Part shown: positions 1-64,000 of the stretch, one piece after another
Numbering within the stretch: the stretch's first letter is position 1
Layout: the number at the start of each line of letters is the position of its first letter
Source of the DNA: Myxococcales bacterium
Lineage (GTDB): Bacteria; Myxococcota; Myxococcia; Myxococcales; UBA5297
Assembly: GCA_050942745.1 (NCBI GenBank)
Contig: JBMNNX010000003.1
Location: 6,767 to 70,766, forward strand
Direction: 5' to 3'
Length of the DNA stretch: 64,000 nucleotides
Notes under the pieces: generated by a model
Told to the model about the DNA's origin: nothing
The model's input: only the letters and a program-made list of their open reading frames with translations
Databases searched by the model: none
Position numbers and translations under genes: made by a program

Positions 1-17
1 CAAGGGGGGAGCCTTGC

Positions 18-677
18 CTAGAACTGCACGCCGGCGTTCAGCGTCACCTGCAACCAGTCGGTGCGGTTGTCGGTGAGGCTCGGGAAGGCATCGCCGCCGT
101 AGACGAACTCATAGGTGCCGCGCGCGCCGATGAGGAAGTCGGTCGCGAGGCCAATCGGCAGGTGGAAGTCCAGGCCGAGGCCCACGGGGATGGACCACAC
201 GGTCTCGTCGGTGACGAAGACCTCGGGGCCGGTGTTCGTAAACTGCGTCAGGCCCACGCCGCCGAACGCGTACGGCTCGACGAGGTTGGCGAAGACCGGG
301 CTGATCTTGAGGATCGCCTGGCCGCCGTTGAGGTTGACGCGGTTCTGGCCGCCGGGCAGGTCTGCGGCGGTCATGAACGTGGCGCCCTGGTATGCCAGCT
401 CGAGCGCGAGCGCCGAGACCGGCTCGATGGCCGCGACCACGCCGTAGGCGGGGCCGGTGCCCAGGATGTCGCCCGCGTCGCCGGGGAAGGTGCGGAAGCC
501 GCCGAGCGCCTGGACCTCGAGACCGCGGTCCTGGACCTCGTCGCGCACCACCGGCTCCTCGAACGTCACGGTTTCTTGCTCTTCTTCGATGACCACTCCG
601 TTCTGGGCGACGGCGCTGGCGGGTAGCATCAGGGCGGCCGCCGCAAACGCCGTCAGTATGGCTTTCGCTTTGCTCAT
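18..677 (-). CDS. secreted outer-membrane beta-barrel protein (OmpA-like/porin-type fold)
   Basis: 219-aa ORF. Sec signal MSKAKAILTAFAAAALMLPASAVA. Alternating Gly/aromatic beta-strand pattern. C-terminal ...LNAGVQF with terminal Phe, typical of BAM substrates. GGAGGGG-like RBS about 5 nt upstream of the ATG at 677. Confidence 0.7.
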   Translation of the reverse strand: MSKAKAILTAFAAAALMLPASAVAQNGVVIEEEQETVTFEEPVVRDEVQDRGLEVQALGGFRTFPGDAGDILGTGPAYGVVAAIEPVSALALELAYQGATFMTAADLPGGQNRVNLNGGQAILKISPVFANLVEPYAFGGVGLTQFTNTGPEVFVTDETVWSIPVGLGLDFHLPIGLATDFLIGARGTYEFVYGGDAFPSLTDNRTDWLQVTLNAGVQF

Positions 678-725
678 CGTTTCCCCTCCATTCTCCAGCC
701 GCAGCGACCGCGGCGCCGCAGCCCG

Positions 726-1478
726 TCACTTGAGCTCTTCGGCCTCCTCGGAGCTGAGGATCTCGACGCCGATGATCTCGGGCCTGTCGTCACCGTTAAG
801 CTCGTAGAAGACGCGCACGTCGGCGCCCTCGGAGAGCGCCTCCATGCCGACCTCGACCCCGTTGCGCACCACCTTGACGTCGTCGCTGATCGACAGCTCG
901 GCCTCCTCGGCCTCCTCCTCGTACGGATCGAGGACCAGCACGTCCTCGGTGACCCGGCTCACCTTTCCCACCTGCATCGCGTCGGCCCGAGCGAACTCTT
1001 CGGGCCGCTCCTGGGCCTGCTGCTCGCCCGCACCGCCGACGCCCATCTGCTCCTGAATCTCGCGCGCCTGCTCGGGCTCGAGGATGGTGATGCCGAGCAC
1101 GAGCGGCGGCTCACCGGCACGGGTCTGGAAGTAGACGATGACGTCGGAGCCCTCCTCGAGCGCCTCCTCCGGGTTCATCGAGACCTGCTCGCCGCCACGG
1201 AAGACCGGGGTCCGGTCCTCGAGCACGAGCTCGGCATCGCCAGCGGCGGGCGAGTACGGATCGAGAACGAGCCTGTTATCGTCGGCGTCGATGCTCGCCA
1301 CCTTGCCCGGCTGAGATCCCGATGCTTGCTCGGCAATGCGCTGCTCGAGCTCTGAAGGTTCTTGGTCAGGCGCCTGGGCGACCGGCTGTTCGGTCTTCGT
1401 GGCGCCCTTGTCGCTCGCGCAGGCGCTCATTCCCAGCAGCGCGCCGATCGCGAGCAGGCTTAGCAGGCGAATACGCAT
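726..1478 (-). CDS. lipoprotein with two tandem ~85-aa repeat domains (unknown function)
   Basis: ORF 726..1511. The ATG at 1478 is preceded by GGGAGGGG. Lipobox LLGMSAC. Two internal repeats: VASIDADDNRLVLDPY...DVIVYFQ...LGITILEPEQAREI and VGKVSRVTEDVLVLDPY...DVRVFYE...IGVEILSSEEAEEL. Lies 48 nt upstream of the OMP gene, so probably co-transcribed. Confidence 0.7.
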   Translation of the reverse strand: MRIRLLSLLAIGALLGMSACASDKGATKTEQPVAQAPDQEPSELEQRIAEQASGSQPGKVASIDADDNRLVLDPYSPAAGDAELVLEDRTPVFRGGEQVSMNPEEALEEGSDVIVYFQTRAGEPPLVLGITILEPEQAREIQEQMGVGGAGEQQAQERPEEFARADAMQVGKVSRVTEDVLVLDPYEEEAEEAELSISDDVKVVRNGVEVGMEALSEGADVRVFYELNGDDRPEIIGVEILSSEEAEELK

Positions 1479-1945
1479 GGTCATCCCCTCCCTTGAGCCG
1501 AACGTGGGCACCGTGAGGCAGCGAGGAAAGAGGAGCGCGCGCAGGTGAGTGTCGTGCGGCAGGCTCCCAGGCCGCTCGGCGATTGGCCGGGCGCCAGTCG
1601 AAAATCCGTTGCAGACCGCGGGGAAAGGCTCGCCGTCTCGCCCTGCTGCCGTAGGACGAGCCGTGTGTTGGCAACCTCGGATTGCTGGCGGGAGGACAGG
1701 CGTCTTCCGATCGGCACGCCGCCGATTGCCCGAGGGCTCGGTCCTTTGGCCCTAGCGCTCGGAAGGTCCCTCGCCGGCCGTACGCCGGCCGGCGGTCGCC
1801 GAGACCGCGGGAACCCCTTCCTCCCTCTTCCGCAGAGGCCGCCGAGACGGCGGCCCTCCCGCCTTCGCGCGGGCGAGCGGCCGTCGCTTCCTCGGGCGGA
1901 TCGGCGGACCTCGTCTGGTCCTGAGGCATGCGCCGGCGCCTTCGT

Positions 1946-1985
1946 CAAAGAACACGAAGAGGCGGAGCGCAGCGCGCTCCGCCTC
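1946..1985 (-). terminator. Rho-independent terminator downstream of pckG
   Basis: On the minus strand there is a 12-bp perfect stem, GAGGCGGAGCGC / GCGCTCCGCCTC (1959..1985), followed by TTCGTGTTCTTTG. Confidence 0.6.
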
Positions 1986-2014
1986 CGGGATCCGCGGACG
2001 CGGCCTTTCGCGGC

Positions 2015-3811
2015 CTAGCCGAGCCGCTGGCGCAGCGCGGCGAGCTCGTCCCTCAAGGCCTTCGGCAGGCGGTCGCCGAACTTCGCGTAGAACTCCTCGA
2101 CGCCCTCGAGCTCCTTGCGCCAGCCCTCGACCTCGACCTTGGTGAGCAGCTCCATCGTCGCCGGCGAGATGTCGAGGCCGGTCACGTCGACGTCCGTCGG
2201 CCTGGGCAGCACGCCGACCGCGGTCTTCACGCCGACGTCGCGCCCCTCGATGCGCTCGACGATGTACTTGAGCACGCGGCTGTTCTCGCCATAGCCGGGC
2301 CACAGGAACTTGCCGTTTTCGCCCTTGCGGAACCAGTTGACGAAGAAGATGCGCGGCGCCTTGTCGCCAAGCTTCTGGCCCATCTTCAACCAGTGACCGA
2401 AGTAGTCGGCCATGTTGTAGCCGCAGAACGGGAGCATCGCGAACGGGTCGCGGCGCACCACGCCGACCGCACCGATGTTGGCCGCGGTGGTCTCGCTGCC
2501 GGTCGCCGAGCCCATGAAGACGCCGTGCTCCCACGACAGCGCCTCGTTGACGAGCGGGATGGTGCTCGGCCGGCGGCCGCCGAAGAGGAAGGCGCTGATG
2601 GGCACGCCGTTGGGGCTCTCCCAGTCCGGATCGATGACCGGGCACTGGCTGGCCGGCGCGGTGAAGCGCGCGTTCGGGTGCGCGCCCTTGCGGCCGCAGT
2701 CGGGCGTCCACTCCCTGCCCTCCCAGTCGATGCCCTTGGCCGGCGGCTCGACGCCCATGTCCTCCCACCAGATGTCGCCGTCGGGAGTGAGCAGGCAGTT
2801 GGTGAAGATGGTGTTCTTCGCAATGGCCGCCATCGCGTTGGGGTTCGACTTGGTCGAGGTCCCCGGGGCGACGCCGAAGAAGCCGTACTCGGGGTTGATC
2901 GCGTAGAGGCGCCCGTCGGCGCCAATGCGCATCCAGGCGATGTCGTCGCCCAGGCAACGCACCTTCCAGCCCGGGATGGTCGGCGTCATCATCGCCAGGT
3001 TGGTCTTGCCGCAGGCCGACGGGAACGCCGCGGCGATGTAGTACGTCTTGTTCTCGGGCGAAGTGAGCGAAAGGATGAGCATGTGCTCGGCCATCCAGCC
3101 CTCGTCGCGCGCCTGGACCGAGGCGATGCGCAGGGCGAAGCACTTCTTGCCGAGCAGCGCGTTGCCGCCGTAGCCCGAGCCGTACGACCAGATCGCGCGC
3201 TCCTCGGGGAAGTGCGCGATGTACTTCTGCTCCATCGGCGCGCAGGGCCAGCCCTCGTCCTTCTCGCCCTCCTTCAGCGGCTTGCCGACCGAGTGCAGGC
3301 AGGGCACGAACTCGCCGTCGGCGCCCAGCTTCTCGAGCACCGCCGCGCCCATGCGCGTCATGATCCGCATGTTGGCGACGACGTAGGGCGAGTCGGTGAC
3401 CTCGATCCCGATCTTCGCGACCGGCGAGTCGAGCGGGCCCATCGAGAACGGGATGACGTACATCGTTCGGCCGGCCATGCAGCCGTCGTAGAGCTTGGTC
3501 ATCGTCTGCTTGAGCTCGCCCGGGTCGATCCAGTTGTTCGTCGGGCCGGCCTCGTCCTTGGTGCGCGCGGCGATGAAGGTGCGGTCCTCGACGCGGGCCA
3601 CGTCGCTTGGGTGCGAGCGGAACAGCAGGCAGTTGGGGCGCTTCTCCGGGTTGAGGCGGGTGGCGAGGCCGCTGTCGACCATCTCCTGGCACAGCGTGTC
3701 GTACTCGGCTTGCGAGCCGTCGCACCAGTGCACGCGCTGCGGCTTGCACAGCTTGGTGAGCTCGTCGATCCAGGCGAGGAGTCTGGAATGGTTGGTTGCG
3801 GGCATGGGCAT
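2015..3811 (-). CDS. pckG: phosphoenolpyruvate carboxykinase (GTP)
   Basis: 598-aa ORF with a full-length GTP-PEPCK pattern. It includes the kinase-1a loop [30 protein letters not shown], and C-terminal [26 protein letters not shown]. Confidence 0.95.
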
Positions 3812-4254
3812 CCTCGTATTCAGATGGTTGGTTGCTGCGCCACCGCTCCGTCGGCCGCTCGCCGCCGGGCGAAGGGGGGCATCCTAGCATCGGAGCACTG
3901 CCCATTCACCCGGCGCTGGCTCGGCGGGCAGGGTGCTCGAATGAGAGGTGATAAAGACCCAACACGCGGCTCGAGGCCACCTCGACGCCCGCAGGCGCGA
4001 GCCTGGTAGACGAGGGGCGGCAGGCAGGCGCGAACGCGGGCCCGGCGACCGCCCGCTCGGCCTGCTATTTGTCGCTGAGAGCGCTCCCGGACGGCCCGCA
4101 CGACTATCGTGCCTGTCGCCTGGTTGGCTGCGCAGGCCTGGAAGGGCTCTGTCGCCTGGCGCTTGCGGACTGGAGCTCCGCCCTCCAGCACCGCCCGCGT
4201 TCGCCGGCCCTCGATCTGCGCTGCGCTCCGGCCCGGGCACACTGCGGTGCGCAC

Positions 4255-4893
4255 CTACCGAGGGTAGACCCGGCCCGCCTCGGCGACGATCTTCTCAACC
4301 AGGCGCGCGGGCAGGAAGGCGGCCAGCCCTTCGCGGTCGAGCTGCAGCAGCGGAGGCCGGCAGACCCGGATTTCCTCGTGGCAGCGCGGGCACTTTTCGG
4401 CGCAGAGAACCTGGGCGACAGGCGTCGAGGTTTCGTACTGCACCGGCCGCATCAGCGCGCCGCAGCCGCGCGGGCAGGAGACCCGCGGCTCGAGCAACCG
4501 AACGAGCCCCGCGCGCCGGCGAATGAACGCGGCCCGCCGATCGCGCGCCTCCCTCAAGTCCGCGTCGGAGAGCTCGTCGGGCCTCCCGTCGTCCTGCGTC
4601 TGCTTCTCGATGAGCACGTGCTCGCGCGAGTCGGTGATGGTCTCGACGACGAAGACGTGGATCTCGCCGCGCCTCTCAGCGGCGATGTGGACCGCCTCGG
4701 CCTTCTCGCGCTCGCTGTGCTCGGACAGGCTGTCGCGCCAGCGGTAATAGGGAACCCCCTCGACCTCCGCCGACGGCACGCGCAAGACGACGATCGGCTC
4801 CCGATCCTCGGCCCCACACACACAGTCGAGGAAGGCCTCGCGGATCTGCGGAGCGCACCGGACGATGAGTAGCCCTGGGTCGATCAACTTCAT
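4255..4893 (-). CDS. hypothetical protein with C-terminal Cys-rich (zinc-ribbon-like) region
   Basis: ORF 4255..4926; likely start is MKLIDPG (ATG at 4893, GAGG upstream). Coding-like composition. Cys cluster SCPRGCG...CAEKCPRCHEEIRVC. I did not recognise a family. Confidence 0.5.
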   Translation of the reverse strand: MKLIDPGLLIVRCAPQIREAFLDCVCGAEDREPIVVLRVPSAEVEGVPYYRWRDSLSEHSEREKAEAVHIAAERRGEIHVFVVETITDSREHVLIEKQTQDDGRPDELSDADLREARDRRAAFIRRRAGLVRLLEPRVSCPRGCGALMRPVQYETSTPVAQVLCAEKCPRCHEEIRVCRPPLLQLDREGLAAFLPARLVEKIVAEAGRVYPR

Positions 4894-5235
4894 GCCTCGC
4901 CTCGTACCACGCTCCATCGGCCACAATTCTGCCTACTGCTGCCGGCATGCCGCTGCCGAATCTTCGCCCGCTCTAAGGAGACAGTAGCTGCCCGGCCTCG
5001 GCGCGGCAGGCAATTCGTTTCTGTTCCGAGCACGACCATGATCCCCTCCAGCAGTTCGCGCCCATGCTATCGGCCGCCAAGCCGGCTCCAACCGGCTATC
5101 GCGCAAACGCCGAGGGCGGCGTCGGACTGCGAGCAGATTCGAGAAGGCGACTTGCCGGCGCTCGCGGCGCCTCAGGCGCCGCTTCGAGGCCGCCGGGGCC
5201 CGCCGCGCCGCATCCGGTTGAGCCAGCGGACGACA

Positions 5236-6834
5236 ATGGGCTCTAATCGCCACTTCGTCGGCGCGACGGGTCGCGCCGACCAGCCCGAGGAGACCCCGTT
5301 GAGAAAGCTCACCACACTGCTTCTGCTTCTGGCCGTCGCCGGCTGCGCCGCCGGACCACGCTACCAAGCCCGCCCCGTCTCGAACGAGGCGGCAAACCTC
5401 TTCGCGCGCGCCGAGGCGCCGGGCCCCGGCTTCTCGCTCGTCATCGACATCGAGACCCTGCGCGAGCTCGGCTTCCTATCAGCGCCCCCGGCTGAGGGCG
5501 AGGCGCCGTCGACGACGCTCGCCGACGCCTGGGTGGCGACGCTGCCGGTGCTCATCGCGGCGGCCGACGATCCGACTAAGAAGACCCAGCTCGCGCGCCA
5601 TGCCGTCATCGCGCGCCTGATCCAGCGCTGGAGCGTCTGGCCGCCGCACATGCAGCGGCTGGGACTGCTCCTCCCGACCGCGACCCTCGACAAGCAAGCC
5701 CTCTTCGACAACGGGGTCCTGCTGTTCGCGGTCGGCGCCGACGAGGCGACCAACAAGGCCGTGCTCGAAGGCTTCGCCGCGCTCGATCGCACCTACCGCT
5801 CCGCGCAGGGCGCGACACCCCGCATTCCCAAGATGCACCTCGAGCAGGGCCAGCTCTGCATCGAGGCCGAGATGGTGCCCGTGCCGCTCTGCCTGCACGG
5901 CGGCGGGGGCTACTACGCGATGGGCACCGCGAAGGCCCTCGAGGCTGCGCTCGCGTCGGCCACCGTGCCCGCCCCCGCGGTCGATCCCGCGCTGCCGCCC
6001 GACGTCCTGCGCCTGCGCTACGACTACCCCGAGCTCGGCAAGGTCTCGGTCCGACTGAGCGGGCGCGACGCGCTCAAGCTCGAGGCCCGGCTCGAGAGCA
6101 CCGAGCCGCAGCTCCTCGCCAAGCTCGAGGAGGTGCTGAACAAGATGGTCGCCCAGGGGGACCAGTCGCGCGCGGAGGCCCGCTCCCTGGTCGTCGCCGA
6201 GCTCGATCTGGCCAAGACCTCGCTCGCGGCCGATGCCGCCGCGCCGGCCGCGCTGAAGGCGACCGCGCAGGCGCTCACCGCGGACCTGGTGCTCGACCCG
6301 GAGGGGAACACCGAGGCGCTGCGCCAGTCGGCGAAGATCACGCGCGGGGCCAACGACCTTCAGGCCGAGCTGACTTTCCCCGCGCCACTGATCAAAGCGA
6401 CCGCCGAATGGCTGAACGGCCTGGCGACGATCTCCGCCATCGGAAGGATAGCGGGTATCGCCGTCCCCAACTTCATCAAGTACCAGTGCCGCTCGAAGCA
6501 ATCGGAAGCGAGAGTGAACCTGCTCGGCCTCGCGAGCGCGCAGATGGTCTTCCGCGAAGAGAGAAGCGCCTGGAGCTCGAGCTTCGAAGAGCTCGGCTTC
6601 ACGCCGTATGAGGGTACGCGCTACACCTACTGCATGGCGGGCCAGTGCCTGCCCTGCACGCGCGAGGGCTGCCAGGTCGAGGGCCCGAATCCCTGCGCCA
6701 TCTACGAGGCCGGCCAGAACGACTTCATCGCGTGCGCCTTCGCCAACCTGCGGGGCGAGAGTGACACGCTCGACGTCTGGCTCATCAACTCGAGCATCGC
6801 GCCGGAGCACGTCTCGAACGACTGCGCGGGCTAG
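5236..6834 (+). CDS. lipoprotein with C-terminal type IV pilin-like (PilA-like) domain
   Basis: In-frame ATG at 5236 (MGSNRH...), followed by the lipobox LLLLLAVAGC. The C-terminal ~140 aa read AIGRIAGIAVPNFIKYQCRSKQSEARVNLLGLASAQMVFREE...GFTPYEGTRYTYC. This closely resembles M. xanthus PilA (AIAIPNFIKFQARSKQSEAKTNLKALYTAQ...GFAPERGNRYGY) but lacks the G/FTLIE prepilin cleavage motif. Confidence 0.65.
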   Translation: MGSNRHFVGATGRADQPEETPLRKLTTLLLLLAVAGCAAGPRYQARPVSNEAANLFARAEAPGPGFSLVIDIETLRELGFLSAPPAEGEAPSTTLADAWVATLPVLIAAADDPTKKTQLARHAVIARLIQRWSVWPPHMQRLGLLLPTATLDKQALFDNGVLLFAVGADEATNKAVLEGFAALDRTYRSAQGATPRIPKMHLEQGQLCIEAEMVPVPLCLHGGGGYYAMGTAKALEAALASATVPAPAVDPALPPDVLRLRYDYPELGKVSVRLSGRDALKLEARLESTEPQLLAKLEEVLNKMVAQGDQSRAEARSLVVAELDLAKTSLAADAAAPAALKATAQALTADLVLDPEGNTEALRQSAKITRGANDLQAELTFPAPLIKATAEWLNGLATISAIGRIAGIAVPNFIKYQCRSKQSEARVNLLGLASAQMVFREERSAWSSSFEELGFTPYEGTRYTYCMAGQCLPCTREGCQVEGPNPCAIYEAGQNDFIACAFANLRGESDTLDVWLINSSIAPEHVSNDCAG

Positions 6835-6892
6835 CCGGCCGCCGCGGCGATGCGCCCGGCGCCGGATCGAGCACAGTCCTGGTTCTAAAGGT

Positions 6893-6925
6893 AGGGGCGC
6901 CCGCGGAGGCGCCCCTGCCTCTTGG
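6893..6925 (+). terminator. possible terminator hairpin after the pilin-like lipoprotein gene
   Basis: 9-bp perfect stem AGGGGCGCC / GGCGCCCCT with a 6-nt loop, followed by GCCTCTTGG. The T-tract is weak. Confidence 0.4.
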
Positions 6926-7103
6926 CGGTTCGGCCGCGGCCTGCCTGCCCGCCGGGCGGCGCTCCTCTACTTGCCCGCCTTTCTGGCTGCCGGCCGAGCG
7001 CACCGGAGCGCGCAGCCGCCGCGGGTGGGCGCGCCAGCATTCTGGAGGCTCTGCACTTCTCGTCTGTGCTGCCCGCAGCAAGCTTGACGGAGAGGAAGCT
7101 CCC

Positions 7104-8249
7104 ATGCCTCTCCAATCGAGAACCATCGCCTCGCTCGCTGTGCTGGCAGCCTTGCTCGTCGTCGCTCGCCCGGCGGCCGCGTTCGAGTCGCGAAGCGGCG
7201 ACACCGTGCACATCACCGCCGACCAGACCATCGACGACGACCTCTACGTCTTCGCCACCACGATCATCGTCGAGGGCACGATCCAGGGCGACCTGGTCGC
7301 CTTCGGCCAGAACATCACGGTGAGCGGCACGGTCGAGGACCTGGTCGCCGCGGGCTCGAACATCCGCGTCGACGGCACGGTCAACGGCTCGATGCGCGTC
7401 GCCGCCTCCGACGTCACCGTCGCCGGCCAGATCGCGCAGGACGCGGTCGTCGCCAGCGGCGACATCGACATCGAGCAGGGCGCGACGGTCGGCCGCGACG
7501 CCGTGCTCACCAGCGGCGAGCTGCGCATGGCGGGCCAGGTGACGCGCCGGCTCGTCGTCAGCGCGGGCTCGGTCGAGCTCGCCGGTGCGGTCGGCTCCAA
7601 CGCGCGCATCGAGTCGGGCGAGCTGACCGTCGCCCCCAGCGCCTCGGTCGGCGGCAACCTCGAGTACTCGGCCACCGACGAGGCCGAGATCGACCCCGGC
7701 GCGCGCATCGGCGGCGAGGTCGTGCGCCTGCCGTCGAAGAAGCGCGACGGCGTGGGCGCCTTCGCGGCCTTCCTCCTCATCTGGCTGCGCCTGCTCGTCG
7801 GCCTCTGCCTCGTCGGGCTCATCCTCGTCCTCGCGCTGCCCGAGCGCGCGCGCCGCACCCTACGCAGCTTCCGCTTCCGCCCCGGCGAGAGCCTGGCCGT
7901 CGGCCTCATCACCATGATCGTCGTGCCGATAGTCGCCCTCGCCGTCCTCGTCCTCGGCTTCTTCATCGGCGGCTGGTGGATCGCGCTGATGATCTTAGGC
8001 GCCTACCTCATCGTGCTCGCCTTCGCGCTGCCCGCAACCGGCCTGTGGATAGGCAGCGCCATCCTGCGGCGCCGCGACTGGACGCGCGGCAGGCTCGTCG
8101 GCGCCCTGGCCCTGGGGCTCTTCCTGCTGATGCTGGTGATCCTGCTGCCGTTCCTCGGGCCGGCCATCGCCATCGTGGCGACGATCTGGGGCCTGGGCGC
8201 GCTGCTGCGGGGCTTCGGCACGCGCACCGCGGGCGAGCTGCCGGCCTAG
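7104..8249 (+). CDS. membrane protein with N-terminal bactofilin-like (polymer-forming beta-helix) repeats and C-terminal multi-TM region
   Basis: Signal/anchor LAVLAALLVVARPAAA. Repeated G.V.GD/S.V pattern (VEGTIQGDLVAFGQNITVSGTVEDLVAAGSNIRVDGTVNGSMRVAASDVTVAGQI...). Four to five hydrophobic helices in the last ~170 aa. Confidence 0.65.
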   Translation: MPLQSRTIASLAVLAALLVVARPAAAFESRSGDTVHITADQTIDDDLYVFATTIIVEGTIQGDLVAFGQNITVSGTVEDLVAAGSNIRVDGTVNGSMRVAASDVTVAGQIAQDAVVASGDIDIEQGATVGRDAVLTSGELRMAGQVTRRLVVSAGSVELAGAVGSNARIESGELTVAPSASVGGNLEYSATDEAEIDPGARIGGEVVRLPSKKRDGVGAFAAFLLIWLRLLVGLCLVGLILVLALPERARRTLRSFRFRPGESLAVGLITMIVVPIVALAVLVLGFFIGGWWIALMILGAYLIVLAFALPATGLWIGSAILRRRDWTRGRLVGALALGLFLLMLVILLPFLGPAIAIVATIWGLGALLRGFGTRTAGELPA

Positions 8250-8267
8250 CGGCCGAAGGAGATCGCG

Positions 8268-9077
8268 GTGCGGGGCAAGGTCGTCCTCGTCAGCGGCTCG
8301 ACCGACGGCATCGGGAAGCAGGCGGCGCTCGAGCTGGCGCGCCGCGGCGCGCGGGTCTTCGTCCACGGGCGCGATCCGGACAAGGGCCGCGCGGTCGCCG
8401 ACGAGCTGCGGCGGGCGAGCGGAAACCCGCGCATCGAGCTGCTGCTCGCCGACTTCGCCTCGTTCGACCAGGTGCGCGCCCTGGCCAAGGAGCTGCGCAA
8501 AGAGACCGACCGCCTCGACGTGCTCGTCAACAACGCGGGCCTTTACGCGCCCGAGCGCGAGCTGACCGTGGACGGCCTCGAGCTCACCTTCCAGGTGAAC
8601 TACCTCTCGCACTTCCTGCTCACCGAGCTGCTGCTCGATCTGATCGTGGCGAGCGCGCCGGCGCGGGTGATCTGCGTCAGCTCGACGCTGCATCGCCACG
8701 CGCACCTCGACTTCGACAACCTGCAGGGCGAGCGGCGCTACGACGGCGACGAGGCCTACGCGGTCTCGAAGCTGGCGATGGCGCTCTTCGCCCGCGAGCT
8801 CGCGCGGCGGCTCTTCGGCACCGGGGTCACGGCGAACGCGGTGCACCCCGGCGGCGCGGACACCAAGCTGCTGCGCGGCCGCTACGGCCCCGGAGGCGGC
8901 CCGCCCGAGCTCGCCGCGCGGTCGATCGTCTACCTCGCCACCTCGGACGAGGCCGCCCGCGTGACAGGCGCCTACTTCGACAGGACCGGCTGGCGCGCCC
9001 CTTCGCCCGAGGCCTTAGACGACGAGCTGGCGCGCCGGCTGTGGGAGCTGAGCGAGCGGCTCACCAGCCTGCGTTAG
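8268..9077 (+). CDS. short-chain dehydrogenase/reductase (SDR) family oxidoreductase
   Basis: GTG start. Cofactor motif VSGSTDGIGK, NNAG, and catalytic YAVSK (Y-x-x-x-K). The 269-aa length is typical. Confidence 0.85.
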   Translation: MRGKVVLVSGSTDGIGKQAALELARRGARVFVHGRDPDKGRAVADELRRASGNPRIELLLADFASFDQVRALAKELRKETDRLDVLVNNAGLYAPERELTVDGLELTFQVNYLSHFLLTELLLDLIVASAPARVICVSSTLHRHAHLDFDNLQGERRYDGDEAYAVSKLAMALFARELARRLFGTGVTANAVHPGGADTKLLRGRYGPGGGPPELAARSIVYLATSDEAARVTGAYFDRTGWRAPSPEALDDELARRLWELSERLTSLR

Positions 9078-9681
9078 CGGGCTCGGCGGCGCGCTGCTCG
9101 GCGAGGACGGCCCGGACCTGGGCGCGCACGTCCTCGAGCATCTCGGCGCGCCTAGCGTCGGTCACTAGGGGCACGGCGAAGTAGTTCTTGTAGTGGACCG
9201 GGTTGAGCCCGGTCGAACGCAGCGAGCCGGACATCACCGTGACCCGCATGGCCTCGGTCATGCCGCTCTTGCGGTCGGACTCCTCGTCGGCACCCGAGGT
9301 CGTCAGCACCAGCGCGCGCCGGCCGCCGAGCAGGCCTTGGATTCCCTGCGCCGTCGCCTGGTACGCAAAGCCCACGCTGAAGACCCTGTCGAACCAGCCT
9401 TTGACCATGGCCGGGCGCTCGTACCACCAGATCGGATAGACGAAGACGAGCAGGTCGGCCCACAGCACGTCGGCCTGCTCGCGCGCGACGTCCTCGCGCA
9501 CCGTGCCCTTGAAGAGGGCCTCGAAGTCTTCGGGGCCGAGCGCCGGGCTCCAGCCCTGCGCGTAGAGGTCGTGGAGGCGCACCTCGTGGCCGAGCCGCTC
9601 GAGCTCCTCCCGCGCGACATCGGCGATGGCCTTGCAGAAGCTCTTCGGGTTGGGGTGCGCGTAGACGATGAGCGCCTTCAT
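9061..9681 (-). CDS. NAD(P)H dehydrogenase (quinone), flavodoxin-like fold
   Basis: MKALIVYAHPNPKSFCKAI...LLVFVYPIWWYERPAMVKGWFDRVF is typical of the Flavodoxin_2/NQO1-like family. Converges on the SDR gene with a 17-nt 3' overlap. Confidence 0.85.
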   Translation of the reverse strand: MKALIVYAHPNPKSFCKAIADVAREELERLGHEVRLHDLYAQGWSPALGPEDFEALFKGTVREDVAREQADVLWADLLVFVYPIWWYERPAMVKGWFDRVFSVGFAYQATAQGIQGLLGGRRALVLTTSGADEESDRKSGMTEAMRVTVMSGSLRSTGLNPVHYKNYFAVPLVTDARRAEMLEDVRAQVRAVLAEQRAAEPANAGW

Positions 9682-9834
9682 GCTTCCTCCGGGCGAGTGT
9701 CAACTGCCGAGCCTTGTTCGGCGCACGAGAAAGGTAATCAACCCGCCTCCGGCCCGCCATGGTTTCGTACCCGTCCGACAAGTCGCGAATCGGGCGCGCA
9801 CCGCACCGGGCGAGCACCCGGTGCCGCCGCCGCA

Positions 9835-10629
9835 ATGGAGCCGTCGATGTCGCAGGACCAGGAGAGCGCGCTCCCGAGAGAGCTGACCGCGGAAGCCTTC
9901 CTCGCCTACCAGTTCGAGCAGTACCGCCTGCTCGACGCCGCCGTCGGCGCGCTGTTCGAGCCCGGGCGCCGGCTCACGTGCCTGAGCGTCGGCGGCTCGG
10001 ACTCGGCCGCGCTCTTCTTCGGGGCGATGCGCGGGCGCTTCTCGCTCGTCGCGGACCTGTCGAAGGACCTCGAGTCGAGCCTGTGGCTGCGCGCGCGGCT
10101 GCTGCGGCCGGCGATCCCGGCGGAGGTCGAGATCCGCTCCCTCGACGCGGACCTCTTCGACGACCGGGCCCTCGGGATCCTCGAGGGGCCCGACGGCGCG
10201 CAGCACTTCGACGTCTGCTTCCTCCACAAGATGCTGCACCACCTGCGCGAGAACCGCTGCCGCTTCGCCGACGCGCTGCCCGAGCACCCGGGCAAGGATC
10301 ACGAGTGCGTCGGGGCGCTGCGAGCGGAGAAGGTCTTCGAGCGGCTGCACCAGTTCGCGCGCGCGCTCGTCGTCTCCGAGCGCTTCGCCCTCGACGAGGA
10401 TCCCGACAAGGACGGAGCGCAAGGCGGGATGCTCTCGATCGACGAAATGGAGTCCACGCTGCTCGCCGCCTCGCGCCTCGGCAGGGTCGAGGTCTTTCAG
10501 CCGGTGCGCGCGACAGTGCGTTCGCGGGCGCGCAAGGCGAAGCTGCCGGAAAGGCTCCGTGACAGGCTTCGGCTGGTGGACTACGTGCTCTTCGCCTCCA
10601 TCGACGAGCGCGGGCCGCGCCCCCGGTAG
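9835..10629 (+). CDS. hypothetical protein (possible degenerate class I methyltransferase-like fold)
   Basis: ATG at 9835 within ORF 9193..10629; the upstream part of that ORF is antisense to the quinone reductase gene. LTCLSVGGSDSAALFF and FDVCFLHKMLHHL loosely resemble SAM-methyltransferase motifs I and III. Confidence 0.45.
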   Translation: MEPSMSQDQESALPRELTAEAFLAYQFEQYRLLDAAVGALFEPGRRLTCLSVGGSDSAALFFGAMRGRFSLVADLSKDLESSLWLRARLLRPAIPAEVEIRSLDADLFDDRALGILEGPDGAQHFDVCFLHKMLHHLRENRCRFADALPEHPGKDHECVGALRAEKVFERLHQFARALVVSERFALDEDPDKDGAQGGMLSIDEMESTLLAASRLGRVEVFQPVRATVRSRARKAKLPERLRDRLRLVDYVLFASIDERGPRPR

Positions 10630-10655
10630 CTTTGCGCGTGCCTCCCGCCGCCCCC

Positions 10656-10711
10656 GGTCACCCTGAGCGTAGCTCCCGCCGCTAGAAGCGGCGGGAGCGG
10701 AGTCGAAGGGC
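10656..10711 (+). repeat. REP-like hairpin element, family A, copy 1
   Basis: GGTCACCCTGAGCGTAGCTCCCGCCGC-tagaa-GCGGCGGGAGCGGAGTCGAAGGGC, 27 nt after the stop of the upstream gene. The same ~55-bp unit recurs at 13545, 13690, 62170 and 62251. Confidence 0.8.
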
Positions 10712-10959
10712 CTCCCGTCACTGCCTCCGGCGACCGGAGGCACGTCCCTCGAGCGCAGAGCGCCACGGGACATAGCTCATCAGCGAGCTTCGCGCGCGAG
10801 CCAGCACGGTGGAACCCGAGGTCCCCCTGCCCGTGTAGACAGGCTTCGCACCCTCATTGTATTGCCTCTCACCACCCGGCGAGGCGCTCCAACCGCTCCC
10901 CGACTTCGCGTCACGAGCACAGGACGGCTTCTCGATAATCGCCGCGGTTTGGGGGACTC

Positions 10960-13536
10960 ATGAAATCCCGCTTTCTATCAATGACCGCGTTGTTCTGCTT
11001 CGCGGCCCTCATGTCCTGCGCATCCGGGGACTCCGACGAGAGCCCCGACACCGACTTGGGCCAGGCTTCAAGCGCCATGAGCGCGCCGGTCTGCGGCAAC
11101 GGGCTCCTCGAGCCCGGCGAGCAATGCGACGACCGCAACCCCCTGCCCGGCGACGGCTGCTCGGCATCTTGCCAGGTCGAGCCGCACTTCGCGTGCACTG
11201 ACGGCATCGGCTGGGGGCGAAACGACTACGGCCAGGCGCGAGCTCAGGGGCCGCTCTCGAGAGTAATGGCGATCGCTGCTGGCGACGGCCACAGCCTGGC
11301 GCTCAAGTCGGACGGGACGATAGCCGCCTGGGGATACAACGGCTACGGCCAAGCCAGCGCACCCGCAGGGTTCTCGAACGTCGTGGCGATTGCCGGGGGC
11401 GGCGACCACAGCCTGGCGCTCAAGTCGGACGGAACGGTGGTCGCCTGGGGGGATGACGACTGGGGCCAGTCCAGCGTCCCCGCCGGGCTCTCGAACGTCG
11501 TGGCGATCGCTGCAGGCATGTCGCACAGCGTCGCCTTGAAATCGGACGGAACGGTGGTCGATTGGGGATTCATCGACCTCTTCCAGACCGACGTCCCCGA
11601 AGAGGCCACGGAGGTGGTGGCGATCGCGGCGGGCGGCATCCACAACCTGGCGCTCAAGTCGGACGGGACCGTAGTCGCCTGGGGAGACAACAACTACGGC
11701 CAGGCCAGCGTCCCCGCAGGGCTCTCGGACGTCGTGGCGGTCGCCGCGGGCGGCGACCACAGCCTGGCGCTCAAATCGGACGGAACGGTGGTCACTTGGG
11801 GAGACGACGAATGGGGCCAGTCTAGCGTCCCCGCTGGGCTCTCGAACGTCGTGGCGATAGCCGCCGGCCAGGACTTCAGCCTGGCGCTCAAGTCGGACGG
11901 CACGGTTATCGGCTGGGGACACAACGGCTCTGGCCAGGCCGACGTCCCCGCCGGGCTCTCGAACGTGGTGGCGATAGCCGCCGGCGCCGAGCACAGCCTT
12001 GCGTTGAAGTCCGACGGGACCGTGGCCGCCTGGGGAATCAACGACTATGGCCAGATCGACGTCCCCACCGGGCTCTCGGGCGTGGTGGCGATAGCCGCCG
12101 GCACCAACCACAGCCTCGCCCTCAAGTCCGACGGGACGGTGGTCGCCTGGGGTCGCAACAACTACGGCCAGCTCGACGTCACCGCCGGGCTCTCGGACGT
12201 CGTGGCGATCGCCGCGGGTGGCGACCACAGCTGGCGCTCAAATCGGACGGAACGGTGGTCGCCTGGGGATACGACGACTTCGGCCAAGCCAACGTCCCCG
12301 CTGATCTGTCGGGAGCGGTGGCCGTCGCTGCTGGCCTCTTCCACAGCATTGCGCTCAAGTCGGACGGGACGATGGTCACGTGGGGCCTGACCATCGATGG
12401 CGCGCTCAACGTGCCCGCCGGGCTCTCGGGAGTGGTGGCGATCGCCGCGGGCGACCGCTACAGCCTCGCTCTGAAGTCGGACGGGACGGTGGCCGCTTGG
12501 GGTGCCAGCCACCACGTGGAAACCAATATCCCCACCGGGCTCTCGGGGGTCGTCGCGTTGGCTGCAGGCCCCCGTGCCCAGCACGCCCTCGTGATCACGA
12601 GCTTCTGCTCCCTGCTCGGCTCGCTCTTCGTCACGCCTGAGCCGCCGGGCGCCAACTGCCGTCACTGGCGGGCAGAAGATCGATGCCTATGAGGCCGATC
12701 TCTCGGTGACCGTGACCTACCTCTGCAACGGCACCGACGGCGCCACCGCCAACGTCTCGGTGACCGACGAGCCCGCGGGAGCCAACTGCACCAATGGCGG
12801 CAAGCGGATCGAAACGAGCGTGGGCTCCGGCCCGACCGTCACCTCCTTCATCTGCAACGGCGCCGACGGCGTGAGCGTGCTGGCTGTGGCCGAGCCTGCC
12901 GGTGCGAACTGCCCTTACGGCGGCATCAAGCTCACCGGCGCCGGCGAAGACCAGTACGTCTGCAACGGCGCGCCGGGCGAAGACGGACTGAAGGCGCTCA
13001 TGGCCACCTCGCCCGAGCCTGCTGGCGCCAATTGCAGCTACGGCGGCACGCGGATCGACACCGGCATCGACCGCGACGGCGATGGCGAGCTCGACGCCGA
13101 AGAGATCACCGCGACGCAGTACGTCTGCGACGCCGGCACCACGCTTGTGGCGACCAAGCCCGAGCCGGCGGGCGCCAACTGCAGCTATGGCGGAACGCGC
13201 ATCGACAGCGGCATCGACCTCGATCGCGACGGCGAGCTCGACTCCAAGGAAGTCACTGCGACCGAGTATGTCTGCGCCTCCGGCACCACTCTGGTGGTCA
13301 CCTCGCCCGAGCCGCCAGGGGACAACTGCGAGGCTGGAGGGACGCGAATCGCCACCGGCATCGACCGCGACGGCGACGGCAGTCTCGGAGACGACGAGGT
13401 CCTTGCGACTTCCTTTGCCTGCAACGGCGCGGCGGGAGCAAATGGGACCAGCGAGCAAGGCTGCTCGGCGGACGGCGCCGGTTTCGGATGGCTTGCCCTA
13501 CCGGCGATCTTGTGCGCGCTGCAGCGGAGGCGCTGA
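10960..13536 (+). pseudogene. RCC1-repeat surface protein with Myxococcus Cys-rich repeat and MYXO-CTERM tag, interrupted by two frameshifts
   Basis: Lipobox FAALMSC and CGNGLLEPGEQCDDRNPLPGDGCSASCQVE. About 11 RCC1-like blades (HSLALKSDGTVVAWG...GQ..VPAGLSNVVAIAAG). Six EP(A/P)GANCxxGGxRI...YVCxG repeats. C-terminal GCSADGAGFGWLALPAILCALQRRR. The frame changes at ~12232, where cacagctggcgctc replaces the cacagcctggcgctc seen in sister repeats. It changes again at ~12660-12667, splitting the gene into ORFs 10960..12390, 12255..12692 and 12706..13536. Confidence 0.8.
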
Positions 13537-13544
13537 GCCCTCCC

Positions 13545-13599
13545 GGTCACCCTGAGCGTAGCTCCCGCCGCTTCAGCGGCGGGAGCGGAGTCGAAGGGC
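13545..13599 (+). repeat. REP-like hairpin element, family A, copy 2
   Basis: GGTCACCCTGAGCGTAGCTCCCGCCGC-ttca-GCGGCGGGAGCGGAGTCGAAGGGC. Begins 9 nt after the TGA of the MYXO-CTERM gene. 11-bp perfect stem. Confidence 0.85.
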
Positions 13600-13689
13600 A
13601 CCGCGACCTTGCCCAACGCGAACCGAACCGCGTCCCCTGAGACGCGCCGGCACGAAGGCCGGCGCTCCTCTTCCCGCGCCGTGGACCCC

Positions 13690-13742
13690 GGTCACCCTGA
13701 GGGTAGCTCCCGCAGGTCCAGCGGCGGGAGCGTTTCAAGGGG
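13690..13742 (+). repeat. REP-like element, family A, copy 3 (degenerate)
   Basis: GGTCACCCTGAGGGTAGCTCCCGCAGGTCCAGCGGCGGGAGCGTTTCAAGGGG; the stem is partly eroded. Confidence 0.6.
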
Positions 13743-13991
13743 ACCACGCGCAGACTGAGGAACGCGGCGGGCGAGGTAGCGCGATGGCAGCGCACACGAG
13801 GGGGCTTTCACGGGGCGGCGCGCGCACGAGAGGGGAAGAGGGGCGGGGTAGAACCTAATTCCCCCGAAAGAAGCGGCGGCGTCCCTCATGCCCGCGTGCG
13901 CGCTGCCGGGCAATCATCGTCCGCCTCCGGTTGCCCCATCTCCCGCGATTTGCGGTAGAAGGTGCGCCTCTCGGCGCATGCGGAGGTCGCG

Positions 13992-14384
13992 GTGAGCGTC
14001 AGCATTGAAGTCGGCAAGGCGATCCAAATCGAGACGTTCTGGGCTTGGCTCAAGCAGCACACCAACTGCATCCTGCGCGCGGGCACGACCGAGGCCTACC
14101 TGTACGACCACGAGTCGCTCCACTGGCAACTCGAAGAGGACCCGGACGGCAACCTCAACGCCCTGCTGATCCTCGGCAAGGTCGTCGTCGCCGAGCTGGT
14201 CATCGAGGCGAACGAGGTCCTCTTCGTCCAGATCACGCCCGACAAGAGCGGCGAGGAGCCTCAGTTCATCTTCGAGCTGGTCGGAGGTCCGCGCGAGGAG
14301 CCGTACCCGCTCTACCACTTCGTCCTCACGCACGGATTCGAGGGCGAAGAGGCGAGCGCGCATCCTCCGGCGCTCAAGCACTGA
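13992..14384 (+). CDS. small acidic hypothetical protein
   Basis: ORF 13962..14384. The GTG at 13992 has a GGAGG 4-5 nt upstream. Coding-like, non-repetitive sequence (IETFWAWLKQHTNCILRAGTTEAYLYDHESLHWQLEEDPDGN...). No family recognised. Confidence 0.5.
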   Translation: MSVSIEVGKAIQIETFWAWLKQHTNCILRAGTTEAYLYDHESLHWQLEEDPDGNLNALLILGKVVVAELVIEANEVLFVQITPDKSGEEPQFIFELVGGPREEPYPLYHFVLTHGFEGEEASAHPPALKH

Positions 14385-14484
14385 CCGGCGCCGCGCTCGG
14401 GGAAGTCCGCGACGCCTCTCGGGCCCCCGCTGCCGGGGCTCTCCGCCCGACAGCGGGACGCGACCGGGATGCGACGCTTGGCCG

Positions 14485-15309
14485 TCAGCCGAGCGCCCGC
14501 TCGATGGCGGCGAACTGCGCGGGCGAGAGGTTCTCGGCGCGCTCCTTGGGATCGATCCCCGCGGCCTCGAGAGCGGCGGCGATGCGCTGGGGATCGCCGA
14601 GCGACTTGTCGGACTTGAGCGTGTTGAGCAACACCTTGCGCCGATGCGAGAAGGCGGCCTTCACGAGCCGCACGAACCTCGCGTGGTCGCCGATAGGCAC
14701 GCGCGGCTGCTCGCGGAGGTCGATGCGCGCGACCGCCGAGTCGACCTTCGGCGGCGGCAGGAAGACGCCCGCGGGCACCTCGAAGGCGAGCTCGACGTCG
14801 GCGTAGGCCTGAAGCAATACCGACAAGAGCCCGTAGTCCCTGCTGCCCGGGCCGGAGGCGATGCGCTGCGCGACCTCCTTTTGAAGAAGGAAGACCGCGC
14901 GGCGCACGTGCGCGCGCTGATCGAGCACCTCAAAGAGGATGGAGCTCGAGAGCTGGTACGGCAGGTTCCCGGCGACGACAGGCCGCTCGACGCCCGCGAG
15001 CTCGGCGAAGTCTACGGCCGCGGCGTTGGCCGCGACGACCTCGACGTTCGGCAGGTCGAGCTCCTTCTCGAGCACCGCCACGAGATCGCGATCGCGCTCG
15101 ACGGCCACCACCCGCGCGCCGGTGGCCGCGAGCTGGCGGGTGAGGTGGCCGAGGCCCGCGCCGAGCTCGACGACGGTGTCGCCCGGGCCGACGCCGCAGG
15201 TCTCGGCGATGCGGCTCAAGTAGTGCTCGTCGCCGAGGAAGTTCTGGCCCCAGTCCTTCTTGGGCCGCAGGCCGTACTTGCGAAGCAGCTCGCCGGGGGT
15301 CGCGCTCAT
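14485..15309 (-). CDS. rsmA: 16S rRNA (adenine1518/1519-N6)-dimethyltransferase
   Basis: MSATPGELLRKYGLRPKKDWGQNFL...VVELGAGLGHLT...GNLPYQLSS is the classic KsgA/RsmA pattern. The start overlaps the tsaD stop by 4 nt (ATGA). Confidence 0.9.
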   Translation of the reverse strand: MSATPGELLRKYGLRPKKDWGQNFLGDEHYLSRIAETCGVGPGDTVVELGAGLGHLTRQLAATGARVVAVERDRDLVAVLEKELDLPNVEVVAANAAAVDFAELAGVERPVVAGNLPYQLSSSILFEVLDQRAHVRRAVFLLQKEVAQRIASGPGSRDYGLLSVLLQAYADVELAFEVPAGVFLPPPKVDSAVARIDLREQPRVPIGDHARFVRLVKAAFSHRRKVLLNTLKSDKSLGDPQRIAAALEAAGIDPKERAENLSPAQFAAIERALG

Positions 15310-16316
15310 GCGGCGCCCCCGAGCCGCCACGCGGGGTCGGCGTTGAGCGCCATCCCGGCGCGCTCGCCGCGCTGGAAGGCATGAGTCCCGGCGACCGCGA
15401 TCATCGCGCCGTTGTCGGTGCACAGCCGCGGCGGCGGCAGGAACAGCTCTATCCCTTCGCCGGCGGCCCGCTCGGCGGCGAGGGCCCGCAGCCGGCTGTT
15501 GGCGGCGACGCCGCCGGAGAGCACGAGCCGGTGCAGCCAGAGCTTTCGGGCGGCCTTCATCGCCTTGCGCGTCAGCGGGTCGGCGACCGCCTCCTGGAAC
15601 GAGGCGCAGAGGTCGGCGAGCTGCTGGCCCTCGGGGTTGGGATGGGCGCGCAGCCAGGTGAGGACCGCGGTCTTGAGCCCGGAGAAGGAGAAGTCGAGCT
15701 CGGCGCCCTTGATCTGCGCGCGCGGGAAGCGGATGGCCTTCTTGTCGCCGGACTGGGCGAGATTGTCGATCTGGATGCCGCCGGGATAGGGCAGGCCGAG
15801 CATCTTGGCGACCTTGTCGTAGGCCTCGCCGGCCGCGTCGTCGCGAGTCTGGCCGACGAGCCGGTAGCGCCCGAAGCCCTCGACGGCGAACAGGCTGGTG
15901 TGGCCGCCGGAGACGACGAGCCCGAGGAACGGCGGCTCGGGCGGGTTGTCGGTGAGGCGGGCCGCGAGCAGGTGGCCTTCGAGGTGGTTGACGCCGACGA
16001 GCGGCTTGCCCGACAGCCAGGCAAGACCCTTGGCGGCCTGCACGCCGACGAGCAGCGCGCCAATGAGCCCCGGCCCGCTCGTCACGGCGATGGCGTCGAG
16101 GTCGGCGAGCCCCACGCCCGCCTTGGCGAGCGCCTCGTCGACCACCGGCAGCACCTGCATCACATGGTTGCGGGAGGCGAGCTCGGGGACGACACCGCCC
16201 CAGCGCCGGTGGACCTCGATCTGCGACGAGACGACGTCCGAGAGCGCGACCCGCCCGTCGCGCACCACGGCAGCGGCGGTCTCGTCGCAGGACGTCTCGA
16301 TTCCGAGTACGAGCAC
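15306..16316 (-). CDS. tsaD: tRNA N6-adenosine threonylcarbamoyltransferase
   Basis: MLVLGIETSCDETAAAVV...HLEGHLLA...SGGHT...SGGVAANSRLR is the TsaD/Kae1/Gcp signature. 336 aa. Confidence 0.95.
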   Translation of the reverse strand: MLVLGIETSCDETAAAVVRDGRVALSDVVSSQIEVHRRWGGVVPELASRNHVMQVLPVVDEALAKAGVGLADLDAIAVTSGPGLIGALLVGVQAAKGLAWLSGKPLVGVNHLEGHLLAARLTDNPPEPPFLGLVVSGGHTSLFAVEGFGRYRLVGQTRDDAAGEAYDKVAKMLGLPYPGGIQIDNLAQSGDKKAIRFPRAQIKGAELDFSFSGLKTAVLTWLRAHPNPEGQQLADLCASFQEAVADPLTRKAMKAARKLWLHRLVLSGGVAANSRLRALAAERAAGEGIELFLPPPRLCTDNGAMIAVAGTHAFQRGERAGMALNADPAWRLGGAA

Positions 16317-16612
16317 GTTGTCTCCTGAAGAGCGGGCATCCGGCGTGGACAGACCGCGCGCAGGTGCTGGTCCCGACCGGATCGGCGCGGGCGTTCGAGC
16401 CCGAGGGCCGGCGAGGTTCTACCTCAATCGAAAACACGCGTCGCGACCGGGCACCGCCCGGTCGAACCTCGGGCTTCACGCTCCGAGGAGCCGGCCGTCG
16501 GGGAGGGCGGAGCTGGAGCGGCGCCGTCCATCCGAAACACGCGTCGAGCGTCCGCCGTCCATCCAAGTGGCGCCAATCGAGAGCCTTCGGCGAGCTTCGC
16601 CCGGAACAAACT

Positions 16613-16647
16613 CTCGACCCTCGACCCTCGACCCTCGACCGTCGCCC
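16613..16647. repeat. heptanucleotide microsatellite (CTCGACC)x4 plus one degenerate unit
   Basis: ctcgaccctcgaccctcgaccctcgaccgtcgccc, directly abutting the stop codon (16648-16650) of the response-regulator gene. Confidence 0.75.
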
Positions 16648-19600
16648 TCACCTCAAATCCTTGAGGATGATCTTCACCTCCGCGGCAAAGTCCCCGTTCG
16701 GATCGAGCGCGAGGTAGCGCTGATAGGCGCGGGCGGCATCCTTGTTGCGGCCCATCATCTGATAAGCCGTCCCCAGGGCGACGTGGCCGCGGGCGTGGTC
16801 GGGAGCCCTCGCCAGGCCCTGCTCGAGAAACGGGATGGCCGTCTTGGGCGAGGTCTCGACCAGCGAGAGGCCGAGCCCGAGCAAGGCCTCGGTTCCCGTG
16901 GGATTGACCTTCAGCGCCTTCTTGAAGTCGGCGACCGCGAGTTTGAGCTTGTTGCGCGAGAAGTGCTTGTTCCCCGACTTGACGTACCGGGCGTACTCGA
17001 CCTCGGGGTCGTCGCCGGGGGCCGGCTTCTCCTTCTTCGCGCCTTCGTCGCCGCTGCCCTGAGGCTCGGTTGCCTGCGCCGTGGCGCTCGCGTCGGCGGG
17101 CTCGCCCGCATCGGCAGGCTCGGTCGCCGCGACCGGCGACGTGTCGGCGGGAGGCGTCGCAGTCGAGTCGACGACGGCGGGCGCATCGCCACCGGCGCGC
17201 GCGGAATCCGCGCCAGGATCGGCCTTCGGCGGCTCGTCCGACGCGGGATCGCTCGGCAGTGCAGGTTGCCCGTCCTCGACGGCCACGGGCGCGCTCTTGC
17301 TTCCGAGCAACTTCCAGGCTGCGAACCCGCCCACCGCCAGCACGAGCAGGACGACGACGACGGGCCAGCGGCGCTTCGGCGCCAGGCCGGCTCGGGCCCA
17401 CTCCTCCTCGATGGAGGCCGTGTCATCGACCTGCGCGGGCAAGGCCTCGAAGGGCGCGGACGCGATGGGCGACGGCGCGATGGGCGCGGGATCGAACGAA
17501 CGCGCCGGCTCGACCGGCGGCGTGGGGCCAGAGCCTTCAACGAAGGAGATGTAGGCGCCAGACGAGGGCAGCGACGGCTTCTCGAGCTCGCGCAACGGCT
17601 CGGCGGCCGCCCCGCCGAAGACCGGAGCCCGAAGCGGCTCCTGCTCGGCGACGCCCGGATCGGCGACCTCGGTCAGCGGCAACGGCGCGGGCTGCGCCAT
17701 CGCCTCCGTGAGCGGGATGGCCGCCACCGGCGCCGCGGGCGCCGGCTCGGCGGGCGCCGGCTGCGCAGGCTCGGGCGCGGCGAGCGGCGCGGGGCTCATC
17801 TCCGCCGCCGGCTTCGCCCTGCCGAAGAAGATGTCGGCCGGGGTCGGGGCGCGGCCGAGGCCAGCGGCGGGCTCGTCGGCGCCGGCTGCCGCAGGCAGCT
17901 CAAGCGGATCGGGGGGCGCGAGCCACGAGGCCCAGCCCTCGGTCGTCGGCACCGAGCGCCTGGCCGGCGCCGAGGCCTGGGCGGCCGCTTCGGCCGGTTC
18001 GCCCGGTTCGGCCGCCTCGGCCGCTTCGCCCGGTTCGGCGCCCGCCGGCGTGGGCTCGGCTCCGGGCACCGGCGTCTTCGCCAACTCGTCGCTGCCGCGC
18101 GGCTCGAAGAAGAAGACCTGGGCGCGCTTCGGCTCGCCGGGCGGCTCCTCGGCCGGGCTCGCGGCAGCCGGCTGCTCGGCCGGGGAGGCCGGCTGCTCGG
18201 CCGGCGGCGGGGAGGCCGGCTCCTCCTTCGGACCGCTGAACCAGACGCTGCCCTGCGCATCTCCGGCCGTCGCCTCGCCCACATTCCCAGGAGCGACCGG
18301 CGCGCTGCCGGCATCCGGCTCGCTGGGGGCGGGCTCGTTCCCCTGCGCAGGCGCTGGAGAATCGGCCTGCGGCGCCGCGGAGTCGCCCGCGGGCGCGGCC
18401 CAGGCCGAACCGCCCTCCGGCGCGCTTTCCGGCGGCGCGGGCGAGAAGGCCGCAGCCGAAGGCTCGGCCGCTGGCTCTCCCTCGGGGGCGGCCCACTGGG
18501 CCGGATGCGAAGCCTCGATCGAGGGCCCCTCTGCCGCGTCCGCCGGGGCCTCCGGCGCCGCGGCGGCCACCGCCTGCTGAACTGCAGTGTCCGTCGAGGG
18601 CTCGCCTTCCGGGGAGGCCCATTGAGCTGGCGCCGGCGGCTCGGCTCTGGGCGCTTCGGCCGTGTCCTGCGCCTGCGCGCCCGGCGCGGGCTCGCCCCGC
18701 TCGCCGGGCTGTGGCTCGGCCAGCAGCCACTGCTCGATGTCCTTGGGCTTGGGCTCCTTGCGCGGCTTGCTCTCGCCGACCTCGCGGATGAGCCCCTCGA
18801 AGTACAGCTTGCTGACGATGCCGAGCGCGGCGAGGTCGTCAAAGTCCGAATCGTCGATGAGCTGCTCGAGCGAGCGCTGGCCGTCAAAGAGCCGCAGCAG
18901 GCCGTTTATCTCGTCGGGGATCTCCGCGAGCCGCTCGGCGAGTTGCCGGTAGTCGATCTCGAAGACGGTGCTCAGCGGGGGAAGCTGCTCGAGCATCCGG
19001 CCCCACTCGTCGATGCGGCGCATGCCCTCCATCAGCAGGCCCTGCGTCGACATCTGCAAGCGGTCCTCGCGCTCGTGCGGCCCGAACTCGAGCTCGAAGG
19101 TGCCCTCGCTCGCGTTGAGCAGCCGGTAGAAGGCGTTCTCGCCCTTCAGGCGCCCGAACTCGGCGTCTACGATCTTGCCGTCGCGAAAGTAGATGCGCGC
19201 GTCCTTGCCGCCGACCTTCAGGCGCATCGTGCCGGTCTTGCGGCCCATCTCGAAGGTCTGCACCAGATCGACGACGCCCATGTCGCCGAGGTTGCCCGAG
19301 AACGCCTTGCCCTCCTTGCGCTCGCGCTCCATGCGCTCTTTCTCGCGCTTGGAGAGGAGGATCTTCACGCGGGCGACGATCTCTTTGATGTAGATGGGCT
19401 TGGTCAGGTAGTCCTCGACGCCCAACTCGAGGCCCTTGAGCTTGTGCTCGACCGACTTCTGCGCGGTCAGGAAGATGAACGGCAGGCCCTTGAACCGCTC
19501 GTCCTCCTTGAGCCGGCGGCACAGCTCGTAGCCGTCGATCCCCGGCAGCTTGGTGTCGCTGATGACCAGGTCCGGGCTACTGATGGCCACCTTCTGTAGC

Positions 19601-19716
19601 GCGTCGTCGCCGCTGACCGCGGTGGTGACCGAAAAGCCCGCCTTCTTCAGCGAGACCTCCATCACCCGAAGGCTCTTAGGGTCGCCGTCTACCAGCAAGA
19701 GATGCTGCTTGGCCAC
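16648..19716 (-). CDS. response regulator receiver - DUF4388/PATAN - Pro/Ala/Glu-rich linker - TM - TPR protein
   Basis: ORF 16648..19752. The GTG at 19716 has a GGAG 8 nt upstream. Receiver motifs [30 protein letters not shown]-like [27 protein letters not shown]...[13 protein letters not shown]. About 550 aa of low complexity. One TM helix ([18 protein letters not shown]). C-terminal TPRs. Confidence 0.85.
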
Positions 19717-19908
19717 GGTGGTGCTCCAGTCGAGAAAGGCGCCCCAGCGCACGGGCGCCCGCGCTGCCTGCCGGTCGCGTCGGCGGCCAAAAAAGCCTCG
19801 TAATGCGACCGGTTATCTTTCACGGAGGGCCCGGTTGGCGTCAAGCGTTCGCCCGGCTACGATGACCTCCGCTCAATAGCCTGTCCGCCCCCCAGGAGGG
19901 CCTGCGAG

Positions 19909-20238
19909 ATGACCGATCTTCGCCGCCACAAGCGCAAGCCTCTCGCCGTCGAATTCCGCTGCCGCGACGAGTCGGGAGCCGGCACCCTGCAGTTCGGCAG
20001 TGGCGACCTGTCGGCCGGGGGCGCCTTCCTGCGCTCGGACCTGCTGCTCGAGCAGGGCGAGCGGCTCTGGATTGAGGTCGAGCTGCCGGGCCGCGAGCGC
20101 CCGGTGCGCGCCGAGGCGCGCGTCGCCTGGGTGCGCCGCTTCCCCACCGCCGGCCAGGCGGGCGGGATGGGCATCGAGTTCCTGGGCATGACCGAGGAGG
20201 ATCGGCGCGCGGTCGAGTCGTTCGTCGAGGGGGCCTGA
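19909..20238 (+). CDS. PilZ domain protein (putative c-di-GMP receptor)
   Basis: 109 aa. RxxxR (RRHKR) and D-x-S-x-x-G (DLSAGG) motifs at the canonical spacing. AGGAGGG RBS upstream. Confidence 0.8.
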   Translation: MTDLRRHKRKPLAVEFRCRDESGAGTLQFGSGDLSAGGAFLRSDLLLEQGERLWIEVELPGRERPVRAEARVAWVRRFPTAGQAGGMGIEFLGMTEEDRRAVESFVEGA

Positions 20239-20258
20239 GCCGGGCGCGGCCCTTCGCA

Positions 20259-23200
20259 TCACTTGAAGAAGCCTCCGCCGCCCTTCTTGCGCCGCATCTC
20301 GATGAGCCGCAGCTCGGTCGATGCCTCGGCGTTCTTCGGGTTGACGGCGACCGCGGCGCGGAAAAACTTCTCGGCCCTGGCGAGGTCGTTCTCGACCCGA
20401 GCCATGACGCCGAGCGTGTAGTGCGCCCGGTCGCACTCGCGGTCGAGCCGCAGCGCCTGCTCGAGCTTGGCCTTTATCTGCGGCATGTTCGAGCGCTGCG
20501 CGGGGTCGAGGTACATCGCCCAGGCCTGCATGGCGAGGTGGAGCGCCTTGTTGCTCTCGGCGAAGGCCTTGCCGAAGAGCTCGGCGGCGGCGGCGAACTC
20601 CTTCTTCTTGAGATGCAGGTCGGCCTGCTTGAGCGTCACCTCGAGGCTCGAGGCCTTGGGCGCCTGGGACTGAGACGGGGCGGCGAGCCGCATCAGGTAC
20701 ATGCTGCGCTTGGCGTCGTCGTACAGCGTCTCGTACGCCTCGGTCAGCGCGGCGAAGATGTCCTTCACCTTGGGGGTGAGGTTCGCGAGCGCCGACGGCA
20801 GGCGGTCCGGGTGGAAGACCTTCACCTGCGAGAAGTAGGCGGCCTTGACCTGCTCGCCGTTCGCTTCGCGCTGCAGGCCGAGGCGCGTGAACAGGTCCTC
20901 GCGGGCGATGCCGATGTGCCGCGCCTCGATCTTCTTGGCGAGCGCGATCTCTTCGGGGCTCAGGGTCGGCTGCTTGGCGGGCGCCGCAGGCGGCGAGGCT
21001 GCGCTCGGGGCGCTGGAAGGCTTCTCGACGACGCCGCCCTCAACAGCCGCCTGCCGCGGCAGCACGCCGAGGTTGTCGAAAGCGCGACGCAGCAGGCGCT
21101 GGCGCCGGGCGCGCACGTCCTTGGGGTCAGTCACGTCTTCACCATCGCCATAGAAGGGTTCATCCGCGGGCACGGAGAACTCGTCCTCGGGTGACAAAGC
21201 TGCATTCCAGCCGCCCTCGATAGCCGGCGGCGTCTTCGGTCTGCCCCGGTGACTGACGGCCTCGCCCTCTGGCGCCTCCATCCAGTCCTCGCCCGGGCCC
21301 TGCGTCGCAGCCGGCTGGTGCGGCGAAGGGAAGTCGCGCGGGGTCGGGGCCTCGAAGTCCGTCTTCCCTGCCATCGCTTCCAGCACCGAGGCGATTCCGC
21401 CCGGCTCAACCAGCCCGCCGCGCGACGGCTCGAACACCGGCGGCACCTCGAGGATCGGGGCGGGCGCGGGCTGCTCTGGGGTGACCGGCGGCGGCCGCAC
21501 CGGATGAAGAACGGGCGGCGCCACCGCCGGCGCGGACGGGAAGAACGGAATCGGAGGAGGCTCGAACTCCACCGAGTCGTAGTCCAGAGGCTCGTTCGAC
21601 GACCAGGACCGGTCCGCCGCGGGAACGGGCGGGGGGCACGACGGGGGCTGGTCGTCGAAGACCATGTCCATCAAGCTCGGGCCCTCGGGGGCCGCCTCGA
21701 CCGGCGACGGGATCGAAGGAGGAGTGGCGGACCCGACGACCGAGTCCCATGAGCTGACGACCGGGGGCTCGTCGATGAGCGCTGCGCCCCCCAGCTCGAT
21801 CGCCTCTTCCGGCGACAGATCGATCTCTGGGGTCGCCTCCATCTCCACTGGGCGAGGCGGCTCGGCCTCGCCGGCAGGGAGCTGAGCTGCGAGGTCGCGG
21901 GCTTGCTGCAGGCGGGCCTGGCGCTCTGCTTCGGCCGCAAGCCTGGCCGCGAAGAGGCGCTCGTACTCCTGAGGGTCCCAGGCCTCCGTCCGCTCGCCAA
22001 TCTCGCGAGCGGCGTCGAGGAGAGCCTCCTCGGAGCCATGCGCCGGGACCTCCTGCGACAGGTCCAGCTCCAGCTCGATAGGCTCGGACTCGCCCGCGGG
22101 CGCCTCTTCGATCAGATCGTCCTCGCCGAGGGCCGCCGGAGAATCGAGGCCCGAATCGAGCGAGAGCCCCGCGGTGGCGAGCTCCATCTCCTCGGCCGCG
22201 ACCGCGATGCCGGTCAGCTCCACGGACGCAGGTCCCGACGGCAAAGTGCCCGGTCGCTCGATCAGACGTTCATCAGCGAGCTGCTTCTCGAGCTGCTCTG
22301 CGCGCGCGCGCTCCTGCTCGATCTGCGCTCCGAGCGCCGCGAGCTCCGAGACAGCCGTCGCTTCGGCCGCGCCGCTGCGGCAGGCGCGCAGCGAGGCCTC
22401 CTCCGCGTCCTGGATCCTCTGCTCGAGCTCCCGCGCGCCCGCCTCCGCCTCGATCCGGGCGGCCTCGTCCTGATGCTGGGCCTGCCGCAGCGCGGCGAGC
22501 CTCTCTTCGAGCGCTCGGACCCGCTCGCGCTCCTCGCGCAGCCGCGCCTCGGCCTGGGCGCGCGCGCCTTCGATCGCCTGCGCAGATCCCGAAGCGCGAG
22601 CGAGCCGTTCGCGCTCGAGCGCCTCTTGCTCGAGCCGGCGTCGGGCCTCGTCGGCGTTCCGAAGTTGACCCTCGAGATCCCCGCGGACCTTTTCGGAGTG
22701 TGCGCGCGCCGCCTGTTCGGCCTCGCGCCGCGCCTGGGCCTCGACGATCTCGGCGGCGAGCGCGTCGGCGCGCTCGCGCTCCTCGCGCAGCTTCTCCTCG
22801 AGCTCGGCGCGCAGCGCTTCGATGATCGAACGCTGCTCTTGTTCGGCCTGCTCGCGGGCGCGCCGCTCCCTCTCTTCGGCCTCCTTCTCGAGCCGCTCGC
22901 GCAACTCGTCGGCGGCCTTCAGCTTCTCGGCGAGCTCGTCGCGGGCACGCTCGGCCTCGGCCCGCGCCGCCTCTTCGGCCTCGCGGTGGGCCTTGGCCTC
23001 CGCGATTTCGGCGGCGAGCGCCTCGGCGCGCTCGCGCTCCTCGCGCAGCTTCTCCTCGAGCTCCGCGCGCAGCGAATCGGCGCGGTCGCGCCCTTCGCCT
23101 TCGGCCTGCTCGCGGGCGCGCCGCTCCCGCTCCTCGGCCTCCTTCTCGAGCCGCTCGCGCAGCTCGTCGGCGGCCTTCAGCTTCTCGGCGAGCTCGTCGC

Positions 23201-26200
23201 GCGAACGCTCGGCCTCGGCCCGCGCCGCCTCCTCAGCCTCGCGGCGGGCCTTCGCCTCCGCGACCTCGGCGGCGAGCGCCTCGGCGCGCTCGCGCTCCTC
23301 GCGCAGCCTCTCCTCGAGCTCGGCGCGCAGCGAATCGGCGCGGTCGCGCCCTTCGCCTTCGGCCTGCTCGCGGGCGCGCCGCTCCCTCTCTTCGGCCTCC
23401 TTCTCGAGCCGCTCGCGCAGCTCGTCGGCGGCCTTCAGCTTCTCGGCGAGCTCGTCGCGCGAACGCTCGGCCTCGGCCCGCGCCGCCTCTTCCGCCTCGC
23501 GGCGGGCCTTGGCCTCCGCGACCTCGGCGGCGAGCGCATCGGCGCGCGCGCGTTCCTCGAGCAGCCTCTCCTCGAGCTCGGCGCCCAGCGCTTCTGCACT
23601 CTTGCGGCCCTCGTCCTCGGCCTGCTCGCGGGCGCGCCGCTCCCGCTCCTCGGCCTCCTGAGCGAGCCGCTCGCACGCTTCGGTGACTTGCGCGAGCTTC
23701 GCGCCCAGCTCCTCGCGCGCCTTCTCCGCCTCGGCGCGCGCGGCCTCTTCGGATTCCCGCTGCGCCGCGGCCTCGCCGCGCTCCCGGTCGAGCGCCTCGG
23801 CGCGCTCGGCCTGCTCGCGCAGCCGCACCTCGAGCTCCGCTCGGAGGTGATCGGAGCTCTGGCGCGCCTCTTCCTCTGCGCGCTCGCGCGCCTGGCGCTC
23901 CTTCTCCCGCGCCTCGGCCTCGAGCTGGCGCAGCGCCTCCTCGGCCTCGCGAACCTTCGCCTCGAGCTCCTCGCGGGCCCGCGCCGCCTCGGCGCCCGCG
24001 GCGGCGGCGGCGGCGCAGGCCTCGCGCTCCTCGGCGATCTCCGCCTCGAGCGCCTCGACCCACTCGGCCTGCTCGCGGAGCTGCTCTTCCTTCTCGGCGC
24101 GGATCTGCTCGGCGCTCTTGCGCGAGTCCTCTTCGGCCTTCTCGCGCGCCCGCTGCTCCTTCTCGCGCGCCTCCTCGAGCGCCCGCTTGCGCTGCTCGGC
24201 GAGCTCGGCCAGCCGCGCCTCGAGCCCGGCGCAGGCCTCGGCGAGCTTCGCGCGCTCCGACTCTTCGGCCTCGCGCGCGGCGATGGCCTTCTCGAGCGCG
24301 GCGTCGAGCTCTTCGACCCGCGCTCGCTCGCGGGCGATAGCCTCCTGCGCCTCGGCGCGCTGTCGCTCTTCGGCCTCGCGCAGCTCGCGGTCGCGCTGTT
24401 CCTGGCGCTCGTTCGCCGCGCGCGCCGCGTCGGCCTCTTCGCGCCGCAGCGACTCTTCGGCCTCGCGGACCTTTGCCTCGAGCTCCTCGCGCGCCCGCGC
24501 GAGCTCGCCGCGGAGCCGCTCGGCCTCGCTGCGCGCCTGCTCGAGCCCGGTGACGCGAAGCTCGAGAGCGGCAGCGCGCTCCTTCTCCCGCGCGAGCTGC
24601 TCTTCGCCCTCGAGCCGGGCCTTTTCGACGGCCTCGTGGCAAAGCTGCTCGGCGCGCTCGCGCGCCTGCTGCTCGCAAAGCTTCGACTGCTCCTCGAGCC
24701 GAGCCCGCGCTTCGGCAGCGGCGCGCACCCTGGCCTCGAGCTCGGCGCACTCCTTCTCGGCCTCGGCGCGGGCGGCCTCGTCCGCGCTCCACACCGCCTC
24801 GAGCTCGGCGCTGCGCCGCTCGAGCTCGTCGGCGCGGGCGCGCTCCTCGGCGACGAGCTGCTCGGCCGCGGCGGCGATCTCCGCGGCCTCCCTCGCGGCG
24901 CGCTCTTGCGCCTCGCAGAGGACCGCCTGAACAGCCCCGCCCTCGTCGCCGGCCTCCACGCGCTGGGCAGCCGACTGCAGCTCCTGCTCGGCCTCGCGCG
25001 CCAGCTCGAGCGCCGCGTCCCGGTCGGCCTCGGCGCGCCGGCGCGCCTCTTCTGCCCGAGCGCGCTCGGCCTCGGCGCCGGCGAGCTTCCTTTCGAGCTC
25101 GTCGGCGCGCTGGCGCTCCTCCTCGAGCCGCTCGCTTGCGCGCTGCTCGGCCTCGGCGCGGGCCGCTTCGATCAGCGCGCGCGCCTCCTGCTCGGCCTGC
25201 GCGAGCCGCTCCTCGGCGGCCCGCTGCGCCTCCGCGGCGGCCTTCTCGCGAGCCTGACGCGCCTCTTCGAGCGCCCTGTCGGCGCGCGCCTCGGCCTCGC
25301 GGCGCTCCTCCTCGAGCCGCTCGCGCTCGCGCAGCTCCTCGGCCTGACGCGCCTCCTCCTCTTCGAGCCGCGCGCACAGCTCGCCGCGGCGCCGCCGCAG
25401 CTCCTGCTCTTGGGACTGCGCCTGCGACTCGATCTCCCGGGCCAAGGCCTCCGCGGCCTCGCGCGCCTGCTGCTCGAGCTCGCGGGCGCGCCGCTCGGCC
25501 CGCTCGCGGACCTCCTCGGTCGGATCGATCGCTTCGACGCCGCCCAGCGCCATGAGCGCCGCGGCCAGCCAACGCACGCGGGCCGGGTCTACCCCGCGCT
25601 CGATGAGATCCTCGGGGCCGCCGCCCGCGCGCCAGCTCTCGAGCGCCTCGCGCTCGCGCGGCTCGAGCCGCAGCGTCGAGGCGAGCTGCGCGAAGCGGGC
25701 GCCGAGCCGCAAGACCCGCGGGCCGAGCGCGGCGAGCATCGCGGCGACGTAAGCCTGCGCGCCCGGCGACGCGAGCGCCTCGGCGATGCAGCCGTCGGCG
25801 CCGTCCGCGTCGAGCGCCAGCCCCGAGGTCCACCCCGGAGGCTCTTCGGACCGAAACTCGAAGCGCCCGTCGGCAAGGCGCCCCAGCGCGCGCAGGTGCT
25901 CGAAGAGCTGCAGCCGCATCCCCTCGCGCACCCCGTCCTCGTCGAGCGCGCCCATCTCGCAGAGCACCTCGGGCAGCGGCCTGCCGCGCTCGAGCTGCGG
26001 CAGCGCGCGATCGAGGGTCTCGAGATCGATGAGCCCGCTCTGGACGAGCACCTGGCCGAGCGGGCGGAAGCCGACCGCGACGCGCGCGCCCGCCGGCACG
26101 CCCTGGCGCATGAAGAGCCGGCTGGTGCCGCCGCTCCCGTCGATGCGCAGCACGCCCGTCGCGCCGCGCTCTCGGGCGGACAGCAATAGCTCGGCGAGCG

Positions 26201-26249
26201 GGTGCTCGCTCAGCCGTCCGTGGGAAAGTTCAGGGTCGCCGGGGCGCAT
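20259..26249 (-). CDS. giant DUF4388/PATAN - coiled-coil - Pro-rich - J-domain - TPR protein (1996 aa)
   Basis: N-terminus LSEHPLAELLLSARERGATGVLRIDG...LFMRQGVPAGA (PATAN-like). About 1000 aa of E/A/R/L heptad-rich sequence containing 86-aa repeats. Pro-rich segment. J domain with HPD (YFSQVKVFHPDRL...EAYETLYDDAKR). TPR-like C-terminus. Confidence 0.85.
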   Translation of the reverse strand: MRPGDPELSHGRLSEHPLAELLLSARERGATGVLRIDGSGGTSRLFMRQGVPAGARVAVGFRPLGQVLVQSGLIDLETLDRALPQLERGRPLPEVLCEMGALDEDGVREGMRLQLFEHLRALGRLADGRFEFRSEEPPGWTSGLALDADGADGCIAEALASPGAQAYVAAMLAALGPRVLRLGARFAQLASTLRLEPREREALESWRAGGGPEDLIERGVDPARVRWLAAALMALGGVEAIDPTEEVRERAERRARELEQQAREAAEALAREIESQAQSQEQELRRRRGELCARLEEEEARQAEELRERERLEEERREAEARADRALEEARQAREKAAAEAQRAAEERLAQAEQEARALIEAARAEAEQRASERLEEERQRADELERKLAGAEAERARAEEARRRAEADRDAALELAREAEQELQSAAQRVEAGDEGGAVQAVLCEAQERAAREAAEIAAAAEQLVAEERARADELERRSAELEAVWSADEAARAEAEKECAELEARVRAAAEARARLEEQSKLCEQQARERAEQLCHEAVEKARLEGEEQLAREKERAAALELRVTGLEQARSEAERLRGELARAREELEAKVREAEESLRREEADAARAANERQEQRDRELREAEERQRAEAQEAIARERARVEELDAALEKAIAAREAEESERAKLAEACAGLEARLAELAEQRKRALEEAREKEQRAREKAEEDSRKSAEQIRAEKEEQLREQAEWVEALEAEIAEEREACAAAAAAGAEAARAREELEAKVREAEEALRQLEAEAREKERQARERAEEEARQSSDHLRAELEVRLREQAERAEALDRERGEAAAQRESEEAARAEAEKAREELGAKLAQVTEACERLAQEAEERERRAREQAEDEGRKSAEALGAELEERLLEERARADALAAEVAEAKARREAEEAARAEAERSRDELAEKLKAADELRERLEKEAEERERRAREQAEGEGRDRADSLRAELEERLREERERAEALAAEVAEAKARREAEEAARAEAERSRDELAEKLKAADELRERLEKEAEERERRAREQAEGEGRDRADSLRAELEEKLREERERAEALAAEIAEAKAHREAEEAARAEAERARDELAEKLKAADELRERLEKEAEERERRAREQAEQEQRSIIEALRAELEEKLREERERADALAAEIVEAQARREAEQAARAHSEKVRGDLEGQLRNADEARRRLEQEALERERLARASGSAQAIEGARAQAEARLREERERVRALEERLAALRQAQHQDEAARIEAEAGARELEQRIQDAEEASLRACRSGAAEATAVSELAALGAQIEQERARAEQLEKQLADERLIERPGTLPSGPASVELTGIAVAAEEMELATAGLSLDSGLDSPAALGEDDLIEEAPAGESEPIELELDLSQEVPAHGSEEALLDAAREIGERTEAWDPQEYERLFAARLAAEAERQARLQQARDLAAQLPAGEAEPPRPVEMEATPEIDLSPEEAIELGGAALIDEPPVVSSWDSVVGSATPPSIPSPVEAAPEGPSLMDMVFDDQPPSCPPPVPAADRSWSSNEPLDYDSVEFEPPPIPFFPSAPAVAPPVLHPVRPPPVTPEQPAPAPILEVPPVFEPSRGGLVEPGGIASVLEAMAGKTDFEAPTPRDFPSPHQPAATQGPGEDWMEAPEGEAVSHRGRPKTPPAIEGGWNAALSPEDEFSVPADEPFYGDGEDVTDPKDVRARRQRLLRRAFDNLGVLPRQAAVEGGVVEKPSSAPSAASPPAAPAKQPTLSPEEIALAKKIEARHIGIAREDLFTRLGLQREANGEQVKAAYFSQVKVFHPDRLPSALANLTPKVKDIFAALTEAYETLYDDAKRSMYLMRLAAPSQSQAPKASSLEVTLKQADLHLKKKEFAAAAELFGKAFAESNKALHLAMQAWAMYLDPAQRSNMPQIKAKLEQALRLDRECDRAHYTLGVMARVENDLARAEKFFRAAVAVNPKNAEASTELRLIEMRRKKGGGGFFK
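22845..23618 (-). repeat. three near-identical 258-bp (86-aa) tandem repeats inside the coiled-coil gene
   Basis: The GGCCTGCTCGCGGGCGCGCCGCTCC unit recurs at 22845, 23103, 23361 and 23619. The protein unit is RRAREQAEGEGRDRADSLRAELEERLREERERAEALAAEVAEAKARREAEEAARAEAERSRDELAEKLKAADELRERLEKEAEERE. More diverged copies flank it over roughly 22.5-25.4 kb. Confidence 0.85.
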
Positions 26250-26303
26250 GGTCGCTGACGAGATTAGCCGCGGCTCGGACCCACCGCAAAAACGCTGCCT
26301 GGG

Positions 26304-26786
26304 CTACCGGGCGCGAAAAGGCTGTTGTCGAATCGCCTCGTAGGTCGCGATCCCGACCGCGGTGGAGAGGTTGAGGCTGCGCCGCTCGGGCAGCATGGGG
26401 ATGCCGACGGTCTGCTCCGGGAAGGCCTCGACGAAGGAAGCGGGCAGGCCTTCGGGCTCGGAGCCGAACACGAGGTGATCGCCGGGCCGAAACTCGGCCT
26501 CCCACAGCGAGCGCTCGGCGCGGGCGCTGAAGAGGTGGCGCCGGGCCGCGCCGTGCTCGGCGAGGTAGTCGTCGAGCGTCGGGTAGTAGCGCTGGAAGAC
26601 CTTGTCCCAGTAGTCGAGCCCGGCGCGCCGCAGATCCTTCTGGGCGATGGAGAAGCCGAGCGGGCCGACCAGGTGCAGCCGCGCCCCGGTCACCGCGCAC
26701 AGGCGCGCCACGTTGCCGGTATTCGGCGGGATCTGGGGCTCGACGAGCACCAGGTTGAGCGGAGGGTCGATTCTGGGCAGGAACAC
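26304..26786 (-). CDS. trmL: tRNA (cytidine/uridine-2'-O)-methyltransferase, SpoU/TrmL type
   Basis: LNLVLVEPQIPPNTGNVARLCAVTGARLHLVGPLGF...LRRAGLDYW...MLPERRSLNLSTAVGIATYEA matches E. coli TrmL end to end. The start is ambiguous: GTG at 26786 gives 160 aa, ATG at 26849 gives 181 aa. Confidence 0.8.
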   Translation of the reverse strand: MFLPRIDPPLNLVLVEPQIPPNTGNVARLCAVTGARLHLVGPLGFSIAQKDLRRAGLDYWDKVFQRYYPTLDDYLAEHGAARRHLFSARAERSLWEAEFRPGDHLVFGSEPEGLPASFVEAFPEQTVGIPMLPERRSLNLSTAVGIATYEAIRQQPFRAR

Positions 26787-26847
26787 GGCCGCGCGGCGCT
26801 CCTCGGGTTTTCGGTCAGGGCACGGGCGGCCGGTATAATGCGCGGCC

Positions 26848-27201
26848 ATGCCGCTCATCGTCCACAATGTCACCCGCTCCACAGTCCTCGGCGACAAGGT
26901 GGAGGTCGCCTCGTCGAGCCTGGCGCGAGCCAAGGGCCTGCTCGGCCGCCGCGGCCTCGCCGAGGGCGAGGGGCTGCACCTCGTGCCCTGCAACTCGATC
27001 CACATGTTCTTCATGCGCTTTCCGATCGACGTCGCCTTCCTCGATAGCGAAGGGCGGGTCGTGCGAGCGGTGCACACGATCAAGCCCTGGCGCGCCACCC
27101 GGATGTACCTCGACGCCTATTCGGCGCTCGAGTTGCCGGCCGGGACGCTGCAGCGCACCGGCACGCAGGAGGGCGACCAGCTCAAGCTGGATCCGTGCTG
27201 A
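26848..27201 (+). CDS. DUF192 family protein
   Basis: 117 aa. ...ARAKGLLGRRGLAEGEGLHLVPCNSIHMFFMRFPIDVAFLD...ALELPAG is the typical DUF192 (COG1430) pattern. Confidence 0.8.
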   Translation: MPLIVHNVTRSTVLGDKVEVASSSLARAKGLLGRRGLAEGEGLHLVPCNSIHMFFMRFPIDVAFLDSEGRVVRAVHTIKPWRATRMYLDAYSALELPAGTLQRTGTQEGDQLKLDPC

Positions 27202-27300
27202 GCGCGCGGCGCGGGCGGCTTCGCGCACCTGCCTGGCTGGCAAGCGGCCTTTCGGGCAGCGACCTTGAACCGAGTCGGACTTGAGCTAGGATTTCCGGCC

Positions 27301-28098
27301 ATGCGACCTTCAGCCTGCCTCGGGGCGCTGCTCGCGCTCCTTCTCCCGTCGGTGGCCGCCGCCCAGTTCGAAGGGCTCGACCTCACCGAGGATGCTCCCG
27401 AGCAGACGCCCGAGCAGCCGCAAACGGCTCCGGAGGCGCCAACGCCACCTTTGGATATCGACGAGCCCGCGGCCAGCTCCGAGCCGCGGCTGAGCGAGCT
27501 CGACATCACCTCCGAGGACCGGGTCAAGAGCGTGCAGCGGCGCGGCTTTCTCAAGCGCAACCGCTTCGACCTGACGCCCATGGCCTTCGTGCAGCTCAAC
27601 GACGCGTACTACCCCAAGTTCGGCCCCGGAGCGCGCGCCTCCTACCACCCGCACGAGAGCTTCGGCCTGGGCGTGCGCTTCCTTCAATACAACCTGGTCC
27701 CGACCGACAACGTGCGCCTCGCCAAGCGCCAGCTCCAGTCGCGCCTGCCCTCGGTGCTCCCGAAGATGTCGTTCGCGCTCGACCTTATCTGGTCGCCCAT
27801 CTACGGCAAGATCAGCATCTTCAACGCCATCCGGCACTTCGACCTGTTCGTGATCGGCGGCGCCGGGGCGATCTTCACCCAGACCTCCGACGCCGACGGG
27901 CCGCACCTCTCGACGCACATCGGCATCGGTCAGCGCTTCTCCATCAACGACTTCCTGGCCGTCGACGTCTCGATCATCGAGGCCATCTACTCGGACCGCC
28001 CGGGTGGCGCCAACAAAGCGGTCCTGCAGAACGTGCTCACCCTCAACGCCGGGCTCAGCGTGTTCCTGCCCTTCTCCTTCGACTACCAGGAGCCGTGA
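27301..28098 (+). CDS. outer-membrane beta-barrel domain protein, GltB/GltA (NfsA/NfsB)-like paralogue 1
   Basis: Signal peptide MRPSACLGALLALLLPSVAAA. Shares RFDLTP...Y.P.....G...SYH..ES.G.G..F and WSPIYGKISIF...HFDLFVIGGAG with the next gene. Terminal ...FSFDYQEP. Confidence 0.7.
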   Translation: MRPSACLGALLALLLPSVAAAQFEGLDLTEDAPEQTPEQPQTAPEAPTPPLDIDEPAASSEPRLSELDITSEDRVKSVQRRGFLKRNRFDLTPMAFVQLNDAYYPKFGPGARASYHPHESFGLGVRFLQYNLVPTDNVRLAKRQLQSRLPSVLPKMSFALDLIWSPIYGKISIFNAIRHFDLFVIGGAGAIFTQTSDADGPHLSTHIGIGQRFSINDFLAVDVSIIEAIYSDRPGGANKAVLQNVLTLNAGLSVFLPFSFDYQEP

Positions 28099-28127
28099 CC
28101 GTGCGCCGCTCGCCCAAGCTCGAGGCC

Positions 28128-28871
28128 ATGACCCGTCGAAACCTCCCCGCGCTGCTCGCCCTGCTCGCGGCGCTCGCGCTTCCCGGCAGCGCGCTCGGCG
28201 CACAGCCAGCCGCCCAGGAGCCGGAGAACGAAGGCGAGAAGGCCGCACCCATCGATCTCGAGGACAAGATGCCGCCGGTGTCGGGCCGGCTGTTCCTCAA
28301 GGACGGCCGCTTCGAGGTCTCGCCGACCGTCTCGGTCAGCCTCGCGGACCCCTTCTTCCAGAAGCTCAGCGGCGGGTTGAAGCTCAACTACCACATCGTC
28401 GAGTCCATCTCGGTCGGCCTGTTCGCCAACTACTCGCTCAACATGCCCTCGAGCTCGGTCAGCGTCTGCAAGACCGACGGGAGCTGCAAAGGTCCCGAGC
28501 TCAAAGAGCTCACCGACGTGCCGGGCAAGCTGGGCCTGATGGCCGGGTTCGACGTCGCCTGGGCGCCGATTTACGGCAAGTTCAGCGTGCTGGCCGAGAA
28601 GGTGCTGCACTTTGACCTCGCCTTCATCGGCGGGCTGAGCACCATCCAGTACCAGGCGCCCGGCGGCACCAACACCTTCGCCATCGCCTGGCACTTCGGC
28701 GTCGGCCAGCGCTACTACATCACCCCGAGCCTGATGCTGCGCGTGGAGCTGCGCGACTACATCTACAACGCTCAGACCGTCAAGCTCGGCACCTCCTCGA
28801 GCAAGCTGCAGAACCAGATCATGTTCGAGCTCGGCCTCTCCTACTTCGCCGGCTCCGGCCACGAGGAATAA
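28128..28871 (+). CDS. outer-membrane beta-barrel domain protein, GltB/GltA (NfsA/NfsB)-like paralogue 2
   Basis: Clean signal peptide MTRRNLPALLALLAALALPGSALG. An alternative GTG at 28095 overlaps the upstream stop as GTGA. Paralogous motifs RFEVSP..., WAPIYGKFSVL...HFDLAFIGGLS. Confidence 0.7.
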   Translation: MTRRNLPALLALLAALALPGSALGAQPAAQEPENEGEKAAPIDLEDKMPPVSGRLFLKDGRFEVSPTVSVSLADPFFQKLSGGLKLNYHIVESISVGLFANYSLNMPSSSVSVCKTDGSCKGPELKELTDVPGKLGLMAGFDVAWAPIYGKFSVLAEKVLHFDLAFIGGLSTIQYQAPGGTNTFAIAWHFGVGQRYYITPSLMLRVELRDYIYNAQTVKLGTSSSKLQNQIMFELGLSYFAGSGHEE

Positions 28872-28874
28872 CCG

Positions 28875-30872
28875 GTGAGCCAGACCTTCGCGCACCTCCC
28901 CACCCCCGTGCCCGCCGCGCGCCCGGCGCGCCCGCTCCTGGCCGCGGCCGCCGCCCTGGCAGCGCTGCTCCTCCTGGCGCCTTGGGCCGACGCGAACGCC
29001 GCGCCGCGCCCGCCAGCCTCGCTCGCCGCGATGGCCTCGGGCCAGATCTCCTTCGAAGGGCTCGACCTGAGCGACGACGAGCCCAAGCCCAAGAAGAAGC
29101 GCACGCAGCGCAAGGTGAAAAAGCCCAAGCGCGACTCGTCGCGCGAGACGGCCCGCACGCCCCCGGGCGGCAAGCTCGAAGAGAAGGCGGACGACTCCTC
29201 GTCGCAGCAGCAGCCGCCGGCGCTGCCGGGCCTCGGGATCGACCTGAGCGGCAGCAGCCCCGCGCCCACCGAGCAGCCGAAGCCGACTCCGCCTCCCGCG
29301 CCCCCCGCGCCGCCGCCGAAGCAGGCGCCGGTGATGACCTTCGACGCGGTCGACGTCTCGGGCAAGAGCGCCGAGCGCCAGCGGCTCGACGCGGCCGTCA
29401 ACCTCTTCAAGCAGAAGCGCTACGAGACCGCGGCGCTCGCCTTCTTCGAGGTGATCAAGGACCCGAAGATGGCCGAGCTGAAGGACGAGGCCGACTACAT
29501 GCTCGCGAAGACGCTCTATCGCATGGGCATGTACCACTCGGCGCTCAACGAGTTCAAAAAGCTGCTCGCCAAGGGTCCGTCGAACAAGTACTTCAAGAGC
29601 TGCCTCGAGTGGCTCTTCTACATCGCGCACAAGACGGTCAACGAGCAGATCGTCCTCGACACCGTGGCGCTCTACGCCAACGAGGAGTTCCCCGAGCGCT
29701 TCCGCTCCGAGTTCCGCTACCTGCTGGCGCGCTACCACTTCTATCGAGGCAAGGCGCTCGACGAGGTCGGCCAGGCCGAGGAGGCGAAGAAGAGCCTCGA
29801 CGAGGCCAAGCGCCTGGTCCTGATGGTGCCCAGGGACGACGCCTTCTACGCGAAGGTGAAGTACCTGGAGGGCGCCATCTTCTTCAAGGAAGGGGCCTTC
29901 GCCCAGGCGCTCGAGTCGTTCAAGGAGGTGGTGCGCATCAACAACCCGCGCACCAGCCCCAACGCCGACGCGCGGCTGCGCGAGCTCGCGTTCATGCAGC
30001 TTGCGCGCACGCACTACGGCCACAAGCAGAACCGCTACGCCATCTTCTATTACGACAAGGTCGCGCGCGGCTCCGACCAGTGGCTCGAGTCGCTCTTCGA
30101 GGCGAGCTGGGCGCACTTCCGCATCGGCGAGTACGAGCGGGCGCTCGGCAACCTGATCACCCTCTCCTCGCCGTTCTTCAAGGACGAATACTTCCCCGAG
30201 GCGCTCATCCTCAAAGCGGTCATCTACTACGAGAACTGCCGCTACCGCGAAGCGCGCGCCATCCTCGAGGAGTTCGAGCAGACCTACATGCCGGTGCACA
30301 ACGAGCTGGAGAAGATCACCGGCGCGAACACCGACGCCCAGGGCTACTGGGCCATCCTCGCCGAGGTGCAGAAGCGCAACCGCGAGGGCCGGCGCAGCAC
30401 GGGCCTGCTGCTCGAGCGCATCCTGAAGCTGGCGCTCACCGACAAGGACCTGAAGGCGGTCAACGATTCGATCCTCGAGCTCGAGGCCGAGATGGACTCG
30501 ATCCGCGAGCGCCCCGATCTCTTCAAGTACTCGGAGCTCGCCAAAGCGCTCAACGAGGAGATGAAGGTCGAGCGCAGCGGGCTGATGTCGAAGGCCGGCA
30601 TCCTCGCCAAGGCGAAGCTCGAGTTCGAGCTCGGCCAGCTCAAGGACCTGCTCGGCCAGGCGCTGCGCATCAAGTTCGAGACGAGCACGATGGAGAAGAA
30701 GTTCCTCGAGGACTCGCTCGCCTCGCCGGGCAAGGTCGAGGTCGTCAAGAAGTACAAGTACTCGGTCGCCGTCACCGACGAGCAGGTCTACTGGCCCTAC
30801 GAGGGCGAGTACTGGCGTGACGAGCTCGGCACCTACGAGTACACGCTAACCAAGGGCTGCAAGGCGAAGTAG
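28875..30872 (+). CDS. secreted Pro-rich / TPR-like protein, GltC (NfsC)-like
   Basis: GTG start 4 nt after the upstream stop. Signal-like LLAAAAALAALLLLAPWADANA. Pro-rich segment, then helical TPR-like repeats (LFKQKRYETAALAFFEVIKDPKM...YMLAKTLYRMGMYHSALNEFKKLL...). 665 aa. Confidence 0.7.
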   Translation: MSQTFAHLPTPVPAARPARPLLAAAAALAALLLLAPWADANAAPRPPASLAAMASGQISFEGLDLSDDEPKPKKKRTQRKVKKPKRDSSRETARTPPGGKLEEKADDSSSQQQPPALPGLGIDLSGSSPAPTEQPKPTPPPAPPAPPPKQAPVMTFDAVDVSGKSAERQRLDAAVNLFKQKRYETAALAFFEVIKDPKMAELKDEADYMLAKTLYRMGMYHSALNEFKKLLAKGPSNKYFKSCLEWLFYIAHKTVNEQIVLDTVALYANEEFPERFRSEFRYLLARYHFYRGKALDEVGQAEEAKKSLDEAKRLVLMVPRDDAFYAKVKYLEGAIFFKEGAFAQALESFKEVVRINNPRTSPNADARLRELAFMQLARTHYGHKQNRYAIFYYDKVARGSDQWLESLFEASWAHFRIGEYERALGNLITLSSPFFKDEYFPEALILKAVIYYENCRYREARAILEEFEQTYMPVHNELEKITGANTDAQGYWAILAEVQKRNREGRRSTGLLLERILKLALTDKDLKAVNDSILELEAEMDSIRERPDLFKYSELAKALNEEMKVERSGLMSKAGILAKAKLEFELGQLKDLLGQALRIKFETSTMEKKFLEDSLASPGKVEVVKKYKYSVAVTDEQVYWPYEGEYWRDELGTYEYTLTKGCKAK

Positions 30873-30904
30873 ACGCGCCCGGGGCCCGCGGAGGCTGCGT
30901 TCGA

Positions 30905-30940
30905 GGGGCGGAGGCCGGCAAGGCTTCCGCCCCTTGTTGC
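30905..30940 (+). terminator. probable Rho-independent terminator of the glt-like operon
   Basis: 8-bp perfect stem GGGGCGGA / TCCGCCCC (30905-30912 / 30926-30933), followed by TTGTTGC. Confidence 0.5.
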
Positions 30941-31222
30941 CTCCTCCGCGCCCACGCGTGTCAGGCCTTGCCGACCTCCACACGCGCTGCCCTCTGTCTA
31001 AGCCCCCACTCCTACGGCGCGCTGAGGCGCTCGCGGCGAGTACTCAGGTCGAGTGCGCGCCGTAGAAAGAGGGGGCTTACACGATGGCGGGCACGAGTCC
31101 GTCCGCGCGCCAGAAAGAGGGGGCTTGGGCAGAGTCGGCGCGCTGGAATGCCGCAGAAAAGCGAGTGCTGGGCCTGCTGGAGCCGACACGGCCACCGGTC
31201 AAGTCGGCCGGCCGACAGCTCG

Positions 31223-32560
31223 TCAGTAGCTCAGCGCCGCCTGGAGATAGACCGACCGCGCCGCGTTCGCCGCGCCGGTCGCGCGCGCGAAGCCGCCCGG
31301 CGAAAACCACGCGAACCCGGCTTCGAACGCGAGCACGCGCATCGGCTGCCAGCTCACGAGCAGGTCGAACTCGTTCCCCGCGAACGAAGGCGCGCTTCGG
31401 TCCTCCGCGCGCCGCAGCGCCGAGCCAGAGGCGTTGAACCACGCGTCCTTCACCGAAGCGATCCAGAACGCGTGGTACTCGGCCGTGAGCTTGACCTTGT
31501 CGCCAGGCGACAGCCCGAAGAAGAGCGCCGCTTCGCGCATGTTCTGCCAGCGGAACAGGTCGATGAGCCCGTAGGGCCCGTGCGTGCTGCCGAAGACCGG
31601 GGCGAAGCGGCCGAGCCTGCCGTCATTCGGATCCTCGTCGCCGGAGGCGTAGCTCAGCTCGAAGCCCAACCAAGGCGCCGCCGGAAGCTCCCGCACTGTC
31701 CACCTCGCGCCCAGCCGGCCGGCGTAGGCGAGCACCTGGTCGTTCGCGCGGTTGCCGAGCTGGAGCGCCGCCTCGGCCTCGTAGCCGAGGCGCTCCGAGA
31801 GCGCCGACCCGAAGAGCCGCGCTCCCGGCGTGATCTTCCTGGCCGAACCGATGACACCGTCCTCGCCCGTTATCGGCTTGGCCTCGTCGGCGCGCGCCTG
31901 CTGGCTCAGCCCGAGGACGAAGAGGTCCGCCGACGCGCCGAATCCCAGCCCGAGCGTCGAGAAGACGCCCCAGAAGTTCTCCCCGGCCTTCCACGTGTCG
32001 AGCTCGCGGTCGCGCACGACCACGACCCGGCCGGCAAATGCGTCAACTCTCCAGCGCTCGCCGTCGGCCCCGAGCCTCAGCATGTCGAAGGCGCGCAGCC
32101 GGTTGCCCCAGCTCGAGCAATCGACGAGCCGCTTCGAGCCGAGCGCCAGCTCCTGGCGCCCGATCCTCGCGAAGAACGGGGTCCCGAACGGCCGCCGAAC
32201 CTCGGCCCAGGCCTCGTGTACGTCGAGCGTCGCCTCGTCGCGCCGGTCAGCCGGCGGCGTCATCAGCTCCCGGGCATCAACCCCCTCGACGAAGGCGGAG
32301 GCGACGCCCCAGCTCAACGTCGCGCCTATCCGCGTGCGCAGGAGCAAGCGGTTCGGGTCCTCGGCGTTCGAACGGTCGAGATCGAGATCGCTGCGGCTCT
32401 CGAACCGGCTGCGCACTTCGGTGTGCGGCACCAGCCCGACCGGCCCGAGCTGCAGCGCGGCGGCATAGGCGGGGCGCGGCGATTCCTCGGCGCGCGCGGC
32501 GGGCGAGGTGAGCAGAAGAGCGACGAGAACGCCAGCGAGCTTTCCGAGTCGGGTTCGCAT
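31223..32560 (-). CDS. outer-membrane beta-barrel, alginate-export-family-like
   Basis: ORF 31223..32635; likely start is MRTRLGKLAGVLVALLLTSPAARA (ATG at 32560). Long amphipathic strand pattern. C-terminal ...YLQAALSY. The overall layout resembles alginate export (AlgE-like) proteins. Confidence 0.55.
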   Translation of the reverse strand: MRTRLGKLAGVLVALLLTSPAARAEESPRPAYAAALQLGPVGLVPHTEVRSRFESRSDLDLDRSNAEDPNRLLLRTRIGATLSWGVASAFVEGVDARELMTPPADRRDEATLDVHEAWAEVRRPFGTPFFARIGRQELALGSKRLVDCSSWGNRLRAFDMLRLGADGERWRVDAFAGRVVVVRDRELDTWKAGENFWGVFSTLGLGFGASADLFVLGLSQQARADEAKPITGEDGVIGSARKITPGARLFGSALSERLGYEAEAALQLGNRANDQVLAYAGRLGARWTVRELPAAPWLGFELSYASGDEDPNDGRLGRFAPVFGSTHGPYGLIDLFRWQNMREAALFFGLSPGDKVKLTAEYHAFWIASVKDAWFNASGSALRRAEDRSAPSFAGNEFDLLVSWQPMRVLAFEAGFAWFSPGGFARATGAANAARSVYLQAALSY

Positions 32561-32647
32561 AGGGCGGGCGATGTTGGCAGACGAGGCGTCGAAATCAACC
32601 TGTCCGCCCGGCGCAGGGCACGTGAAATCGTCCATGCCCTGGACCCA

Positions 32648-32795
32648 ACCGGTCAGCTCGAGCGTAGAGGCGACCAGCGAGAGCCTCGGCGTCGAGGGCG
32701 CCGCACATTCGCCTCCCTGCGTTGAAATGAGCCGAGACCTCCGGCGCCTCGCCGGTGAATTCGGAGGCTTTCCGGCTGCGCGTGAACCGGATCAG
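32648..32795 (-). repeat. diverged partial copy of MITE-like family B
   Basis: Shares GAGCGTAGAGGCGACCAGCG-GAGCCTCGG-GTCGAGGG...ATTCGCCTCC and a terminal CAGATTC with the reverse complement of the 40270 and 56336 elements. Overlaps the stop codon of the small OMP gene. Confidence 0.5.
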
Positions 32796-33229
32796 ATTCT
32801 CCAAGACAAGCGCGCGCCGATGATCCCGCTCGGCGAGAGCCAGCCCGCCTCCAGGCCAAAGCTCAAGTTCCCCGACCTGAGGCCAAAACCGATAGCGCCG
32901 TGCGCGCGGATGAAGTCGCCCTCGAACGACAGCCACGGCCCCGCGAGCCCTTCGATGTATACGCGCCCGCCGATGGGCACCGTCAGCGCGAGATCGAGCG
33001 GAATGCCGACGCGCTCGCTCCCGGTGGTCAGGAAAGCTCCGAACCGGCCGCCGACGAACAGGCGCTTGGCTATCGGCGTGTTCACCTGCAGGTCGAGATT
33101 GAAGAGCCCGCCGTGCTCGAGCCAGTAGTTCGCTCCGGCGCCCAGCCTCACCGCCGCAGACCCGTCCCGCGGCACGAGGAGCACGAGAGACATCAGGCCC
33201 AGCAGCCCCGCCAGCTTCACGCCATTCAT
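32792..33229 (-). CDS. small secreted beta-barrel-like protein
   Basis: ATG at 33229. Signal MNGVKLAGLLGLMSLVLLVP...SAA. Gly/aromatic alternating strands. 145 aa. Confidence 0.6.
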   Translation of the reverse strand: MNGVKLAGLLGLMSLVLLVPRDGSAAVRLGAGANYWLEHGGLFNLDLQVNTPIAKRLFVGGRFGAFLTTGSERVGIPLDLALTVPIGGRVYIEGLAGPWLSFEGDFIRAHGAIGFGLRSGNLSFGLEAGWLSPSGIIGARLSWRI

Positions 33230-33257
33230 CCTCTTCTCCTTGCCCTCTCTCGAGCGC

Positions 33258-33866
33258 CTATCCGGCCGCCGGCAGGTGCTCGACGAAATGCACCTCGACA
33301 AAGCCGAGGTTGGTCAACAGCTCCCGGATAGCGCGCTCGGCCGAGCGGCGCGCGCGGGCGCGCAGCTTCTCGTCGGCCTCGACCTCGCGCTCGAAGGCCT
33401 CGCGCGCCAGCTCGAACAGCCGCGCCGTCTCGATCGAGTCGAGGGTCGAGCCGATGATCTCGGTCTCCCCGGGCTGGAGCTCGACCTGCACGCGAATCGG
33501 CGGCAACACCACGAAGGCGCGCCGCCCCACCGTCTGCAGCCGGTCGGGGCCGAGCCGCTCGAGATCGAGCCCGAGGTGTGCCTTGGCGAAGACGATGGCC
33601 CTCGCCTGCGGCGCGCTCACCTTGTAGCGCATCCAGTTCAAGACATCGCCCCACAGCGAGCCGGTCGGCAGCGGATCGGGCGCGAAGTGCAGCTTCTTGT
33701 AGAGCGAGACCTCGAGCGTCTCGAGCCGCGCCACCTCGCGGATGCGCGAGACGACCGACGGGCCGTCGGGAGGCGGCGGCCGCGACTCGAGCTTGAAGAC
33801 GATCGCGAGGGCGATGGCCGCGCCGGCGAGCAGGCACACGGCGGCGAAGATGAGTTGTCGGCGCAT
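33258..33866 (-). CDS. membrane-anchored DUF4230-like protein
   Basis: ATG at 33866. N-terminal TM helix MRRQLIFAAVCLLAGAAIALAIV. LETLEVSLYK...AKAHLGLDLERL...VVLPPIRV...LLTNLGFVEVHF fits the DUF4230 layout. Confidence 0.55.
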   Translation of the reverse strand: MRRQLIFAAVCLLAGAAIALAIVFKLESRPPPPDGPSVVSRIREVARLETLEVSLYKKLHFAPDPLPTGSLWGDVLNWMRYKVSAPQARAIVFAKAHLGLDLERLGPDRLQTVGRRAFVVLPPIRVQVELQPGETEIIGSTLDSIETARLFELAREAFEREVEADEKLRARARRSAERAIRELLTNLGFVEVHFVEHLPAAG

Positions 33867-34245
33867 GCTCGCACTGTAGCCGAACCCGTCGCGAAGTCGC
33901 CGCGCGGGGCTCTTGCCGGCCGCGGGTCCGCGCCGCGCTCGCTCGAGCCGGGCTGCGCGCGGCTCCCCGCGACCCGATTCCGAGCTCGCCCTCCGGGCGA
34001 CCTCGCGCACTGCCCGAGGCTCGTCACGCTGACGAGCCGGCGCCTGTCCGGCCTCCTCTTGCGTAAGAAACCGCCCGCGGCGATGCCCAGGCAGCGTCGG
34101 CCGTCCCTTCCTTTCTGCCCTGCGGCCACGCAAGCTGCCGAGACGGCGGCTCTCCCTCCTCGGCCATACAGACCGCCGAGCGGTGGCCCTTCCTCCTCTT
34201 CTGGAACCGCATTGCGGTCGAGCGGAGGAGCCCAATCTTGATCGC

Positions 34246-35337
34246 ATGGGCGAGGGATTTCCCCCACCGACGACGCGCTGGCCGCGCTACCGGTACATCG
34301 TCGGCGCGGGCCTTACGCTGTTCGTCCTCTGGGGCACCTTCATCCTCCTGTCGCGGGCCGTCGAGGTCCTCTTCCTCACGCTCTTCGGCATCCTGCTCGC
34401 CTTCGTCCTCCACTATCCGGTCAAGTGGCTCGGGCGCCTGATGCCTCGCCCTCTGGCGGCCATCATCGTCGTGCTCGGCTCCCTGGGGCTCGTGGCGCTT
34501 CTCGCCTGGCTGGCCTACCCGAGCCTCGCCGCTCAGGTAGAGCAGCTCGTCCAGCAGGCGCCCGAGGCCTTCGCGCGGGTTCAGCGCTGGTGGACGCGCG
34601 CCCAGGCCGAAGTGGGCGCGGCCCCGGGCCCGCTCGGAGGCGTGGGCGAGCGCATCGGCGAGCGGCTCGGCGCCTGGCTCGGACGCATCGCGCCGACCGC
34701 GGTGGGCGGCCTCTTCGCCGTCCTCGCCGGCATCGTCTTCGTCATCGCCGTCGCCTTCTTCCTCGCGTACGAGCCCGAGGTCTACGTCCGCGGCATCGTC
34801 CACCTGGTGCCCTACGAGCAGCAGGACAACCTGCGCGCCTACTTCCTCAAGGTCGGCACGGCCATCAAGGGCTGGGTCGTCGGCACCCTCATCTCGATGA
34901 CCGCGGTCGGCGTACTCACCGCGATAGGCCTGCTCATCATCGGGCTCGACACCTGGCTGGTGCTCTCGGTTATCGCCTTCTTCGGCGAGCTCGTCCCGTA
35001 CGCAGGCCCGTTCCTCGCGGCCGTCCCAGGAGTCGCCGCGGGCCTGACGCAGGGCTTCGCTACCGGGCTGTGGACCCTCGTCGTCTACATCGCCGTCCAG
35101 CAGATCGAGGGCAACCTGCTGATGCCCATCGTCATGAAGCACGCGGTGGACATCCCGCCCGCGCTGCTCCTGTTCTGGCAGATCCTGCTGACCCTCTCGC
35201 TCGGCCCGCTGGCGATCTTCATCGCCACCCCGCTGCTCGCGGTCATCCTCGTCACCCTCGAGCACTTCTACGTGCACAAGACCCTCGGCAAGACGCCGGA
35301 GGCGGCCGCCAAGGGCCTGCGAGACGACATCCTTTGA
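34246..35337 (+). CDS. AI-2E family transporter (PerM/UPF0118)
   Basis: About 8 TM helices. Conserved FGELVPYAGPFLAAVP and QQIEGNLLMPIVMKH motifs. Confidence 0.85.
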   Translation: MGEGFPPPTTRWPRYRYIVGAGLTLFVLWGTFILLSRAVEVLFLTLFGILLAFVLHYPVKWLGRLMPRPLAAIIVVLGSLGLVALLAWLAYPSLAAQVEQLVQQAPEAFARVQRWWTRAQAEVGAAPGPLGGVGERIGERLGAWLGRIAPTAVGGLFAVLAGIVFVIAVAFFLAYEPEVYVRGIVHLVPYEQQDNLRAYFLKVGTAIKGWVVGTLISMTAVGVLTAIGLLIIGLDTWLVLSVIAFFGELVPYAGPFLAAVPGVAAGLTQGFATGLWTLVVYIAVQQIEGNLLMPIVMKHAVDIPPALLLFWQILLTLSLGPLAIFIATPLLAVILVTLEHFYVHKTLGKTPEAAAKGLRDDIL

Positions 35338-35466
35338 GATGCAACGCTGGCGGCTCCGCCGGCCTTGGGGCAGTCTAGGTGCCGAGCGCCCGCAATGCCG
35401 TCCGGCCGCACGAGGCGCGCTCCATCCCCAAACCGCGGCACACCCGCTTCGACCAAGGAGCAGTCC

Positions 35467-36939
35467 GTGAGCCAGAACATTACCGATCTCGAGCCCAAGA
35501 CCCTCTGGAAGTACTTCGACGAGATCTGCAAGGTCCCGCATCCCTCGAAGAAAGAGGGCAAGCTCCTCGAGTACCTCAAGCAGACCATCGAGAAGCTCGG
35601 CTACAAGCCCGAGCAGGACCAGACCGGCAACATCGTGGTGCGCAAGCCCGGCAGCCCCGGCCACGAGAACGCGCCGATGGTGCTCCTGCAGGGCCACGTC
35701 GACATGGTCTGCGAGAAGAACAAGGGCACCGAACACGACTTCGAGAACGACCCGATCCAGGCCTACGTCGATGGCGAGTGGATCAAGGCGAAGGGCACCA
35801 CGCTCGGCGCCGACAACGGCATCGGGGTCGCCGCCGCGCTCGCGCTGCTCGAGGCAAAGGACCTCGTCCACCCGCCGCTCGAGATGCTCTTCACCGTTGA
35901 CGAGGAGACCGGCCTGACCGGCGCCAAGGGCCTCAAGCCCGGGTTCCTGCAGTCGCAGACCATGATCAACCTCGACTCCGAGGAGGACGGCATCGTCTAC
36001 GTCGGCTGCGCTGGCGGCGGCGACACCGTCGGCCGCATGAAGATCGAGTGGGTCGACGCGCCGGCGGGCTTTGAAACCCTCGAGCTTAACGTCGCCGGCC
36101 TCAAGGGCGGCCACTCGGGCACTGACATTGACAAGGGGCGCGGCAACGCCATCAAGATCCTCGGGCGCGCCCTGCGCAAGATGCTCGCGCTCAGCGACGT
36201 GCACGTCGCCTCGTTCAAGGGCGGCAGCAAGCGCAACGCCATCCCGCGCGAGGCCGAGGCGCTCGTGCTCGCGCCCGCGGCCGACCTCGACAAGCTGACC
36301 GCGCTGGCCGCCGAGCTGACCGCGACCGTGCGCGACGAGCTCGGCACGGTCGAGCCCTCTGTCGAGATCAGCCTGCGCAAGGCGCCGGCCGCCCAGGGCA
36401 AAGTCATCGCGCGCCCGCAAGTCCAGCGCGTGCTCGACGCGGTCCTCGCCATGCCGCACGGCGTGCTGCGAATGAGCAGCGACATCGCCGGGCTCGTCGA
36501 GACCTCGACCAACCTCGCCACCCTGTTCATCGAGGGCGAGGAGATCGCCATCGGCACCAGTCAGCGCAGCCTCATCGGCTCGGCGAAGGCCGAGGCCATC
36601 GAGCAGGTCAAGGCCGTGATGCGCCTGGCCGGCCTCGCGCCCACCGTCGGCGAGGGCTACCCGGGTTGGAAGCCGAACATGAGCTCGCCGGTGCTCGCGC
36701 AGTTCGAGAAGGCCTACAGCGAGCTGTACGGCGATAAGCCCCAGGCGATGGCCATCCACGCAGGCCTCGAGTGCGGGCTCATCGGCGAGGTCTTCCCGAA
36801 GATGGACATGATCTCGGTCGGCCCGACGATCCTCGACGCCCACTCGCCCGACGAGCGGCTCCACATCCCGGCGACCGAGAAGTTCTGGAAGGTGCTCGTG
36901 AAGCTGCTCGCGCAGCTCGCTGAGCAGCCTGCGGCGTAG
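35467..36939 (+). CDS. pepD: aminoacyl-histidine dipeptidase (M20C)
   Basis: GTG at 35467 gives 490 aa. Collinear with E. coli PepD: LWKYFDEICKVPHPSKKE, GNIVVRKP, LQGHVDMV, DPIQAYVDGEWIKAKGTTLGADNGIG, INLDSEEDG. Confidence 0.9.
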   Translation: MSQNITDLEPKTLWKYFDEICKVPHPSKKEGKLLEYLKQTIEKLGYKPEQDQTGNIVVRKPGSPGHENAPMVLLQGHVDMVCEKNKGTEHDFENDPIQAYVDGEWIKAKGTTLGADNGIGVAAALALLEAKDLVHPPLEMLFTVDEETGLTGAKGLKPGFLQSQTMINLDSEEDGIVYVGCAGGGDTVGRMKIEWVDAPAGFETLELNVAGLKGGHSGTDIDKGRGNAIKILGRALRKMLALSDVHVASFKGGSKRNAIPREAEALVLAPAADLDKLTALAAELTATVRDELGTVEPSVEISLRKAPAAQGKVIARPQVQRVLDAVLAMPHGVLRMSSDIAGLVETSTNLATLFIEGEEIAIGTSQRSLIGSAKAEAIEQVKAVMRLAGLAPTVGEGYPGWKPNMSSPVLAQFEKAYSELYGDKPQAMAIHAGLECGLIGEVFPKMDMISVGPTILDAHSPDERLHIPATEKFWKVLVKLLAQLAEQPAA

Positions 36940-36968
36940 CGCGGGCTCGGACCATCGAATGGCAGTGG

Positions 36969-37001
36969 AGAGGGCCCCGGTGTCGGGGCCCTCTTCGATT
37001 C
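36969..37001 (+). terminator. probable terminator after pepD
   Basis: 11-bp perfect stem AGAGGGCCCCG / CGGGGCCCTCT with loop GTGT, followed by TCGATTCT. Confidence 0.55.
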
Positions 37002-37003
37002 TG

Positions 37004-37303
37004 GCCCTCCGACCGTTCGTCCTTGCCTCGAAGCGGAGTGCCGCCGCGCCTGAAAGCCCCCGCCTGTACGGCGCGCGGAGGGCGGCGCTCGTGCCCAGGA
37101 GATCGCTGCGCGCCGTGCGAGAGCGCGCGGCGCGGGTAGGTGCCACGATCTCAACTCCTGCCCTCCAACCGCCCGCCCTTGCATCGAGGCGACTCGCCGC
37201 CGCGCGTGAAAGCCCCCCTCCTGCACGGCGCGCTGAGGGCGACGTTCGTGCCCAGGAGATCGCTGCGCGCCGTGCGGGAGGGGGGGCGGGGGTAGGTGCC
37301 ACG
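37004..37303 (+). repeat. family C intergenic repeat, two tandem ~145-bp copies (period ~156 bp)
   Basis: Units 37004..37147 and 37160..37303 share GCCCTCC.ACCG...CTTGC.TCGA.GCG...GCCGCCGCGC.TGAAAGCCCCC..CCTG.ACGGCGCGC.GAGGGCG...TCGTGCCCAGGAGATCGCTGCGCGCCGTGCG.GAG...GGTAGGTGCCACG. Related copies lie at 37845..37928 and, inverted, at 56712..56822. Confidence 0.7.
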
Positions 37304-37505
37304 CCCCGCCACTCCGAATCCGGCGCTGGGGAGTCGAGCCGGTTGAACCCCTGCGTTCTCCGCCTCTCACGTGGCACCCCTTCGATGGCGACGATCAGCC
37401 GAGGTCCCGACCATCTTCAAGCGGGGGACGGTGACGTTCGGCGCCTCGTCGGGAGGGCCGGAACGCCGATCTGCGCGTCGGCTGGCACCTCGATGCACCG
37501 TGAAC

Positions 37506-37757
37506 CACTCCGATCTGTGGCTGCTGGTACCCGTTTGTGTACGGAGCCACTGATCTTTGCGTTTTTCTAAACGAAGAGGTTCCGAGATCCGCTCCGATCT
37601 GTGGCTGCGGCTACCCGTTGGTGTGCGGGAGCCACTGATCTTTGCGTTTTTCTAAACGAATAGGTTCCGAAGGCCACTCCGATCTGTGGTTCGCCTACCC
37701 GTTTGTGTGCGGGGTCACTGATCGTTGCGTTTTTCTGAACGAATAGGTTCCGAGGGG
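37506..37757 (+). repeat. three tandem ~85-bp units, each with a stem-loop plus T-run (candidate tandem sRNA genes or terminator array)
   Basis: Units 37506..37589, 37590..37674 and 37675..37757. Consensus: C.CTCCGATCTGTGGCTGC.G.TACCCGTT.GTGT.CGG.AGCCACTGATCTTTGCGTTTTTCTAAACGAA.AGGTTCCGA. Noticeably lower GC than the flanks. No unique spacers. Confidence 0.85.
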
Positions 37758-37981
37758 CCAGCCCTCGTGCTGGCCCGCGCGGACGGCCTGTCGTCGCAGG
37801 CATGAGGGGCCGGCACTCTGTACCGGCCGTCAGGCCGCCGAGACGGCGGCCCCTCCCAACTCTTGCCCCTCCAACCGTTCCTCCTCACCTCGAAGCGCAA
37901 AGCGGCAGGCAGCCTGTGCCTCGAGCGGGGTATAGTTCAGTCTCCGACTTTCGGGGCTCGACTCGGCGCGAGGAACCGCCC

Positions 37982-39574
37982 ATGAGACGCTGGAACGGCT
38001 GGGGGGATGATTCGCAGTCTTACCCGCTGCCCAGCAGCGCGGTGACCTACCTCGAGCGGGTCGTCGGCAAATCCATCCCGCCGCACGACGCGGCGCTCTT
38101 CGACGTCGTCGCCTCGGTCCCCGAGTCGCGGCTGCCCGAGCATCGGCTCGTCGACACGCGCCCCGAGACGCGCCTGCGCCACGCGCGCGGCCAGAGCCTT
38201 CCCGACTGGATAGCCCTGCGCTCGGGGCGCATCGCGGCCTTCCCCGACGGCGTCGCGCGCCCGGCCTCGGGCGACAAAGTGCGCGAGCTGCTCGGCTGGG
38301 CCGAGGAGATCGGCGCGCGCGTCATCCCCTACGGCGGCGGCACCAGCGTCGTCGGCCACATCAACCCGCTCCCGGGCGACAGGCCGGTGCTCACCCTGAG
38401 CCTCGAGAAGCTCAACCGCCTCGCCGGCCTCGACGAGCGCAGCCAGCTCGCGACCTTCGGCGCCGGCGTCACCGGCCCCGAGCTCGAACGCCGACTCGGC
38501 GACCGGGGCTTCACGCTCGGACACTTCCCGCAGTCGTTCGAGCTGTCCACCCTCGGCGGCTGGATCGCGAGCCGTTCGAGCGGCCAGCAGTCGCTGCGCT
38601 ACGGGCGCATCGACCACCTCTTCGCCGGCGGCCGGCTCGAGTCGCCGGCCGGGACCTTGGAGCTGCGACCCTTCCCCGGCTCGGCCGCGGGGCCGGATCT
38701 GCGCCAGCTCGTGCTCGGCTCCGAAGGCCGCCTCGGCGTACTCACCGAAGCCACCGTGCGCATCACGCGCCGGCCGCAGAAGGAGGCCTTCCACGCCGTC
38801 TTCTTCCGCGGCTGGGACGAAGGGCTGGAGGCGACCCGGCGCCTCGCGCAGTCGGGGCTGCCGCTGTCGATGCTGCGGCTGAGCACGCCGGAAGAGACCG
38901 AGACGACCCTCGCGCTCGCCGGCCACAAGGCGCTGCTCGGCCCCTTCGAGAAGGTGCTCGCGGCGCTCGGCGCGAAGTCAAAGAAGTGCATGCTCATCGC
39001 CGGCTTCTCGGGCTCGGCCGAGCTCGTCGCGGCGGCCCGCGGCGCCGCGCTCGCCATCGCGCGCGAAGGCCGCGGCATCCACGTCGGCAAGACCTTCGGC
39101 CGGCAGTGGCACAAGAACCGGTTCCGCACGCCTTACCTGCGCAACTCGCTGTGGGAGCGCGGCTTCGCGGTCGATACTCTCGAGACGGCGGCGACCTGGG
39201 CGCAGGTGCCGGAGCTGGCCGCCGCCATCGGCGCGGCGCTGCGCGACGGCCTGCGGGAGACAGGCGAGCGGGTCCACGTCTTCTCGCATTTGTCGCACGT
39301 GTACCCGAGCGGCTCGAGCATCTACACGACTTACCTGTTTCGCCTCGCCTCGGATCCCGAGGAGAACCTGCGCCGCTGGCGGACTCTGAAGGACGCGGCG
39401 AGCCGGGCCATCGTCGAGGGCGGCGGGACCATCAGCCACCAGCACGGCGTCGGGGTCGATCACCTTCCCTACCTCGCGGCGGAGAAGGGCGCGCTCGGCA
39501 TGTCGGCTTTGGAGGCGCTCTTCGGCCAGCTCGATCCGAAGGGCGTGATGAACCCCGGCAAGCTGGTGGCGTAG
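37982..39574 (+). CDS. FAD-linked oxidase, alkyl-dihydroxyacetonephosphate synthase (AGPS)-like
   Basis: ATG at 37982. N-terminal RRWNGWG motif, as in AGPS (KWNGWGY). FAD-binding PCMH-type segment VIPYGGGTSVVGH. C-terminal HQHGVG...MNPGKL. Confidence 0.75.
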   Translation: MRRWNGWGDDSQSYPLPSSAVTYLERVVGKSIPPHDAALFDVVASVPESRLPEHRLVDTRPETRLRHARGQSLPDWIALRSGRIAAFPDGVARPASGDKVRELLGWAEEIGARVIPYGGGTSVVGHINPLPGDRPVLTLSLEKLNRLAGLDERSQLATFGAGVTGPELERRLGDRGFTLGHFPQSFELSTLGGWIASRSSGQQSLRYGRIDHLFAGGRLESPAGTLELRPFPGSAAGPDLRQLVLGSEGRLGVLTEATVRITRRPQKEAFHAVFFRGWDEGLEATRRLAQSGLPLSMLRLSTPEETETTLALAGHKALLGPFEKVLAALGAKSKKCMLIAGFSGSAELVAAARGAALAIAREGRGIHVGKTFGRQWHKNRFRTPYLRNSLWERGFAVDTLETAATWAQVPELAAAIGAALRDGLRETGERVHVFSHLSHVYPSGSSIYTTYLFRLASDPEENLRRWRTLKDAASRAIVEGGGTISHQHGVGVDHLPYLAAEKGALGMSALEALFGQLDPKGVMNPGKLVA

Positions 39575-39734
39575 GCGCGGAGAGCCTCGCCGATCGCGGC
39601 GCGCGAGGCGCCGATAGCCCGCGCGAGGCGGCGACGCTGCTCGGCCCAAGACGGGTGGTTGCCCGAGTACCGGCAACACCTACTTTGCGCCCCGCCTCCG
39701 GCAATTCCGCCGGGCCGTGACGTGGAGGTCGCAA

Positions 39735-40169
39735 ATGGCAATCACCCGCTGGGATCCTTTGAGCGAGATGCGCGCGCTGGCCCGAAGGATGGAGCGCACC
39801 TTCGAGCCGATCCTCGAGGGCACATTCGAGGGCCCCCTGCTTCAGGCGTGGCCGCCCGTTGACGTCTACGAAGACAAGGACGAGGTCGTCTTCCGCGCCG
39901 AGCTGCCCGGTATCGAGCGCAAGAACGTCGAGGTCGTGCTCGAGGACTCGACGCTCACACTGCGCGGCGAGCGCAGGCTCGAGCGGGAGGAGAAGCGCGA
40001 GAACTACCAGCGCATCGAGTCGGCCTACGGCCACTTCTCCCGCAGCTTCTCGCTGCCCTCGACCATCGACCGCGACAAGGTGCGCGCGGACATGAAGGAG
40101 GGCGTCCTCGAGGTCCACGTGCCCAAGCGCGAAGGGGCCCGCGGCAAGACCATCCCCATCGGCGGCTAG
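39735..40169 (+). CDS. Hsp20/alpha-crystallin family small heat-shock protein
   Basis: GGAGG 6 nt upstream of the ATG at 39735. PVDVYEDKDEVVFRAELPGIERKNVEV...FSRSFSLP...GVLEVHVPK. Confidence 0.9.
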   Translation: MAITRWDPLSEMRALARRMERTFEPILEGTFEGPLLQAWPPVDVYEDKDEVVFRAELPGIERKNVEVVLEDSTLTLRGERRLEREEKRENYQRIESAYGHFSRSFSLPSTIDRDKVRADMKEGVLEVHVPKREGARGKTIPIGG

Positions 40170-40269
40170 TTACGATTCGCGCTCCGCCGGCGGCCCCAAG
40201 CCTGCGACATCCGCCCGCTCCGGGCGAATCCGCCCGGACCGGGCAACCTGCGCCGCCGAAAAGGCCCCA

Positions 40270-40461
40270 GAGTTCGTTCCGCGCGAAATACCCGAATCTG
40301 CAAGTGGTCGGATTCACGAGCGAGTTGTGGGAGGTTCTTGTCCAAATCAGGCTTGGGAGGCGAATCCGCGAGTCCCTCGACTCCGAGGCTCCCGCTGGTC
40401 GCCTCTACGCTCGGGATGAGCGGATTTCGCCCAAGTTGCTTGGACAAGGCGGAACGAACTC
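40270..40461. mobile_element. MITE-like palindromic element, family B (192 bp)
   Basis: 13-bp terminal inverted repeats GAGTTCGTTCCGC / GCGGAACGAACTC and sub-terminal CTTGTCCAA / TTGGACAAG. Lies between the convergent hsp20 and glycosyltransferase genes. A near-identical copy is at 56336. Confidence 0.65.
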
Positions 40462-40482
40462 AGAGGCCCTCGCGCCCCAGGC

Positions 40483-42009
40483 CTACTGCGTCATGCCCAG
40501 CCCCGCCGGTGGATGGCTTTCGGCGCCGACTTTGAGAATCCGCGCGAACTCTTCGAGCCAGCTCTGGAGCTGGCTGAGCATCAAGAAGTGCCTGAGCACG
40601 CGCCGCCGGCCCGAACGCGCCATCAGCTCGGCCTCCTTCGGGTAGGCGAGCATGTGCAGGATCGCCTCCGAGAGCATGGCGGCGTCGCTCGGGTCATCGA
40701 CGAGCACCCCGTCGGTGCCGTGGCGGATCTGGATCCCGAGGCCACCGACATTGGTGGCGACGACCGGCGTGTTCTTCCAAAGGGCTTCGGCGACGGTGAG
40801 CCCGAAGCCTTCCCTCACCGAAGCCTGCACGACCACCGTGGCGAGCCGCTGCAGGGCGTTGACGATGAGCGCGTTCTGCTTGGTGTTCACCATTGGCAGC
40901 CGCAACAGGTGGACGCGCCGGCGAATCTCCTCGGGCAGCGCGAGCTGCTGCCGACACAGCTCGTCGAGATAGGCCCCGGCCTCCGGGTCGTCGGCGACGC
41001 CCGCGGGATCAGGCCCGGCGAGCACGAGCTCGACCAGGCTCAGCTCGCTCAAGGCGCGGTCGGTGGCGACCTTCATCTGCCGGATGCGCTCGGGGCCGTG
41101 CTCGAGCAGGTCGGCGAAGGCCGGCATCAGGTGCTGGTAGCCCTTGAGGCTGTCGAAGCGCGAAAGCTGCAAGACGATGGGCCGGAACAGCAGGTTTTCA
41201 AGAGGGCTGGCCACCCATTGCCCGTCGACGAAGCGCTGCACCTGCGCATCGAAACGCGTCCACGCGGGCGCTGGCGGCCCGTCGACCAGCCCCGCCGATC
41301 GCAGGATGCCCAGCAGCTTGTAGAGGGGCAGCTCGCGGTTCTTGTGCGAGAGCGGATCGATTCCCGGGTAGAGCACCGTGCTGCGCTCGTACAGCTCGGC
41401 CGGGATGTAGGGCTCGGCTGAAAAGAGCAGCCTCGAGAACGGCTGCAGGTACTCCGAAAGAAACTGCCACCCCTTCTCGGTGTTCGAGTTGCGATGCGCG
41501 GTGCCGATGTGGCAGCGCCAGAGCATCGGCGGGCAGCAGAACTCCTGCGCGAAAAAGGCGGCCGCGCCGACCGGCTGGGGATCGTGCACGACCACGATGT
41601 CGCCGCGGTTGATCACCTCGCGCAGGTCGTTCGCGGCGCCGCGGCTCACGTCGTCGTAGATGCTCCTGGCGCGCCCGACGTCGGGGAGCCCATCCATCCC
41701 GTGCAGCAGGTGGTGCAGGCCCTTGGTGACCGGGAAGAACTCCGGATGGTCCGGGTGCAGCACGAGCCAGCGGGTATCGACGCCCAGGTCGTTGAGCAGG
41801 CTGCACAGCCTGGGCATCATCTCGGCGACCCCGCCGCCGGTCTCGGTGGAGTTGAGCATCCAGATGCGGTTTGGGCTGAGGGCGCGGCGAACCAGGCGGC
41901 CGAGGCGCTCGACCTCCTCGACGTGCACGTCGAGCCTGTCGAGGGTGCGGAAAGCCTCGAGATTGGTGGTGCGCTGGATGCGCACCTCACGCACGAGCGG
42001 TCCGACCAC
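40483..42009 (-). CDS. glycosyltransferase family 4 (TreT/trehalose-synthase-like)
   Basis: 508 aa. C-terminal GT-B motif ALQRLATVVVQASVREGFGLTVAEALWKNTPVVATNVGGLGIQIRHGTDGVLV resembles TreT-type enzymes. Confidence 0.75.
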   Translation of the reverse strand: MVGPLVREVRIQRTTNLEAFRTLDRLDVHVEEVERLGRLVRRALSPNRIWMLNSTETGGGVAEMMPRLCSLLNDLGVDTRWLVLHPDHPEFFPVTKGLHHLLHGMDGLPDVGRARSIYDDVSRGAANDLREVINRGDIVVVHDPQPVGAAAFFAQEFCCPPMLWRCHIGTAHRNSNTEKGWQFLSEYLQPFSRLLFSAEPYIPAELYERSTVLYPGIDPLSHKNRELPLYKLLGILRSAGLVDGPPAPAWTRFDAQVQRFVDGQWVASPLENLLFRPIVLQLSRFDSLKGYQHLMPAFADLLEHGPERIRQMKVATDRALSELSLVELVLAGPDPAGVADDPEAGAYLDELCRQQLALPEEIRRRVHLLRLPMVNTKQNALIVNALQRLATVVVQASVREGFGLTVAEALWKNTPVVATNVGGLGIQIRHGTDGVLVDDPSDAAMLSEAILHMLAYPKEAELMARSGRRRVLRHFLMLSQLQSWLEEFARILKVGAESHPPAGLGMTQ

Positions 42010-42214
42010 GCGGCCTCACCTCCGAGGGAAACGGGAGCGCCAGCCTTCGTGCCGGCGAATCCTCTCCTCGGAAGCTATGCAGCCGCCTGGCGCCGATGCA
42101 GGGCGAGCGTTCGTCGTCTGTGGATCGGACGTCGGGGCCCGCGGGGCCGGGCGCATTGCCATGACATTGCCATGCGCCCCTACCGGCCGATGCACACGAG
42201 CTTGGCGATCGGGT

Positions 42215-43516
42215 CTAGAACGGGACCTCGTCGTCGCCCGGCTCGACAGGCTCGGCCGAGACCTCGCCGTCGTCCGACCCCGGCTCGCGCAGCGGCAGCG
42301 ACACCTGGCCGGACGGCCAGTCCGGAGCCATGGTCGCCTCGGCGGGCACCACGTACCACTGTCGGCCCCGTACCTGCTGGCGCTTGAGCAGGCCTTCGCG
42401 CTCCATCGCCTCGAGCATCTTCGAGAAGGTCGAGAAGCCGTGCTCGCGCTCGTCGAAGTCCGGCTCCTTGCGGACGATCGCCTCCTTGAGCAGCGACGGG
42501 TTCAAAGGCCCGGTGGCGTGGGCGAGCAAGCTCGAGACGACGTCCCGAGCGATGGGAGGCACGCTCGGCTCGCCGGTGCCCCGCCTCCTGCCTCCTCTCG
42601 GTTGCTTCGCCGGCTCTTTCGAAACCTCCTCGGCTTGCTCGGCTTGCTCGGCCGCGGCGCCGGTGGACGCGGCGGGCTTCTTGGCCGCGGCGCCGGCGGT
42701 CGCGGCGGGCTTCTTGGCCGCGGCACCGGCGGAGGCGGCGGGCTTCTTGGCCGCGGCACCGGCGGAGGCGGCGGGCTTCTTGGCCGTGGCGCCGGCGGTC
42801 GCGGCGGGCTCCTTGGCCGCGGCTCTCCTGCCGGACCCCTTGGGCTCGGCCTGCTTCTTCGCGCCCTTCTTCTCGGGCGCCGCCTCCGGCGCCGGCGCGA
42901 CCGCCGCGTCCCCCCGGGCAACCGGCTCTTCGACGGGTACCGCTCGCGCGATGGCCGCCGCGCTCCTGGCGAGCCGCCGCTCCTCGGTCTCCTCGGCGTC
43001 CGCCTTGCGACCGCCGCGCCTCGGCCGGTGCGCGGCCTCCTCGCCCCGGCCAGCGCCCGCCTTCAGGTAGATGAACTCGTCGCAGGCCCTGACGAAGAGC
43101 CGCGAGGTCGCCTCGCGCACGCCGATGCCGATGACCTGGCGGTCGTTCTCGCGCAGCTTGTAGGCGAGCGGGCAAAAGTCGCTGTCGCCCGAGGCGATGA
43201 CGAAGGTGTCGATGAACTCGCGCGCGTAGCAGAGCTCGAGCGCGTCGATGACCAGGCGCATATCCGCGCCGTTCTTGCCCGTGCGCGTCGAGGGCGGCAC
43301 GTCGATGAGCTCGACGCCCATCTCGTGCAGGTGCGCCTTGGCCTCGCGAAAGCGCGACCAGTCGGCGTAGGCGCGCCGGTAGATGACCTTTCCCTTCTCG
43401 AGCAGGCGATCGACGGCAGGCTGGAGGTCGAAGCTCGCCGCGGTGATTCCGGTGTTGGTGACCAGGTTCTCGAAGTCGAGAAAGAGGGCGATTCGGCGCT
43501 GATTTTCTTTGGTCAA
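42215..43516 (-). CDS. NYN (LabA-like) nuclease domain - AKKPA repeat - OST-HTH/LOTUS domain protein
   Basis: TTG at 43516 with a GGAG 5 nt upstream. IALFLDFENL...GKNGADMRLVIDA...FVIASGDSDFCPLAYKLRE (NYN/LabA). Five 12-aa repeats A(A/T)AKKPAA(S/T)AGA. C-terminal LLKEAIVRKEPDFDEREHGFSTFSKMLEAMEREGLL (LOTUS-like). Confidence 0.75.
   Translation of the reverse strand: MTKENQRRIALFLDFENLVTNTGITAASFDLQPAVDRLLEKGKVIYRRAYADWSRFREAKAHLHEMGVELIDVPPSTRTGKNGADMRLVIDALELCYAREFIDTFVIASGDSDFCPLAYKLRENDRQVIGIGVREATSRLFVRACDEFIYLKAGAGRGEEAAHRPRRGGRKADAEETEERRLARSAAAIARAVPVEEPVARGDAAVAPAPEAAPEKKGAKKQAEPKGSGRRAAAKEPAATAGATAKKPAASAGAAAKKPAASAGAAAKKPAATAGAAAKKPAASTGAAAEQAEQAEEVSKEPAKQPRGGRRRGTGEPSVPPIARDVVSSLLAHATGPLNPSLLKEAIVRKEPDFDEREHGFSTFSKMLEAMEREGLLKRQQVRGRQWYVVPAEATMAPDWPSGQVSLPLREPGSDDGEVSAEPVEPGDDEVPF
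42650..42829 (-). repeat. 5 x 36-bp tandem repeat (encodes AAKKPAA[ST]AGA units)
   Basis: GGCCGCGGC.CCGGCGG.GGCGGCGGGCTTCTT repeated head to tail inside the NYN-LOTUS gene. Confidence 0.85.
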
Positions 43517-44227
43517 AGGTGCTCCGCGAGGCGCAAGGGCAGGCAACTGCTTGTTTGGTTGCCAACACGCTACCCGATCGGCGAGTGCCGCGCGCCTCTT
43601 CCTTTTGGATCTGTCAACCGGCGCCGCTCCCCGTTTCGTCCTGAGTCCGGCCGCCGCCCGCTCGCCGGGCGCCACCGCCGCGCTACCGGGGGCGCCCCCG
43701 GTGCCGGCGTATCCCTCGCCTCGGCGAATCCGCGCGGCAGGCCTTGAAACATCGACCTCGCGCGCCGCGCCGCGAGCGGCGCCACGTCCTTCGGGCCGGG
43801 CAGAGCGAACATCCGGGGTCCTCAGGACTTCGGCGCGGCGGCCGGCTCTCTCGGCTTCGGCCGGCCGCCGCGCTGGGCGGAGGCCCGAGGGGACCGGAAC
43901 CGGCCGGTCCCGACGGCCGCCGCATATACGAAACGCCGTGCTCAAGGGCCTTCGTCCGGCGCTCTCGCCAGCCGGTCGCGCCGGAGCGCGGCTGCGCTCG
44001 CCTCTGCTGCGAGCGCGGCCGCCGTCGCGGCTCCGAATCCCTTGGCGCTTGAGCCGCCGCGGCCGTGCTGTCCGTGCTTTCACCGGACATGCCACCGCGC
44101 GCGGCCGCAGGCCGCTAACCCGGCCGAAAGCCCCGCGCCCCGGCGAGCGAGGGGAAAGCCGTTACCGTCCCGAAGAATCGAAAGGGCCCAGGGATCCCCG
44201 GAGGCCGGACAACCGGGCGGCTCGACT

Positions 44228-44596
44228 TCAAGCGTCGAAGTGGCGCCGCTGGGGAGGCGCCCCCGGCTCCTCGGCGCCATTTGCCCCGTCCGACTCGGCG
44301 AGCGCGCCCGGCGCCGCCCCCGGCTGTCGGTCCGTACCCTCGCCGGCGCGCATGAGGCGGGCGCTCGTGCGCGCGGCGAGATAGCTGAAGGTGGCGGCCG
44401 CAAACCTCCAGACCGCGACTCCGGAGAGGCCGACGGCCACGAGGCCAATGAGCGTGCCCTGGAAAAGATCGAAGGGCAGCGCCCGGGACAGCATCCAGCC
44501 GAATCCCAGGCCAAGCCCCACGAGGCCCCCGGCGAGCACCAGGACGCTGATCAGCCCGGCGAGGATGATGAGGGCGCCGCCGAGAATGCGCTTCAT
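44228..44596 (-). CDS. small membrane protein (3 predicted TM helices)
   Basis: ATG at 44596. MKRILGGALIILAGLISVLVLAGGLVGLGLGFGWML...LIGLVAVGLSGVAVW, followed by a disordered acidic tail. Confidence 0.5.
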   Translation of the reverse strand: MKRILGGALIILAGLISVLVLAGGLVGLGLGFGWMLSRALPFDLFQGTLIGLVAVGLSGVAVWRFAAATFSYLAARTSARLMRAGEGTDRQPGAAPGALAESDGANGAEEPGAPPQRRHFDA

Positions 44597-44976
44597 GTCC
44601 GCCTCCGCATCCCGGTGGGCCGGGTGCGCCCACACAATCAGGGGCGCGCTGATCATGTCAAGGCGCCCGTGAGAGCCGCCCCGCTGGGAAATCGCCCGGC
44701 CGGATGAGGCGCGTCAGAGGCCCGGTCCTTCACGGGCGCCGAGCGCGGGCCGACGAACGGGCGCCCGACGACGAGGATTGAGGGCCCGGTGGGCCGCCGG
44801 TGCGGCTTCCGACGCCTGCTTCCTCCACAGCCGGCCAGCGAGGCGCGTTCCCAGTTGCATCACACCGGACATTCGCGGCGGAAGGAGGCCAGATCCCGAT
44901 AGGTTACAAGGATCTGCTTGATTCGAGCCATCGCTTCCCCTAGCTATGCCCGCCCCCAAGGGGCGGAGGACAGGTC

Positions 44977-47070
44977 GTGTACAAGGACTTCACCAGACTA
45001 CGCAACATCGGCATCTCGGCGCACATCGACAGCGGAAAGACCACGCTGACTGAGCGGAGCCTGTTCTACACGAACCGCATCCACGCCATCCACGAGGTCA
45101 AGGGCAAGGACGGCGTCGGGGCCACCATGGACTCGATGGATCTCGAGCGCGAGCGCGGGATCACCATCGCCAGCGCGGCCACGCACGCCCAATGGGCGGG
45201 CTACCACCTGAACATCATCGACACCCCGGGGCACGTCGACTTCACCATCGAGGTCGAGCGCGCCCTGCGCGTGCTCGACGGCGCGGTGCTCGTGCTCTGC
45301 GCGGTCGCCGGCGTCCAGAGCCAGTCGCTGACGGTGGACCGCCAGATGCGCCGCTACAACGTCCCGCGCATCGCCTTCATCAACAAGTGCGACCGCGTCG
45401 GCGCCAACCCGCTGCGCGTCAAGGAGCAGCTCCGCGAGAAGCTCGGCCACAACCCCGTGCTGCTCCAGCTCCCCATCGGCCTGGAGGACAAGTTCGAGGG
45501 CATCGTCGACCTGGTCGAGATGAAGGCCCGGCGCTTCGAGGGCAAGAGCGGCGAGACCGTCGTCGACGGCCCTATCCCCGAGCACATGCTCGAGCAGGCG
45601 CGCGCCGCGCGCGAGGAGATGCTCGACGCGGTCTCGATGTTCAGCGACGAGCTGACCGAGGCCATCCTCGAGGACCGCGTCACCGAGGAGCTCATCCACA
45701 GCGCCATCCGCAAGGGCACCATCAGCCTGAAGCTGACCCCGGTGCTGATGGGCTCGGCCTACAAGAACAAGGGCGTCCAGAAGCTGCTCGACGCGGTGGT
45801 CGCCTACCTGCCCGACCCGACCGAGGTCGTGAACAAGGCGGTCGACCTCGACCACGACGAGGCCGAGGTGATCACCGAGACGAACATCGAAAAGCCCACC
45901 GTCGCCCTGGCCTTCAAGCTCGAGGACGGCCGCTACGGGCAGCTCACCTACCTGCGCGTCTATCAGGGCAAGCTGTCTCGCGACGCGTTCATCACCAACA
46001 CGCGCACCCGCAAGCAGCACAAGGTCGGCCGCCTGGTGCGCATGCACTCCGACAAGATGGAAGACATCGACGAGGCGGGCGCGGGCGACATCGTCGCGAT
46101 GTTCGGCATCGAGTGCAATTCGGGCGACACCTTCACCGACGGCACCATCAACGTGGCCATGACCTCGATGCACGTGCCCGAGCCGGTCATCTCGCTGTCG
46201 GTCAAGCCGGTCGACCAGAAGTCCGAAGCCAACATGTCCAAGGCGCTGCGCCGCTTCTCGCGCGAGGACCCGACCTTCCGCGTCGGCATCGACGAGGAGT
46301 CCGGCGAGACGATCATCCGCGGCATGGGCGAGCTGCACCTCGACATCTACATCGAGCGCATGAAGCGCGAGTACAACACCATCGTCGAGACCTCGGCCCC
46401 CGAGGTCGCCTACCGCGAGACCATCAGCCGGCGCGCGGACTTCAACTACACGCACAAGAAGCAGACCGGCGGCGCGGGCCAGTACGGCCGGGTGGCCGGC
46501 TACATCGAGCCGTGCGAGGAGCACGAGTTCGAGTTCGTCGACGAGATCGTCGGCGGCGTCATCCCTCGGCAGTTCATCCCCTCGTGCGAGAAGGGCTTCC
46601 GCTCCCAGCTCAGCAAGGGCCGCAAGCTCGGCTACCCGGTCGTCAACGTCCGGGTGGTGATCAACGACGGCGCCTTCCACGCGGTCGACAGCTCGGACAT
46701 CGCCTTCCAGGAGGCCGCCCGCGGCGCCTGGCGCGAGGCGTTCGACCGGGCCCAGCCGAAGATCCTCGAGCCGATCATGCGGGTCGTCGTGGAGGGCCCC
46801 AGCGAGTTCTCGGGCGCCGTCCTCGCCACCATGATGCAGCGGCGCGGAATGATAGTGGGCACGCAGGAGGACGGCCTGCTGGCGCGCATCGAAGCCGAAG
46901 TTCCGCTCGCCGAAATGTTCGGTTACGCCACGACGCTGCGTTCGGCGACGCAGGGCAAGGCCGAGTTCACCATGGAGTTCTCCCGCTACCTGCCGGTCCC
47001 GGCGGCCATCGCCGAGGAGCTGGTCAAGAAGGCGCAGGAGAAGCAAAAGGCCCTGGCGGGCAAGAAGTAA
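44977..47070 (+). CDS. fusA: elongation factor G (mitochondrial EF-G1 / spd-type)
   Basis: GTG start with a GGAGGA upstream. [58 protein letters not shown]. 697 aa. Not located in an rpsL-rpsG-fusA-tuf context. Confidence 0.95.
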
Positions 47071-47080
47071 GGAGCGCGAA

Positions 47081-48373
47081 ATGTACCGCAAAGAAGTCAA
47101 TGCGCAGAGCCCGCTACGCATCCTCGATAAGTCGATTCGCGGCGGGTTGGGCAAGGGTAACCTCGGGGTCGTGATGGCCCGCGCAGGCGTCGGCAAGACC
47201 GCCTTCCTCATCCAGAACGGCCTCGACGACCTGATGCGCGAGCGGGACGTGCTGCACGTCTCCATCGGCCAGTCGGTCGAGTACGTGAGCGCCTGGTACG
47301 ACGCACTCTTCGACGACCTGGCGGCCCGCACGAACCTGCAGGACCGCGAAGGGGTTCGCAGCTCCATCGCCCGTCACCGGATCATCAAGACCTTCCCCGA
47401 GGGCGTCTTCAGCCCGAAGAAGCTCGAAGAGACGCTCGAGCTGTTCGAGAAGCACATGGGCATGAAGCCCCAGGCGATCCTCATCGACGGCTTCTCGTGG
47501 AAGGGGCCCAAGGTCGCCGAGGAGGTGGCCGCGCTCAAGGCCATCGCCCAGCGCGCCAGCGCCGAGCTGTGGCTCACCGCGATCACGCCGCGCGAGCTGG
47601 CCGGCAGCGAGCCGCCCGCCGTGCGCCCGCCGTGCGACGTGTGCCGCGAGCTCATCGACGTCGCGCTCTTCCTGCAGCCGCAGGGCAGCCACGTCGATGT
47701 CCAGCTCGTCAAGGACCACGACAACCCGACGCCCGAGGCGACCATCCTCCAGCTCCACCCGGAGACGATGCGCCTGGTGGCCGAGGGCGAGATCGCAATC
47801 CCCGCGCGCCTGCCGGCCCGCAGCTACACGCTGCTGTCGGGCGGCGCGAACGGGGCCGAGGCCGAGTTCGGCGCCTGCGCCGAGCGCTGGGGGCTGAGCG
47901 AGGTGAACTACACCTTCGCCGGCCGCGGCGCGGGGCATCGCTCCCGCGGGATGGTCGAGCTCTCCGAGGTCGAGCTGATGCTCGGCGACGTCAGCTCGGC
48001 CTACCTCAAGGCCCACATGCACCGGACCTACCCGGACACCCCGACCTTCAAGAAGGTGCTTCAGTCGATCTGGCACCAGGTCAATACCGCCGGCGAGGTC
48101 TTCCACGTCGGGCTCGTCCAGGAAGACGGCACCGCGCGCGGCGGAACCGGCTGGGCCGTCGAGCTCGCCAAGCACTGGGGCAAGCCCGTCCACGTTTTCG
48201 ATCAGGAGAAGAACGCCTGGTTCACTTGGAAGGACGGCGCCTGGGCGCCCGAGGAGGCCCCGGTCATCACCCGCGAGCGCTTCACCGGGACCGGCACGCG
48301 CTTCCTGAGCGACCAGGGACGCGCCGCCATCCGCGCGCTGTTCGAGCGCTCGTTCGGGGCGCCCAGACACTAG
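47081..48373 (+). CDS. fusion protein: RecA-superfamily (KaiC/DnaB-C/RadA-like) P-loop ATPase + SLOG/DprA-like Rossmann domain
   Basis: The AAGGAG RBS overlaps the fusA stop, with a 10-nt gap to the ATG. Walker A LGKGNLGVVMARAGVGKTAF and Walker B QAILIDGF. C-terminal domain SGGANGAEAEFGACAERWG ... GGTGWAVELAKHWGKPVHVF, a pattern seen in DprA/DUF2493/YpsA-type SLOG domains. Confidence 0.7.
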   Translation: MYRKEVNAQSPLRILDKSIRGGLGKGNLGVVMARAGVGKTAFLIQNGLDDLMRERDVLHVSIGQSVEYVSAWYDALFDDLAARTNLQDREGVRSSIARHRIIKTFPEGVFSPKKLEETLELFEKHMGMKPQAILIDGFSWKGPKVAEEVAALKAIAQRASAELWLTAITPRELAGSEPPAVRPPCDVCRELIDVALFLQPQGSHVDVQLVKDHDNPTPEATILQLHPETMRLVAEGEIAIPARLPARSYTLLSGGANGAEAEFGACAERWGLSEVNYTFAGRGAGHRSRGMVELSEVELMLGDVSSAYLKAHMHRTYPDTPTFKKVLQSIWHQVNTAGEVFHVGLVQEDGTARGGTGWAVELAKHWGKPVHVFDQEKNAWFTWKDGAWAPEEAPVITRERFTGTGTRFLSDQGRAAIRALFERSFGAPRH

Positions 48374-48399
48374 CGACGCTTCGACAGCCGAAGGCCAAG

Positions 48400-48441
48400 A
48401 CGGCCGCGCCTGCTCAGTCAGGCGCGGCCGTTTCTTTTTCC
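48400..48441 (+). terminator. canonical Rho-independent terminator
   Basis: 13-bp perfect stem ACGGCCGCGCCTG / CAGGCGCGGCCGT with loop CTCAGT, followed by TTTCTTTTTCCC. Lies 27 nt after the stop at 48373. Confidence 0.8.
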
Positions 48442-48613
48442 CTTCTCGACGCGAGGCCGCTGCCGCGGAGGCGCGGCGGGCGCGGTCCGCCGTTCGTCGA
48501 GGGGGCGGGTCGTTTCCGGAAGGGCACCTCTCCTCTGAAGGGGTCATGCCCCGGAGGAGTGCTCGCCTTACCTCGTGGCCAGACTCGACACGCTTTTCGA
48601 AAGGAGACGGACG

Positions 48614-49081
48614 ATGAGGACCATTCTCGCCGCGGCGCTCGTCTCGGGGCTCGTCGCCGGCTGCGCCAGCACGCAGAAGAGCAGCCCGGAGGCCACCACC
48701 GGGCCGACGGTAGAGCAGACGCGCACCGGCTTCCTCACCGACGTGCGCGCCCAGGAGCTCCAAGTCTTCAGCCCGGACGTCCCCGGGGAGAAGACCATCT
48801 GGATCGCGCGAGACGACTCGACCGAGATCGTCAGGGACGGCCAGCCCATCGCCTGGAACCAGCTCACCGAGGGCGTCCCGGTGCGCGTCTCGTTCGAGCC
48901 GGCGGCGGGGCCGGAGAAGGCGTCGCGGATCGAAGTCCTCACCGGGCAGGAAGCCGAGCAGCTTCGCTCGAGCCTCGGGCAGCAGATGCAGGCGCCTGGG
49001 GCCGGGACCGAGGACAAGTCCCAACCGGCGCAAGGCGACGGCTCGCAGGGTTCGCAATCGGAGGGCAAGACCAACCAATAG
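48614..49081 (+). CDS. lipoprotein, single-copy paralogue of the repeat domain in 726..1478
   Basis: AAGGAG RBS. Lipobox LVSGLVAGC. GFLTDVRAQELQVFSPD...TEIVRDGQPIAWNQLTEGVPVRVSFE...IEVLTGQEAEQL aligns with the repeats of the 726..1478 lipoprotein. Confidence 0.7.
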   Translation: MRTILAAALVSGLVAGCASTQKSSPEATTGPTVEQTRTGFLTDVRAQELQVFSPDVPGEKTIWIARDDSTEIVRDGQPIAWNQLTEGVPVRVSFEPAAGPEKASRIEVLTGQEAEQLRSSLGQQMQAPGAGTEDKSQPAQGDGSQGSQSEGKTNQ

Positions 49082-49191
49082 CCGCGAGCGGCAGGGCCGC
49101 GGCCGTCGATGAGCGCTGCGAACCCGGGCCAGGCCTCCAGGACGGTCTCTACTCGCGCGCCGTCTCGACGGCGCGCCACGGTCTTCTCTCC

Positions 49192-49566
49192 ATGGCATTT
49201 CGCCAAGCCGTTGAATTCGCGGCCCTCGCGGTCGAGGCGCTGGGCGTCGCCACCATCGTCCTGGGGGCGCCGGCCGCGGCGCTGTTCGTCTGGAAGCGCC
49301 ACCGCCTTCGCCTCGACGAGGTCTGGTACGACGCCTTCCGAAGGTTCCTCGCCCGGGCGATCTTGCTCGGCCTCGAGTTCCTGGTCGCCGCCGACATCAT
49401 CCGCACCGTCGCCCAGGAGCCGACGCTGCCCGGGGTCACCGTGCTGGCGCTCATCATCCTCATCCGTACCTTCCTCGCCTTCACGCTCGAGGTGGAGATC
49501 GAAGGTCGTTGGCCCTGGCAGAAGCCGGTCCACCCACCGATTTCGGTGCCGGACGAGAAGGAGTGA
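49192..49566 (+). CDS. DUF1622 family membrane protein
   Basis: ATG at 49192 within the long ORF frame 47497..49566. Three TM helices. RRFLARAILLGLEFLVAADIIRT is the characteristic motif. Confidence 0.7.
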   Translation: MAFRQAVEFAALAVEALGVATIVLGAPAAALFVWKRHRLRLDEVWYDAFRRFLARAILLGLEFLVAADIIRTVAQEPTLPGVTVLALIILIRTFLAFTLEVEIEGRWPWQKPVHPPISVPDEKE

Positions 49567-50510
49567 GGGCCGCGGGCGCTCGCTCGCCCACGAGCGACTG
49601 CGGTCCGGCTCGCTGCCCAGGTCCCGGAGCCGCGCGCTCCACGGCGAAGCCTCCCGATCCTGCCGAGCAAGCCACGGTGTCCGTGGAGATCGGCGCCACC
49701 TCGGCCGTCGGACCGGGCTGAGCCGCTCGAGCGGTGAGAGCCGCCCGATTGGGAAGAGCAGGTCAGCGGGTAGCCGCGCGGAGCCTGCATCCGAGCCTGT
49801 ATCCGAGGGCTCTTCGGGCCAAAGAGGCCCAGGAACGTGCCTGGCTGGCCCGTGGAGCGATTCTGACCCTCCAGGCCTACTTCAATACGGCCGGCGCTCG
49901 AACGCGGCTCCTGGGGCCAACCAAGGGCCTTCCAGGGGCTCTCGCGCACGATCGATAACCACGCGTATCGACAGGAGAATTCTGTCTCCCCAGCGCTCCG
50001 TCCGGCGAAGCGGCTCGCGACGCTCCTCCAACAGCGCCGTTCGCTCCTCGCCCTTGGCTCAGGGGAAACGCGGCGCTCGCGCTGGCACCTCGGGGACGAT
50101 GCGAAGCCCGGGGCGCCGCTCCCCTCCTCCCCTCTCGGGCTCGTGGTCATCGTCCTCCCTCGCCCGCCGCGCTCCTCAGTCCGTGCGCCTTCCGTCCCAG
50201 TCGCCTCCCCTCAGGCGCGCTGAGGCGGTCGCGCCAAGCACGCGCTCCGTTCAGTTGCGCTGCGTCATCCAGCCGGAGGTCCACCATCGCCCCTGCCACC
50301 CACTGCTCCACTGTCCCAAGGGAGGCTCGATAGTCCAGCGCAACGCGCCCCCAGGCCGGCCGGCCCCGGACCGAGCGCGGCGAGCGCCACCGCGCACCGG
50401 GCACTCGCGCGTCCCCCTGTTGCCGCACCTCGAGCCCTCGCGTAGGGTCCGGCTCTTCTCGCCCATCTCGACCGTTGCGGCCTCGTGGCGAACGAGGCCA
50501 CGGAGTCCTC

Positions 50511-52481
50511 ATGTCCAGCGCGATTCTCGTCTCCCTTCTTCTGGCCACGGCGCCGGCGCAGACCGTCACGCCGGGCGAAAACCTCGTCGTCGACGGCGTC
50601 CCACCGATCTCAAGAGAGCTCACCGACCGGCTCCGGCAATACCAGAGCATCCGCTACGCGCAGTTCGAGGATTGGCTCCCCGGTAACGAGGGCCTGCTCA
50701 TAACGACCCGCTTCGGCGAGACCGCGCAGATCCACCACGTGCCCTCCCCCGGCGCGCGGCGCTCGCAGCTCACCTTCTTCGGCGAGCGCGTCGGCGGCGC
50801 CTGGAGCTGCCCGCGCAAGGGCTGCGACTACCTCCTGTTGCTGATGGATGCGGGCGGCAGCGAGCTCTACCAGCTCTATCGCCTCGACAAGGCGACCGGC
50901 CGGCACGTGATGCTGACCGACGGCAAGAGCCGCAACGGCCGCGTCGTCTGGAACCGCCAAGGCACGCAGATCGCCTTCTCGAGCACGCGCCGCAACGGCG
51001 AGGACTTCGACATCTACGTGATGGATCCGCAGAAGCCCGAGTCTTCGCGCCTGCTCGTCGAGCTCAAAGGCTACTGGGCGCCGCTCGACTTCTCGCCGGA
51101 CGGCAAGAGCCTGCTCATCGAGCACTACGTCTCAATCAACGAGAGCCACCTCGAGGTCGTCGACGTCGCAAGCGGCCAGCGCCGACCGCTCACGCCTCCC
51201 GGCGAGAAGGGCGTCTCCTACCCGAGCGCGAAGTACTCGAACGACGGCCGACGCATCTACCTCACCACCGACCTCGGCTCCGACTTCGTGCGCCTCGCCT
51301 GGGTCGACCCCGCCAAGAGCGAGCTCGCGCCCAAGTTCCTCACCACCGACATCCGTTGGGACGTCGAGGAGCTCGACATCTCGCCCGACGGCAAGCTCAT
51401 CGCCTTCACCACCAACGAGAACGGGATGAGCAGGCTCCACTTCATCAAGCCCGACGGCGGGCGCGCGGCCGCGAGCCCGAAGCTGCCGATGGGTGTGGTG
51501 CGGGACATCAAGTTCAAGCCGGACGGCCGCGCGCTCGCCTTCGCGCTCTCCGGACCGCGCTCGACCTGGGACGTTTTCAGCGTCGAGCCGCGCAGCGGCA
51601 AGGTCGAGCGCTGGACCTACAGCGAGACCGGCGGGCTCGACATCTCCAGCTTCGTCGAGCCCGAGCTCATCGAGTACGAGACCTTCGACACGGTGGACGG
51701 CAAGCCGCGCAAGATCCCCGCCTTCGTCTACCTGCCGCCCAAGCGCTTCGAGCCGCCCTACCCCGTCGTCATCACCGCGCACGGCGGCCCCGAGGCGCAG
51801 TTCCGGCCCACCTTCCTCGGCAAGTCGAACTACCAGCTCAACGAGATGGGCATCGCGCTCATCTACCCGAACATCCGCGGCTCGTCCGGCTACGGAAAGA
51901 GCTACCTGCTGCTCGACAACGGTGAAAAGCGCGAAGACGCAGTGCGCGACGTCGGGGCTCTGCTCGACTGGATCGCGACGCGCAAGGACCTCGATTCGAG
52001 CCGGGTGGCGATCACCGGCGGCTCCTACGGCGGCTTCATCAGCCTCGCCTCGATGACGCAGTACAGCGACCGGCTGCGCTGCGGCATGAGCTACGTGGGT
52101 ATCTCGAGCTTCGTGACGTTCCTCGAGAACACCAAGGCGTACCGGCGCGACCTGCGCCGCGCCGAGTACGGCGACGAGCGGGTTCCCGGGATGCGCGCGC
52201 TGCTCGAGCGGATCTCGCCGCTCACCAACGCCGAGAAGATCAAGGTGCCACTACTGGTCATCCAGGGCGCGAACGATCCCCGGGTGCCACAGAGCGAGTC
52301 GGATCAGATCGTCGAGCGCGTACGAAAGCAGGGCGGCCAGGTCTGGTACCTGCTCGCCAAGGACGAGGGCCACGGCTTCGTGAAGAAAGCGAACGCCGAC
52401 TTTGCCGATCTGACGACCATCCGCTTCTTCGAGGAGTTCCTGCTCCCGGCAAGAGAGGTCCGTCGCGCGGGCGGCGAGTGA
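50511..52481 (+). CDS. S9 family serine peptidase (prolyl oligopeptidase/acylaminoacyl-peptidase type) with N-terminal beta-propeller
   Basis: Signal MSSAILVSLLLATAPAQ. TolB-like propeller repeats (SPDGK...). Catalytic GGSYGG, ...QGANDPRV..., ...DEGHGF. Confidence 0.85.
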   Translation: MSSAILVSLLLATAPAQTVTPGENLVVDGVPPISRELTDRLRQYQSIRYAQFEDWLPGNEGLLITTRFGETAQIHHVPSPGARRSQLTFFGERVGGAWSCPRKGCDYLLLLMDAGGSELYQLYRLDKATGRHVMLTDGKSRNGRVVWNRQGTQIAFSSTRRNGEDFDIYVMDPQKPESSRLLVELKGYWAPLDFSPDGKSLLIEHYVSINESHLEVVDVASGQRRPLTPPGEKGVSYPSAKYSNDGRRIYLTTDLGSDFVRLAWVDPAKSELAPKFLTTDIRWDVEELDISPDGKLIAFTTNENGMSRLHFIKPDGGRAAASPKLPMGVVRDIKFKPDGRALAFALSGPRSTWDVFSVEPRSGKVERWTYSETGGLDISSFVEPELIEYETFDTVDGKPRKIPAFVYLPPKRFEPPYPVVITAHGGPEAQFRPTFLGKSNYQLNEMGIALIYPNIRGSSGYGKSYLLLDNGEKREDAVRDVGALLDWIATRKDLDSSRVAITGGSYGGFISLASMTQYSDRLRCGMSYVGISSFVTFLENTKAYRRDLRRAEYGDERVPGMRALLERISPLTNAEKIKVPLLVIQGANDPRVPQSESDQIVERVRKQGGQVWYLLAKDEGHGFVKKANADFADLTTIRFFEEFLLPAREVRRAGGE

Positions 52482-52724
52482 AAGGAATTGACGACCAGTC
52501 GAGGAACCGACGGCCGGGAAAAGCGGCGGGGGAGAGCTATCGACGACGGGGAAGGGGGCCCTCGGTCATGTGAAGAGATGGACGGCGGGCGAGAGCAATC
52601 GACGATTGGGAAAGGGACCTTCGGCGCGTAACGGGGCGAAAGAGTGGACAGCGGACGAAGGAGTGGACGGCGGAGCTCCAGCTCCGCCTCCTCCCCGTGC
52701 TACGAGTCGGATTCCCCTGGCCCC

Positions 52725-53039
52725 TCACGCGCTGATCTTCAATCCCACGCCCCCCATGATGACGAGCGCCAAGCTGAGCAAGCGCACCGGAGCGTGCGAC
52801 TCGCCAAAGGCGAACATCCCGATGATCGCCACGCCCATCGCCCCGATCCCGGTCCAGATCGCGTAGGCGGTCCCCAGCGGCAGCCCGCGGAGCGCGAACG
52901 ATAGGAAGACGAAGCTGGCGATCATCACGACCACCGTCGCCATGCTCGGCACCAATCGAGTGAAGCCCTCGCTGTACTTGAGCAGCACCGCCCACCCGAT
53001 TTCGCACAAGCCAGCGATGGCGAGATAGACCCAGGCCAC
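52725..53039 (-). CDS. sugE: SMR-family quaternary ammonium/guanidinium exporter (SugE-like)
   Basis: The GTG at 53039 is preceded by GGAGG at 6-nt spacing; an alternative GTG at 53057 overlaps the upstream stop. VAWVYLAIAGLCEIGWAVLLKYSEGF...LGTAYAIWTGIGA, four TM helices, 104 aa. Confidence 0.85.
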   Translation of the reverse strand: MAWVYLAIAGLCEIGWAVLLKYSEGFTRLVPSMATVVVMIASFVFLSFALRGLPLGTAYAIWTGIGAMGVAIIGMFAFGESHAPVRLLSLALVIMGGVGLKISA

Positions 53040-53053
53040 GTTCTTCCTCCGGT

Positions 53054-53353
53054 TCACCCCTTCGAGCGGCGCGTGAGCTCGAGCTTCTCTGCGCGAGTCA
53101 ACCGCTTGATCTCCAGCTCGCGGCGCAGCGCCGCGCCACGTTCGCCCACGGTCTCACAGTGGACGACCTCGACCGGCAGCCGCGTTCGCGTGTAGGCCGC
53201 GCCTCGGCCGCTCGAGTGCGCGGCGAGCCGCTTGTCGAGGTCGTTGGTCGCGCCCGTGTACAGCGTGTCGTCCGCGCAGCGCAGGATGTAGACGAGCCAC
53301 GGCGTCTCTCGGGCCTGCTCGCTCGGTCGCTTCTTCTTCGCGGCTGCCATCAC
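53054..53353 (-). CDS. GIY-YIG nuclease family protein (UPF0213-like)
   Basis: 99 aa. WLVYILRCADDTLYTGATNDLDKRLAAH...RRELEIKRL is the GIY-YIG core. Confidence 0.85.
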   Translation of the reverse strand: MMAAAKKKRPSEQARETPWLVYILRCADDTLYTGATNDLDKRLAAHSSGRGAAYTRTRLPVEVVHCETVGERGAALRRELEIKRLTRAEKLELTRRSKG

Positions 53354-53471
53354 CTTCCCTGCAACAAATCGCCGAGGCGCACTCTACCCGGCCGCGCGTC
53401 GCGGAGGGCCCCTGCCCGCTCGTCCCGACGAAACCCACCTTCGCCCCGGCCGCGCCGGCCCCGCCCGCCGG

Positions 53472-54237
53472 ATGCTCCTGTGGCTCGGGGTTTCCGGCGC
53501 GCTCTTCGCGGCACACGCCGTGGTCTCGCCGCACGTCGGCTGCGTCGAGCCCGCGACCGCGTTCCTCGTCGCAGGCGGCCTCTTCCTCCTGCTCGCCGCG
53601 AGCTTCTTCCTGCGCGCGGGGTTGCAGCTTCGCGCCTTCACGCTCGCCAACGCCGAGGCCACCGCGCTCGTCTACGAGGGCCACTTTCGACGAGGCCTGC
53701 GCACGCTTCGAGGCCAACGCCCGGCGTTTCCGCTCGCCGTCGCTGCATCCGATCTCCGTCTACTCGCAGACACCCTTCTACAGCGCGGCGAGCGCGAGCG
53801 CGCCCTCGCTGGTCGCGACCTGCTACGCGCTACTCGGTGACCTCGACTCCGCGAAGGCCTGGCTCCCCGAGGCGCGGCGCGCTGCCGCGCTCATCTCCTG
53901 CGAGATGGCGTTCGTCCCCGAGGTGATCGTCGCCTGCCGCGAAGGTCGCTTCGCCGAGGCCGTCCAGCGCATAGATGAACGTCGCCGGCAGATCGACGGC
54001 TCGCTCGCCGGCAATGACCTGCGCATCCTGCGCATCCTGCGCGCGATGCGCGCCTTCGCCCTCGCGCAGGATGCGACGGGCAGCACGCCGCAACAGAACC
54101 TCGCGCTCTCGCTGGCTCGGCCCACATTTCCCGGTGAACTCGACTGTCTCGCGATGAGGTGGCCTGAGCTCGGCCCGCGTTCGCCGGCGAGCTCGACTAC
54201 CTCGCGACGAGGTGGCCTGAGCTCGGCACTTTCCTGA
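53472..54237 (+). pseudogene. possible frameshifted membrane/TPR-like gene
   Basis: ORF 53472..53840 (2 TM helices, then ...ALVYEGHF) continues sensibly only in the +1 frame: DEACARFEANARRF...CYALLGDLDSAKAWLPEARR...MAFVPEVIVACREGRFAEAVQRIDE. The shift is at the TTT run at 53685-53687. The 3' end contains an imperfect 53-bp tandem duplication. Confidence 0.35.
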
Positions 54238-54269
54238 AGACGCTCGACGCGCGCGAGAGCGGCGCACCT

Positions 54270-54457
54270 GAGCTTGGTACGGCTTGTCCAAGCAACCCGG
54301 GCGAAACTCGGTCAACTCGAGCGTAGAGACGACGAGCGCGAGCCTCGGAGTCGAGGGCATCGCGGATTCGCATCCAAGCTTGTTCTGGACAGAAACCTCT
54401 GGCGCCTCGCCAAAGACTTCGACCCGTTGCTGGCTCGCTGACTACGCAATCTGATTC
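54270..54457 (-). repeat. diverged copy of MITE-like family B
   Basis: CTTGTCCAAGCAAC..GGGCGAAA...GAGCGTAGAG.CGAC.AGCG.GAGCCTCGGAGTCGAGGG.ATCGCGGATTCGC... aligns to the reverse complement of the 40270 element. Ends 3 nt before the stop codon of the carboxyltransferase gene. Confidence 0.5.
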
Positions 54458-54460
54458 TCC

Positions 54461-56005
54461 TCAGACCGGCTGCTCGACCAGCACCTCGTGGCGCTTGCCC
54501 TCGACCTCGATGATGAAGGCCATCTTGCGCGTGCGCCCTGAGAACGGGCTTGCGGGCGCCGGCGTCGGAGCCGCCGCGCTCGTCGCGGGCGCGTTCGCTG
54601 CGGGCGCGGGCGCCGGCTTGGCGCTCTCGGCCGGAGCCTGCGGCGCGGTCGGATCCTTCGGGCCCTCGAAGCGCTTCTTGAAGAACTTGGGCGCCACCCG
54701 CGGGAACATCGCCGCGGTGAGGACGTCCTCGTCGCTTCCGTTGTTACCCTCGAGCGCGAGCGCCTTCTCGCAAAGCTGCTTCCACTCGGGCGCGATGAGG
54801 TCCGCGGGCCTGCTGGCGATGGGCTCCTTGCCGGTCTGCTTGCGCGCCTTCTTCACCACCTCGGCCGAAGGCTGGGCGGGCGTCGCGCCGTAGTAGCCGA
54901 GCACCAAGTCCGCGAACTCGCCGCTGAGCTGCGCGTAGCGGCCCATCAGCACGTTGAGCACCGCCTGCGTCCCGACGATCTGGCTCGAGGGCGTGACCAG
55001 CGGAGGATAGCCCGCGTCGGCGCGCACCCGCGGCACCTCCTCGAGCACCTCCTTGATCCGGTGCGCGGCCTTCTGCTGCTTCAGTTGGCTCTCGAGGTTC
55101 GAGAGCATGCCGCCCGGGATCTGGCTGCGGAACAGGTCGGTGTCCACGCCGACGGTCTGGGTGCGGAAGGCCTGGTACTTCGGCAACACCTTCGCGAAGT
55201 GGTCGCGCACGCGGACGATCGGCTCGAGGTTCAGGCCGGTCGAGTAGCCGGTCCCCTCGAGCATCTCGTGGAAGCTCTCGGTCGGGTTTTGGCCGGTGCC
55301 CAGCGACAGCGCGCTGACCGAGGTGTCGACGCCGTCGGCGCCGGCCTCGATGGCCTTCATCAGCGTGACCAGGGTGACGCCGGTCGTCGTATGGCAGTGG
55401 ACATGGACTGGCAGCTTGGTCGCCTTCTTGATCGCCGTGACGAGGTCGAAGGCCGGCTGCGGCTTGAGCAGCGCCGCCATGTCCTTGATGCACAGCGAGT
55501 CGCAGCCGAGGTCCTCGAGCTGGCGCGCCACATCCACGAAGCGCTCGACGGTGTGCACCGGGCTGACGGTGTAGCAGATGGCGCCCTGCGCGTGCTTGCC
55601 GACGCGCTTGACCGCCTGGATCGAGCGGGTCAAGTTGCGCACGTCGTTGAGCGCGTCGAAGACGCGGAAGACGTCCATGCCATTCGCGGCCGCCTTCTCG
55701 ACGAAGCGGTCGACGACCACGTCGCCGTAGTGCCGGTAGCCGAGCAGGTTCTGGCCGCGCAGCAGCATCTGCAGCGGCGTCTTCGGCATCAGCTTCTTGA
55801 ACTGGCGCAGCCGCTCCCACGGATCTTCATTCAGGAAGCGGATGCAGGCGTCGTAGGTCGCCCCGCCCCAGCACTCGAGCGACCAGTAGCCGGCGGCGTC
55901 GAGGTCGGCGCAGGCGGGCGCGAGGTCTTCGAACGACATTCGCGTCGCCAGCAGGCTCTGGTGGGCGTCGCGAAGGATGACATCGGTCACACGGATAGCT
56001 TTCAT
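54461..56005 (-). CDS. carboxyltransferase, oxaloacetate decarboxylase alpha / transcarboxylase 5S-type, without biotinyl domain
   Basis: ATG at 56005 (MKAIRVTDVILRDAHQS...). HMGL-like TIM-barrel motifs (ECWGGATYD, VHVHCHTTTG). Ala/Pro-rich tail. No EAMKM biotinylation motif. 514 aa. Confidence 0.85.
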   Translation of the reverse strand: MKAIRVTDVILRDAHQSLLATRMSFEDLAPACADLDAAGYWSLECWGGATYDACIRFLNEDPWERLRQFKKLMPKTPLQMLLRGQNLLGYRHYGDVVVDRFVEKAAANGMDVFRVFDALNDVRNLTRSIQAVKRVGKHAQGAICYTVSPVHTVERFVDVARQLEDLGCDSLCIKDMAALLKPQPAFDLVTAIKKATKLPVHVHCHTTTGVTLVTLMKAIEAGADGVDTSVSALSLGTGQNPTESFHEMLEGTGYSTGLNLEPIVRVRDHFAKVLPKYQAFRTQTVGVDTDLFRSQIPGGMLSNLESQLKQQKAAHRIKEVLEEVPRVRADAGYPPLVTPSSQIVGTQAVLNVLMGRYAQLSGEFADLVLGYYGATPAQPSAEVVKKARKQTGKEPIASRPADLIAPEWKQLCEKALALEGNNGSDEDVLTAAMFPRVAPKFFKKRFEGPKDPTAPQAPAESAKPAPAPAANAPATSAAAPTPAPASPFSGRTRKMAFIIEVEGKRHEVLVEQPV

Positions 56006-56335
56006 GGGCTTTGCTTCTAGCCTCGAGGCCGCGCCAATGCAACTTTCTCCAGTGATTCTCAATCGTTAATCGCGCACCCGCGGATCGACGACGGATTCGT
56101 TCACGTGTTCACGAACCCCTGCGCGCGAATCTCCCCCGACCGTTCCGCGTCGCATTCCGGCACTCCGAATCGGTAGAAGAGGAAGGAAATCCGCCGTCTC
56201 GGCGGACCGGCGGCTGGGCGTACGGGTATTCAACCGGCTCGATTCCCCTGCGCCGAATCGGAGTGGCGGGGCGTGCCAACTGCCTCCACAGCCAGCCAAG
56301 CCGGAACCAAAGAGGAGCCGGGAGAACGGGCACCA

Positions 56336-56590
56336 GAGTTCGTTCCGCGCGTAATACCCGAATCTGCAAGTGGCCGGATTCACGAGCGAGTTGTGGGAGG
56401 CTCTCGTCCAAATCAGGCTTGGGAGGCGAATCCGCGAGTCCCTCGACTCCGAGGCTCCCGCTGGTCGCCTCTACGCTCCTAACTAACAGCTCCCCCTGTT
56501 AGTTCAAGGCCACAGCCGGCCAAAGGGCCGGTCTCTCGCTCGGGATGAGCGGATTTCGCCCAAGTTGCTTGGACAAGGCGGAACGAACTC
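56336..56590. mobile_element. MITE-like family B element carrying a nested 63-bp insertion
   Basis: Same inverted-repeat ends as the 40270 copy (GAGTTCGTTCCGC ... GCGGAACGAACTC). The body is near-identical except for an extra 56479..56541 segment (ctaactaacagctccccctgttagttcaaggccacagccggccaaagggccggtctctcgctc) flanked by a CGCTC duplication. Confidence 0.65.
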
Positions 56591-56711
56591 AGGGGCACGG
56601 CCGGCTGGCCCAGGCGTCAGACTTCAGGCTTCAGGTTCCCCCCCGGCACGCGCCTTTCCTCGGCATTTCGGTCGGGCGTCGTATTGCCGCGCGCCAAGCC
56701 GAAAAGGCTTC

Positions 56712-56822
56712 TTCCTGCACGGCGCCCTCAGCACGCCGTGCAGCAGGGGGCTCTCACTCGCGGCGGCGCCTCGCTTCGAGGCAAGGATGAACGGCTGGAA
56801 GGGCAAGAGCTGGGAGGGACCG
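56712..56822 (-). repeat. family C intergenic repeat, inverted copy
   Basis: The reverse complement reads CCCTCCCAGCTCTTGCCCTTCCAGCCGTTCATCCTTGCCTCGAAGCGAGGCGCCGCCGCGAGTGAGAGCCCCCTGCTGCACGGCG, matching the 37004/37160/37845 units. Confidence 0.55.
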
Positions 56823-57025
56823 CCCGGCAGAAAAGGAACGTCGCCTCGCGCCCGCGAAGGTCGATCTGCACGTCCTGCGCAGCGCCGCTCGAGCCGATTG
56901 CTCGTTTTGTATGGGCCAGGCTCCACCGACAAAGCCCTTCGCCGCGCGCGGTGATGCTAACCTTCGGCTGGGCCGGAAGTGTGGGATTGAAGGCAGCGCC
57001 TGCTGCCTAACCACGAGGGGTAGCG

Positions 57026-57919
57026 ATGAACCGGACGTGCAATCTTCTGGCAGCGATCTTGATTTCAGCACTCGTAGCGGCGCCGAAGGCAGCCGACGCG
57101 CGCTTTGGCAAGCGGGACGACCCGCAACCGTCGAGCTCGCGCTCGTCCTCCTCGTCGAGCGGAGGCAAGGAGCACAAGGCGGTGCCGGTCTCGGAGCCGT
57201 CAACCTCCGGCGGCTCGTCTCACGGCCACGACGGGTATAGGCCGTCTCATCCGGCGCACCACCATCATCACCATCACCACCACCACTTCTTCCACCGCTA
57301 TCGCTGCGGGCGAGCCTTCGGCTACCACCCGTTCTTCTACATGGACCCCACGCCCGTCGAGAACACCGCGCCTCGGGCGCCCGACCGCATCAGCCACAGC
57401 ATCGACTTCGGCAACTTCATGGTCCACGGCGAGGGCATCGCCCTGGGGCTCGGCTACGCGGTCGAGGGCCAGCGGTTCGGCTTCAACCTCGGTGCGTCGG
57501 CGATCATGGTCGAGACCGGGCGAACCCTCGACGACGGGGCCCACGAGGTCGAGCTCGGCGTCTCGCTCGTGGACGCGCACCTGACCTGGGCGCTGCTGTC
57601 GAGCTACACCGGCCGGCTGCGGATCGAGGGCGGCGTCAGCGCAGCCCTGGCGCCCGACCTGTCGGCTGTCGGCCCCGAGGTCGGTGTCTCGGGTGCCCTG
57701 GGGATAGTCGGCCCGCTCGGAATCGAAGGTTCGGCCTACTACACGCCGTGGCCGTACACGCGCGTTCAGGCGGGCCTCGGCGCGGCGCTCGGGTTCGAGA
57801 TCTTCGGCCTTCGCCTGGGATGGCGGACCATCTACCTGGACGACGGAGGCGTGCTCGGCGACGAGGACACCGACGACCTCTTCACCGGGCCGTACCTCTC
57901 GATGGGGTTCCTGTTCTGA
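57026..57919 (+). CDS. secreted beta-barrel-like protein with Ser-rich region and native His10 tract
   Basis: Signal MNRTCNLLAAILISALVAAPKAADA. SSSRSSSSSSGG. HGHDGYRPSHPAHHHHHHHHHHFFH, encoded with mixed CAC/CAT codons. Gly-rich strand pattern. Terminal ...YLSMGFLF. Confidence 0.7.
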   Translation: MNRTCNLLAAILISALVAAPKAADARFGKRDDPQPSSSRSSSSSSGGKEHKAVPVSEPSTSGGSSHGHDGYRPSHPAHHHHHHHHHHFFHRYRCGRAFGYHPFFYMDPTPVENTAPRAPDRISHSIDFGNFMVHGEGIALGLGYAVEGQRFGFNLGASAIMVETGRTLDDGAHEVELGVSLVDAHLTWALLSSYTGRLRIEGGVSAALAPDLSAVGPEVGVSGALGIVGPLGIEGSAYYTPWPYTRVQAGLGAALGFEIFGLRLGWRTIYLDDGGVLGDEDTDDLFTGPYLSMGFLF

Positions 57920-58046
57920 GCGGCGAGCAGGCTGTCCGGCCGATCGCACCCTGTTCAGCGACAGCGAGCGCGCTCGATCATCGCCCGACATTCGCCTGCA
58001 ACGACGAAGGGAGGCCTCGGGCGCGCTCCGCGACCGAGGCTTTCTC

Positions 58047-58586
58047 ATGACTACACAGCTTGCGCTGCTCCGGGCGGTCAACGTGGGCGGGCACGGCAAG
58101 ATGCCGATGGCGCGCCTGTGCGAAGTCTTCCTCAACCTCGGCTTCGGCGGAGCGCGCACGCTTCTTCAGTCGGGCAACGTGGTCTTCGAGGCGTCTGGGC
58201 CGCGCGCGCTGCTCGAGAACAAGATCGAGAGCGCGTTGGCCGACCAGCTCGGCCTGCAGACAGAGGTCATGGTCCGCAGCGCTGCCGGGTGGGCCGCTAT
58301 CGTGGCCGGCAACCCCTTCCCCGACGAAGCGAAACGAGACCCCGCGCACCTGGTGCTTGCCGTTCTCAAGGGCACGCCGCGAGCACGGGCGGTGGAGGAC
58401 CTCCGCGCAGCCATTCGAGGCCCCGAGCTCTTTCACGTCGAACGCGACCACGCGTACATCGTCTATCCGAACGGCATTGGCCGCTCGAAGCTGACGAGCC
58501 AGGTCATCGAATCGCGGATCGGCACGCGGGCTACCGCTCGCAACTGGAGCACCGTGCTCAAGCTGGCCGCGCTCGCAGGGGTCTGA
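58047..58586 (+). CDS. DUF1697 family protein
   Basis: MTTQLALLRAVNVGGHGKMPMARL...LLQSGNVVFE... is the typical DUF1697 N-terminus. 179 aa. Confidence 0.8.
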   Translation: MTTQLALLRAVNVGGHGKMPMARLCEVFLNLGFGGARTLLQSGNVVFEASGPRALLENKIESALADQLGLQTEVMVRSAAGWAAIVAGNPFPDEAKRDPAHLVLAVLKGTPRARAVEDLRAAIRGPELFHVERDHAYIVYPNGIGRSKLTSQVIESRIGTRATARNWSTVLKLAALAGV

Positions 58587-58677
58587 GCCGAGCGAGGGCT
58601 ATCCGGCACCGCCGAGCCGCTCGCGCAAGCCCGACGGCAGGCGCGCGATGCACCCACCCGCCGCTTGCACCTGCCGG

Positions 58678-60106
58678 TCAGTACCGCGCGGAAAGCCCCG
58701 CGCCGATCTGGGCAGCAAAGCCATCGACCAGCGCTATGCCCCCGTGCGTTTCGTCCGGCCCGAATCCGAGCCGCACGTCCGCGTGGATTCCCAGGTACTG
58801 GCTGAGCCACAGGCGCCCGGTGCCGCCAACGAACCCGTTGAACGAGTTGCCTTTCAACTCCCTTGGCTCGAACGCATCCAACACCGTTCGCCTCAGAAAA
58901 CCGATGCCCACGCGAGGCGTGAGCTCGACCGATTCGCTCGGGCTTAGGTGCACGGCCAAAGCTGCGTCGAGCCCCACATCAGTCATCCTCGCCACGTCAG
59001 CGCCGTGCAGGCTGCTGGTGTGTCGCCCACTACGAAAGGCGACCATCCCACTGAGAAAAGGGCCGACGATCCGGCCGAGCCGGTCGCGATCGACCTCGAC
59101 CCAGCGGCCGCGCAACATCGCAAGCCCGCTCTCGCCGCGAGCAGGGCCTCGATCTCGGCCTCGGTCAACGGCGCGCCGTCGAGGCTCACGCTTCCCTGGA
59201 ACTCGAGCAGCGCGTCGCTCCCGAGCTTCGAGGGCGCGCGGCCGCCTACCCCGGCGCTCACGCGCGCGGCCTGGGCGGTCGTTTGCCCTGCCAGCCGGCA
59301 GGCATCCGAACCATCACGCCCGCCGCCTCGAGCGCGGGCACCGAGCCGAGGAACTCGAAGGCCTGCCGGGGCGACCAGCGCATCGGGTGGAAGATCTCCC
59401 CGGCTTCGACCATCTTGCGCAGCCACGGCTGGCTCTCGGAGGCGCGCTGGACCGGCAGCAGCAGCGAGAGCAACCGCTCACGGTTCTTCGCCCCGGCGTA
59501 CTCGCGCAGGGCCTGACCGAGCGGCAGGTGCTGGACCTTGGCCGCGTTCGACAGGCGCGAGGTGTAGGTCGCGAGGAAGGCGAACGGGAGCTGCTCGTCC
59601 TTGCGGTTCTCGGCGAGGTTGAAGCAGACGCGCCCGACGAGATTCCAGGCGGGATTGCGCGCCTTGAGGAACTCTCCGACCGACCCGCCCGCCTCGCGCA
59701 GCTCGATCCGGAAGGCCTCGTCGAGCTCGCTCCAAAGCCGTTCGAGCAGTTCGGCCGAGACGTACTCGGCGCCGAGCATCGGCGGGACGGCGAGCGCGAG
59801 CGTCTCGAGCTCGTCGTCGTCCGGCGCGGGCAGGAGCGCCTTGCGGCCCAGCTTTTCGACGTCGGGGACAGTGCAGACGGCGGTCACATAGCGGGCGGCG
59901 AGCTCGCGCCAGTAGCTCAGGGACGGGGGCAGCGCGACTCCGACCTCGGCCGCGCCGAGCTGCAGCAAGCCGTGCCCGGCACCGCGCTCGAACGCCCCGA
60001 GCAACCTGTCGCCGAGCGCTGCCTCGACGGGCGAGCCTTCCTCGGCCCGCTCGAGGCGAAGGGTTCCTTCCGGGCTGAGGCGTGGCGCGAGGCGGGTCGA
60101 ATCCAT
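58678..60106 (-). pseudogene. remnant of an SNF2-family helicase N-terminal region (two frameshifts) joined to a 3' fragment of an OMP gene
   Basis: ORFs 59258..60106, 58983..59426 and 58678..59118 read consecutively as ...WLRKMVEAGEIFHPMRWSPRQAFEFL...MPAGWQGKRPPRP | RVSAGVGGRAPSKLGSDALLEFQGSVSLDGAPLTEAEIEALLAARAGL | MLRGRWVEVDRDRL. This is the usual N-terminal module of bacterial SNF2 helicases. There is no ATPase core. After about 59060 the same ORF switches to an OMP-like C-terminus (...GFAAQIGAGLSARY). Confidence 0.65.
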
Positions 60107-60842
60107 GGGGCGTGCACGGGCTTCTACAGCAGTCGTCCGGGATGGAACAATCGCACGGCCGGGACCCCAGCGGATCGTCGCCGACGACGATCCCGCGGGG
60201 TCGGCACCTCGGCTCGGTGCGTCTCGCCCTTCCGCGCTTTCGGAAGGAAGCATGCTCGGCCGCTGCGAATCGCCCACCGAGCGCCCGCGACGCCCCTCCC
60301 AAACCCGCCGGGCGCCAACCCGGCCTGGGTGAAGCCGCTCCTCGCGGGCCCGAAAGGCGCCCTCCAGGTCCCCGAGCCCCTTCCTTGTGGCCACCCTGGC
60401 CGTGCGCAGCGTGGCGCATCCCCGGAGAGGCGCCTCCCTTGGCTTGCGGCACGTGGCGCGCACCTCGTGTGGTGCCTCCTTGGCTTGCGCCACGTGGCGC
60501 GAAGCTCGTGGGTCGTCTGGAAGGTCGTGGAGAGCCTGGGGACGGCGCTGGGCGGCCGATGGAAGGCCTCGGCACGTGACCGGGTGGCTTTCCCGGAGGG
60601 CAAGGCAGGCTTCGGCCACGCCTGGACGCCCGTGGCGGCGCGACGGACGCGAAGAGCGCGTCTATTCGCCAGCCAGGCGACGAGCTGGGCGAAGCGCGAA
60701 GCGGGCGAGGCCTCGGACAGGCTGCTGGCTGCCTGTGTGGCCGTGACCTAAGCCATCGTTTTCCTTCGCCTCATGCCTTCTTCGAGCGTCGCCATGGCGC
60801 AGTAACTCGGCGGTCGCCGCCTGCGCCCGCATGATTGAGGCC

Positions 60843-61082
60843 ATGAAAGCCCTGCTCGCACTCACCTTGGCACTCTCCCTCGGCTTGCTTGGCGGCTGCG
60901 TCATGGTCCCCGCGTCCTCTTCCCGGCCCGCGCATTCGTCCAAGGAGTTGAAGGGCTGTCCGCCGGGACATCGCTGGTCGGACGGCCGTTGCCACGACCG
61001 CGGAAAGGACCACGACCCGGCCAGGCACCACGGCAAGGGCCACAACCACCACAACGGCAAGCACGACAAGTCCCGGCACTGA
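60843..61082 (+). CDS. small His/Cys-rich lipoprotein
   Basis: MKALLALTLALSLGLLGGC lipobox. CPPGHRWSDGRCHDRGKDHDPARHHGKGHNHHNGKHDKSRH. 79 aa. Confidence 0.6.
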   Translation: MKALLALTLALSLGLLGGCVMVPASSSRPAHSSKELKGCPPGHRWSDGRCHDRGKDHDPARHHGKGHNHHNGKHDKSRH

Positions 61083-61247
61083 TCCGCCAGCGCCACCTGC
61101 CTCGCCGGTTCGCCCGCGCGCGCCGTTCGACCGATCCCGTCCCCTCCCCGTCATCCCGGCCCGTGCAAAGCCTGCGACCGCTCGTGAAGCGGGCGCCCGG
61201 GCGGTTGGCGGCTTCCGCGCCAGATGCACAAGGTCGAAGAAGGCTAG

Positions 61248-62084
61248 GTGCATGGGGGTGGGGGCGTGGCGGCAACCGGAAGGGTCGGTGGTGGGGCATC
61301 TTCTTGGCGAGGGGTGGGCGGGGCAAAGCATTTCAGGCTGCTGGCGATCGCGGTCGGAGCCCTTCTCTCTTTCACGGCGCGCCCGTGCCTGGCGGCCGAC
61401 GAACCCGGCAGTAGTGGCGGCGGCTCGTCGTGGGGCCGGAACCGGCTCGCGACTTCGGGTCTCTATCCGATCTGGGAAGACACGGGCTCGCTGCTCGAGC
61501 CGGCCGACATCCAGCTCGCGACCAACGGAATTCGCGTCCGCATCCCCGGCGGCGTGCAGCTCGGGCTTCAGCCAACCTATTACCTGCACCGCGCGCCGAA
61601 CCTGGAGGCGAAGGTCTCCATCCTGAAGCGCGCGGAGTTGCAGTTGGCGCTGCGCCAGTCGGTCATCGTCCTCTTCCGCAACGCGCAGGACCGGATGATC
61701 ACCCCGGTCTACGCCTCGCGGCTGTCGAACCCGAGCTCGAACGTCGTGCTTGCGCCGGCCTCGCTGCACGCGACCTGGCGCCCTTTCTCGTTCCTGCTCC
61801 TCCACGCCTCGGCGACCGTGCTGCCGATGCTCTCCAATGAGAAGGACTTCGAGAACCGCGCCGTCGGCGGCCTCTCGGCGATGGTCGAGTTGCCGGTGGT
61901 GCGGGGCCACTCGCTGCTGCTGCACGGCGGCGAGGTCGGCCTGTGGGACCACGACTTCGCCTATCTCGGCGCTTCGTACCGGCTCAACTACGCCTGGTTC
62001 ATGATGCAGCTCGGCTTCGCCTATCGGCTGCGACCAGAAGGCGCGCAGGGCTCGCCGCTGCTGAGCGTGGGGGCGTACCTATGA
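61248..62084 (+). CDS. secreted hypothetical protein (possible outer-membrane protein)
   Basis: Signal-like KHFRLLAIAVGALLSFTARPCLAADE; the alternative GTG at 61314 is more plausible than the ATG at 61248. Strand-like C-terminus ...GFAYRL...LLSVGAYL. The stop overlaps the next ATG as ATGA. Confidence 0.5.
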   Translation: MHGGGGVAATGRVGGGASSWRGVGGAKHFRLLAIAVGALLSFTARPCLAADEPGSSGGGSSWGRNRLATSGLYPIWEDTGSLLEPADIQLATNGIRVRIPGGVQLGLQPTYYLHRAPNLEAKVSILKRAELQLALRQSVIVLFRNAQDRMITPVYASRLSNPSSNVVLAPASLHATWRPFSFLLLHASATVLPMLSNEKDFENRAVGGLSAMVELPVVRGHSLLLHGGEVGLWDHDFAYLGASYRLNYAWFMMQLGFAYRLRPEGAQGSPLLSVGAYL

Positions 62085-63859
62085 GGTCGCGCCGAAGATT
62101 CCTTCGAGCGATGGCCGATCAGGTCGAGCGTAGGCCGTGCTTGCGAGGCCATAGTCGAGGGCGTGCCGCGTTCGCCCTGAGCGTAGCTCCCGGCGCGCCA
62201 GCGACGGGAGCGGAGTCGAAGGGCTCCTCGATTCCGGAAGCGCGGCCACCGTTCGCCCTGAGCGTAGCTCCCGACGCGCTGGCGGCGGGAGCGGAGTCGA
62301 AGGGCTCCTCGATTTCGGGCAGGCCCCTCGACTCCGGGGCGACCTCCGGTCGCCCCTACGCTCGGGGTGACCGGAAGAGGAAGAGCTCAGTCGCACGGCG
62401 CCGCGCGCTGGCCGCAGCAGCGCTGCTCGCGCTCGCTGCCTGCGATTGGGACTACTACGCGCTGACCAACAGCGTGCCGATCGAGGGCGACCCGGCCGCG
62501 AACCCCGTCGTCCACGTGATGCTCGCGGTCGATAGCCTCGCCTACTCCGCCGTGGTCGACGCGCAGAGCCGCGGCGCCTTCCCCGGCTTCAAGCTGGCGC
62601 GCCACGTGACGGGCTTTCCCGGCTCCTCGGACATCTCCTGGACGCGCATCCTGCACACCGCGCCCATCGAGTCGTACGAGCTGCAGTACTACGATCCGAT
62701 CGAGCACCAGGTGGTCAACGGCGGGTATTCGGGCCTGCTGCTGCACGCGGTGCCCTTCGGCACTCGGCCCTGCTACCAGGCCTTTGACTTCAGCGCCAAC
62801 GGCCTGACCAACGCGCTCTACAACTACGGGTCGCCACGCTACAGCCTGGGCACCACCCTCGACAACGTCTTCACCCTGCTCGATGGCCGGGCCCAGACCC
62901 GCAGCACCGAGGCCTTCCTCGCCTTCATCAACGAGATCGACGCCATCGGGCACATGGATCCCTACGGGGACTACCTCGAGGCGGTGCTGGTGCTCGACCG
63001 GCGCATCGAGGCCTTCAAGGCTGCCCACCCCGAGCGCACCTGGCTCTTCACCCTCGTCTCGGATCACGGCCACAACTTCATCCCCTCGCCCGACGACAAG
63101 ATGATTCGCTTCCACGACGAGCTGCCGCGGATGGGCATCGAGGCGGTCGAAAGCCTCGCTGGCCGCGACGCCGACGGGCCGCTTGCGGCGGTCCCCATCG
63201 TCCACGCCCGCGTCACCTACGTCGCGCTCCACACGGTGCAGGAGCAGGCCCCCGAGATTGCCCGGCGCGTCTCCGGCGCTCGGTTCACTGACCTGGCGAT
63301 CGCCAAGCTGCCCGCGCCCGAGGGCCGCGCCGAGCCCTGGTACGGCATCTGGCGCGACGGCGAGCTGGCGCTGTGGTTTGGCCACGACGCGCAGACCGAC
63401 AGCTACTTCGTGGACCTCAGCGGCAAGCTCGATCCGCTCGGCCTCGGCTGGATGGGCTCGGGAAACCGAATCGCCGCATTCACCGATCAGGAGCTCTTCG
63501 AACGCACCCGCTACTCCGACTTCCCTGACCTGCTCTACCGCACCCGGACGGCGCTCGAACCGATCGGGCTCGAGCACGCGGCGCAGGTCCTCGTCTCGTT
63601 TCGCCATCCGTACGCCTCGGTCGGCTTCGAGGTACCGGGAGGAGGCAACTCCATCGCCATCGCGAGCTTCCACGGGGGAATGCACCGCCTCGACACGAAC
63701 GGCGTCGTGCTTACCGAGGCGCGGGATCTGCCGCCGGCCATCCGCTCGGACACCTTCCTCGAGCTGTTCCCCATCTTCGCCAAGCGCATCGCCGAGCGCG
63801 GGATGCTGCGGGCGAAGGCCGACGCGAACGAGAGCCTCGACTACTCGTCGATGCCATGA
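62081..63859 (+). CDS. alkaline-phosphatase-superfamily (nucleotide pyrophosphatase/phosphodiesterase-like) lipoprotein; N-terminus interrupted by REP pair
   Basis: NEIDAIGHMDPYG and LVSDHGHNF metal-ligand motifs. Lipobox ALLALAAC at about residue 118. The only canonical in-frame starts are ATG at 62081 (MRSRRRFLRA) and ATG at 62111; there are none between the REP copies and the lipobox. Confidence 0.65.
   Translation: MRSRRRFLRAMADQVERRPCLRGHSRGRAAFALSVAPGAPATGAESKGSSIPEARPPFALSVAPDALAAGAESKGSSISGRPLDSGATSGRPYARGDRKRKSSVARRRALAAAALLALAACDWDYYALTNSVPIEGDPAANPVVHVMLAVDSLAYSAVVDAQSRGAFPGFKLARHVTGFPGSSDISWTRILHTAPIESYELQYYDPIEHQVVNGGYSGLLLHAVPFGTRPCYQAFDFSANGLTNALYNYGSPRYSLGTTLDNVFTLLDGRAQTRSTEAFLAFINEIDAIGHMDPYGDYLEAVLVLDRRIEAFKAAHPERTWLFTLVSDHGHNFIPSPDDKMIRFHDELPRMGIEAVESLAGRDADGPLAAVPIVHARVTYVALHTVQEQAPEIARRVSGARFTDLAIAKLPAPEGRAEPWYGIWRDGELALWFGHDAQTDSYFVDLSGKLDPLGLGWMGSGNRIAAFTDQELFERTRYSDFPDLLYRTRTALEPIGLEHAAQVLVSFRHPYASVGFEVPGGGNSIAIASFHGGMHRLDTNGVVLTEARDLPPAIRSDTFLELFPIFAKRIAERGMLRAKADANESLDYSSMP
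62170..62305 (+). repeat. REP-like family A, copies 4 and 5 (81-bp tandem spacing, in frame)
   Basis: GTTCGCCCTGAGCGTAGCTCCCG.CGCG...GC.GCGGGAGCGGAGTCGAAGGGCTCCTCGATT.CGG at 62170 and 62251. Translated in the gene frame as FALSVAP.A.A.GAESKGSSI twice. Confidence 0.8.
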
Positions 63860-64000
63860 GCGCAGCCCGTCTCGGCCCAATCGCCGCGCCGACCATGGCC
63901 GTGTGGCTGGCCGCCGGCGGGTGCGCCTCTCTCGGCGAGCGGGTCGTGCTCGTCGAGGGCCCCGCTTCGCCGCCGCGCGCTTCCGGCGCCATCAAGCTCG
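63856..64000 (+). CDS. partial lipoprotein gene (5' end only)
   Basis: The ATG at 63856 overlaps the upstream stop as ATGA. MSAARLGPIAAPTMAVWLAAGGCAS contains a lipobox. Runs off the end of the window. Confidence 0.35.
   Translation, partial: MSAARLGPIAAPTMAVWLAAGGCASLGERVVLVEGPASPPRASGAIKL

Follow-up and report, generated by a model that had tools for sequence, protein, structure and literature searches.

Few proteins in biology have been studied as closely as elongation factor G (EF-G), which to our knowledge works in standard models without a dedicated protein partner. The bacterial subfamily spdEFG1 is the sister group and closest bacterial relative of mitochondrial EF-G1. Two kinds of protein acting with elongation factors are well known, the FusB-type proteins, which bind EF-G, and fungal eEF3, an ATPase. 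The G' domain of EF-G itself contacts the L7/L12 stalk. A three-residue insertion in switch I, with the consensus KDG, is diagnostic of spdEFG1 (PMC3150367). The studies of this subfamily mention no partner gene (Margus et al. 2011, PMC3150367; Atkinson 2015, PMC4342817); the genomic-context method of PMC3150367 was restricted to E. coli orthologues and thus could not have revealed one. SLOG domains are recurrent in conflict systems and phage counter-defence, and enzymes of the LOG clade cleave N-glycosidic bonds of AMP-type substrates, including tRNA (PMC9503650).

The window analysed here, a stretch of 64,000 nucleotides from a Myxococcales bacterium, contains an EF-G gene of the spdEFG1 (mitochondrial EF-G1) type, fusA (positions 44977-47070, GTG start, 697 aa), followed by a 430-aa ORF with an ATG start (47081-48373), hereafter the partner gene; all features given below with coordinates are on the plus strand. 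The GC content at third codon positions (GC3) of 0.97 in fusA and 0.94 in the partner gene, in a window with 70% GC, indicates that both ORFs are real genes. The fusA stop codon TAA (47068-47070) is separated by 10 nt from the partner ATG at 47081, and the Shine-Dalgarno sequence AAGGAG of the partner gene (47069-47074), located 6 nt before this ATG, shares the last two bases of the stop codon. Downstream, an intrinsic terminator (48398-48443) consists of a stem of 15 pairs (48398-48433), 11 of them G-C, with a 6-nt loop, and a T-rich tail (CTTTTTCCCT). Its predicted folding energy of -43.9 kcal/mol (z = -3.85) was not reached by any of 200 shuffled sequences. Terminator-like matches are not enriched in the region as a class (3 versus 2.2 expected), this terminator being far stronger than the other two. 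A sequence-only reading of this DNA had described a fusA stop codon overlapping the next ribosome-binding site, at these same coordinates, in a two-gene unit closed by a strong terminator; all this was recovered, with a stem of 15 bp in place of the 13 bp then given, and the peptides quoted in it are all present in the ORF translations.

The gene upstream of fusA is divergent, and no sigma-70-like promoter consensus was found upstream of or within fusA, a result that carries no information in this phylum. The neighbours of the pair encode a TreT-like glycosyltransferase, an NYN/LOTUS protein, a small membrane protein, a lipoprotein, and an S9 peptidase. These genes do not make up a str operon, in agreement with the previous placement of fusA outside any such operon. 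It is proposed from the arrangement of the locus that fusA and the partner gene form a two-gene operon with a shared transcript, in which the partner gene is probably translationally coupled to fusA.

The fusA product scores 977 bits against the EF-G model TIGR00484 and contains each of the five EF-G Pfam domains. Membership in the spdEFG1 subfamily is judged by the KDG insertion, grouping with mitochondrial EF-G1, a location outside the str operon, and co-occurrence with spdEFG2. The window protein carries the KDG insertion in switch I, and by phmmer scores against PDB it groups with mitochondrial EF-G1, its best relative there (783 bits), ahead of Thermus EF-G (661 bits) and E. coli EF-G (644 bits). 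The insertion and the difference between 783 and 661 bits bear out the mitochondrial/spd type that had been recognized from the sequence.

The N-terminal half of the partner (aa 1-240, 47081-47800) is, by fold prediction and profile comparison, a member of the DnaB/KaiC/RadA class of RecA-like P-loop domains with intact Walker A and Walker B motifs, as the sequence-only reading had it. A Foldseek search of PDB with its AF2 model (pLDDT 84.5) retrieved KaiC, T4 gp41, and DnaB with E-values of about 1e-11, and a profile search of PDB yielded gp41 (1e-8), KaiC (1e-5), and RadA (7e-5). In the alignments, Lys-39 of Walker A (ARAGVGKT, aa 33-40, 47177-47200) and Asp-136 of Walker B (AILIDGF, aa 132-138, 47474-47494) are invariant; Walker A is degenerate in a minority of family members. 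The KaiC, DnaB, and RadA families proper were rejected as an assignment on two grounds: matches of this half to Pfam and NCBIfam models are sub-threshold only (11-19 bits against cut-offs of 24-600 bits), far under the family cut-offs, and neither library detects a second KaiC lobe, a DnaB N-terminal domain, the zinc finger, KNRFG motif, or Lon domain of RadA, or DprA accessory domains in the partner.

The reference proteins of this class have a catalytic glutamate after strand 2 (E227 in gp41, the SLE motif in DnaB, EE in KaiC). In the HMM alignment of gp41 (VLYISMEMAEE) with the partner (VLHVSIGQSVE), the E227 column is filled by Gly-63 (47267-47269). Of 40 close homologues, 37 have Gly at position 63; in distant ones the residue varies. 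With the canonical catalytic glutamate missing, the N-terminal domain probably serves as an ATP-dependent switch or assembly module and less likely as a fast motor, and from the alignment we infer that fast ATPase activity has been lost in the partner. The lack of this residue had been overlooked in the sequence-only reading.

The C-terminal half (aa 241-430 and the stop codon, 47801-48373) is a probable SLOG-class (YpsA/DprA-like) Rossmannoid domain, as suggested by profile matches and a structural model. It matches PHROG 768, annotated as "DprA-like", with an E-value of 3e-6 (5e-17 for stand-alone relatives), and sub-threshold Pfam matches among 21 diverse relatives are to cpYpsA (8), YAcAr (5), DprA (DNA_processg_A, 4), and Nuc_deoxyrib_tr (3). 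The AF2 model (pLDDT 80.9, pTM 0.79) shows strands alternating with helices; its BFVD matches are borderline DprA-like and MoCo-carrier viral models (E-values of 0.02-0.05, probabilities of 0.4-0.94), and structural matches to phage domains have TM scores of 0.78-0.80. The window domain has no match in Pfam or NCBIfam and no sequence match among the solved structures in PDB, and its best Foldseek matches to PDB (E-value of 0.03) are generic SDR Rossmann folds, with no SLOG entry in the best 50. The SLOG/DprA-like assignment made earlier is therefore kept in part: PHROG 768, the weak SLOG Pfam matches of relatives, and the borderline BFVD models speak for it, whereas Pfam, NCBIfam, PDB sequences, and Foldseek give no significant match. 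Assignment to the DprA family proper was rejected, since the window protein lacks a match to DNA_processg_A.

Two glycine-rich loops were identified by alignment in the C-terminal half, SGGANGAE (aa 253-260, 47837-47860), with the domain-wide motif GGAxGA[DE], and GGTGWAVE (aa 354-361, 48140-48163), whose GGTG does not vary anywhere in the domain family. Over diverse relatives GGAxGA[DE] and GGTGW are invariant, together with many polar residues. From the invariant pocket motifs GGAxGA[DE], GGTGW..E, FDQ, and GxGTR the domain is predicted to bind, and may also process, a nucleotide, a nucleotide derivative, or single-stranded nucleic acid. The domain is present in at least 2199 representative clusters; it has no Pfam model and merits definition as a family. 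Its phage homologues are found in giant proteins, in proteins named helicases, or with HNH or D5_N-like (primase-like) matches. Stand-alone copies occur in 46 loci with neither EF-G nor any conserved neighbour, apart from two split-form loci described below, and thus the C-terminal domain itself is not translation-specific.

The survey of the linkage between the partner and EF-G covered about 115 loci, drawn from Myxococcota, Acidobacteriota, and metagenomes, with partner identity from 92% down to about 30%. Among close relatives (80 genome loci, partner identity 92-40%), a same-strand EF-G gene is directly upstream in 78 of 78 loci with sufficient upstream DNA, the apparent exceptions being frameshifted assemblies or a mobile-element insertion. 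In distant full-length members (34 metagenomic loci, 29-54% identity in the N-terminal domain), EF-G is upstream in 33 of 33 testable cases. Absence of this linkage in related genomes had been named by the sequence-only reading as a refutation of its proposal; the linkage held in every testable locus. The three-residue insertion in switch I is found in all 89 linked EF-Gs whose N-terminus lies inside the locus. The stop-to-start gap in 115 loci has a median of 15 nt and is at most 30 nt in 91 of them. None of the other neighbouring genes is kept in more than 7 of 83 loci, and hence the conserved unit is exactly fusA plus the partner gene; smpB and PTH2 lie downstream at one locus each (L001 and L168), occasional translation genes that are not conserved. 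The mean column identity of the partner is 60% over 40 homologues, and by this sequence measure the protein is under strong purifying selection. In one metagenome-assembled genome a mobile element disrupts the linked EF-G, which may therefore be dispensable there, and the sole Planctomycetaceae locus in the survey stops at the EF-G stop codon.

Several loci depart from the common architecture; these split variants and a lineage with an EF-G G-domain fusion had been overlooked in the sequence-only reading. In one locus (L149) a SLOG-only gene precedes spdEFG1 and an ATPase-only gene follows it; in another (L129) a stand-alone SLOG gene is followed by EF-G, inside which the contig ends; in a third (L169) an ATPase-only gene comes directly after EF-G. 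In the fusion lineage, the G and G' domains of EF-G are joined to a complete ATPase-SLOG protein. It comprises four protein clusters (732-739 aa, 68-100% mutual identity) from 17 contigs and two data sources. The fused G domain has lost the P-loop lysine, switch I, and DTPGH and has kept NKCD and G'; judged by these residues, it is GTPase-dead. This fused gene is on its own in its surroundings: within 7 kb of it there is no full-length EF-G. Gene order and fusions, as sequence data, show functional coupling of the partner and EF-G, not the mechanism.

We suggest that the spd-type translocase EF-G1 has a dedicated partner in the ATPase-SLOG protein. The protein would dock on the G/G' domain of EF-G1 and link nucleotide status, sensed through ATP at the P-loop and another ligand in the SLOG pocket, to EF-G1 availability or to the cycle of EF-G1 on the ribosome. 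We give this reading about an even chance; within it, the probable binding of the partner to the G domain of EF-G1, the nature of the SLOG ligand, and any effect on translation are inferences. A partner of this kind might sense or modify a nucleotide signal tied to translation, as the sequence-only reading had supposed. A more specific version is put forward more tentatively, at somewhat below an even chance: the protein could be an unrecognised lineage-specific translation factor, an obligate EF-G1 partner in Myxococcota and Acidobacteriota that binds G/G' and acts at the ribosomal factor-binding site, either gating EF-G1 by a nucleotide signal or processing an RNA or nucleotide substrate. 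No description of an ATPase-SLOG partner was found in the searchable literature, nor any function for the fusion of the two domains, in agreement with the sequence-only reading.

The closest characterised relatives of both domains belong to DNA metabolism (replicative helicases, RadA, DprA), which weighs against a role as EF-G partner. The protein might instead act in DNA recombination, repair, or replication, as an ATPase of RadA/DnaB type that carries its own DprA-like loader; it would then share the fusA transcript only for growth co-regulation and have no direct role in translation. Cooperation of DprA with RecA is established biology, the best relatives of the N-terminal half are T4 gp41, DnaB, RadA, and RAD51 paralogues, and the full name of PHROG 768 is "DprA-like DNA recombination-mediator protein"; the helicase, HNH, and D5_N-like associations of the phage homologues point the same way. 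However, across 83 loci the neighbourhood contains no conserved gene of DNA metabolism, and both the helicase catalytic glutamate and the accessory domains of RadA, DnaB, and DprA are absent. Moreover, the linkage to EF-G persists when the protein is split to both sides of fusA and as an in-frame G-domain fusion, which passive co-regulation does not explain, and we regard a purely DNA-directed role as quite unlikely. The fused G/G' module, without GTP-binding residues but with G' kept, fits a targeting module, and would suit an ATP-dependent nucleic-acid-directed factor brought by EF-G, or by the fused pseudo-G domain, to the ribosomal factor-binding site, where the SLOG domain would bind or process an RNA nucleotide in mRNA, tRNA, or rRNA, acting on the ribosome and not regulating EF-G. 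The many invariant polar residues of the C-terminal domain, the occasional smpB and PTH2 downstream, and the activity of LOG-clade enzymes on AMP-type substrates including tRNA (PMC9503650) are in its favour. Nevertheless, RNA binding by the partner is putative, its C-terminal domain is nearer to the YpsA/DprA-like clades than to the LOG clade, the ATPase appears catalytically weakened, and the downstream translation genes are not conserved; we consider such a nucleic-acid-directed factor unlikely.

The recurrence of SLOG domains in conflict and counter-defence systems (PMC9503650), and the sharing of the C-terminal domain with phage proteins, would also allow for a SLOG-based conflict or anti-phage signalling module located beside fusA by chance. 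The tie to conflict systems drawn in the sequence-only reading is not supported for this pair: PADLOC gives no match, no effector or toxin-like neighbour is conserved, and the presence in each examined locus of a single copy with about 60% identity, at a fixed position beside a core translation gene in two phyla, is unlike patchy, island-borne defence genes. We consider such a module highly improbable. Equally improbable, and strongly disfavoured, is an adjacency inherited as a historical accident without functional coupling. Most loci do come from related lineages of Myxococcota and Acidobacteriota, and shared ancestry inflates the counts; however, gene content on both flanks has been completely rearranged, yet the pair is preserved down to a partner identity of about 30%, the gaps are operon-like, and independent rearrangements (the split forms and the fusion) keep the association.

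One EF-G paralogue is thus tied to an uncharacterised two-domain protein across hundreds of species. Should a dedicated EF-G1 partner exist, the position of spdEFG1 as sister to mitochondrial EF-G1 would imply an accessory layer of elongation control that is absent from the E. coli and Thermus models. A partner that binds EF-G1 or the ribosome would be a new kind of elongation accessory factor, and the SLOG domain class would gain a housekeeping role outside conflict systems. It would also provide a concrete hypothesis for the retention of the spd-type EF-G pair beside the canonical EF-G or in its place. The pair is carried by cultivable organisms such as Anaeromyxobacter and Haliangium ochraceum, which makes the prediction directly testable.

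Compared with described systems, the window fusA is itself a member of the spdEFG1/mitochondrial EF-G1 group (Margus et al. 2011, PMC3150367; Atkinson 2015, PMC4342817), with its KDG insertion, non-str location, and mitochondrial EF-G1 as the closest relative. With the SLOG superfamily (YpsA, cpYpsA, YAcAr, DprA-like, PHROG 768) the C-terminal half shares a Rossmannoid beta-alpha-beta core, a glycine-rich loop after strand 1, and a second glycine-rich loop, and like viral SLOG domains (PMC9503650) it occurs both stand-alone and within large phage proteins. It differs in having its own insert RxRG...Y..HMHR...IWHQV, a W-rich beta-hairpin, and a C-terminal GTGTR motif, in scoring under threshold with Pfam SLOG models and retrieving no solved SLOG structure, and in being joined to a RecA-like domain and linked to EF-G, both of which are undescribed for this superfamily. 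The N-terminal half resembles DnaB, T4 gp41, KaiC, and RadA (the SF4 helicase core) in fold, Walker A (GxGK[TS]), and Walker B (hhhhDG), but is a single 240-aa core without the second KaiC lobe or the accessory domains of DnaB and RadA, has Gly-63 for the catalytic glutamate, and scores below the Pfam and NCBIfam cut-offs; the context of those proteins is replication or the clock, whereas that of the partner is translation. A functional analogy may be drawn with FusB-type EF-G-binding proteins and the ATPase eEF3, which are accessory, lineage-restricted, and act on the EF-G/eEF2 cycle; their folds are unrelated to that of the partner, which differs from them in being genomically locked to one EF-G paralogue.

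The EF-G gene fusA (44977-47070, + strand; GTG start, 697 aa) and the 430-aa ORF downstream of it (47081-48373, + strand; ATG start), referred to here as the partner, have GC3 values of 0.97 and 0.94, typical of real genes in this window of 70% GC. They are separated by a stop-to-start gap of 10 nt, and an AAGGAG motif (47069-47074, + strand) overlaps the fusA stop codon TAA (47068-47070, + strand). Downstream of the partner lies a terminator hairpin (48398-48433, + strand) of 15 pairs, 11 of them G-C, with a 6-nt loop followed by CTTTTTCCCT; its predicted folding energy, -43.9 kcal/mol (z = -3.85), is matched by no shuffled sequence out of 200. The gene located 5' of fusA (44228-44656) is on the opposite strand, and the surrounding genes encode a TreT-like glycosyltransferase, an NYN/LOTUS protein, a lipoprotein and an S9 peptidase; thus, the pair stands as a unit of its own and is not part of a str operon. 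The operon and its position outside str, the overlap of stop codon and ribosome-binding site, and the strong terminator had been proposed from the sequence alone and are all present in it, as are the peptide strings quoted in support, each of which was found in the translations. Across the whole 64 kb, no match to an Rfam family attained the gathering score, and no leader or riboswitch was found. The neighboring NYN/LOTUS gene (42215-44095, - strand) encodes a 626-aa protein in which a long tandem repeat rich in Ala and Lys (AAKKPAA[ST]AGA...) separates the NYN from the OST-HTH/LOTUS domain; the repeat recalls histone-H1-like tails. Elsewhere in the window, a 1996-aa ORF (20259-26249, - strand) has a coding-like GC3 of 0.90.

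The product of fusA is a full-length EF-G with all five domains (TIGR00484, 977 bits). Margus et al. (PMC3150367) define the spdEFG1 subfamily by three extra residues, KDG, in switch I, and this insertion is present in the window protein, whose closest solved relatives are mitochondrial EF-G1 proteins (783 bits, versus 661 for Thermus EF-G). By these features it is a member of spdEFG1, in agreement with the mitochondrial/spd type initially suggested. Both spdEFG1 and mitochondrial mtEFG1 are described as translocation specialists, with which the recycling paralogues spdEFG2 and mtEFG2 are paired (literature including PMC3150367).

A scan of one genome per species revealed relatives of the partner in at least 551 genomes, and the best 80 loci were used for comparison. 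They belong to Myxococcota (Anaeromyxobacter, Haliangium, Kofleriaceae, Polyangia, Nannocystineae and Bradymonadales) and Acidobacteriota (Vicinamibacterales, UBA6911 and Marinacidobacterales), with some metagenome-assembled genomes (MAGs) labelled otherwise, and their partner proteins are 92% to 40% identical to that of the window. In all 78 loci with enough upstream DNA, an EF-G gene lies directly upstream on the same strand, its product being 60-93% identical to the window EF-G. Five apparent exceptions (L025, L057, L066, L068 and L079) proved to be frameshifted long-read assemblies, and a sixth, L039, is explained by a mobile-element insertion. A second scan, of metagenomes, seeded with the most distant full-length members, added 34 loci whose N domains share 29-54% identity with the best-matching one of three references; EF-G is upstream in all 33 that were testable, and the distant members named by source are Myxococcota. 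The three-residue insertion in switch I was observed in each of the 89 linked EF-Gs whose N-terminus is inside the locus. The median stop-to-start gap in 115 loci is 15 nt; in 91 of them it does not exceed 30 nt, and several pairs overlap by 4 nt. The sequence-only reading had named absence of linkage to fusA in related genomes as the observation that would count against it; since EF-G is upstream in all testable loci, refutation on this ground fails decisively.

Clustering of ORFs from 83 loci found no gene besides the pair common to more than 7 of them. Sporadic, non-conserved neighbors include smpB-sspB-rnhA downstream of the pair in one MAG (L001, 7441-8971) and a gene for PTH2 peptidyl-tRNA hydrolase after it in another (L168, 7491-7895). 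In L039 (1887-4354; Ca. Marinacidobacterales chromosome OZ253507.1) about 2.4 kb interrupts the linked EF-G gene, and the ORFs of the insert, as judged from their translations alone, include a putative IS-type transposase, a putative methyltransferase with an SPPY-like motif and a third, endonuclease-like ORF of 256 aa. If real, this insertion may mean that spdEFG1 is dispensable in that organism, a population variant or an assembly artefact being the alternatives. Five MAGs labelled 'uncultured Rickettsiales' (L055, L063, L070, L072 and L073) also carry the pair, with partner identities of 46-51%; if the labels are correct, this would be notable in view of the affinity of spdEFG1 to the mitochondrial factor. 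An exact-sequence look-up of the Haliangium ochraceum locus gave no record, and the sole Planctomycetaceae contig checked for spdEFG1 without a partner stops 27 nt past the EF-G gene.

The partner also occurs in split and fused forms. In one locus (L149, 3989-7637) a 186-aa gene for the C domain only is followed by a KDG-type EF-G and then by a 235-aa gene for the N domain only; in another (L129) a stand-alone C-domain gene precedes an EF-G, within which the contig stops. A Ca. Polarisedimenticolia locus (L169, 4001-6810) has EF-G followed by a 233-aa N-domain-only gene, and no SLOG domain is encoded within 4 kb. The fused form is represented by four protein clusters (P0152, P0385, P0386 and P0387; loci L163-L166) of 732-739 aa, mutually 68-100% identical and found on 17 contigs from ENA and JGI data. 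In these proteins, the first ~295 residues of EF-G (G and G'), 46-49% identical to the window EF-G, are joined through an acidic linker to a complete ATPase-SLOG protein. Their G domain has lost the P-loop lysine (GKT to GSS, GAS or GCS), carries a deletion of switch I including RGITI, and reads GTVGP in place of DTPGH; it retains NKCD and the SAxK region, and the G' subdomain is conserved as well. From these changes the fused G/G' domain is predicted to be GTPase-dead. The gene for the fusion is monocistronic, and no full-length EF-G was seen within 7 kb of it. It adjoins genes for cytochrome c and FeoB, and contractile-injection-system genes are a few kb away in L165. Stand-alone C-domain genes lack a nearby EF-G in 44 of 46 loci, and no neighbor is common to more than five of the 46.

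The N half of the partner (residues 1-240) produced only sub-threshold library profile matches (KaiC, DnaB_C, AAA_25, GvpD and RadA). An AlphaFold model built from 40 homologues (pLDDT 84.5) matched KaiC, T4 gp41, DnaB and RAD51 paralogues in Foldseek with E ~1e-11, and the family profile matched T4 gp41 (E 1e-8), KaiC (1e-5) and RadA (7e-5) among PDB sequences, so that the KaiC/DnaB/RadA-like P-loop class originally assigned to this half holds. In the homologue alignments, Lys-39 of Walker A and Asp-136 of Walker B are invariant. The catalytic glutamate of gp41 (E227, whose mutation was used to stall the T4 primosome) has Gly-63 as its counterpart in the alignment; of 40 close homologues 37 have Gly there, and distant ones vary. 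Judged from its sequence, this half would bind ATP and hydrolyse it weakly or conditionally.

The C half (residues 241-430) has no match in Pfam, NCBIfam or PADLOC, and profiles from two C-domain alignments (A2 and A3) found no PDB sequence even at E <= 10. Because the N domain swamped the full-length Foldseek results, a separate model of the C domain was built (pLDDT 80.9, pTM 0.79); its best PDB matches were generic Rossmann dehydrogenases below significance (E 0.03), and thus SLOG was not confirmed by that search. The phage family PHROG 768 ('DprA-like DNA recombination-mediator protein') matches the window domain with E 3e-6 and stand-alone relatives with 5e-17, and sub-threshold Pfam matches among 21 diverse relatives were to cpYpsA (8, best 2e-4), YAcAr (5), DprA (4) and nucleoside 2-deoxyribosyltransferase (3). 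In the viral structure collection BFVD, strong matches (E 1e-12 to 2e-8, TM 0.57-0.80) were domains within giant proteins of crAss-like phages, together with a 'DNA 3'-5' helicase' and a 185-aa Agrobacterium phage protein; DprA-like and MoCo-carrier models were borderline. A profile search of 1.84 billion representatives (E <= 1e-3) found at least 2199 clusters, among them stand-alone proteins of ~185 aa and proteins of 2800-4900 aa, and despite this abundance the domain has no Pfam model. All relatives share the invariant core GGAxGA[DE], GGTGW, FDQ and GxGTR. Among the giant low-GC proteins (P0250, P0254, P0256, P0265-P0268 and P0270; also P0269, of 628 aa) one has an HNH match and several a weak D5_N match, their BFVD equivalents being crAss-like phage proteins. 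The distribution and motifs of the domain agree with what has been described for YpsA-like SLOG domains of viruses, among which fusions to HNH and helicase domains are sporadic (PMC9503650). The SLOG/DprA-like assignment made in the sequence-only reading is partly supported, by PHROG 768, the weak Pfam matches of relatives and the borderline BFVD models, and finds no backing in Pfam, NCBIfam or PDB matches of the domain itself; the C half probably represents a separate branch within the SLOG (TIR-DrHyd-SLOG) class, outside all Pfam models.

Three independent observations argue that the partner and EF-G work together: their adjacency is invariant despite reshuffled flanks, the two stay associated where the partner is divided into genes before or after fusA, and a Rosetta-stone fusion joins the partner to a G/G' domain predicted to be GTPase-dead. 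Joint action would most simply be a complex involving the G/G' domain of EF-G, and the partner is likely a dedicated functional partner of EF-G1. The same observations lead us to reject chance adjacency, which is scarcely credible. A defence module is equally improbable and likewise rejected, given the conserved linkage to EF-G and the lack of a PADLOC match. That the partner is a DNA recombination or repair protein, merely co-transcribed with fusA, is favored by the ancestry of both domains and not by the fusion and split data, and we consider it unlikely. A factor carried to the ribosome by the G domain and acting on RNA is only somewhat less doubtful.

For a dedicated partner of EF-G1, a tentative mechanism can be outlined, less likely than not in this specific shape, in which the N domain would serve as an ATP-binding switch or assembly module, the SLOG pocket would bind a nucleotide, a nucleotide derivative or single-stranded nucleic acid, and the two would jointly tune the availability of EF-G1 or its ribosomal cycle. 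Partnership and mechanism taken together are the best explanation overall, which we hold at about even odds. The interpretation given in the sequence-only reading is thus partly supported: its EF-G type, ATPase class, operon and linkage stand, its SLOG assignment is probable, and sensing of a nucleotide signal is a candidate role. An obligate, genomically locked partner of EF-G would be unexpected to a translation specialist, and the hypothesis is directly testable in cultivable organisms.

The searchable literature on KaiC-like proteins with EF-G and on SLOG with EF-G contained nothing relevant, and no description of a SLOG-ATPase protein coupled, in cells and phylum-wide, to a core factor of translation; the founding paper on SLOG (Burroughs et al. 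2015), outside that scope, may mention the architecture. The partner thus joins domains of known classes in an architecture, and in a context, that the searched literature does not describe. It differs from the KaiC, DnaB, RadA and DprA families proper in lacking family-level scores and their accessory domains, and from the DnaB class in having Gly-63 in place of the catalytic Glu; it belongs solely to the wider RecA-like class and, probably, the SLOG superfamily. The nearest described kind is that of the computationally defined phage SLOG domains fused to helicase-type NTPases (PMC9503650).
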